Shown: positions 1 to 46,544 of the stretch, in pieces
Position numbering within the stretch: the first letter of the stretch is position 1
Layout of the letters: every line of letters starts with the position of its first letter
Virus record (IMG/VR): IMGVR_UViG_2851955134_000005
Source of the DNA: a virus
Lineage: Duplodnaviria > Heunggongvirae > Uroviricota > Caudoviricetes
Reading direction: 5' to 3' (one strand)
Length of the DNA stretch: 46,544 bases
Program-made: the position numbers and the translations under genes
The notes under the pieces: generated by a model
Told to the model about the DNA's origin: nothing
The model's input: only the letters and a program-made list of their open reading frames with translations
The model's database searches: none

Positions 1-276
1 TTACCGACTGCGGCCTGAGTTTTTTAAATGGCGGAAAATCGTGTTGAGGCCAACGCCCATAATGCGGGCGGTTGCCCGGCATCCAACGCCATTCATGGCC
101 ATATCAATGATTTTCTGGTGCGTACCGGGTTGAGAAGCGGTGTAAGTGAACTGCAGTTGCCATGTTTTACGGCAGTGAGAGCAGAGATAGCGCTGATGTC
201 CGGCAGTGCTTTTGCCGTTACGCACCACCCCGTCAGTAGCTGAACAGGAGGGACAGCTGATAGAAACAGAAGCCAC
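1..276 (-). CDS. insA: IS1 InsA transposition regulator (91 aa)
   Basis: Translation [39 protein letters not shown]... is the canonical IS1 InsA with its zinc-finger CxxC motifs. Confidence 0.9.
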
Positions 277-331
277 TGGAGCACCTCAAAAACACCATCA
301 TACACTAAATCAGTAAGTTGGCAGCATCACC
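1..331 (-). mobile_element. IS1 insertion sequence, partial (left end with insA; element continues beyond window start)
   Basis: Reverse complement of 269-331 matches the IS1 terminal inverted repeat GGTGATGCTGCCAACTTACTGAT...; complete insA ORF inside. Confidence 0.9.
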
Positions 332-1274
332 TTCAAATCAATTCGATAATGAAGATGCAATCAAAGATAAATTAGATAATAGAGGTTCAATCAAAGGTAA
401 ATTAAATAATATATATGGTAAATCTATTGATTATGCAGCGCTGCGTCATCGGGATATAATTATTGCAAAAATAGATTTGTTTATTCAAAGAATCACTCAT
501 AATTTATGGCATGCACGTAAAAAAAATGTGTTTTTAATTGAGCAAATAACTAATCTCAAAGAGTGGGTTAATAAGTATATTGCAGATTGCACTGATGAGG
601 AATTAAACGATCGTGACTTTATTGCATCAGTTGTTGACCGGGCTATTTTTCATTTCGCGGTTAATAGTATATGTAATACTGAGGGTAATAAAGATGCAAC
701 GCCCATAGAACGATATACTTTTGATGTAGAAACCAAGAATGGCCTTCCCTCCACGGTTCAGCTATTTTATGAGGAATCTAAAGATAATGAACCTTTAGCG
801 AATATACATTTGCAAGCAATAGGTTCTGGTTTTTTAACGTTTGTTAATGCATGTCAGAAATATGATGACAACAGCTTAAAATTATTCGCTTCGCTGTTGA
901 TTTCACTTTCATACTCTAGTGCCTACACAGATTTAGCAGGAGCAGAAAAAGTGAATATTAATGATCATAATGGGAACTATCTGACAGCTCAGTTTGAAGA
1001 GTTATCTCAACGTGATATGAAGAAGTACCTGGGAGAAATGAAGCGTCTGGCAGATGGGGGAGAAATGAATTTTGATGGCTATCTGGATAAGATGTCACAT
1101 CTGGTGAATGAAGGAACGCTCGCCCCTGATATTTTAAGCAAAATGCGAGATGCTGCACCGAAATTAATTGACTTTGCTAAGTCGTTTGACCCAAACTCAA
1201 AGGAAAAGATTAAAATATATACAGGTACTTCTAAATTAATTTATGATTTATTCGGGGTTAAATCGGAGAAATAA
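332..1274 (+). pseudogene. IS1-truncated ORF of unknown function (3' portion of an AT-rich gene)
   Basis: Frame is open from the IS1 junction with no Met for over 200 codons; AT-rich; strong terminator follows. Confidence 0.45.
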
Positions 1275-1312
1275 TATGTGAAGTTCTTCGATGGTATGAA
1301 AGGTATTACATA

Positions 1313-1346
1313 AAAGAACCCAATGCTTATTGGGTTCTTTTTTCTC
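1313..1346 (+). terminator. rho-independent terminator after the truncated ORF
   Basis: Hairpin AAGAACCCAA-tgcttat-TGGGTTCTT followed by a T-run. Confidence 0.6.
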
Positions 1347-1634
1347 TATCAGTGCTATTAGCAGGGAGAGATATCACCGGAGTTTAATGTGTGATTTTTA
1401 TTTATCGTCGAATCTGTATTGTTTATCATTGCTTTTCACAACGCTAACATCTAATAAGATTAGATCTTCACTTCGTGAGAGCTTCATGCCTTGAGAGGAT
1501 CTCATTTTTCTTTTGCAATGAGACAGGCGCTTCCTGTTGTTATGGTATAGTACCCCGTTATTGAGCCTCCTGAACAGTGATGCTGAATAACATAACTCCA
1601 TGATATATCGATAAAATAATCTCTACATTTGAAA

Positions 1635-1757
1635 ATGCACGGTAATTCTGAAATGCAAAAAATCAACCAAACCAGCGCAATGCCTGAAAAAACTGACGTT
1701 CACTGGAGTGGTCGGTTTAGCGTTGCACCAATGCTCGATAGGATGTACCGTTTTTGA
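1635..1757 (+). pseudogene. dusA: displaced original 5' end of dusA (first 35 codons, then out-of-frame stop) at attL
   Basis: Encodes [35 protein letters not shown] then RMYRF-stop; homologous to the dusA 5' end at 45131-45233. Confidence 0.8.
1731..1738 (+). other. attL crossover region candidate (ATGCTCGA, last shared bases before homology breaks)
   Basis: Identity between the two dusA 5' copies ends at ATGCTCGA here and at 45226-45233. Confidence 0.45.
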
Positions 1758-1992
1758 AAAACAACTAGTTATACACTTTGTGGGAGCCTATTGGGAACCT
1801 GTTATTCTTAGAAAGCATCATTTGCTCATCACTTCAATTGACCATGATTAAAGCCAGCTATAAACTTGACAAACAAGGTAACTAGTTGCTTAGGCCTAAG
1901 TGGGCACACCATAAGAAGCTCATGTTGGTGATGAAGCAACCCATGAAGTATCGAGAATAATTACAAAGTTCACTATCTTTGAGGTTTCTTAT

Positions 1993-2565
1993 ATGTTTTG
2001 CGAAGAAAAAGTAGCTCAAATGGCTGCATACCTACTTCTTAAGCGAGGTGGGCGCATGGCATATCTGAAATTGATGAAGCTGCTCTATCTGTCTAACCGC
2101 AAGTCGATTTTGAAGCATGGCAGGATGATCGGCGAAGATAGCCTTTACTCTATGAAATTTGGTCCAGTCATGTCGAATACGCTGAACTTGATTCGTGGTA
2201 AGGCTGAAGGTATTGGTGACTACTGGTACAACCTGATAGAGACGAACGGGCATGATGTGTTGTTGCGTTCAGATCCGAGGGAAATGGATGCAGACGAGGT
2301 CTTTGATGAGTTGAGCCGTGCAGATATCCGGATTTTAGATGAAATCTATTCTCTGTATGGGCATATGAACCGATTTGATCTCGCAAACATGACGCATTTA
2401 GAAAGCGTTTGTCCAGAGTGGCACAATCCTGGCAATTCTCGTAAGCCTATAGACCTGAAAGAAATGCTGATCAGTGAGGGTAAAAGCGAGGATGAGGCTA
2501 ATCGTATAATTGGCAAAATGGAAGAATCTCAGAAACTTAAGGAATTTTCTTTGCAATTATCATGA
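1993..2565 (+). CDS. Panacea (DUF4065)-like domain protein, putative PanA/SocA-type antitoxin
   Basis: 190 aa; motif KLMKLLYL...FGPV resembles the DUF4065 core KLQKLLYY...GPV; RBS GAGG 8 nt upstream; stop overlaps next start (ATGA). Confidence 0.55.
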   Translation: MFCEEKVAQMAAYLLLKRGGRMAYLKLMKLLYLSNRKSILKHGRMIGEDSLYSMKFGPVMSNTLNLIRGKAEGIGDYWYNLIETNGHDVLLRSDPREMDADEVFDELSRADIRILDEIYSLYGHMNRFDLANMTHLESVCPEWHNPGNSRKPIDLKEMLISEGKSEDEANRIIGKMEESQKLKEFSLQLS

Positions 2566-2981
2566 CGGATTATCAGCCATACAGGAAAGGAACTGTGCTT
2601 GCCCCAACTGGGCCATGCAATCATCTTCATGTGATTTGTAATGATCCTGTTTATTACCCCGTTAACGATTGTTATTGTGTTTTAGTTGTTAATATTTCTA
2701 GTATCAAGGATGGTGTCCCCCACGATCCGTCTTGCGTCTTGAATTCTGGTGATCATCGCTTTATCAAGCATCCAAGTTATGTTGTTTACGCTGAAGCTAT
2801 AATTTGGCGAGTGGATAACATGGTTAGAAAGCAGCGATCGGGTGAGATTTCCGTTCATGATGATATGCCAGAAGCTACATTCAATAGAATTCTGGACGGT
2901 TTTGATATATCTGATGAAGTTACGCCAAAGAACCTTAAATTTAAAAATAAATATTGCGTATCATCTATTGATGATGAGTAA
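2562..2981 (+). CDS. hypothetical 139-aa Cys/His-rich protein, translationally coupled to the Panacea-like gene; candidate toxin/effector
   Basis: ATGA overlap with upstream stop; no recognisable family by eye. Confidence 0.5.
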   Translation: MTDYQPYRKGTVLAPTGPCNHLHVICNDPVYYPVNDCYCVLVVNISSIKDGVPHDPSCVLNSGDHRFIKHPSYVVYAEAIIWRVDNMVRKQRSGEISVHDDMPEATFNRILDGFDISDEVTPKNLKFKNKYCVSSIDDE

Positions 2982-3020
2982 ACAACAGGAATTGTTTCGG
3001 TATAGCTTCTGGAGTTTTCT

Positions 3021-3194
3021 ATGGAAGATCAAAAAGCAACCAAGCCACAGGTTAAGTTCGACACAATGAAAGCATTCGCAGGTATGGGTGCTGCTGTTGA
3101 AGTTCTGATGAAGGCTGCTCCTAATGCGTTCACTCACGCTACTGTCTCTGGTAAAGAGCAGCAGGGTAAGCTTCGTCGTCGCAAAGCAGCATGA
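3021..3194 (+). CDS. small hypothetical protein (57 aa, below ORF-track cutoff)
   Basis: ATG at 3021 preceded by GGAG; translation MEDQKATKPQVKFDTMKAFAGMGAAVEVLMKAAPNAFTHATVSGKEQQGKLRRRKAA; terminator directly downstream. Confidence 0.3.
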   Translation: MEDQKATKPQVKFDTMKAFAGMGAAVEVLMKAAPNAFTHATVSGKEQQGKLRRRKAA

Positions 3195-3212
3195 TCATAG
3201 CTGGTGCTTTTT

Positions 3213-3240
3213 GAAAACCCGCCTTTAGGCGGGTTTTTTC
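3213..3240. terminator. bidirectional rho-independent terminator
   Basis: A-run, CCCGCC-ttta-GGCGGG, T-run; sits between convergent genes ending at 3194 and 3242. Confidence 0.7.
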
Positions 3241-3241
3241 T

Positions 3242-3523
3242 TTAGTGATGTTCTTTGCCCTTCTGTTTGCCTGTTCTGACCTGTTCCCACTCGATACGTC
3301 CTTCTTCTCGTCTTTTGTCTATGTATTCCGCAAGATCCTGAATATTGATGCAACGTTTTGCTTTTTGTGATGTACCGATGCGATATGTAGGTACAGGCAA
3401 CTTACAAGCGTTTGCTTTTGCTTCTGCTGTGGCTGGACTCATACCAAAGTATTTTTGACTAACTGCTGAGAGTTCAATGTTTGGGGTATTGAATTCAGCC
3501 ATCAGTAAAAACAAGGTGTTCAT
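3242..3523 (-). CDS. small DNA-binding protein, PrtN/AlpA-like; probable excisionase or regulator
   Basis: 93 aa; last gene of the leftward early operon, next to the att-proximal cargo. Confidence 0.5.
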   Translation of the reverse strand: MNTLFLLMAEFNTPNIELSAVSQKYFGMSPATAEAKANACKLPVPTYRIGTSQKAKRCINIQDLAEYIDKRREEGRIEWEQVRTGKQKGKEHH

Positions 3524-3559
3524 AATTTACTCCATCAAAACCGGCTGCACCCGGGAAAA

Positions 3560-4132
3560 TCATAATTCTGTGCTGGTGGCAGGAATTAATTTCTGCCAGA
3601 TAGCGGAAACATATTTTGCCTGATGACGGGCATCAGCCAGGGCGTTGTGCCGTTCGCCATCGAAAGGCATGTCCATTTTGGGGTCGAATCCGATGGAACG
3701 CCCAAGCGTAACGATCGTGCGTACATCGTGGTCATTCCAGTACGCCCACGGGCAGATTTGTCCTGCTCGCTCGTAAGCTCCACGTAAAATTACGTTGTCG
3801 AAGGTGGCCCCGTTACCCCAGACTTTTAAATATTTCGTATTGGCTGCGTGCCGGTTAATGAAATGATTTAGTTCTGAGAGAGCATCGCTGATCGACAAAG
3901 TATCATCAATACAGATTGCAGCTCGTGCTTCAGGGCTTTGTTTCAACCACCACAGGATGGTATCGCCGTCAGGTGTAGCTCCTTGCCCCATAGCACTTTC
4001 CAGGCTAACAACCGTATAGAATTCTTGTCCGATGTCTCCGGTTTCTGGAGTGAAGAACACCGCGCCAATGGAAACGATCGGTGCATCCTTATTTTTCCCC
4101 ATCGTCTCAAGGTCGATCATTAAGTTATTCAT
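3560..4132 (-). CDS. DEDD-family 3'-5' exonuclease
   Basis: N-terminal MIDLETMG acidic motif and C-terminal H...ALADA motif typical of DnaQ-like exonucleases. Confidence 0.7.
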   Translation of the reverse strand: MNNLMIDLETMGKNKDAPIVSIGAVFFTPETGDIGQEFYTVVSLESAMGQGATPDGDTILWWLKQSPEARAAICIDDTLSISDALSELNHFINRHAANTKYLKVWGNGATFDNVILRGAYERAGQICPWAYWNDHDVRTIVTLGRSIGFDPKMDMPFDGERHNALADARHQAKYVSAIWQKLIPATSTEL

Positions 4133-4944
4133 TACTTCACCTCCTGCGGCGGTTCCGGTAGCGGCATCCAGTGGGTTACTTTCAATGCCGGTTCTTCCCC
4201 ATCGTCAGTAACTGCCCACCATTTGTTTCTCGAACAATCGTAATACCCTTCGAAGGTATCGCACTCAGTCCAGCCGTAAGACTTACCCCAACACCAAACA
4301 TATTGTTTATCGTTCGGCATTCGCTCACTACAGCTTATCCAACCATCCGGAGTTACCGGATAGTTGCGCATTGCGACCTTTAATGCCTCATAGAAGCAAC
4401 CTTTCAGATTGTTGAACTGACGCCCATTAAGAGGACCGTGTTCAGTAAGCATGTTGTGTAATTTCCATGCCGCGTCGTTTACTTCGTTGGATGACAGGGG
4501 AGGCAACTTGTAAGTTTGGCTTACAGGTTCGGCACCATGAAGCATGGCGGCACGACAGGCGTTCCAGCCTCTCACCTCTGCAATAGCGGCAACAGCATCG
4601 ACCGCGTACATTTTAAGAGGGTTAGGCATTGGTTTTTCTTCAGGTACTACTGGAATGGGTGGGGCGGCGTAGACCTCAATAATTCCATTATCAATAGGCC
4701 ATTCTCCATCCTTGAGGTAGTCACTTGTGCCGTCAACTTGCTGTTCTGCAATGTGGAATGCACCTATTGGTTTTGCCTCAAGCGAGGCCAGTGCAATTCG
4801 TGCCAGTTCTAGATCTCGTTCAACCATCTCAAGAACAACTTTGCAGTCCGCACCTTCTTTGCTAACACGTCCTTTCAAGTTTTCCAGATAACTAACGCTT
4901 TCGCGTGCATGGGAGATTAACTGTTCTTTGGTAAAGGTGGTCAT
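4132..4944 (-). CDS. DUF551-containing phage protein
   Basis: Trp-rich C-terminus ending VTHWMPLPEPP, typical of DUF551. Confidence 0.65.
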   Translation of the reverse strand: MTTFTKEQLISHARESVSYLENLKGRVSKEGADCKVVLEMVERDLELARIALASLEAKPIGAFHIAEQQVDGTSDYLKDGEWPIDNGIIEVYAAPPIPVVPEEKPMPNPLKMYAVDAVAAIAEVRGWNACRAAMLHGAEPVSQTYKLPPLSSNEVNDAAWKLHNMLTEHGPLNGRQFNNLKGCFYEALKVAMRNYPVTPDGWISCSERMPNDKQYVWCWGKSYGWTECDTFEGYYDCSRNKWWAVTDDGEEPALKVTHWMPLPEPPQEVK

Positions 4945-4953
4945 TGATAGCCT

Positions 4954-5142
4954 CTACTTATATTTTGGGGTTCGATCACACATAAGGAATCCAGTCACGT
5001 ATGAGTAAGCACAATCCCACTTATCCCCCTTGCTGATAGCAACTCCTTCACTTAATCCACGGTTATAGCCAGCACTCTCACCGATGCAAATGCCGCCAAA
5101 ACCAAAAACAAATGCGATAACAATGGTGTAAAGTTGTCTCAT
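4954..5142 (-). CDS. small hydrophobic protein (62 aa), candidate Kil-like membrane peptide
   Basis: Exactly fills the gap between neighbouring genes; hydrophobic N-terminal segment IVIAFVFGFGGICIG. Confidence 0.45.
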   Translation of the reverse strand: MRQLYTIVIAFVFGFGGICIGESAGYNRGLSEGVAISKGDKWDCAYSYVTGFLMCDRTPKYK

Positions 5143-5621
5143 GCCTTCTCCTGCTGGCTAATAACTTCGTGTTCTCTACTGCTCTCCAACACTGATACAG
5201 CCTGGAAAGCCTCTTTAAGCACCCAGTCAACCGCGTCTTTCCATGCTCCGGTTTCGACTGGCGGATTTTCACGCTTAACCTGTTCATAGAAGCGCACTGC
5301 TTTAACCAGTCCATCAGGTAGCAGTGGCGCTGGCGGAGTGGTATAAAGTTTTCGACATTTGTTTATCCAACCGGCATGGTCAGGCGTGTCTGTAAAGCGC
5401 AAATCGTCTTCGTAGCCCTCACGACTACGTTCTTTCCATTCCGTCCACGGAACACCGCTATTCCAGGTGGGGCGAGTGCAGGACTGATACAGAACAGGTT
5501 CTGCTTCCAGCGATGCCAGTGCAATTTCATAAGCACGGCGCTCAATATCGTCTCGAACCTCCAGGCTGCTGATACGCTCTTTGATTTCTTTAATCAGTTC
5601 TTTATCGGTAAATGTGGTCAT
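5139..5621 (-). CDS. hypothetical early protein (160 aa)
   Basis: N-terminus MTTFTDKELI...IALASLEAEP resembles that of the 4132-4944 protein. Confidence 0.55.
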   Translation of the reverse strand: MTTFTDKELIKEIKERISSLEVRDDIERRAYEIALASLEAEPVLYQSCTRPTWNSGVPWTEWKERSREGYEDDLRFTDTPDHAGWINKCRKLYTTPPAPLLPDGLVKAVRFYEQVKRENPPVETGAWKDAVDWVLKEAFQAVSVLESSREHEVISQQEKA

Positions 5622-5983
5622 TATGCTCCAGCCTCCGGTGCTTTTGGCATTACTGCCCAGTGAGTGATATTGACGCTTTCAATGTCCCCGACCTGAAATG
5701 TCCACTGCCATTCTCCGGTTTCTTTTTGTCCCCAGGTGTACCAGAGAGAACGCCAGCCAATCAGCCAGCCTTCTCCGTTAGCATCAAATAACAGAACACT
5801 TTCATTTGCTGGTGGTAGTTCAGCTGACACTGGTATTATTTTGTTTTCCAGTGCCGCACATTTAGCTTCAAGCGCATCGAATTTACGTACCAGGTACTCA
5901 GCATTTGTTTCGTTCACTTTCAGATCTCGCGGTACACATTTCCCGCGAAGAAACCCTTCCATTTCGAAAACATTCATGCGCAT
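5621..5983 (-). CDS. DUF551 protein, YfdS-like (120 aa)
   Basis: C-terminus ITHWAVMPKAP; same length as CPS-53 YfdS. Confidence 0.6.
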   Translation of the reverse strand: MRMNVFEMEGFLRGKCVPRDLKVNETNAEYLVRKFDALEAKCAALENKIIPVSAELPPANESVLLFDANGEGWLIGWRSLWYTWGQKETGEWQWTFQVGDIESVNITHWAVMPKAPEAGA

Positions 5984-6510
5984 TTGCGTAACTCCGATAA
6001 CTCGTTAAAACGTTCCATAAACATCCCGTAGGCATGGCCTGGAGCCAGTGGAATCACTTTGAACATCTCTGTTGCCGGGATACCTTCCAATACAGGCCAG
6101 AAAGAGCCATCATCAAGTCCGAGATCGCGGCGTTCGGTTGCCAGCATGATGAGATCGGCATATTTCACTGGCGTGCTCATAACAGGAGGTAACCCGTATT
6201 TCTCACGGATTACGGCGTCTATTTTTTCTTCCATCCGTTTATAGTCAGGAAGAAGGCGTTTCAGTGGTGCGGGGATGTCCTGGCAATACGCTTCTGTTGC
6301 ATCATGCATTAACGCTTCAAAAGCAAATTCCTGCGGCACCAGCTGGCTGCAAAGCACCGCATGCTGGGCGACACTGTAGAAGTGTGAAAGATGTCCTGCA
6401 AAGCGACAGATATTTGAAAGGGAAACCGCGATATCGTTAATCACGATGTCGTCTTTATTTATCTTGTCATAATAAAAATGCTTCCCGGAAAAAGTTTTAA
6501 TAAATGACAT
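5974..6510 (-). CDS. HD-domain phosphohydrolase, YfdR-like (178 aa from internal Met with RBS)
   Basis: H...HD motif (FAGHLSH...LMHDATEAY); GGAG RBS before the MSFIKTF start. Confidence 0.7.
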   Translation of the reverse strand: MSFIKTFSGKHFYYDKINKDDIVINDIAVSLSNICRFAGHLSHFYSVAQHAVLCSQLVPQEFAFEALMHDATEAYCQDIPAPLKRLLPDYKRMEEKIDAVIREKYGLPPVMSTPVKYADLIMLATERRDLGLDDGSFWPVLEGIPATEMFKVIPLAPGHAYGMFMERFNELSELRKCA

Positions 6511-6637
6511 TTTGTTCTCCACGTATATGCGCTGCACCGCGCTGAATTCGGGTAAAAGGAAGCCCTCGCCATCAGGCGATTGTTGAGTCAATTACGTTTC
6601 CATAAATGCCCCCGCAGGGGCATTTGCAGCAATGAAA

Positions 6638-7462
6638 TCAGGCGGTGAAAGTACCAATAAAGGTTTCTACTTTGCTGTCTTTGAATTTCTCAACAAGCAG
6701 ATCACGAAATTCGTTAGCCATTTCTTCCTGGACTGCTTCCAGCTGAATAATGCGCAGAACCAGTACAGGACGATCGCCAGTGATAATGCTGAGGCGTAAT
6801 TTAAACGGACGTTCTTTCAGACCTTCAAACGGAACGCATTTAAATTCAAATGCCACTGGCATAATATCTTTGGTCTTCGCTTCGACAGACTCCATCAGGG
6901 AGCGTTTTCCGCTGAAGTCATTATCTTCAAAATCAGCGGTCTGGTTTGCTTCAATCGTGATTTTACGGACAGCCGCAGCCGCTTTTGTTGCCTGAATAGC
7001 GTCACCATTAGCATCAAAGCCTACAAGGTAGTCGGCCCAGTCTTCAATCCATTCTGCCAGTGACTTCTGGGAGTTACGCTCGCCGTTAACAGACAACAGA
7101 GCAGAGAACGGTGCTGTCTTTTTCAGTTTGAGAGTGGCGGTGTTATCTGCGTGACCTGGTTCATCAATAGTACCCAGGTTAAGCACACTGACGGCACGCA
7201 TATTATCAGCATCGATAAAGCAGCGGGTGCCTTCATCTGCAAGATCTTTAGAATAACGGGTAAAGTCATCGATGCTGGCAGTGGAAAGCGCACCACGGAA
7301 ACGGAAGCGATTTAAATTAAATTTTTCCAGATCATGAATGCGGAAGTTCTCAGGCAATGCCACAGCATCGGCACCAATCTTACTGATAATTTCATTAACA
7401 CCCTGAGCAGAAATAAGGGCATGGATTTGATTAATTGCGGTTGCGTCTAAGTTCTGAGACAT
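6638..7462 (-). CDS. YfdQ-like phage protein (274 aa)
   Basis: Length and position match the CPS-53 yfdP-yfdQ-yfdR-yfdS block. Confidence 0.55.
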
Positions 7463-7527
7463 AATAAGTCCTCACTATATAAAGATATTCAGTGATGAGA
7501 TAAATAATCAGTTAATTAAGAACGATA

Positions 7528-7890
7528 TTAATGACCTGCTGCGCGGAGTTTTCCGTCAGGTTCACCGGCAAGAGTCAGTAATTGTCCCTGGTCTTCCTGC
7601 AGAATAGTCAGGCGACCACCGCGATTGACATACATCGGCGTTTCGGTGGTGTCTTCTTCAGAAATTTTCCCGCGGTTAGTCGGGCGAACATATGAGAGTT
7701 TGTGTTTGATTTTCACACGGTTCTCATCAAACGGTTCGATTTCCAGGTTGAGCGAGACCTTACCTTTGGTTTTCGTGTTCATCACACCGGAAGCGACTTC
7801 ACTGAGAACAGCGCCGATTTTGGTTTCAAATACACCGCCGTCCAGCTCCCCGATAAATGCCTGCACATCAGTACTGCGTTCGCTAGCCAT
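7528..7890 (-). CDS. YfdP-like phage protein (120 aa; start MASERS with GAGGAG RBS)
   Basis: Track ORF is N-terminally over-extended; internal Met with strong RBS gives 120 aa. Confidence 0.55.
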   Translation of the reverse strand: MASERSTDVQAFIGELDGGVFETKIGAVLSEVASGVMNTKTKGKVSLNLEIEPFDENRVKIKHKLSYVRPTNRGKISEEDTTETPMYVNRGGRLTILQEDQGQLLTLAGEPDGKLRAAGH

Positions 7891-8351
7891 TTTGCTGCTC
7901 CTCATCATATCGACCCTGCAAGGTCGGTTGGTTTCTCCACAAAACAGAGAAGAACACCTGCGGTGGCAGCCGCCCGGATGGATTGGGTTATGAGCCCGTC
8001 GTCCGGTGATGCTCTTCTCTGTTTTGTAAAAAGAGCGGTACCAGCCGGAAGCAAGTGTACAAACTGGTACCGCCAAAGCAGTGGCTGTTGTGGTGCCGGG
8101 TGCCTCCCGGTGCCTGGCGAAGGTTGCACACCAGGCGGGTGGGTATCCACAGAAGGTCGACTGTCAGCCTCAACCTTAACCCGCGTGCGCTGAGCCGCAT
8201 TCACCACAACGCTAAGGATTCTCTCTGGTTGAAAATACTTAGCTGTTATGTGCCTGCTTTTAGCCACATCAGGCGAGGTGGACCTGGTTATTCCCCAACA
8301 ACAAGGATTCGGTTAATCTTGATACCCCCAATAACATGGTGATTATTTAAG

Positions 8352-8855
8352 ATGGACAAATTTGATAGAAGTGCACAAAGGCAGTTGTTACAAATACTGT
8401 ATGATGCTCATCCTTATGAAATTTCTGATGATGCGTTGCAGTCTGTTCGTGACGCATTTGGAGATGATAATGTCCTAATTTCGAACTTAATTTATCTCGA
8501 AGAACATGGCTTGATTAAGAATGCTCTTGATTATTACTTGGATGGCATAAATATAAATATTCCTGAATTAAGAATTACTAAAGATGGAATTGATTTCATT
8601 CGTGATGATGGAGGTCTTAAAGCTATTCTTGGGATTATGACAATAAGATTGCATGATGAGACTCTCTGTGAACTTGAACGTATCATCAATAGTTCTACTT
8701 CTGCCACGACTGAAGATAAGAAGAAATTACTTTCTCAGCTTCGAACGCTTCCTGCCGACGCCATAAAACAGCTGACGATTCGATTACTTGGTCAGGGGCT
8801 TGACCATCTGCCGGACGTATTTCACGTAATTCAAAAAGCCCTCCATTCTCTGTAA
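8352..8855 (+). CDS. hypothetical 167-aa protein, AT-rich moron beside the immunity region
   Basis: Coherent helical-looking translation; low GC versus flanks; own terminator at 9034-9058; convergent with cI. Confidence 0.5.
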   Translation: MDKFDRSAQRQLLQILYDAHPYEISDDALQSVRDAFGDDNVLISNLIYLEEHGLIKNALDYYLDGININIPELRITKDGIDFIRDDGGLKAILGIMTIRLHDETLCELERIINSSTSATTEDKKKLLSQLRTLPADAIKQLTIRLLGQGLDHLPDVFHVIQKALHSL

Positions 8856-9033
8856 ATTCTGATTCTGGTCGGATTAGACAGAATCGTCCCCATCCGATCT
8901 GCTTACTAAGTAGAATCCAGAATTCGTCTTGTTGGTTGGTGCTGATAAAAAATCCATTAGGATGAACGTAAGCACAGAATATGACCATAGAACCCTCTTT
9001 TGTTACGGGGATACCAGGATTGTTAAAGAGCGA

Positions 9034-17184: not shown

Positions 17185-18237
17185 ATGAAAAATACTGTAA
17201 AAATAAACAGTGTTGATTTAATCAACGCTGATTGCCTGCATTTTATTCAGTCCCTGCCTGATAACTCCATTGATCTGATTGTTACCGATCCGCCGTACTT
17301 CAAAGTGAAGCCCAACGGCTGGGACAATCAGTGGAAAGGGGACGAAGATTACCTGAAGTGGCTGGACCACTGTCTGGCCCAGTTCTGGCGGGTACTGAAA
17401 CCAGCCGGAAGCCTTTACCTGTTCTGTGGGCATCGCCTGGCATCTGATATTGAGATCATGATGCGTGAACGTTTCAACGTGCTTAACCATATCATCTGGG
17501 CGAAGCCGTCCGGACGTTGGAATGGGTGTAATAAAGAAAGTCTGCGTGCATATTTTCCTGCCACAGAGCGCGTTCTGTTTGCTGAACATTACCAGGGGCC
17601 ATATCGCGGCAAAAGTGACGGCTATGCGGCAAAAGAAAGGGAACTCAAACAGCACATAATGGCACCGCTGATATCGTATTTCAGGGATGCTCGTGCCGAA
17701 CTGGGTATAACGGCAAAACAAATTGCCGAAGCCACAGGTAAGAAAAATATGGTTTCCCACTGGTTTGGTGCCAGTCAGTGGCAGTTGCCGAATGAGGCTG
17801 ACTATCGGAAGTTACAGGCACTGTTTTCCCGTATAGCGGCAGAGAAGTTTCAGGAACAACAACTGGAACAACCACACCACCAGCTGGTGGCATCTTATGA
17901 TTCACTGAATCGCAAATATTCTGAATTGCTGGATGAGTTTAAATCTCTCCGGCGCTATTTCTCCGTATCAGTCTCCGTGCCTTATACCGATGTCTGGATG
18001 CATAAACCCGTTCAGTTCTACCCGGGTAAACATCCGTGTGAGAAACCTGCGGATATGCTCCGGCAAATAATCAATGCCAGTAGTCGACCTGGTGATCTGG
18101 TTGCTGATTTTTTTATGGGATCCGGTTCCACAATAAAAGCAGCAATGGCGCTGGGGCGTCGGGCCTTAGGTGTTGAGCTTGAGTCAGAGCGGTTTAACCA
18201 GACAGTGAAAGAGATAAACGAGCTGGTGGGGAAATAA
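17185..18237 (+). CDS. DNA methyltransferase (DPPY motif; N6-adenine or N4-cytosine type), orphan
   Basis: Motif IV DPPYF and motif I FFMGSGST; no adjacent restriction gene. Confidence 0.8.
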   Translation: MKNTVKINSVDLINADCLHFIQSLPDNSIDLIVTDPPYFKVKPNGWDNQWKGDEDYLKWLDHCLAQFWRVLKPAGSLYLFCGHRLASDIEIMMRERFNVLNHIIWAKPSGRWNGCNKESLRAYFPATERVLFAEHYQGPYRGKSDGYAAKERELKQHIMAPLISYFRDARAELGITAKQIAEATGKKNMVSHWFGASQWQLPNEADYRKLQALFSRIAAEKFQEQQLEQPHHQLVASYDSLNRKYSELLDEFKSLRRYFSVSVSVPYTDVWMHKPVQFYPGKHPCEKPADMLRQIINASSRPGDLVADFFMGSGSTIKAAMALGRRALGVELESERFNQTVKEINELVGK

Positions 18238-18242
18238 TCTGG

Positions 18243-18268
18243 TGGCCACGTAGGTGGCCTTTTTATTT
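18243..18268 (+). terminator. terminator-like hairpin after the methyltransferase
   Basis: GGCCAC-gtag-GTGGCC followed by T-run. Confidence 0.45.
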
Positions 18269-18303
18269 CCATTACACAGCACCCGCATCTGCGAGGTGGG
18301 GTT

Positions 18304-18519
18304 ATGAAATCCATGGATAAGTTAACAACGGGTGTCGCCTATGGCACCTCAGCAGGTAGTGCCGGGTACTGGTTTTTACAGTTGCTCGATAAAGTCACGC
18401 CCTCACAGTGGGCGGCAATAGGTGTGCTAGGTAGTCTGGTATTTGGCTTGCTGACGTATCTGACAAACCTTTATTTCAAGATTAAAGAAGATAAGCGTAA
18501 GGCTGCGAGAGGTGAATAA
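18304..18519 (+). CDS. pinholin (phage 21 S21-like), dual-start motif MKSM
   Basis: Near-identical by recall to S21: [13 protein letters not shown]...AAIGVLGSL...KAARGE. Confidence 0.85.
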
Positions 18520-19016
18520 TGTCGCCATCATTACGCAAGGCTGTTGCTGCTGCTATTGGTGGTGGGGCTGTTGCCATAGCGTCTGTGCTCATCACTGGTC
18601 CGAGTGGTGACGATGGCCTGGAAGGTGTCAGCTACATACCATACAAAGATATCGTTGGCGTATGGACTGTATGTCACGGACACACCGGAAAAGACATCAT
18701 GCTAGGTAAAACGTATACCGAAGCAGAATGCAAAGCCCTCCTGAATAAAGACCTTGCCACGGTCGCCAGACAAATTAACCCGTACATCAAAGTCGATATA
18801 CCGGAAACAACGCGCGGCGCTCTTTACTCGTTCGTCTACAACGTGGGTGCTGGCAATTTCAGAACATCGACGCTTCTTCGCAAAATCAACCAGGGCGATA
18901 TCAAAGGCGCATGTGACCAGCTACGTCGCTGGACATACGCTGGCGGTAAGCAATGGAAAGGCCTGATGACTCGTCGTGAGATTGAGCGTGAAGTCTGTTT
19001 GTGGGGGCAACAATGA
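18519..19016 (+). CDS. SAR endolysin (lysozyme, phage 21 R-like)
   Basis: N-terminal signal-anchor-release segment [20 protein letters not shown] followed by lysozyme domain. Confidence 0.85.
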
Positions 19017-19480
19017 GCAGAGTAACCGCGATTATCTCCGCTCTGGTTATCTGCATCATCGTCTGCCTGTCGTGGGCGGTCAATCATTACCGTGATAACG
19101 CCATCGCCTACAAAGAACAGCGTGATAAAAAAGTCAGTGAGCTGAAGCAGGCGACCGCCACCATCGCTGACATGCAGCAGCGTCAGCGTGATGTTGCTGC
19201 GATCGATGCAAAATACACGAAGGAGTTAGCCGATGCGAAAACTGAAAATGAAACTCTGCGCGCTGATGTTGCCGCTGGTCGTAAGCGCCTGCGGGTCAAT
19301 GCCAGTTGCTCCGCAGCCGTGCGTGAAGCCACCGGACCCACCAGCATGGATAATGCAACCAGCCCCCGACTGGCAGACACCGCTGAACGGGATTATTTCA
19401 CCCTCAGAGAACGGTTGATGACGATGCAGAAGCAACTGGAAGGGGCGCAGGAATATATCCGCACCCAGCGCATTAAGTAG
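19013..19480 (+). CDS. Rz i-spanin
   Basis: N-terminal transmembrane segment, coiled-coil body, position after endolysin; Rz1 embedded. Confidence 0.75.
19233..19418 (+). CDS. Rz1 o-spanin lipoprotein embedded in Rz (+1 frame)
   Basis: Lipobox VVSAC, Pro-rich; resembles lambda Rz1. Confidence 0.75.
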
Positions 19481-19501
19481 CTGGAGAAAAAACACGAATC
19501 T

Positions 19502-19864
19502 GTGGTTTTTACTGAGCGCGGTGTACACGGTGGAACATATGGCGGGAAGTTTGTTGCTTATGATTATGCAGCATGGCTAAACCCCGGATTTAAATATGCA
19601 GCCTATAAAGTCCTGGATGACTACTTCACCGGAGAACTTCAGCATCGCAACAGCTTAAGTGCGCAGCTCAATATGAAGTGTCATGAGTTTGATCAGAAAA
19701 AAGATATGGCGAGCTTCTGTGGACAAGGGCTGGCGGCATGGCGCTATACGAAGCCAGTGTTGGTCGCTGAGATTAACTCCCTGGCTAACCAGCTGCAGAT
19801 AACGATCCCCGGGCTGTCCGGTATTTGCCGGTATGAAATTACCGGAAGGCGCGGTCGTTACTGA
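19502..19864 (+). CDS. hypothetical protein (120 aa)
   Basis: ORF only; no recognisable family. Confidence 0.3.
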   Translation: MVFTERGVHGGTYGGKFVAYDYAAWLNPGFKYAAYKVLDDYFTGELQHRNSLSAQLNMKCHEFDQKKDMASFCGQGLAAWRYTKPVLVAEINSLANQLQITIPGLSGICRYEITGRRGRY

Positions 19865-20131
19865 GTAAGAGCAGGCATTACAGCAGCCCTTCACTGAGGG
19901 GCTGCGATAATGTGAGGAATAAAAAACCGGCAGGGGAAATCCATTGAAGATTTGCCGGTGGCAAAAGATGGCCATGCTTTTAACCTTAGTAGCAGAGCTA
20001 CGGAGTTCAACAACGACCGTCGCCGTTATCTTGCTGAAAGGCGTTTCAATGATTTTCATCAATTTATTCATCAGCAATGGTGATAATCACTCTCATTTTG
20101 GCGGGTCCTTCCGGTGGGGTGGCCTGCCACG

Positions 20132-20143
20132 GGGCGGGAGCGT
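20132..20143 (+). other. cosN candidate (12-nt cohesive end GGGCGGGAGCGT)
   Basis: ACG-GGGCGGGAGCGT-CGCGG versus lambda ACG-GGGCGGCGACCT-CGCGGG (from memory); about 185 nt upstream of small terminase as in lambda. Confidence 0.45.
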
Positions 20144-20327
20144 CGCGGAAAAAGGCTAGTTTTTGCATTTCCATGGCGGCGGCAGCATGTTTGGTAATTT
20201 ATTGATAATTAAAAGTTATTTCTCTTTTCACCTGTACAATATTTTTTTCTCCCTGTCATTAGACCAGTTTGCAATTAATTGAAATATATAAATAAACCTG
20301 ATTTTCACCTGCCAGATGGAGTTGCTT

Positions 20328-20855
20328 ATGTCAAATGTGAGCGGGATCGGTGATGCTTATTACTGGAGTGTTTTTAAAATCGCCGAGGCCTTTGGGCTTC
20401 ACCGGGACACAGTAAAAAAACGGCTCCTCGCGGCCAACACTCCTGTGGCTGCGACTGTCAGGGGGAACCCCGTTTACGCCCTGCAGCATGTCGGGCCTGC
20501 CCTGTTTAGTGTGAAGCATGAGGCAGCAGACTCTGTTCATGATCCATCCCGTATGGAGCCGAAAGAGAGAAAGGACTGGTACCAGTCTGAAAATGAAAGG
20601 ATCAAGCTGGAAAAGGAGCAGCGAAAACTCATCCCCGTTGATGAAGTAGTCATCGTCTATTCGTCCATGAGAAAGGCTGTCGTCCAGGTTCTGGAGACAA
20701 TTCCGGATGTTCTTGAACGCGATTGCGCCCTGACTCCTCAGGCCGTCGGCGTTGTACAGCAGGCCATTGATGACCTGCGATACACTCTTCAGGAAAAATC
20801 CTACGAGGCTTGTGCTGCTGAAATAATTCTTGATGAGGAAGGAGAGAGTCTCTAG
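20328..20855 (+). CDS. terminase small subunit
   Basis: Position after cos; RBS before second Met; precedes large terminase. Confidence 0.6.
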   Translation: MSNVSGIGDAYYWSVFKIAEAFGLHRDTVKKRLLAANTPVAATVRGNPVYALQHVGPALFSVKHEAADSVHDPSRMEPKERKDWYQSENERIKLEKEQRKLIPVDEVVIVYSSMRKAVVQVLETIPDVLERDCALTPQAVGVVQQAIDDLRYTLQEKSYEACAAEIILDEEGESL

Positions 20856-20863
20856 GAGGAATA

Positions 20864-22963
20864 ATGGGTTTTTCATCAGCCCGAAATTTGGGAAGGGACA
20901 TATCGGCAGGATTTTCCCCACCACGTCGCATGCCGATTTCGGAGGCTGTTAAAAAATTCATGCGTGTTCCCAAGGGGGCTGGTAACTCGGTGCCATGGGA
21001 TCCTGAACTGACACCCTACATCATTGAGCCCATGAACTGCCTGGCATCGCGTGAATACGATGCGGTGATTTTTGTTGGTCCTGCGCGAACAGGGAAGACC
21101 ATTGGTCTGATCGATGGATGGATTGTCTATACCATCGTTTGCGATCCTTCGGACATGCTCGTTGTGCAGATGACCGAAGATAAGGCCCGCGAGCATTCTA
21201 AAAAGCGCCTCGACAGAACGTTCAGAAGCAGTGCGGCGGTAAAGAAAAGAATGAGTCCACGTCGTAACGACAATAATGTCCATGATAAGACGTTCAGGGA
21301 TGGCTCGTTCCTTAAAATTGGTTGGCCCTCGGTCAACATTATGTCGTCGTCGGATTACCGGTTTGTCGCCTTAACCGATTACGACCGTTTTCCGGAGAAT
21401 ATCGACAGCGAGGGTGATGGTTTCTCCCTGGCCTCAAAACGTACCACCACATTTATGTCCGCCGGGATGACTCTGGTGGAGAGCTCGCCGGGACGTGACA
21501 TCTGCGACAGCAAATGGCGACGTAAGTCGCCTCATGAAGCGCCACCGACGACTGGTATTCTTTCCCTTTACAATCGTGGTGACCGCCGCCGCTGGTACTG
21601 GCCATGTCCGCACTGCGGTGAATATTTTCAGCCAGCCATGGATGCCATGACCGGCTACCGTAATGAACCGGATCCCTTTAAAGCCAGTGAGGCGGCGTAT
21701 CTACTTTGCCCGCACTGCAGCGGCATTATCACTGCGGAGGAAAAGCGTGAGCTCAATAGTGCAGGAGTCTGGTTGCGTGAAGGGCAGGTCATTGATCGTA
21801 ACGGCAACGTTTCCGGTGAACCGCGCCGCTCCCGTATCGCCAGTTTCTGGATGGAAGGGCCAGCTGCTGCGTATCAGACCTGGGCGCAACTGGTTTACAA
21901 ATTACTGACTGCAGAACAGGAGTATGAAGCGACAGGAAGCGAAGAAACACTCAGGGCGGTTATCAACACCGACTGGGGATTGCCTTATCTTCCTCGTGCC
22001 AGCATGGAGCAACGAAAAAGTGAATTGCTTGAGCAGCGGGCAGAGCCAGTTCCTTCCCGCAGTGTGCCGGATGGCGTTAATTTCCTTGTGGCGACAGTGG
22101 ATGTGCAGGCGGGACGTCATCGCCGTTTTGTGGTTCAGGTAACGGGCTATGGCAGCCGTGGCGAACGCTGGATTATTGATCGTTACAACATCACGCAGTC
22201 ATTGCGCGGTGACAGCGACGGGGAGAGCCAGCGAATTGATCCGGCCAGCTATCCGGAAGACTGGGATGTCCTGCTGACGGATGTTTTTCATAAAAGCTGG
22301 CCGCTGGCCTCCGATCCTTCTCAACAAATGCGACTGATGGCAATGGCGGTGGACTCCGGCGGTGAAGACGGGGTCACTGATAATGCCTATAAATTCTGGC
22401 GTCGTTGCCGTCGTGATGGCCTTGGTAAACGTATTTACCTGTTTAAGGGCGACAGCATCCGGCGCGCAAAACTGATCACCCGTACATTCCCTGATAACAC
22501 CGGACGAACGGGCCGACGGGCGCAGGCCGCAGGTGATGTGCCGCTCTGGCTTCTTCAGACGGATGCCCTGAAAGACCGGGTGAATAACGCGTTATGGCGT
22601 GACTCTCCAGGTCCCGGCTATGTGCATTTCCCTGACTGGCTGGGGAGCTGGTTTTACGACGAACTGACGTATGAAGAGCGGAGCAGTGACGGGAAATGGA
22701 GTAAGCCGGGTCGCGGTGCCAACGAAGCTTTTGACCTGATGGTGTATGCCGAGGCTCTGGTCATTCTGCATGGATACGAAAAGATCCGCTGGCCGGATGC
22801 ACCGGAGTGGGCGAGCCGGGAAACCTGGCTGGAGTGTGTCCCGGACAGTACCGAACCGTCACCCACACCGGAACCGGTATCCACGCCTGTTAAAAAACAA
22901 AAACGGAAGAAAACAGTAACTGACGATGTTAACCCCTGGCTGACTTCCGGAGGATGGTTATGA
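20864..22963 (+). CDS. terminase large subunit (lambda gpA-like)
   Basis: 699 aa; AGGAGG RBS; nucleotide-binding motif VGPARTGKT and CPHCG motif as in lambda A. Confidence 0.85.
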   Translation: MGFSSARNLGRDISAGFSPPRRMPISEAVKKFMRVPKGAGNSVPWDPELTPYIIEPMNCLASREYDAVIFVGPARTGKTIGLIDGWIVYTIVCDPSDMLVVQMTEDKAREHSKKRLDRTFRSSAAVKKRMSPRRNDNNVHDKTFRDGSFLKIGWPSVNIMSSSDYRFVALTDYDRFPENIDSEGDGFSLASKRTTTFMSAGMTLVESSPGRDICDSKWRRKSPHEAPPTTGILSLYNRGDRRRWYWPCPHCGEYFQPAMDAMTGYRNEPDPFKASEAAYLLCPHCSGIITAEEKRELNSAGVWLREGQVIDRNGNVSGEPRRSRIASFWMEGPAAAYQTWAQLVYKLLTAEQEYEATGSEETLRAVINTDWGLPYLPRASMEQRKSELLEQRAEPVPSRSVPDGVNFLVATVDVQAGRHRRFVVQVTGYGSRGERWIIDRYNITQSLRGDSDGESQRIDPASYPEDWDVLLTDVFHKSWPLASDPSQQMRLMAMAVDSGGEDGVTDNAYKFWRRCRRDGLGKRIYLFKGDSIRRAKLITRTFPDNTGRTGRRAQAAGDVPLWLLQTDALKDRVNNALWRDSPGPGYVHFPDWLGSWFYDELTYEERSSDGKWSKPGRGANEAFDLMVYAEALVILHGYEKIRWPDAPEWASRETWLECVPDSTEPSPTPEPVSTPVKKQKRKKTVTDDVNPWLTSGGWL

Positions 22964-23172
22964 ACCAGAATGATATCGAAGCCATGATTCAGCGTTATAC
23001 GGAAGCTGAAATGGCGGTGCTGGACGGAAAATCCGTCACCTTTAATGGTCAGCAGATGACCATGGAAAACTTATCTGAGATCCGGCAGGGACGGCAGGAG
23101 TGGGAGCGCCGCCTTGCGGCTCTGATTACACGACGACGGGGGCATCCCGGGTACCGGCTGGCGAGGTTCTGA
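22954..23172 (+). CDS. head-tail connector gpW-like
   Basis: About 70 aa, C-terminal RRRGHPGY like lambda W; position between terminase and portal. Confidence 0.6.
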   Translation: MVMNQNDIEAMIQRYTEAEMAVLDGKSVTFNGQQMTMENLSEIRQGRQEWERRLAALITRRRGHPGYRLARF

Positions 23173-24680
23173 TGGCTATTCTTGATGATGTGATTGGCGT
23201 TTTTTCACCAGGATGGAAAGCGGCAAGGCTGCGTTCCCGTGCGGTGATCCAGGCTTATGAGGCCGTAAAAACGACGCGGACACACAAAGCCCGGCGGGAA
23301 AACCGAACTGCCGACCAGTTAAGCCAGTACGGGGCCGTGTCGTTACGTGAGCAGGCCCGCTACCTTGATAACAACCACGATCTGGTTATTGGTGTATTTG
23401 ACAAGCTGGAAGAACGGGTGGTGGGGAAAAACGGGATTATTGTCGAGCCACATCCGGTATTACGCAATGGGGCCATTGCCCGTGATCTGGCAGCGGAGAT
23501 TCGCACCCGATGGAGTGAATGGTCTGTCAGCCCGGAAGTCACCGGGCAGTTTACCCGTCCGATGCTGGAACGTCTGATGCTGCGTACCTGGCTGCGCGAT
23601 GGTGAGGTGTTTGCCCAGATGGTTTCCGGGCGCATAAACAGCCTGACGCCTTCTGCCGGTGTTCATTTCTGGCTGGAGGCGCTCGAGCCAGACTTTATTC
23701 CCATGACCAGTGATGAGAGCAACAGGCTGAATCAGGGCGTGTTTGTTGATGACTGGGGGCGTCCCGAAAAATATCTGGTGTATAAAAGCCGTCCCGTATC
23801 CGGACGGCAGATGGAAACCAAAGAAGTGGATGCAGAGCGAATGCTGCATCTTAAATTTGTTCGCCGTCTGCACCAGATGCGCGGGACGTCTTTGTTGTCC
23901 GGTGTGCTGATCCGCCTCAGTGCCCTGAAAGATTATGAAGATTATGAGCTGACTGCAGCAAGGATCGCCGCTGCTCTGGGGATGTACATCCGGAAAGGCG
24001 ACGGGCAGAGCTATGAACCGGATGGTAATGGCAGCAAGGAGAATGAACGCGAGCTTACCATTCAGCCAGGCATTATTTACGACGATCTGAAACCCGGCGA
24101 AGAAATCGGAATGGTGAAGTCGGATCGTCCCAATCCTAACCTTGAAACTTTTCGTAATGGTCAGTTGCGTGCCGTGGCGGCGGGCAGTCGTCTGAGTTTT
24201 TCCAGTACGGCACGCAACTATAACGGCACTTACAGCGCCCAGCGTCAGGAACTGGTTGAGTCTACTGATGGCTACCTGATCCTGCAGGACTGGTTTATTG
24301 GTGCCGTCACCCGCCCGATGTATCGTGCCTGGCTGAAACAGGCTGTGGCATCCGGTGTTATCAGGCTACCCCGCGATCTTGACCGTTCTTCACTGTATAC
24401 CGCGGTGTATTCCGGACCGGTGATGCCGTGGATTGACCCTGTTAAGGAGGCTGAGGCCTGGAAAATCCAGATTCGTGGTGGAGCGGCGACAGAATCAGAC
24501 TGGGTACGTGCTGGTGGTCGTAATCCGGATGATGTCAAACGTCGGCGCAAGGCCGAAATTGATGAAAACCGCAAGCTGGATCTGGTATTTGATACCGATC
24601 CGGCCAGTGATAAAGGAGGCAGCAGTGCCGCAACGAAACGACAGGAGCCGCAGCACACCGACGACCAGTCCGAAGAATAA
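23172..24680 (+). CDS. portal protein (lambda gpB-like)
   Basis: 502 aa from MAILDD; TGATG coupling to W; position. Confidence 0.8.
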   Translation: MAILDDVIGVFSPGWKAARLRSRAVIQAYEAVKTTRTHKARRENRTADQLSQYGAVSLREQARYLDNNHDLVIGVFDKLEERVVGKNGIIVEPHPVLRNGAIARDLAAEIRTRWSEWSVSPEVTGQFTRPMLERLMLRTWLRDGEVFAQMVSGRINSLTPSAGVHFWLEALEPDFIPMTSDESNRLNQGVFVDDWGRPEKYLVYKSRPVSGRQMETKEVDAERMLHLKFVRRLHQMRGTSLLSGVLIRLSALKDYEDYELTAARIAAALGMYIRKGDGQSYEPDGNGSKENERELTIQPGIIYDDLKPGEEIGMVKSDRPNPNLETFRNGQLRAVAAGSRLSFSSTARNYNGTYSAQRQELVESTDGYLILQDWFIGAVTRPMYRAWLKQAVASGVIRLPRDLDRSSLYTAVYSGPVMPWIDPVKEAEAWKIQIRGGAATESDWVRAGGRNPDDVKRRRKAEIDENRKLDLVFDTDPASDKGGSSAATKRQEPQHTDDQSEE

Positions 24681-24693
24681 TTCCTGGTTCAGG

Positions 24694-26652
24694 ATGCAGG
24701 CTGGTCACCAGAGTGACGCGGATATTTATATTTATGACGAGATTGGTTTCTGGGGTGTTACAGCGAAGCAGTTTATCAGTGATCTGAATGCACTGGGCGA
24801 TATCACCCACATTAATCTCCATATTAATTCACCGGGTGGCGATGTCTTTGAAGGCATCGCCATTTTTAATGCGCTGAAAACACATGGTGCGTCCATTACC
24901 GTTTATGTCGACGGTGTGGCGGCGTCAATGGCGTCGGTCATTGCGATGGTGGGAAACCCGGTCATTATGCCGGAAAACACCTTCATGATGATTCATAAAC
25001 CATTTGGCTTTACGGGCGGTGATGCGGAGGACATGCGCACCTATGCCGACCTGCTCGATAAGGTTGAGGCGGTTCTGTTACCCGCTTATGCACAGAAAAC
25101 CGGGAAAACCACCGATGAAATTGCTGCCATGCTGGCGGATGAGACCTGGATGTCCGGTGCCGAATGTCTGGCACATGGATTTGCTGATCAGGTAACGCCA
25201 GCCGTTAAGGCAATGGCATGTATTCAGTCAAAACGTACAGAGGAATTTAAAAAGATGCCGGAATCCATTCGAAACATGATTACTCCGCCACGCAACAGTG
25301 CTCCACGCGTACAGGATGATGAACCTGCAGCCTCCCGGACGCCAGTGCAGGCAGCAGCACCCGTGGTGGATGAAAACAGTATCCGTGCGCAGGTACTGGC
25401 AGAGCAAAAAGCGCGTGTAAACGGTATTAATGATCTGTTTGCCATGTTTGGCGGGCGTTATCAGACACTGCAGGCTCAGTGTCTTGCCGATCCTGAATGT
25501 TCGCTGGAGCAGGCCCGCGAAAAGCTGTTGAACGAGATGGGGCGCGAGTCCACGCCATCCAATAAAAATACCCCGGCTCATATTTATGCCGGTAACGGTA
25601 ATTTTGTGGGGGACGGGATCCGCCAGGCGCTGATGGCGCGTGCCGGATTTGAAAAAACCGAACGTGATAATGTCTACAACGGGATGACCCTGCGTGAATA
25701 TGCCCGTATGTCACTGACTGAACGGGGTATTGGGGTTTCCAGTTATAACCCGATGCAGATGGTCGGTGCGGCGTTCACACACAGTACGTCTGACTTCGGT
25801 AATATTCTGCTGGATGTTGCGAACAAAGCCATTTTGCAGGGCTGGGAAGATGCCCCTGAAACCTATGAACAGTGGACGCGGAAAGGTCAGTTGTCTGATT
25901 TTAAAATTGCCCATCGTGTGGGTATGGGGGGCTTCAGTGCTCTGCGTCAGGTGCGTGAAGGGGCGGAATATAAATACGTCACCACCGGAGATAAACAGGC
26001 CACTATTGCACTGGCGACCTATGGCGAGCTGTTCAGTATCACCCGTCAGGCCATTATCAATGATGATCTGAATATGCTGACCGATGTCCCGATGAAACTG
26101 GGCCGTGCGGCGAAATCCACTATTGCCGATCTGGTTTATGCCATTCTGACGTCTAACCCGAAAATCTCCACAGATAATGTAAGTCTGTTCGATAAAGCGA
26201 AACATGCAAACGTACTGGAGAGCGCTGCAATGGACGTGGCATCGCTGGATAAAGCCCGCCAGTTGATGCGCGTTCAGAAAGAGGGGGAGCGTCATCTGAA
26301 TATTCGTCCTGCGTTCGTACTGGTACCGACGGCGATGGAGTCTGTTGCTAACCAGGTCATTCGCTCCTCAAGTGTCAAGGGGGCTGACATTAACGCCGGT
26401 ATTATTAACCCGGTGAAAGATTTTGCGACCGTTATTGCAGAGCCTCGTCTTGATGATAACAGCCAGACCACTTTCTACCTGGCTGCGTCCAAAGGCTCCG
26501 ATACGATTGAAGTGGCTTATCTCAACGGTGTGGATACGCCATATATTGATCAGATGGAGGGCTTCAGTGTGGATGGCGTGACAACGAAAGTGCGTATTGA
26601 CGCCGGTGTCGCGCCAGTTGATCACCGCGGTCTGGTGAAATGTACGGCGTAA
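24694..26652 (+). CDS. ClpP/S49-like prohead protease fused to major capsid protein
   Basis: N-terminal protease-like domain (INSPGGDV...), long linker, C-terminal capsid-like domain in one frame. Confidence 0.7.
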   Translation: MQAGHQSDADIYIYDEIGFWGVTAKQFISDLNALGDITHINLHINSPGGDVFEGIAIFNALKTHGASITVYVDGVAASMASVIAMVGNPVIMPENTFMMIHKPFGFTGGDAEDMRTYADLLDKVEAVLLPAYAQKTGKTTDEIAAMLADETWMSGAECLAHGFADQVTPAVKAMACIQSKRTEEFKKMPESIRNMITPPRNSAPRVQDDEPAASRTPVQAAAPVVDENSIRAQVLAEQKARVNGINDLFAMFGGRYQTLQAQCLADPECSLEQAREKLLNEMGRESTPSNKNTPAHIYAGNGNFVGDGIRQALMARAGFEKTERDNVYNGMTLREYARMSLTERGIGVSSYNPMQMVGAAFTHSTSDFGNILLDVANKAILQGWEDAPETYEQWTRKGQLSDFKIAHRVGMGGFSALRQVREGAEYKYVTTGDKQATIALATYGELFSITRQAIINDDLNMLTDVPMKLGRAAKSTIADLVYAILTSNPKISTDNVSLFDKAKHANVLESAAMDVASLDKARQLMRVQKEGERHLNIRPAFVLVPTAMESVANQVIRSSSVKGADINAGIINPVKDFATVIAEPRLDDNSQTTFYLAASKGSDTIEVAYLNGVDTPYIDQMEGFSVDGVTTKVRIDAGVAPVDHRGLVKCTA

Positions 26653-26675
26653 ACGTCGCAGACAACAACTCTGAT

Positions 26676-26697
26676 GGCCCGTAAGGGCTTTTTTTGT
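26676..26697 (+). terminator. weak terminator-like hairpin after the capsid gene
   Basis: GCCC-gtaa-GGGC followed by seven T; short stem. Confidence 0.35.
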
Positions 26698-26738
26698 ACC
26701 TGAAATCAGCCCCTGAACGGGGCTGTGCGGAGACAGTT

Positions 26739-27062
26739 ATGGCAAAGAATTTTGTAGAAGAAGGAAAAACGGTGGCGATTGTTGCCAGTGCAGCCATCAG
26801 CAGCGGAGATCTGGTGCAGGTGGGCGATGTTTTTGCGGTGGCGCTGACCGATATTCCACAGGGTGAAACAGGCGACGGCCTGACCGAAGGTGTGTTTATG
26901 CTGCCTAAGCTGAAAACGGATGACATGAAAACGGGTAAGAAGGTTTATCTGAAGTCCGGAAAAGTTCAGCTGACTAACAGCGGCTCTGATCCGCTGGTCG
27001 GGGTTGTCTGGGCAGATGCCGGAACCAGTGCAGAAGAAGTGCCGGTAAAACTCAATGTCTGA
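26739..27062 (+). CDS. small head protein, DUF2190-like (possible decoration or head-completion protein)
   Basis: Position after capsid; Gly/Val-rich beta-like sequence. Confidence 0.45.
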   Translation: MAKNFVEEGKTVAIVASAAISSGDLVQVGDVFAVALTDIPQGETGDGLTEGVFMLPKLKTDDMKTGKKVYLKSGKVQLTNSGSDPLVGVVWADAGTSAEEVPVKLNV

Positions 27063-27330
27063 TCCCTTTTCCCGGCTGGCAGCGCGTATGGATGCTATCA
27101 CGGTCAGAAAGATGGGAAAGACAGCCTCGATTAATGATGTCGATATGACTGTGATCCCGGGAGAAACACTGGCAGAGCTGAATGCTCTGTCCGGGCCTGC
27201 GGTCTCTCTGGTGGTGTTTTCTTCGGGATACCGCCCACGGCGCGGGGATCGCGTTGTTTATGACGGACAACAATGGACGGTCACACGGCATGAACGCTTT
27301 AACGGTAAGCCAATGATCTTTATTGAGTAA
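27055..27330 (+). CDS. head-tail joining protein (FII-like)
   Basis: Position; C-terminal RRGDRVVYDGQQWTVTR resembles the lambda FII C-terminus. Confidence 0.5.
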   Translation: MSDPFSRLAARMDAITVRKMGKTASINDVDMTVIPGETLAELNALSGPAVSLVVFSSGYRPRRGDRVVYDGQQWTVTRHERFNGKPMIFIE

Positions 27331-27341
27331 AGAGGTGTGGG

Positions 27342-27932
27342 ATGAAGGGGCTTGAGAATGCCATCCGCAATCTGAACAGCCTTGATACCCGTATGGTGCC
27401 ACAGGCCAGCGCATGGGCGATAAACCGTGTGGCACAGAAAGCGGTCTCGGTTGCCACCCGGCAGGTTGCCGGGAATACCGTTGCGGGAGATAACCAGGTG
27501 AAAGGGATCCCCCTGAAACTGGTACGTCAGCGTGTCCGGGTGTTTAAAGCCAGTCCGTCAGGAAAAATGACGGCCAGGATCCGCGTTAACCGGGGCAATC
27601 TGCCCGCCATCAAACTGAACACAACACGGCGGCGTGCTGGTGAAGGACTGAGAGTGGGAAAATACTTTTTCCGGGGGGCATTTGTTCAGCAACTGGCGAA
27701 TGGCCGCTGGCATGTTCTGAGGCGTCTTCCTGAAGCGCGTTTTGCAACAGGGCATGACCATCAGGGCAGGCCAAGAAAAAATCGTCTTCCTGTGGAGGTA
27801 GTGAAAATCCCGCTGTCCGGACCGCTGACACAGGCATTTGAAGATGCCCGCGACCGCATCATTGCTGCGGAAATGCCGAAACAGCTGGGGTATGCACTGA
27901 AACAACAACTGAGATTATGGCTGACCCGATGA
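27342..27932 (+). CDS. tail completion protein Z
   Basis: Size and position as lambda Z; followed by U and V. Confidence 0.75.
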   Translation: MKGLENAIRNLNSLDTRMVPQASAWAINRVAQKAVSVATRQVAGNTVAGDNQVKGIPLKLVRQRVRVFKASPSGKMTARIRVNRGNLPAIKLNTTRRRAGEGLRVGKYFFRGAFVQQLANGRWHVLRRLPEARFATGHDHQGRPRKNRLPVEVVKIPLSGPLTQAFEDARDRIIAAEMPKQLGYALKQQLRLWLTR

Positions 27933-28330
27933 ACCGACATACACAAATCCGCCAGGTCGTACTGGCACGCCTTCGGGAACAGTGTGGAGACAGCGCCACG
28001 TTTTTTGACGGGCTTCCGGCATTTATTGATGCGCAGGAACTGCCTGCCGTGGCGGTGTGGCTGAGTGATGCTCAGTACACCGGAAAAATGACGGATGAAG
28101 ATGACTGGCAGGCTGTTCTGCATATTGCCGTCTTCATCCGGGCACAGGCACCGGATTCAGAGCTGGATATGTGGATGGAGAGCACCATTTTTCCTGCCCT
28201 GAATGATATACCGGCACTTTCCGGACTCATCGACACCCTGATCCCACTCGGTTTTAACTATCAACGTGATAATGAGATGGCCACCTGGGCGATGGCGGAA
28301 ATCACGTACCAGATCACGTACACGAATTAA
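27929..28330 (+). CDS. tail terminator protein U
   Basis: ATFFDG...FPAVAV...DSELD.WMES...DIPALS shared with lambda U. Confidence 0.85.
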   Translation: MNRHTQIRQVVLARLREQCGDSATFFDGLPAFIDAQELPAVAVWLSDAQYTGKMTDEDDWQAVLHIAVFIRAQAPDSELDMWMESTIFPALNDIPALSGLIDTLIPLGFNYQRDNEMATWAMAEITYQITYTN

Positions 28331-28340
28331 GGAGGTGGTA

Positions 28341-29084
28341 ATGACCACACCAAATCCACTGGCAAAGACGAAAGGTGCGGGGACGACGTTCTGGATGTAT
28401 ACCGGCAACGGCGATGCGTTTGCGAATCCTTTGTCGGACACTGACTGGCTGCGTCTTGCGATGGTGAAGGATCTGCAACCTGGCGAAATGACCGCTGATG
28501 CAGAAGATGACACTTATCTCGATGATGAAGATGCAGACTGGAAAACGACAACCCAGGGGCAGAAATCCGTCGGTGATACTTCGGCGACGCTGGCCTGGCG
28601 TCCGGGTGACAGCGGGCAGAAAAAACTGGTTCAGTTGTTCGACTCCGGTGAAGTCTGCGCGTTTCGTATCAAATATCCCAACGGCACTGTTGATGTTTTC
28701 CGTGGCTGGCTGAGCTCACTGGGTAAAACCATTGCCTCAAAAGACGTGATGACCCGCACAGTGAAAATCAGCGGTGTGGGGCGTCCGTATCTGGCAGAGG
28801 AAGGCACTGAAACTGTGGGCGTTACCGGGCTGACGGTGGCACCGGCATCTGCCAGTGTAAAAGTGGGAGCAACCACCACGCTGACCTTTACAGTAAAACC
28901 TGACGGAGCCAGTGACAAAGCGATCAGTGTGCATTCGACAGATCCACAGACTGCCACGGTGACCCTGAACGGGCTTGTGGCCACGGTGAAAGGCGTGAAG
29001 CAGGGCAGTGTCAGCATTGTGGGCATGACTTCTGACGGCGATTTTGTGGCAGTGGCTGCGGTGGCTGTCAGCGCCGCAGGTTAA
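28341..29084 (+). CDS. major tail protein V with C-terminal Ig-like domain
   Basis: KGAGTT.W.Y.G.GD..ANPLSD.DW.RLA.VKDL.PGE.TA shared with lambda V; GGAGG RBS. Confidence 0.85.
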   Translation: MTTPNPLAKTKGAGTTFWMYTGNGDAFANPLSDTDWLRLAMVKDLQPGEMTADAEDDTYLDDEDADWKTTTQGQKSVGDTSATLAWRPGDSGQKKLVQLFDSGEVCAFRIKYPNGTVDVFRGWLSSLGKTIASKDVMTRTVKISGVGRPYLAEEGTETVGVTGLTVAPASASVKVGATTTLTFTVKPDGASDKAISVHSTDPQTATVTLNGLVATVKGVKQGSVSIVGMTSDGDFVAVAAVAVSAAG

Positions 29085-29104
29085 CAGGACGATACTCATC
29101 ATTT

Positions 29105-29128
29105 GCCCCGGTTATCCGGGGCTTTTTT
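29105..29128 (+). terminator. terminator-like hairpin between V and G
   Basis: GCCCCGG-ttat-CCGGGGC followed by six T. Confidence 0.55.
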
Positions 29129-29141
29129 GCAGGTGGAGAAC

Positions 29142-29531
29142 ATGATGTTTCTGAAACAGGGCACGTTTAATTATGAAAAGCAGTCCGTGGTGCTCAGTGA
29201 GCTATCCGGGCTGCAGAGAATTGAATATCTGGCGTTTGTTCAGCAGCGAACGGCAAAGTTTGATGCCGAAGAGGGAGAACTGCCGGAGGCTGAACGACAG
29301 ATTGCTTTTCTGCGGATGGGGATGGATATCAATGCCTGGCTGGTTTCCCGCTCACTGTGGAATGCGGAACAGTCTCAGGATGTTGAGACGCTTTGCGCAT
29401 CCGTTATTACAACATGGTCGTATGATGCCCTGGGAGCGGGGGCGGAGATGGTTCTGTCGCTGAGCGGTATGGGAGCCATTGAGAATGCCGGGGATTTGGA
29501 GCATGAGGTGCTGACGCCGGAAAAGTCCTGA
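29142..29531 (+). CDS. tail assembly chaperone G
   Basis: MMFLKQG... resembles lambda G; AGGTGGAG RBS. Confidence 0.8.
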   Translation: MMFLKQGTFNYEKQSVVLSELSGLQRIEYLAFVQQRTAKFDAEEGELPEAERQIAFLRMGMDINAWLVSRSLWNAEQSQDVETLCASVITTWSYDALGAGAEMVLSLSGMGAIENAGDLEHEVLTPEKS

Positions 29532-29869
29532 CGCGGGAAATGCAGTTTGTCATGCGGCTTGCCCGGGAGTTCCGGCGGGCAGACTGGCGGCGGATGCTGT
29601 CGGAAATGTCGGCCACTGAGCTTGGTGAGTGGGGCGATTATTTCCGGATGCAGAGCTTCAGTGATGTGTGGATGGATGCGCAGTTTGCCTCGCTGAAGGC
29701 ATTGATCGTGAGAATGGTGTCCGGTAGCAGTGATGCTGCGGTGGCTGATTTCAGCCTTTTACCGGAAGAGAACGGGATACCGGAGCGAACGGACGAAGAA
29801 CTGATGCATCTTGGGGAAGGTATTTCCGGAGGTGTGCGTTATGGACCAGATAGCCAACCTGGTCATTGA
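29142..29869 (+). CDS. G-T fusion produced by programmed -1 frameshift near 29517-29525
   Basis: T frame is -1 relative to G and stays open from 29519 to 29869; GGAAAAG at the G 3' end resembles the lambda GGGAAAG slip site. Confidence 0.5.
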
Positions 29870-32800
29870 TTTGGGGATTGATGCGGCAGAGTTTAAAAAT
29901 GAAATTCCCCGTATCAAAAACCTTCTGAATGGTGCAGCCAGCGATGCAGAACGGTCTTCTGCCCGTATGCAGCGTTTTATGGAGCGTCAGACTCAGGCCG
30001 CCCGGCAGACAATGCAGGCGGCTTCTTCGGCTGCAACAGCCGCATCCGTCCATGCGCAGACGGTGGAGAAGAGCGCACAGGCTCATGAACGCATGGCCCG
30101 CGAGGTGGAGCAAACCCGCCAGCGTATGGAGGCACTGAGCCAGAAAATGCGCGAGGAACAGGCGCAGGCCATGGCTCTGGCGGAGGCTCAGGATAAAGCG
30201 GCTGCCGCGTTTTATCGTCAGATTGACAGTGTGAAACAGGCCAGTGCGGGGCTGCAGGAATTACAGCGTATTCAGCAGCAGATCCGACAGGCCAGAAACA
30301 GTGGCGGGATTGGTCAGCAGGATTATCTGGCGCTGATTTCTGAGGTTACGGCGAAAACCCGTGTTCTTACGCAGGCTGAGGAAGAGGCTACCCGACAGAA
30401 AGTGGCGTTTATCCGTCAGCTTAAAGAGCAGGCAACCCGCCAGAATCTTTCTTCTTCTGAGTTGCTTCGTGCTAAGGCTGCCCAGCTGGGGGTAAGCAGT
30501 GCTGCAGAAGTGTATATCCGCAAAATGGAGCAGGCAGGAAAAGCCACGCATTCGCTGGGTCTGAAAAGTGCAGCGGCCCGCCAGGAGATAGGCGTTCTGA
30601 TAGGTGAACTGGCCCGCGGCAATTTAGGGGCGCTGAGGGGATCCGGGATAACGCTGGCTAACCGTGCCGGATGGATAGACACACTGATGTCACCGAAAGG
30701 CATGATGCTGGGCGGGGTTATTGGCGGTATTGCCGCGGCCGTCTATGGTCTGGGTAAAGCCTGGTATGATGGTCAGAAGGAGGGGGAAGAATTTAACCGC
30801 CAGTTGTCGCTGACGGGGCATTATGCCGGAGTCACTGCCGGGCAGCTGTGGACGCTTAGTCGTGCTATTTCCGGGAATGGTATCACGCAACATGCTGCAG
30901 CCGGTGCGCTGGCTCAGGTGGTGGGGAGTGGTGCATTTCGTGGAAGCGATATCGGTATGGTGGCGAGAGCTGCCGCACAGATGGAGCGATCGGTTGGCCA
31001 GTCGGTCAGCGATACCATAAATCAGTTTAAGCGGCTGAAGGATGATCCTGTAAATGCCGCGAAGGCTCTGGACAATGAGCTGCATTTTCTTACTGCCACT
31101 CAGCTTGAGCAGATACGCGTCCTTGGGGAGCAGGGGCGGTCCAGTGATGCTGCACGGATAGCCATGTCTGCACTGGCAGAGGAAACCGGTCGGCGTACTG
31201 CGGATATTGATAATAACCTCAATGCGCTTGGCAGTACGCTGAAGTATCTGTCTGATTTGTGGAGTCGTTTCTGGGATGCGGCCATGAATATTGGTCGTGA
31301 AGACTCGCTGGATGAACAGATTGCCGCTTTACAGGAGAAAGTGTCGCGGGCGAAAAGACTCCCCTGGACGGCATCATCTTCTCAGGTTGAATACGATCAG
31401 CAGCGTCTTAACGATCTTCAGGAGAAAAAACGCCAGAAGGATTTGCAGGATGCAAAAGAGCAGGCAGAGCGGAATTATCAGGAGCAACAGAAACGCCGTA
31501 ATGCTGAAAATGCTGCACTGAACCGGATGAATGAAACGGAAGCAGCACGACATCAGCGTGAAATTGCGCGTATTAATGCCATGCAGTACGCCGATCAGGC
31601 TGTCAGGGATGCGGCGATACAACGTGAAAATGAACGTTACGAGAAAGCCCTGGCATCCGGTAAGAAAAAAACACGTGAAACCCGTAATGATGAGGCCACC
31701 CGGTTATTGCTGCAGTACAGTCAGCAACAGGCACAGGTGGAAGGACAGATTGCTGCTGCCAGACAGTCAGCAGGCATTGCCACGGAAAGGATGACAGAAG
31801 CGCATAAACAGCTTCTGGCTCTGCAGCAGCGCATCAGCGACCTGGACGGGAAAAAACTGACGGCAGATGAAAAGAGTGTGCTGGCCCGTAAAGATGAACT
31901 GATTCAGGCACTGACGCTGCTGGATGTAAAACAGCAGGAGCTTCAGAAACAGACGGCACTCAACGAGCTGAAGAAAAAAACAATTCAGCTGACCAGTCAA
32001 CTGGCTGAAGAAGAGCGCGCTCAGCGTCAGCAACATGACCTGGATATCGCCACGGTGGGTATGGGTGATCAGCAGCGACAGCGATATCAGGTACAACTGA
32101 GTCTTCGCCAGAAATACCAGCAACAGCTGGAGCAGTTGAGGCGGGATAGTGAGCAGAAAGGGACATATAACACGGATGACTACAGAAAGGCCGAGCAGGC
32201 GCTGACGGAGAGCCTGAACCGACAACTGAATGAGAATCGCCGTTACTGGCAACAGCTTGAAGTTGTGCAGGGTAACTGGAAAAACGGAGTCCTGCGTGCA
32301 TTTCAGGATTTTACCGTGGATGCAGATAATACGGCAGAAACAGCAGAACAGGTGTTCTCGTCAGCCTTCAGCAACATGGGAAATGGCCTGGCAACTTTTG
32401 TCACTACCGGCAAACTCAATTTCAAATCCTTCACCTCTTCTGTGCTGTCAGATATGGCGAAAATCCTGGCGCAGGCAACCATGATGAAATCGATAAAAGG
32501 GATTGGCAGTGTACTGGGATTTGATCTCAGCAGCCTTTCCCTGAATGCCAATGGGGGGATTTATCAGTCTGCTGATTTGAGTCGTTACAGTGGCACGGTG
32601 GTTAACCGTCCGACGTTTTTTGCTTTTGCAAAAGGCGCGGGTGTGATGGGGGAAGCGGGACCTGAAGCCATTCTGCCATTGCGTCGTGGTGCTGACGGTA
32701 AGCTGGGGGTTGTGGCGGATATTGGTGGTTCAGGTATGGCGATGTTTGCCCCGCAGTACAACATCGAGATCAATAACGATGGCACGAACGGGCAGATAGG

Positions 32801-32906
32801 TCCGGCTGCCCTGAAGGTGGTTTATGACCTTGGGAAAAAAGCGGCAGCGGACTTTATGCAACAGCAGGCCCGTGATGGTGGTCGGTTAAGTGGAGCATAT
32901 CGGTAA
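29841..32906 (+). CDS. tail tape measure protein H
   Basis: 1021 aa; C-terminus INNDGTNGQIGPAALKVVYD matches the lambda H C-terminus. Confidence 0.85.
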   Translation: MDQIANLVIDLGIDAAEFKNEIPRIKNLLNGAASDAERSSARMQRFMERQTQAARQTMQAASSAATAASVHAQTVEKSAQAHERMAREVEQTRQRMEALSQKMREEQAQAMALAEAQDKAAAAFYRQIDSVKQASAGLQELQRIQQQIRQARNSGGIGQQDYLALISEVTAKTRVLTQAEEEATRQKVAFIRQLKEQATRQNLSSSELLRAKAAQLGVSSAAEVYIRKMEQAGKATHSLGLKSAAARQEIGVLIGELARGNLGALRGSGITLANRAGWIDTLMSPKGMMLGGVIGGIAAAVYGLGKAWYDGQKEGEEFNRQLSLTGHYAGVTAGQLWTLSRAISGNGITQHAAAGALAQVVGSGAFRGSDIGMVARAAAQMERSVGQSVSDTINQFKRLKDDPVNAAKALDNELHFLTATQLEQIRVLGEQGRSSDAARIAMSALAEETGRRTADIDNNLNALGSTLKYLSDLWSRFWDAAMNIGREDSLDEQIAALQEKVSRAKRLPWTASSSQVEYDQQRLNDLQEKKRQKDLQDAKEQAERNYQEQQKRRNAENAALNRMNETEAARHQREIARINAMQYADQAVRDAAIQRENERYEKALASGKKKTRETRNDEATRLLLQYSQQQAQVEGQIAAARQSAGIATERMTEAHKQLLALQQRISDLDGKKLTADEKSVLARKDELIQALTLLDVKQQELQKQTALNELKKKTIQLTSQLAEEERAQRQQHDLDIATVGMGDQQRQRYQVQLSLRQKYQQQLEQLRRDSEQKGTYNTDDYRKAEQALTESLNRQLNENRRYWQQLEVVQGNWKNGVLRAFQDFTVDADNTAETAEQVFSSAFSNMGNGLATFVTTGKLNFKSFTSSVLSDMAKILAQATMMKSIKGIGSVLGFDLSSLSLNANGGIYQSADLSRYSGTVVNRPTFFAFAKGAGVMGEAGPEAILPLRRGADGKLGVVADIGGSGMAMFAPQYNIEINNDGTNGQIGPAALKVVYDLGKKAAADFMQQQARDGGRLSGAYR

Positions 32907-33235
32907 TGGAGACGTTTCACTGGAAAGTGCGCCCGGATATGAATGTGGTATCAGAGCCGAAAGTGGTGACAGTGAAGCTGGGCGATGGTTATGAACAGCG
33001 TCGTGCGGCGGGACTGAATAACCAGTTGTCGACTTACAGCGTGACGATACGTGTTCGTAAATGTGAACACCCATCTTTAAAAGCCTTTCTGGAACGGCAC
33101 GGTGGCGTCCGCGCATTTCAGTGGACGCCACCTTATGACTGGAAACCGATTAGGGTGGTTTGTCGTAAATGGTCGGCAAGCGTGGGGGCGCTGTGGGTAA
33201 CCATAACGGCAGATTTTGAACAGGTCGTGGCATAG
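32906..33235 (+). CDS. minor tail protein M
   Basis: 109 aa, same as lambda M; FHWKVRP...GDGY.QR...TYSV...FLE.HGG...W.PPY.W. Confidence 0.85.
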   Translation: METFHWKVRPDMNVVSEPKVVTVKLGDGYEQRRAAGLNNQLSTYSVTIRVRKCEHPSLKAFLERHGGVRAFQWTPPYDWKPIRVVCRKWSASVGALWVTITADFEQVVA

Positions 33236-33244
33236 GAGGCTCTG

Positions 33245-33943
33245 GTGCAGGATATTCCACAGGAAACACATCATGAGACGACACTCCTCACTCAGTCAGC
33301 CCAGGTGGTGCTCTGGGAAATCGATCTGACAGAGGTCGGTGGTGAACGTTATTTTTTCTGTAATGAGCAGAACGAAAAAGGTGAGCCGGTTACCTGGCAG
33401 GGGCGGCAGTATCAGGCATACCCCATTCAGGGGACGGGATTTGAACTGAACGGCAAGGGCAGTGCTGCCCGTCCGACACTGACGGTTTCTAACCTGCACG
33501 GCATGGTCACGGGGATGGCGGAAGACCTGCAGAGTCTGGTCGGCGGAACGGTGGTCAGGCGTAAGGTTTACGCCCGTTTTCTGGATGCGGTGAACTTCGT
33601 CAACGGAAACAGCGACGCCGATCCGGAGCAGGAGGTGATCAGCCGCTGGCGCATAGAGCAGTGCAGCGAACTGAGTGCGGTCAGTGCCTCCTTTGTGTTG
33701 TCCACACCGACGGAAACGGATGGTGCCGTTTTTCCGGGACGTATCATGCTGGCCAACACCTGCACCTGGACCTATCGCGGCGATGAGTGCGGTTATAGCG
33801 GTCCGGCGGTCGCGGATGAATATGACCAGCCGACGTCCGATATCACGAAGGATAAATGCAGCAAATGCCTGAGTGGCTGTAAGTTTCGCAATAATGTCGG
33901 CAACTTTGGCGGCTTCCTTTCCATTAACAAACTTTCGCAGTAA
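33245..33943 (+). CDS. minor tail protein L (GTG start)
   Basis: 232 aa as lambda L; AGGAGG RBS. Confidence 0.85.
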   Translation: MQDIPQETHHETTLLTQSAQVVLWEIDLTEVGGERYFFCNEQNEKGEPVTWQGRQYQAYPIQGTGFELNGKGSAARPTLTVSNLHGMVTGMAEDLQSLVGGTVVRRKVYARFLDAVNFVNGNSDADPEQEVISRWRIEQCSELSAVSASFVLSTPTETDGAVFPGRIMLANTCTWTYRGDECGYSGPAVADEYDQPTSDITKDKCSKCLSGCKFRNNVGNFGGFLSINKLSQ

Positions 33944-33948
33944 ATCCC

Positions 33949-34692
33949 ATGACAGAGACAGAATCAGCGATTCTGGCGCACGCCCGGCGATGTGCGCCAG
34001 AGGAGTCGTGCGGCTTCGTGGTGAGAACACCGGAGGGGGAAAGATATTTTCCCTGCGTGAATATCTCCGGTGAGCCGGAGGAGTATTTCCGGATGTCGCC
34101 GGAGGACTGGCTGCGGGCAGAGATGCAGGGTGAGATTGTGGCGCTGGTCCACAGCCACCCCGGTGGTCTGCCCTGGCTGAGTGAGGCTGACCGGCGGCTG
34201 CAGGTGCAGAGTGATTTGCCGTGGTGGCTGGTCTGCCGGGGTGAGATTCATAAATTCCGCTGTGTGCCGCATCTCACCGGGCGGCGCTTTGAGCACGGGG
34301 TGACGGACTGTTACACGCTGTTCCGGGATGCTTACCATCTGGCGGGGATTGAGATGCCGGATTTTCATCGTGAGGATGACTGGTGGCGTCACGGTCAGAA
34401 TCTCTATCTGGATAATCTGGAGGCAACGGGGCTATATCAGGTGCCGTTGTCAGCGGCGCAGCCGGGCGATGTGCTGCTGTGCTGTTTTGGTTCATCGGTG
34501 CCGAATCATGCCGCTATTTACTGCGGCGACGGCGAGCTGCTGCACCATATTCCTGAACAACTGAGCAAACGAGAGAGGTATACCGACAAATGGCAGCGAC
34601 GCACACACTCCCTCTGGCGTCACCGGGCATGGCACGCATCTGCCTTTACGGGGATTTGCAACGATTTGGCCGCCGCATCGACCTTCGTGTGA
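33949..34692 (+). CDS. tail tip assembly protein K (MPN/JAB plus NlpC/P60-like)
   Basis: HSHPGG motif (JAB) and Cys/His hydrolase motifs; position. Confidence 0.85.
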   Translation: MTETESAILAHARRCAPEESCGFVVRTPEGERYFPCVNISGEPEEYFRMSPEDWLRAEMQGEIVALVHSHPGGLPWLSEADRRLQVQSDLPWWLVCRGEIHKFRCVPHLTGRRFEHGVTDCYTLFRDAYHLAGIEMPDFHREDDWWRHGQNLYLDNLEATGLYQVPLSAAQPGDVLLCCFGSSVPNHAAIYCGDGELLHHIPEQLSKRERYTDKWQRRTHSLWRHRAWHASAFTGICNDLAAASTFV

Positions 34693-35237
34693 AAACGGGG
34701 GCCGAAGCCATCCGGGCGCTGGCCACACAGCTCCCGGCGTTTCGTCAGAAACTGAATGAGGGCTGGTATCAGGTGCGCATTGCCGGGCGTGATGCAGGCG
34801 AAAATGAATTATCTGCCCGTCTTAATGAGCCGCTGGCAAATGGTGCCGTGATCCACATCGTGCCGCGTCTGGCGGGAGCTAAAAGTGGCGGTGTGTTTCA
34901 GGTGGTGCTTGGGGCGGCGCTGATTGCGGTGGCATGGTGGAATCCTGTGAGTTGGCTGGGTGCCGCGGCTGTATCGGGCATGTATGCGGCAGGGGCCAGT
35001 ATGATCCTGGGCGGAGTGGCGCAGATGCTGGCACCGAAAGCCAGGACGCCCACGGCAGCAAGTACAGATAACGGCAAACAGAACACCTATTTCTCCTCAC
35101 TGGATAACATGGTTGCCCAGGGCAATGTTCTGCCCGTTCTGTACGGTGAAATGCGCGTGGGGTCGCGGGTGGTCTCTCAGGAGATCAGCACGGCAGACGA
35201 AGGGGATGGTGGTCAGGTTGTGGTGATTGGTCGCTGA
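34590..35237 (+). CDS. tail tip assembly protein I
   Basis: Overlaps K by about 100 nt as in lambda; position. Confidence 0.75.
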   Translation: MAATHTLPLASPGMARICLYGDLQRFGRRIDLRVKTGAEAIRALATQLPAFRQKLNEGWYQVRIAGRDAGENELSARLNEPLANGAVIHIVPRLAGAKSGGVFQVVLGAALIAVAWWNPVSWLGAAAVSGMYAAGASMILGGVAQMLAPKARTPTAASTDNGKQNTYFSSLDNMVAQGNVLPVLYGEMRVGSRVVSQEISTADEGDGGQVVVIGR

Positions 35238-35254
35238 TGAAAAACGTTTATGTG

Positions 35255-35280
35255 AAACCGCCTGCGGGCGGTTTTGTCGT
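35255..35280 (+). terminator. terminator-like hairpin between I and J (possible attenuator)
   Basis: AAACCGCC-tgcg-GGCGGTTT followed by T-rich tract. Confidence 0.3.
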
Positions 35281-35296
35281 TTATGGAGCGTGAGGA

Positions 35297-38200
35297 ATGG
35301 GTAAAGGCAGCAGTAAGGGGCATACTCCGCGCGAAGCGAAGGACAACCTGAAGTCCACGCAGTTGCTGAGTGTGATTGATGCCATCAGCGAAGGGCCGGT
35401 TGAAGGTCCGGTGGAGGGATTAAAAAGCGTGCTGCTGAACAGTACGCCAGTGCTGGACAGTGAGGGGAATACCAATATCTCCGGCGTCACGGTGGTGTTC
35501 CGGGCAGGTGAGCAGGAGCAGACACCGCCGGAAGGTTTTGAATCCTCCGGCTCCGAGACTGCGCTGGGTACGGAAGTGAAATATGACACGCCGATCACCC
35601 GCACCATCACGTCGGCAAACATCGACCGTCTGCGCTTTACCTTCGGTGTGCAGGCACTGGTGGAAACCACCTCAAAGGGGGACCGGAATCCGTCGGAAGT
35701 CCGCCTGCTGGTTCAGATACAGCGTAACGGTGGCTGGGTGACGGAAAAAGATATCACCATTAAAGGCAAAACCACCTCGCAGTATCTGGCCTCGGTGGTG
35801 GTGGATAACCTGCCGCCGCGCCCGTTTAATATCCGGATGCGCAGGATGACGCCGGACAGCACCACAGACCAGCTGCAGAACAAAACGCTCTGGTCGTCAT
35901 ACACCGAAATCATCGATGTGAAACAGTGCTACCCGAACACGGCACTGGTCGGCGTGCAGGTGGACTCGGAGCAGTTCGGCAGCCAGCAGGTGAGCCGTAA
36001 TTATCATCTGCGCGGGCGTATTCTGCAGGTGCCGTCGAATTATAACCCGCAGACGCGGCAATACAGCGGTATCTGGGACGGAACGTTTAAACCGGCATAC
36101 AGCAACAACATGGCCTGGTGTCTGTGGGATATGCTGACCCATCCGCGCTACGGCATGGGGAAACGTCTTGGTGCGGCGGATGTGGATAAATGGGCGCTGT
36201 ATGTCATCGGCCAGTACTGCGACCAGTCAGTGCCGGACGGCTTTGGCGGCATGGAGCCGCGCATCACCTGTAATGCGTACCTGACCACACAGCGCAAGGC
36301 GTGGGATGTGCTCAGTGATTTCTGCTCGGCGATGCGCTGTATGCCGGTATGGAACGGGCAGACGCTGACGTTCGTGCAGGACCGACCATCAGATAAGGTG
36401 TGGACCTATAACCGCAGTAATGTGGTGATGCCGGATGATGGCGCGCCGTTCCGCTACAGCTTCAGCGCCCTGAAGGACCGCCATAATGCCGTTGAGGTGA
36501 ACTGGATTGACCCGAACAACGGCTGGGAGACGGCGACAGAGCTTGTTGAAGATACGCAGGCCATTGCCCGTTACGGTCGTAATGTTACGAAGATGGATGC
36601 CTTTGGCTGTACCAGCCGGGGGCAGGCGCACCGCGCCGGGCTGTGGCTGATTAAAACGGAACTGCTGGAAACGCAGACCGTGGACTTCAGCGTGGGTGCC
36701 GAAGGGCTTCGCCATGTACCGGGCGATGTCATTGAAATCTGTGATGATGACTATGCCGGTATCAGCATCGGTGGTCGCGTGCTGGCGGTGAACAGCCAGA
36801 CCCGGACGCTGACGCTCGACCGTGAAATCACGCTGCCATCCTCCGGTACCACGCTGATAAGCCTGGTTGACGGAAGTGGCAATCCGGTCAGCGTGGAGGT
36901 TCAGTCCGTCACCGACGGCGTGAAGGTAAAAGTGAGCCGTGTTCCTGACGGTGTTGCCGAATACAGCGTATGGGGGCTGAAGCTGCCGACGCTGCGCCAG
37001 CGCCTGTTCCGCTGTGTGAGTATCCGTGAGAACGATGACGGCACGTATGCCATCACTGCCGTGCAGCATGTGCCGGAGAAAGAAGCCATCGTGGATAACG
37101 GGGCGCACTTTGACGGCGACCAGAGCGGCACGGTGAATGGTGTCACGCCGCCAGCGGTGCAGCACCTGACCGCCGAAGTCACCGCAGACAGCGGGGAATA
37201 CCAGGTGCTGGCGCGCTGGGACACGCCGAAGGTGGTGAAGGGCGTGAGCTTCCTGCTCCGTCTGACCGTGGCAGCGGACGACGGCAGTGAGCGGCTGGTC
37301 AGCACGGCCAGGACGACGGAAACCACATACCGCTTCAGGCAACTGGCGCTGGGGAACTACAGGCTGACAGTCCGGGCAGTAAATGCGTGGGGGCAGCAGG
37401 GCGATCCGGCGTCGGTATCGTTCCGGATTGCCGCACCGGCAGCGCCGTCGCGGATTGAGCTGACGCCGGGCTATTTTCAGATAACTGCCACGCCGTATCT
37501 TGCGGTTTATGATCCGACGGTACAGTTTGAGTTCTGGTTCTCGGAAAAGCGGATTGCGGATATCAGGCAGGTTGAAACCACAGCACGCTATCTTGGCACG
37601 GCGCTGTACTGGATAGCCGCCAGTATCAATATCAAACCGGGCCATGATTATTACTTTTATATCCGCAGTGTGAACACCGTTGGCAAATCGGCATTTGTGG
37701 AGGCTGTTGGCCAGCCGAGTGATGATGCATCCGGCTATCTGGATTTTTTCAAAGGAGAGATAGGGCAAAGCCATCTGGCTCAGGAGCTGTGGACGCAGAT
37801 TGATAACGGTCAGCTTGCGCCTGACCTGGCTGAAATCAGGACGTCCATTACGGATGTCAGCAATGAAATCACGCAGACCGTCAATAAGAAACTGGAAGAC
37901 CAGAGTGCGGCAATTCAGCAGATACAGAAGGTTCAGGTTGATACAAATAATAACCTGAACAGCATGTGGGCTGTGAAGCTGCAGCAGATGCAGGACGGAC
38001 GCCTTTATATCGCGGGTATTGGTGCCGGTATTGAGAATACCCCTGACGGCATGCAGAGTCAGGTGCTGCTGGCGGCGGACAGGATTGCGATGATTAATCC
38101 TGCGAATGGCAACACAAAGCCGATGTTTGTTGGTCAGGGCGATCAGATATTTATGAATGAAGTGTTCCTGAAATATCTGACGGCTCCCACCATTACCAGC

Positions 38201-46544: not shown

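Follow-up and report, generated by a model that had tools for sequence, protein, structure and literature searches.

A two-gene cassette at the attL end of a dusA prophage

The window, by which we mean the whole 46,544-nucleotide stretch of DNA analysed, corresponds to positions 2635877–2682420 of the chromosome of E. coli AR_0085 (NZ_CP029741.1; 0 mismatches over 46,544 bases), and contains a complete-looking lambdoid prophage of ~43 kb integrated in dusA. At the left of the window, the end of an IS1 element, a DUF2713 gene and a displaced fragment from the 5' end of dusA precede the prophage. The fragment, on the + strand at 1635–1757, marks the attL end; it is annotated in RefSeq as a partial tRNA-dihydrouridine synthase (1635–1739). 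Alignment with the 5' end of the intact dusA (45131 onward) revealed strong similarity to ~1757 and none past this position, and the start of the prophage was thus placed at ~1757. At the other end of the prophage, the integrase gene (43945–45042, − strand) abuts the intact dusA (45131–46168).

Two open reading frames are present on the + strand near attL, at 1993–2565 (190 aa) and 2562–2981 (139 aa), referred to below as panA and panT. The start of panA lies ~235 bp inside attL. The phage-side border of the slot that they occupy is a PrtN-family Xis-like gene at 3242–3523 on the − strand (PF11112, E 3.1e-23), whose orthologue in phage mEp460 is annotated as an excisionase. A sequence-only reading of this DNA had proposed an att-proximal cargo position for the pair, between attL and the Xis-like gene and on the strand opposite to the early operon, in agreement with these coordinates. 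The GC content of the pair is 41%, compared with 50% for the window. Because of this difference, and because the slot contains other genes in related phages and prophages (described below), panAT is prophage cargo. The free phage Lys8385Vzw, 98% identical in this region, has its integrase gene immediately 5' of panAT, leaving a 455-bp gap before panA that must therefore contain attP.

Downstream of panT is a gene encoding a 57-aa protein (3021–3194, + strand, phrog_2741), which belongs to the phage backbone and is possibly co-transcribed with panAT. It was considered as a third toxin–antitoxin component and rejected, because mEp460 and hundreds of prophages, among them many of E. coli, have this gene and lack panAT. 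A terminator scan detected a GC-rich hairpin at 3213–3238, with an 11-bp stem containing 6 GC pairs and T tracts on both sides, which is likely a terminator for both strands, ending the rightward unit as well as the leftward xis transcript. A search of positions 1250–3600 against Rfam returned no family at threshold, and the sub-threshold matches fall on terminator hairpins.

Gene structure and expression signals

The letters at the gene junction, TCATGACGG, include the panT start codon (ATG, 2562–2564) and the panA stop codon (TGA, 2563–2565), which share bases in an ATGA at 2562–2565, as the sequence-only reading had it. Direct reading of the sequence located a Shine–Dalgarno sequence, GAGG, at 1981–1984 (+ strand), 8 nt 5' of the panA ATG, and an AGG or GAGG at equal distance is the sole upstream feature common to divergent panAT loci. 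The panT ATG is not preceded by a Shine–Dalgarno sequence of its own, and its translation is therefore probably coupled to that of panA via the ATGA overlap.

A consensus scan gave one weak and tentative candidate for a sigma-70-like promoter at 1838–1866 on the + strand (TTGACC-17-TAAACT, 9/12 matches). Promoter-like sites 5' of panA are no commoner than in shuffled sequence, and the site at 1838–1866 is not kept in other lineages. No promoter shared across panAT lineages was found, and the search for an operator 5' of panA revealed no inverted or direct repeat.

The start of panT is placed by RefSeq/PGAP at a GTG at 2595, giving a protein of 128 aa. The 11 residues preceding this GTG are conserved across genera, with P6 present in at least 90% of sequences and G10 invariant in one alignment, and in other lineages, too, the start of panT overlaps panA (−4 or −1). 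For both reasons the 139-aa model was kept, and the RefSeq start codon is probably 33 nt too far downstream. Comparison with phage Lys8385Vzw gave dN/dS values of 0.12 for panA and 0 for panT, demonstrating that both genes are under purifying selection. Given these low values and the large families of homologues, neither is a chance open reading frame.

PanA is a Panacea-domain protein

A search against the Pfam profile PF13274 (SocA_Panacea) matched PanA with an E value of 1.8e-18 and a score of 67.9 bits, compared with a cut-off (gathering score) of 25.7. The match spans residues 27–137 of PanA and positions 1–109 of the 113 in the profile, and the protein contains YLKLMKLLYLSN and KFGPVMS, the core motifs from which the sequence-only reading had recognised a Panacea-domain antitoxin. 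That assignment is borne out by the profile score, and RefSeq already names the product a Panacea domain-containing protein. An AlphaFold model, calculated with 39 homologues, is ordered to residue 189 (pLDDT 93.3) and contains C-terminal helices at 155–161 and 166–189 in addition to the Panacea core. The model resembles an antitoxin chain from the DarTG complex and also the Lamassu protein LmuC.

The Pfam name SocA_Panacea originates from SocA-SocB of Caulobacter, which has the Panacea domain in common with PanA. SocA is a ClpXP adaptor for the degradation of SocB, and the system is classed as type VI; a pair of toxin cluster T6, to which PanT is assigned below, by contrast forms the kind of stable complex seen in type II systems. 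PanA scored 13.5 bits against the NCBIfam SocA equivalog model, below its cut-off of 190.

PanT is predicted to have a MazF/PemK-type toxin fold

Cys and His, six of each, make up 8.6% of the residues of PanT, consistent with the earlier description of gene 2 as Cys/His-rich. Searches of PanT against Pfam, NCBIfam and PADLOC gave no match, and a single unnamed PHROG, phrog_19071, was hit. With 22 and with 67 family members as queries, Pfam returned only noise (ICMT, DapC, and PemK_toxin once at E 0.11); PF02452 (MazF/PemK) did not match PanT itself, and matched 1 of the 67 members, at that E value. The family is large, with 2,673 representatives of 50%-identity clusters detected at E ≤0.001 in an exhaustive profile search, of which 887 were detected at E ≤1e-10.

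The AlphaFold model of PanT, calculated with 22 homologues, has a pLDDT of 89.5 and a pTM of 0.83. Its structural neighbours are exclusively toxins of the MazF/Kid/CcdB/CptN type, the best being the MazF/Kid ribonucleases and not CcdB. Since all neighbours of the model are toxins of this kind, PanT is assigned the MazF/PemK/CcdB toxin fold, predicted as a β-barrel with a C-terminal helix. The sequence-only reading had been unable to place gene 2 in any family, a view superseded by the modelled fold and by the cluster T6 accessions described below.

This structural likeness is accompanied by no sequence-profile similarity to the PF02452 toxins. Comparison by hhalign of the PanT family alignments with an alignment of MazF, Kid and EndoA gave probabilities of 0.1–0.3%; the latter comprised only four sequences, two of them (E. 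coli MazF and Kid) confirmed against PDB. A search of the PanT family profile against all PDB sequences found nothing meaningful. Further differences from MazF are apparent in the model. PanT is modelled with a tight β1–β2 hairpin (residues 16–19) at the place where MazF, as judged from the E. coli sequence, has a long substrate-binding loop. PanT is further predicted to have a long ordered loop (48–71) and an extra C-terminal helix (122–131) relative to MazF, and its antitoxin is a Panacea protein, whereas MazF and Kid are neutralised by MazE and Kis.

Across 67 diverse members of the PanT family, H21, C58 and G113 are invariant, and M1, L22, D55, G63, H65, F67, S72, Y76 and S117 are near-invariant; positions 46–47 are mostly Ser or Thr. 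No conserved Arg was found among these members, and thus no obvious counterpart of MazF R29. The family therefore conserves His/Cys/His/Asp where MazF conserves Arg/Thr, and with no invariant Arg and with H21, C58 and G113 as the invariants, catalysis of the MazF type is at most putative. As judged by secondary-structure register only, H21 in strand 2 and S46/S47 closing strand 3 fall at roughly the places of R29 and T52 in MazF; D55, C58 and H65 sit in the modelled 48–71 loop. The remaining Cys and His residues vary across the family; C26 of the enterobacterial branch, for example, is Met in Pseudomonas. A zinc-finger reading of the Cys/His-rich composition was rejected, as only H21, C58 and H65, together with D55, are conserved family-wide.

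panA and panT are consistently linked

A profile search using a 22-sequence PanT alignment identified 67 loci with upstream DNA, and in all of them (67/67) panA lies directly 5' of panT on the same strand, the two genes either overlapping (−4 or −1) or being separated by 5 nt. A further 23 loci, in which the contig or prophage call begins at panT, were excluded from this count. The antitoxin-first arrangement noted by the sequence-only reading is thus a conserved one. These loci include ones from E. coli, Shewanella and Pseudomonas as well as a number of phage contexts, and in Serratia, Brenneria, Rahnella and Edwardsiella homologues of the two genes occur on the same contig. The architecture is that used by Kurata et al. 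to recognise Panacea partners, namely a partner within 100 nt in at least two species.

The surroundings of the pair differ widely. In Shewanella, panAT is in an island with a P4-type integrase; one E. coli panAT shares its element with a gene for a 2,791-aa protein that has LPD and MuF domains; the P. fluorescens pair is chromosomal and adjoins a reverse-transcriptase gene (RVT_1); and in other phage contigs it is inside the tail-gene module. The pairing of panA and panT in such different contexts indicates that they move as a unit.

Assignment of PanT to toxin cluster T6

Toxins paired with Panacea antitoxins were catalogued by Kurata et al. (2022, PNAS; PMC8832971). Cluster T6 of this catalogue is annotated as 'EndoA/PemK/MazF-family RNAses' on the basis of HHpred, so that the RNase activity is a prediction. 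Its members come from Proteus, Pluralibacter, Pantoea, a Yersiniaceae isolate, Salinivibrio, Pseudomonas and others, and the T6 gene pairs mostly have −4 or −1 overlaps.

Two exact T6 toxin accessions in Dataset S1 are PanT homologues, WP_025672779.1 from Salinivibrio socompensis (49% identity) and WP_101821906.1 from Chimaeribacter coloradensis (57% identity). The taxid of the latter species, 2060068, is that given in the dataset for 'Yersiniaceae bacterium 2016Iso4'. The Pluralibacter PanA WP_048253753.1 is 48% identical to PanA, and its accession adjoins that of a toxin listed there under T6, WP_048253752.1. In P. fluorescens, the gene 3' of panA encodes a product 37% identical to PanT (E 2e-30), and the 90% cluster of this P. 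fluorescens PanA includes a PanA from P. reinekei (WP_092267218.1) that is listed under T6 in the dataset and starts with MIFSEQKVAQ. These are the ten residues that Kurata et al. restored to the PanA of P. moraviensis (PMC8832971), and the N-terminus of the present PanA, MFCEEKVAQ, parallels them. On these sequence matches, PanT is assigned to cluster T6. The RefSeq accessions of the E. coli pair, WP_000458583.1 and WP_014640052.1, were not found in the available parts of the supplements of the two Panacea papers, nor were T6 accessions found in the available parts of the NetFlax supplements.

Experimental data exist for one member of this cluster. The P. moraviensis T6 pair (WP_083354365.1 / WP_083201923.1) is a validated toxin–antitoxin pair in which the toxin is neutralised by PanA, the two proteins form a complex in a pull-down assay, and the toxin specifically inhibits incorporation of 35S-methionine, as does the MazF control (PMC8832971). 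The earlier proposal that gene 2 is an uncharacterised toxin can thus be kept as regards the toxin, and dropped as regards 'uncharacterised'. Like the E. coli pair, the P. moraviensis pair has overlapping genes with the antitoxin first, PanA proteins with homologous N-termini and no extra N-terminal domain, and toxins of ~133–139 aa with no Pfam or CDD match and a predicted MazF-like fold. The Pseudomonas-type toxin is ~37% identical to PanT, a value measured on the P. fluorescens and not the P. moraviensis protein. The two differ in setting: the P. moraviensis pair is scored 'NotPhage' in the dataset, whereas the E. coli pair is prophage cargo.

The attL-proximal slot holds alternative cassettes

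Related dusA prophages and mEp460 have the 57-aa gene and xis in common, and differ in the cargo upstream. In mEp460, the O157:H7 strain E32511 and strain PMV-1, the slot is occupied by a single gene for a 177-aa protein with no assigned function. In the dusA prophage of E. coli APEC O78, it is occupied by a different PanAT pair (WP_000287252.1 / WP_000019185.1). WP_000287252.1 is the experimentally validated PanA designated 'E. coli STEC O31', which is paired with a membrane-targeting toxin of cluster T3 (PMC8832971). This T3 pair has the Panacea antitoxin followed by the toxin in the identical slot, from the dusA 5' fragment to the PrtN-like xis, in APEC O78 and in 78 further complete genomes. 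The PanA proteins of the T3 and T6 pairs share only 20% identity and their toxins are not related, that of T3 being membrane-targeting and that of T6 having a predicted MazF-type fold. Of 5,426 complete E. coli genomes, 208 have the T6 pair, 79 the T3 pair and 358 the 177-aa gene.

Proposed function and alternative explanations

Taken together, the pair is, with good confidence, a type II PanAT toxin–antitoxin module that a lambdoid prophage integrated in dusA carries as cargo at its attL end. In the proposed mechanism, panA and panT would be transcribed rightward, away from the early-left genes of the phage, and PanA would bind PanT directly and keep it inactive, as suggested by the pull-down result for the T6 pair of P. 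moraviensis. PanT, a divergent protein of the MazF/PemK fold, would when free arrest growth by blocking protein synthesis, as its P. moraviensis homologue does, presumably by cleaving RNA, an activity assumed from the fold. His21, Asp55, Cys58 and His65, with Ser/Thr at 46–47, probably make up the active site, which in canonical MazF relies on an Arg/Thr pair. For the E. coli pair, toxicity, neutralisation, complex formation and inhibition of translation would thus be expected by analogy, and the evidence supports the reading of PanT as a toxin. The module most likely serves either to stabilise the prophage or to abort infection by other phages.

Two histidines are a common acid–base pair in metal-independent ribonucleases, and the exchange of Arg/Thr for the residues conserved in PanT therefore fits RNase activity. 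The same residues could alternatively belong to a protein that has the MazF/CcdB fold and is not a ribonuclease of the MazF type, with His21, Asp55, Cys58 and His65 forming a metal site or a Cys-His-Asp-type catalytic centre of different chemistry or target; PanT might then, for instance, poison a protein in the way CcdB does, or be an enzyme that modifies the translation apparatus. Such an activity would account for the invariance of H21, C58 and G113 and the near-invariance of D55, H65, S72 and Y76 across the 67 members, the missing match to MazF R29 and the failure of profile comparison with MazF/Kid, and the RNase activity of T6 is itself an HHpred prediction (PMC8832971). We nevertheless consider it unlikely, as the best structural matches are to the MazF/Kid ribonucleases and not to CcdB, and the P. 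moraviensis homologue specifically inhibits protein synthesis in the manner of the MazF control. A wider proposal is held with similarly low confidence, in which T6 PanTs are MazF-fold enzymes whose Arg/Thr pair has been replaced by a His/Cys/His(/Asp) metal or thiol centre, so that chemistry or target may differ, and the PanATs of the slot are phage-sensing abortive-infection modules with Panacea as the sensor. A still less probable reading is that the pair is not an active toxin–antitoxin system here, and is instead a non-toxic or domesticated phage module with another phage function, such as regulation or counter-defence. Two phage-borne Panacea pairs, from E. coli MOD1_EC5558 and Salmonella phage Emek, are recorded as 'not Toxic' in the catalogue (PMC8832971), so toxicity cannot be assumed for every Panacea pair; in line with this reading, no autoregulatory operator is recognisable 5' of panA, and panAT of other phages is inside the tail-gene module. 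The 'not Toxic' pairs, however, belong to a different toxin cluster, T1, while the sole tested T6 member is toxic and neutralised. Moreover, conservation of the toxin equals or exceeds that of the antitoxin (53% and 42% identity, respectively, to the Shewanella homologues), and the residues proposed to be catalytic are invariant, as would be expected if the enzyme is active.

A different question concerns only the role of the type II module, and whether it acts chiefly in abortive-infection defence, with Panacea sensing a phage and freeing PanT, rather than as an addiction module that stabilises the prophage. A defence-effector role for PanT would be plausible, and we regard defence as the chief role as a real possibility, though not the expected outcome. 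It is favoured by the alternative cassettes that sister prophages hold in the variable slot beside attL, including a second type of PanAT, by the RVT_1 gene adjoining the P. fluorescens pair, which could be another defence gene, and by the resemblance of the PanA model to the DarTG antitoxin chain and Lamassu LmuC; Panacea has also been proposed as a sensor domain (Ernits et al. 2023). On the other hand, no model in PADLOC-DB v2 matched PanA or PanT at E values up to 1, the literature searched contained no test of the E. coli pair or any T6 pair against phages, and a position adjacent to att fits stabilisation equally well.

The assignment replaces 'hypothetical protein', in many Enterobacterales prophages and in the 208 E. 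coli genomes out of 5,426 complete ones, with a T6 PanT of predicted MazF fold paired with a Panacea antitoxin, and extends to a family of about 2,700 clusters at 50% identity for which there is no Pfam model. The cassette itself is largely ordinary, belonging to a toxin group catalogued in 2022, and neither the alternation in the slot nor the conserved residues would surprise a specialist. New here are the finding that one prophage slot holds a T6 PanAT, a validated T3 PanAT or a 177-aa protein in different E. coli, and the divergence of the conserved T6 residues (His21, Cys58, His65 and Asp55) from the Arg/Thr pair of MazF. The attL-proximal slot in dusA prophages thereby offers a natural setting in which to compare defence against superinfection with prophage retention by PanAT.

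Alternative occupants of the attL-proximal slot

E. coli APEC O78 (NC_020163.1) has a related dusA prophage in which a different PanAT pair (2410-3454 in that locus) occupies the position that corresponds to window 1993-2981. Its antitoxin, WP_000287252.1, is the PanA listed as 'E. coli STEC O31' by Kurata et al. 2022 (PMC8832971) and validated there by experiment; the cognate toxin is described as membrane-targeting and assigned to cluster T3. The dataset of the same paper scores the STEC O31 PanAT pair as 'NotPhage', although in APEC O78 it lies in the prophage slot adjoining the xis gene. The T3 pair was found in 79 of 5,426 complete E. coli genomes.

The slot also has a third allele, which encodes a 177-aa protein, WP_000956557.1, present in phage mEp460 as gp23 (L011, 2784-3317) and in two further comparison loci (L092, 2781-3314; L093, 2784-3317). 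Searches of this protein against Pfam and PADLOC returned no match. The gene occurs in 358 complete E. coli genomes, O157:H7 and O145:H28 among them.

T6 pairs in other genomic contexts

The T6 pair was also observed inserted within a tail-gene module in two phage contigs of 45-52 kb (L077, 3432-4432; L086, 3432-4453), with 71-76% identity to the window pair. In both contigs, genes for an Ig-domain tail protein and a DUF6246 protein precede the pair and a lipoprotein gene follows it, with a gene for an 828-aa protein after the lipoprotein in L077. The tail-gene module is a different cargo position for the same T6 cassette. In Pseudomonas fluorescens (CP025542.1; L009), a gene for a 345-aa reverse transcriptase (RVT_1; 5674-6711), flanked by small ORFs, is approximately 700 bp away from a T6 PanAT pair and may represent a retron-like defence neighbour.

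Gene boundaries and clustering of panA and panT

RefSeq/PGAP annotates panT as WP_014640052.1, a 128-aa protein (window 2595-2981) starting at GTG 2595 after an AGGAAAGG. Because the residues preceding GTG 2595 are conserved across genera, the sequence favours ATG 2562 as the start, giving a protein of 139 aa; RefSeq has probably placed the start codon 33 nt downstream of the true one. At 90% identity, one protein cluster of 541 members mixes PanA (190 aa) with PanT (139/128 aa); this looks like a clustering artefact, and cluster sizes at this locus are therefore not reliable at face value.

Other genes in the window

At the left end (window 1-1274), the insA end of an IS1 element (1-276, minus strand) directly adjoins a DUF2713 gene (318-1274), the ORF of which here begins with a TTG codon. 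The DUF2713 gene of other strains adjoins zur, without IS1. Between yfdP and the gene for the LexA-family (CI-like) repressor is a 167-aa gene (8352-8855, plus strand), oriented opposite to its neighbours, for which searches of Pfam and PADLOC gave no match; it may be another cargo gene, in a position classic for lambdoid cargo. The tail fibre gene (39460-41865) is a single uninterrupted ORF of 801 aa, and the two pseudogene fragments that RefSeq places on the same bases (39508-39874 and 40831-41865) are probably an artefact of annotation and not a sign that the gene is broken.

Follow-up and report, generated by a model that had tools for sequence, protein, structure and literature searches.

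A predicted divergent STnc100/PasD-family RNA, its terminator and a second conserved hairpin in the early-left leader of an SfV/ST64B-type lambdoid prophage

We analyzed a 46,544-nt stretch of DNA (IMG/VR record IMGVR_UViG_2851955134_000005), hereafter called the window, which is an E. coli lambdoid prophage. The ORF list and Pfam searches placed an S24/HTH repressor gene on the minus strand (9223-9849) and a Cro-like gene on the plus strand (9947-10147), after which come a CII-like gene and the gene for the Q antiterminator (15107-15901). The best placement of pL was 9169..9141 on the minus strand, where it overlaps operator repeats common to the OR region. The first early-left gene occupies 7528..7890 on the minus strand and, by the ORF list and its annotated homologues, encodes a 120-aa protein like YfdP, SfV orf32 and ST64B sb37. 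A rightward accessory ('moron') gene, real and AT-rich, lies between pL and the RNA element at 8352-8855. The operon is the early-left operon of an SfV/ST64B-type lambdoid prophage, and the minus strand of the interval 7891-8351 corresponds to the promoter-distal portion of its untranslated leader, built from conserved RNA modules. A sequence-only reading had placed this interval on the path of leftward transcription, and the position of pL bears this out. Leaders from pL are 700-1200 nt long and untranslated, and the core of the RNA element begins ~900-920 nt downstream of pL. Nine phages showed the same order of repressor, pL region, leader modules, core, terminator, hairpin 2 (where present) and first early-left gene. 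The first gene itself varied among carriers, being YfdP-like, RdgC-like or Kil; the last was found in phiES15, where core and terminator are present, hairpin 2 is absent and kil comes first. Consensus scanning of the minus strand, which is weak evidence, found only weak sites upstream of the core (best 8 of 12) and nothing promoter-like from the terminator to the AUG at 7890.

The GC content was 0.54-0.60 across 7800-8299 as compared to 0.38-0.49 on the left and 0.32-0.41 on the right (200-nt windows), in agreement with the GC-rich interval reported earlier. Both inverted repeats reported with it were also present. The first, 7939-7953 with 8013-8027, could be extended to 25-nt arms (7939-7963 and 8003-8027) with 84% complementarity, while the second, 8035-8044 with 8064-8073, was a perfect 10-mer. 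We found a third inverted repeat that had not been described, a perfect 9-mer at 8087-8095 and 8202-8210. Among 2000 dinucleotide shuffles of the 461 nt, only 11 contained a 15-bp inverted repeat whose loop did not exceed 120 nt, so the 15-bp repeat is unusual by itself. A 10-bp inverted repeat occurred in 283 of the 2000, and the shorter repeat is therefore meaningful only through its T-tract and its conservation. The minus-strand folds of 8232-8020 (z = -2.67) and 8034-7891 (z = -5.49) were each more stable than all of 200 shuffles. The description of the interval as ORF-poor held in part: no frame was conserved across homologues, but open frames of 70-135 codons were present on both strands. 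The sequence-only reading had treated the segment as one unit and had given it no strand. It is indeed structured RNA, but as a three-part conserved cassette on the minus strand, consisting of a core, a linker with a terminator, and hairpin 2.

The core was identified with Rfam. At gathering thresholds there was no match in the whole window. The covariance-model search that had been suggested as a check, run as a permissive scan, gave STnc100 (RF02076) as its one meaningful match; the model scored 8228-8026 on the minus strand at 36 bits over its full length, below the gathering score of 47, with E-values of 8e-6 over 1.5 kb and 2.5e-4 over the whole window. SfV, ST64B, sal3 and phiES15 behaved like the window, with full-length minus-strand STnc100 matches of 35-41 bits in all five. 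Our own covariance model, R1, scored the window core at 65.1 bits (E=2e-14) over model positions 1-117, again the full length. R1 was built without the window's subfamily, but a 20-mer of the window had served to collect its training copies, which accounts for part of the 65 bits. R1 also detected the variant cores of mEp460, WGPS2 and Kp4866-6, which do not have the shared 20-mer, at 20-28 bits, and the R1 training copies that we tested were recognized by Rfam as STnc100 at 51-104 bits. Copies whose P2 helix is of the window's kind form a subfamily that sits at or below the Rfam threshold: locus L022 reached 47.8 bits, and loci L021, L028 and L038 went unreported at the gathering score. Judged from the sequence, the core (8086..8210, minus strand; identified by Rfam, R1, folding and covariation) is a divergent member of the STnc100/PasD fold with several helices and a predicted pseudoknot.

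The closing helix P1 pairs 8210-8202 with 8095-8087 and shows the GUGGUG/CACCAC strands and the AAU that we used as a mark of the family. P2 pairs 8198-8194 with 8188-8183, with the 5 bp, one bulged base and UNNGC loop likewise expected of a member. P5 pairs 8135-8129 with 8119-8113, and P4 pairs 8110-8106 with 8100-8096 around an AGGCA loop; P1, P2, P5 and P4 all appeared in the minimum-free-energy fold. The P4 hairpin, CCGGG-AGGCA-CCCGG, lies directly 5' of the P1 3' strand, and 8110-8096 is identical to the family consensus. The pseudoknot joins 8177-8171 (AAGGUUG) to 8126-8120 (CAACCUU). To assess this structure, pairing was counted column by column on 66 typical family copies. We found that 87.6% of cells were paired in the proposed structure as compared to 39-48% when the 3' partners were slid by 1-3 columns, and 18 of the 30 pairs had changes on both sides. 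P2 was paired in 99.7% across the family, and the P2 of the window, GCGGC-UCAGC-GC(A)CGC, is a complete compensatory replacement of the usual CCCCC-UNNGC-GG(N)GGG with the same geometry. The pseudoknot of the family, a feature derived in the present analysis, links the segment after P2 to the loop of the penultimate hairpin, and 5/5 of its pairs covary; at this place AAGGCUG pairs with CAGCCUU in phiES15 and AGCUGGC with GCCAGCU in L038. The loop nucleotides of the pseudoknotted family fold are invariant. When duplex energies with the own and with foreign pseudoknot partners were compared, the median rank of the own partner was 0.31, in a test that does not discriminate because many copies carry identical pseudoknot sequence. 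The comparative folding suggested in the sequence-only reading thus revealed covarying pairs in homologues of both the core and hairpin 2. A lack of such pairs had been named as the result that would speak against the RNA interpretation, and this objection fails because the pairs covary. The proposal of an sRNA or a cis-acting RNA is accordingly upheld to the extent that the interval is a structured non-coding RNA.

Two further ideas about the core were considered. A pairing of the 5' arm of P5 with the 5' arm of the terminator, which could have acted as an antiterminator, was dropped because it was not conserved in ST64B. A tRNA-like core was suggested by the stacking of P1 and P4, which resembles an acceptor-T minihelix, and by the complementarity between the loops of P2 and P4 in mEp460; it remains speculation, as the core lacks a CCA end and its P4 loop does not have the form of a T-loop. 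ARAGORN found no tRNA or tmRNA at nine homologous loci, although T-arm-like hairpins are located upstream of the core in sal3, Kp4866-6, phiNP and WGPS2.

The invariant 20-mer, which covers P4 and the P1 3' strand, was found at >120 loci in a collection of one genome per species, almost all of them in Enterobacteriaceae. It often occurred several times per locus, and family copies were sometimes in tandem. The architecture common to the copies is often a sigma-70-like promoter, then GUGGUG-AAU, the P2 hairpin, a variable middle and CA-CCGGG-AGGCA-CCCGG-CACCAC. Typical copies carry TTGAC..-17-TAnnnT just upstream of P1. Consensus scanning, again weak evidence, found no sigma-70 promoter of its own next to P1 of the window (best 8 of 12), and in the window the promoter position upstream of P1 is filled by other conserved RNA modules. 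Family copies also head late (holin) operons and other genes. In Klebsiella, Kosakonia and Enterobacter, copies precede KdgM/NanC-like porin genes; another copy precedes a small lipoprotein gene. At L021, L022 and L028 an ORF follows the core directly, with no terminator.

Downstream of the core, a single-stranded linker of 13 nt, AGCCACUGCUUUG, extends over 8074..8086 (minus strand) to the terminator. In most relatives the linker is UGCUGUGUGUAGUCYUG and is kept even where the terminator stems differ; the shorter allele AGCCACUGCUUUG is shared by the window, mEp460, cdtI and WGPS2. We regard the linker as a candidate seed or Hfq-contact segment. A search for its target within the window returned nothing but the linker itself, with near-matches at chance level. 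The intrinsic terminator (8026..8075, minus strand) was recognized by its inverted repeat, fold and U-tract. Its stem, GCGGUACCAG / CUGGUACCGC (8073-8064 with 8044-8035), is the 10-bp repeat of the sequence-only reading and extends to 13 bp; the U-tract UCUUUUUAC is at 8034-8026, and the folding energy was -21.2 kcal/mol. A standard terminator scan missed it because the loop exceeds 8 nt. It corresponds to the 3' hairpin of the Rfam STnc100 alignment. The terminator stems of ST64B, Kp4866-6, phiNP, phiES15, L154 and L231 differ in sequence yet stay paired, and CGCUCUUUUUAC, which follows the terminator in the window, was not conserved in homologues. The distance from core to terminator in the window falls within the 30-100 nt that served as a criterion, and a scan found a terminator within 200 nt in 78 of 128 family copies; in the family as a whole the distance varied from 29 to 196 nt.

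The 15-bp repeat of the sequence-only reading proved to be part of a separate 5'-UTR structure, hairpin 2 (7935..8033, minus strand), a three-way junction identified by its folding stability (z = -5.49) and covariation. Its stem A, formed by 8027-8003 and 7963-7939, has 25 bp and reaches ~32 bp once the U-tract pairs with GGAGAAA; it thus offers the uninterrupted dsRNA of ~20 bp or more taken as the criterion for RNase III leader hairpins. Branch 1 (about 8006-7974) is nearly invariant, with the sequence CACCGGRCGACGGGCUCAUWACCCAAUCCAYCCGGG, and branch 2 (about 7973-7960) is variable. RNAalifold predicted 38 pairs from 20 diverse copies of hairpin 2, 9 of them with compensatory change. The structure is specific to the minus strand because its many G-U pairs would be mismatched on the other strand. 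The apex motif was present in >120 viral contigs, nearly all with the CCUUUUUAC tail preceding hairpin 2, and the gene downstream varied (YfdP-like, RdgC-like and others). Hairpin 2 had no match in the permissive Rfam scan and is a second conserved RNA without a described family. Between hairpin 2 and the first gene (7891..7928, minus strand), folding and scanning showed a small variable hairpin at 7928-7909, then the Shine-Dalgarno sequence GAGGAG and the start codon. Equivalent but different small hairpins precede the first gene in ST64B, Kp4866-6 and phiNP.

On its other side the core is preceded by a conserved upstream module (CACCUCGCCUGAUGUGGCUAAAAGCAGGCACAUAAC...; 8229..8282, minus strand), which marks how far conservation with SfV and mEp460_4F5 reaches on the 5' side. 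Beyond query position 391, corresponding to 8281 of the window, SfV, SfII and mEp460_4F5 are no longer similar. The window shares the module with SfV and phiES15, Kp4866-6 has it further upstream, and it is also present at the Lelliottia locus L021; its best minus-strand promoter-like match was 7-8 of 12. Over 7891-8351 as a whole, identity was 91-100% with SfV, SfIV, SfII, mEp460, cdtI and Stx2a/Stx2c phages and 74% with ST64B, and Klebsiella, Cronobacter and Citrobacter phages matched parts of the interval. The cassette recurs in SfV, SfIV, ST64B, mEp460, cdtI and Stx2 phages as well as in phages of these three genera, in every case with the repressor/pL region on one side and the first early-left gene on the other. 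The sequence was found in 2781 of 5426 complete E. coli genomes, and none of the best 20 matches listed from these genomes had a RefSeq annotation beneath it. Mosaic breakpoints were located at the P1 3' strand (8095/8103), at 8281 and at 8335, and in mEp460, cdtI and the Stx phages the same P1 strands enclose different variants of the core. At 8310-8293 we observed a degenerate second copy of the sequence that flanks P1 on its 5' side.

Members of the STnc100/PasD family have been described from prophages. The STnc100 copies of EHEC are multi-copy prophage RNAs of ~160-210 nt, one of which was confirmed by Northern blot (PMC5331693), and the STnc100 copy downstream of stx2B overlaps with EcOnc27, an sRNA that binds Hfq (PMC12711010). 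PasD1 and PasD2 depend on Hfq (PMC8550237); a structural relationship to STnc100 has been reported for both, and they are located close to Q, nanS-p esterase and holin genes (bioRxiv 10.64898/2026.05.13.724894). PasD2 also stands out among the RNA pairs bound by CsrA (bioRxiv 10.64898/2026.08.12.744399). None of these five reports places a family member in an early-left leader. The window copy resembles the family in the closing helix followed by AAU, the UNNGC-loop P2 with its bulged base, the pseudoknot into the loop of the penultimate hairpin, the P4 hairpin abutting the P1 3' strand, the linker and intrinsic terminator, the total length of ~200 nt and the lambdoid prophage as carrier. It differs from typical members in its score (36 against the gathering score of 47), in a P2 helix whose sequence is wholly exchanged, in three hairpins inserted in the middle of the core, in having no evident promoter of its own and in being followed by hairpin 2. 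Typical members belong to the late region, where Q or stx precedes them and nanS-p or the holin gene comes after them, whereas the window copy is in the early-left leader. The early-left subfamily is thus a divergent, unannotated one in a new operon position for a known sRNA family. A stable ~200-nt Hfq-binding RNA is known from other copies (PMC5331693, PMC8550237, PMC12711010) and may also be made from the window copy.

In the lambda N leader, nutL and a hairpin that is cut by RNase III lie ahead of N, and terminators come after them. The window is similar in its long untranslated leader, in a long double-stranded stem before the first gene and in a proposed dependence on terminator read-through, but it has neither boxB nor N, and RNase III cleavage of hairpin 2 is a prediction from the stem length. 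A lambda-type nut site was not found, as there was no N-like match in Pfam and no boxB-like 15-nt hairpin; the earlier statement that no N-like gene could be recognized agrees with this. We rejected boxA as a conserved feature, since a relaxed pattern occurred four times in the window and homologous leaders did not keep it. An exact boxA is present just once in the window, at 9032-9020. Lambda 6S RNA (pR'-tR') is a short RNA that results when, without antitermination, transcription stops near the start of a phage operon, and StxS of Stx phages is likewise a terminated leader transcript that doubles as an sRNA. These two RNAs start at pR' in the late operon, while the window RNA is in the early-left operon ~1 kb from the promoter.

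We favor the explanation that the interval is a leader cassette with an attenuator or insulator terminator, release of an Hfq-type sRNA and read-through for the early-left genes, and consider it somewhat probable. Speaking against it are the Rfam score below the gathering threshold, the choice of the R1 training copies, the lack of a convincing promoter next to the core and the failure to find a linker target in the window. By the sequences, transcription coming from the right makes a compact pseudoknotted domain of the STnc100/PasD type, then the linker, and then meets a strong intrinsic terminator. The terminator would act as an attenuator or insulator at which a polymerase that is not termination-resistant stops at ~8030. 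The 3' part of the released RNA (core, linker, terminator hairpin and U-tail) would have the architecture of a trans-acting, Hfq-bound STnc100/PasD RNA. During lytic growth, polymerase modified near pL would read through into the early-left genes, and in the read-through RNA the U-tract of the terminator would be drawn into the 25-32-bp stem of hairpin 2. This stem is long enough to serve RNase III as a substrate, and cleavage would part the sRNA from the mRNA and would set the 5' end of the first-gene mRNA and hence its translation. A conserved RNA directly downstream of pL, found at 9125-9060 in the window and also in ST64B, Kp4866-6 and phiNP, has a putative CCUGG/CCAGG stem with compensatory changes. 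We regard this pL-proximal RNA as a candidate terminator-suppressing agent rather than a demonstrated put homologue: it shares the spacing CGAAC(N)GGC ... AGGAUGA with put, but its predicted pairing differs.

The rival explanations differ in what they make of the core. The put RNA of HK022 suppresses downstream terminators through the zinc-binding domain of beta'. HK022 put is ~70 nt with two stems. Put and the window element are both cis-encoded structured early-leader RNAs upstream of terminators with no recognizable N, and the sequence-only reading had suggested a put-like RNA, in which the core would stay on its polymerase through the following and later terminators. Besides the missing N-like protein and the location at the start of a long operon, ahead of a terminator, this fits the family members that head late (holin) operons and other genes and the boxA-like UGCUCUUU directly 5' of P1 in several relatives. 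However, comparison by eye with published numbering (PMC9378689) gave no similarity of 7891-8351 to putL or putR, and the element is ~900 nt from pL whereas putL abuts pL (PMC9378689). The position of put is taken in the window by the separate RNA at 9125-9060, and in typical family members the RNA that accumulates is ~200 nt long and stops at its own terminator (PMC5331693; PMC8550237 for the PasD relatives), so that termination persists there in spite of the core. We consider a put-like core improbable and did not retain that suggestion. A sensor, that is, a riboswitch or a site for a protein or tRNA-like factor, with the 'sRNA' as the terminated form of a regulated attenuator, would account for the complex pseudoknotted fold with invariant loop nucleotides, for the many copies arranged as promoter, core, hairpin or terminator and ORF with little space for a further promoter, and for L021, L022 and L028 without a terminator before the ORF. 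No conserved alternative (antiterminator) pairing joins the core to the terminator, their spacing is variable, the downstream genes are functionally heterogeneous and the relatives are reported as trans-acting Hfq-bound sRNAs; we consider a sensor quite unlikely.

It is unlikely, too, that the cassette has no trans role and that its structure shields the leader from Rho loading and nucleases while the terminator insulates toxic early genes. Long untranslated pL leaders, a whole stretch that is GC-rich and structured, and a window copy without its own promoter would suit such shielding, but shielding from Rho needs no invariant loops, no covarying pseudoknot and no linker conserved across genera. 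The sequence-only reading had also raised a remnant mobile element, and the mosaic breakpoints, the degenerate duplicate of the P1 5' flank and the multi-copy, sometimes tandem family could be read as the remains of a mobile or repetitive element or as a mere recombination junction. We found no terminal repeats, target duplications or transposase, the position and orientation are fixed relative to the operon, and the selection pattern fits RNA structure; this origin is very improbable and the suggestion found no support. A decayed protein-coding gene, for example an N-like one, is hardly credible. The 120-codon minus-strand ORF (7905-8267) does provide an open, basic, Pro/Arg-rich frame, but it had no Pfam match and the frame is not preserved: all six frames, on both strands, score alike in alignments with homologues, indels in homologues are not multiples of three, phiES15 has only one open frame of 61 codons, and substitutions compensate RNA pairing. 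The sequence-only reading had itself named a decayed gene as the finding that would overturn it, and the non-coding interpretation stands.

A cassette that would release an sRNA and be read through for early-left expression bears on a group of RNAs, STnc100/PasD, that are abundant prophage RNAs of pathogenic E. coli and Salmonella. The divergent subfamily at the head of the early-left operon escapes both standard annotation and the Rfam gathering threshold. A cis-regulatory role of the core is possible because it has a covarying pseudoknot and occurs as the 5' leader of ordinary genes. Taken further, the STnc100 core may be a widespread pseudoknotted sensor or protein-binding 5' domain of Enterobacteriaceae, the 'sRNAs' may be terminated attenuators and hairpin 2 may be a second early-left regulator, an idea that we hold to be rather doubtful. 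If true, the core would control read-through or mRNA fate in early-left and lysis operons, in KdgM/NanC-type porin genes and in lipoprotein genes. The cassette would provide a testable model for how N-less SfV/ST64B-type phages, some Stx2 phages included, gate the expression of their early-left genes.

The STnc100-family RNA fold (the core) was preceded on its 5' side by an additional module of ~130 nt in sal3 (~2830-2950 of its locus), Kp4866-6 (~2830-2960), phiNP and Stx2a_WGPS2. This module contained two hairpins resembling tRNA T-arms (UCUGGUUCGAUUCCAGA; GUCCGUUCRAUUCGGAC), and ARAGORN called no tRNA in it in any of the four phages. Variant cores enclosed by the same strands of the closing helix P1 were identified at 2696-2831 in the loci of both mEp460 and Stx2a_WGPS2. 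In these variants the loop of the P4 hairpin was enlarged and read AUCAGC, complementary to the P2 loop GCUGAU, while the corresponding match in ordinary STnc100 copies was just 2-3 bp (UGC/GCA). The complementarity suggests a P2-P4 loop-loop contact in the variant cores. In the window, the stretch beside P1's 5' strand was repeated in direct orientation and degenerate form, at 78% identity (8293-8310 and 8204-8221); this repeat may be the scar of recombination between family copies.

STnc100 copies were also observed elsewhere. In Kosakonia, Klebsiella, Enterobacter, Citrobacter and Raoultella, an orthologous-looking copy preceded a porin-like gene of the KdgM/NanC family by 95-200 nt (loci L018, L031, L035, L036, L042, L044, L050, L080, L085-L087, L094, and others). 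The porin-like product begins with a signal peptide followed by AVTFDYRHE.ND.GGNNHKDRL, and just ~40 nt ahead of the start codon lay a hairpin with a U-rich tail in three species of Klebsiella. Tandem arrays of two or three copies, spaced by 220-270 nt, were present in six loci (L037, L041, L052, L078, L115 and L184), each copy having its own promoter-like sequence and terminator. Among other RNAs, Rfam placed the Hfq-binding RNA isrK, above threshold, in the early-right region of ST64B (5232-5308 of its locus) and cdtI (5084-5160 of its locus).

An operator-like repeat of the TCTAAC-TTAA-CTTAGT type occurred in 3-4 copies at 9138-9195 and 9866-9945, and one site overlapped a leftward promoter-like sequence, TTGCCA-17-TAGATT (9169..9141). 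Since the repeats are common to the OR region and this promoter-like site, we placed OL/pL at the latter. Between pL and the core lies an AT-rich (32-36% GC) accessory ('moron') gene with a 167-aa product (8352-8855, plus strand). It is convergent with cI, and pL transcription must run antisense through it. The accessory gene's product had no Pfam domain, and homologues with 29-47% identity were found in phages of Edwardsiella, Pseudomonas, Acinetobacter, Klebsiella and Halomonas.

The pL transcript carries an exact boxA consensus, CGCUCUUUAACAA (9020-9032, minus strand), just after the bidirectional-looking hairpin of the accessory gene. This boxA was not kept in the homologous leaders compared, and neither boxB nor N was found. 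Directly downstream of the likely pL we detected a conserved RNA (9060-9125, minus strand; CGAACAGGCAGGACGCCCACGAAGUAGCCGCCUGGGGCAUAUGAAGUCCAGGAUGAUUCG) with counterparts in the loci of ST64B (~3105-3165), Kp4866-6 (~3885) and phiNP (~3267), whose CCUGG/CCAGG stem showed compensatory changes across phages. Two of its motifs, CGAAC..GGC and AGGAUGA, recur with similar spacing in putL and putR, the antiterminator RNAs of HK022, but the pairing predicted for the pL-proximal RNA is not the same. This RNA is a candidate antiterminator of these N-less phages.
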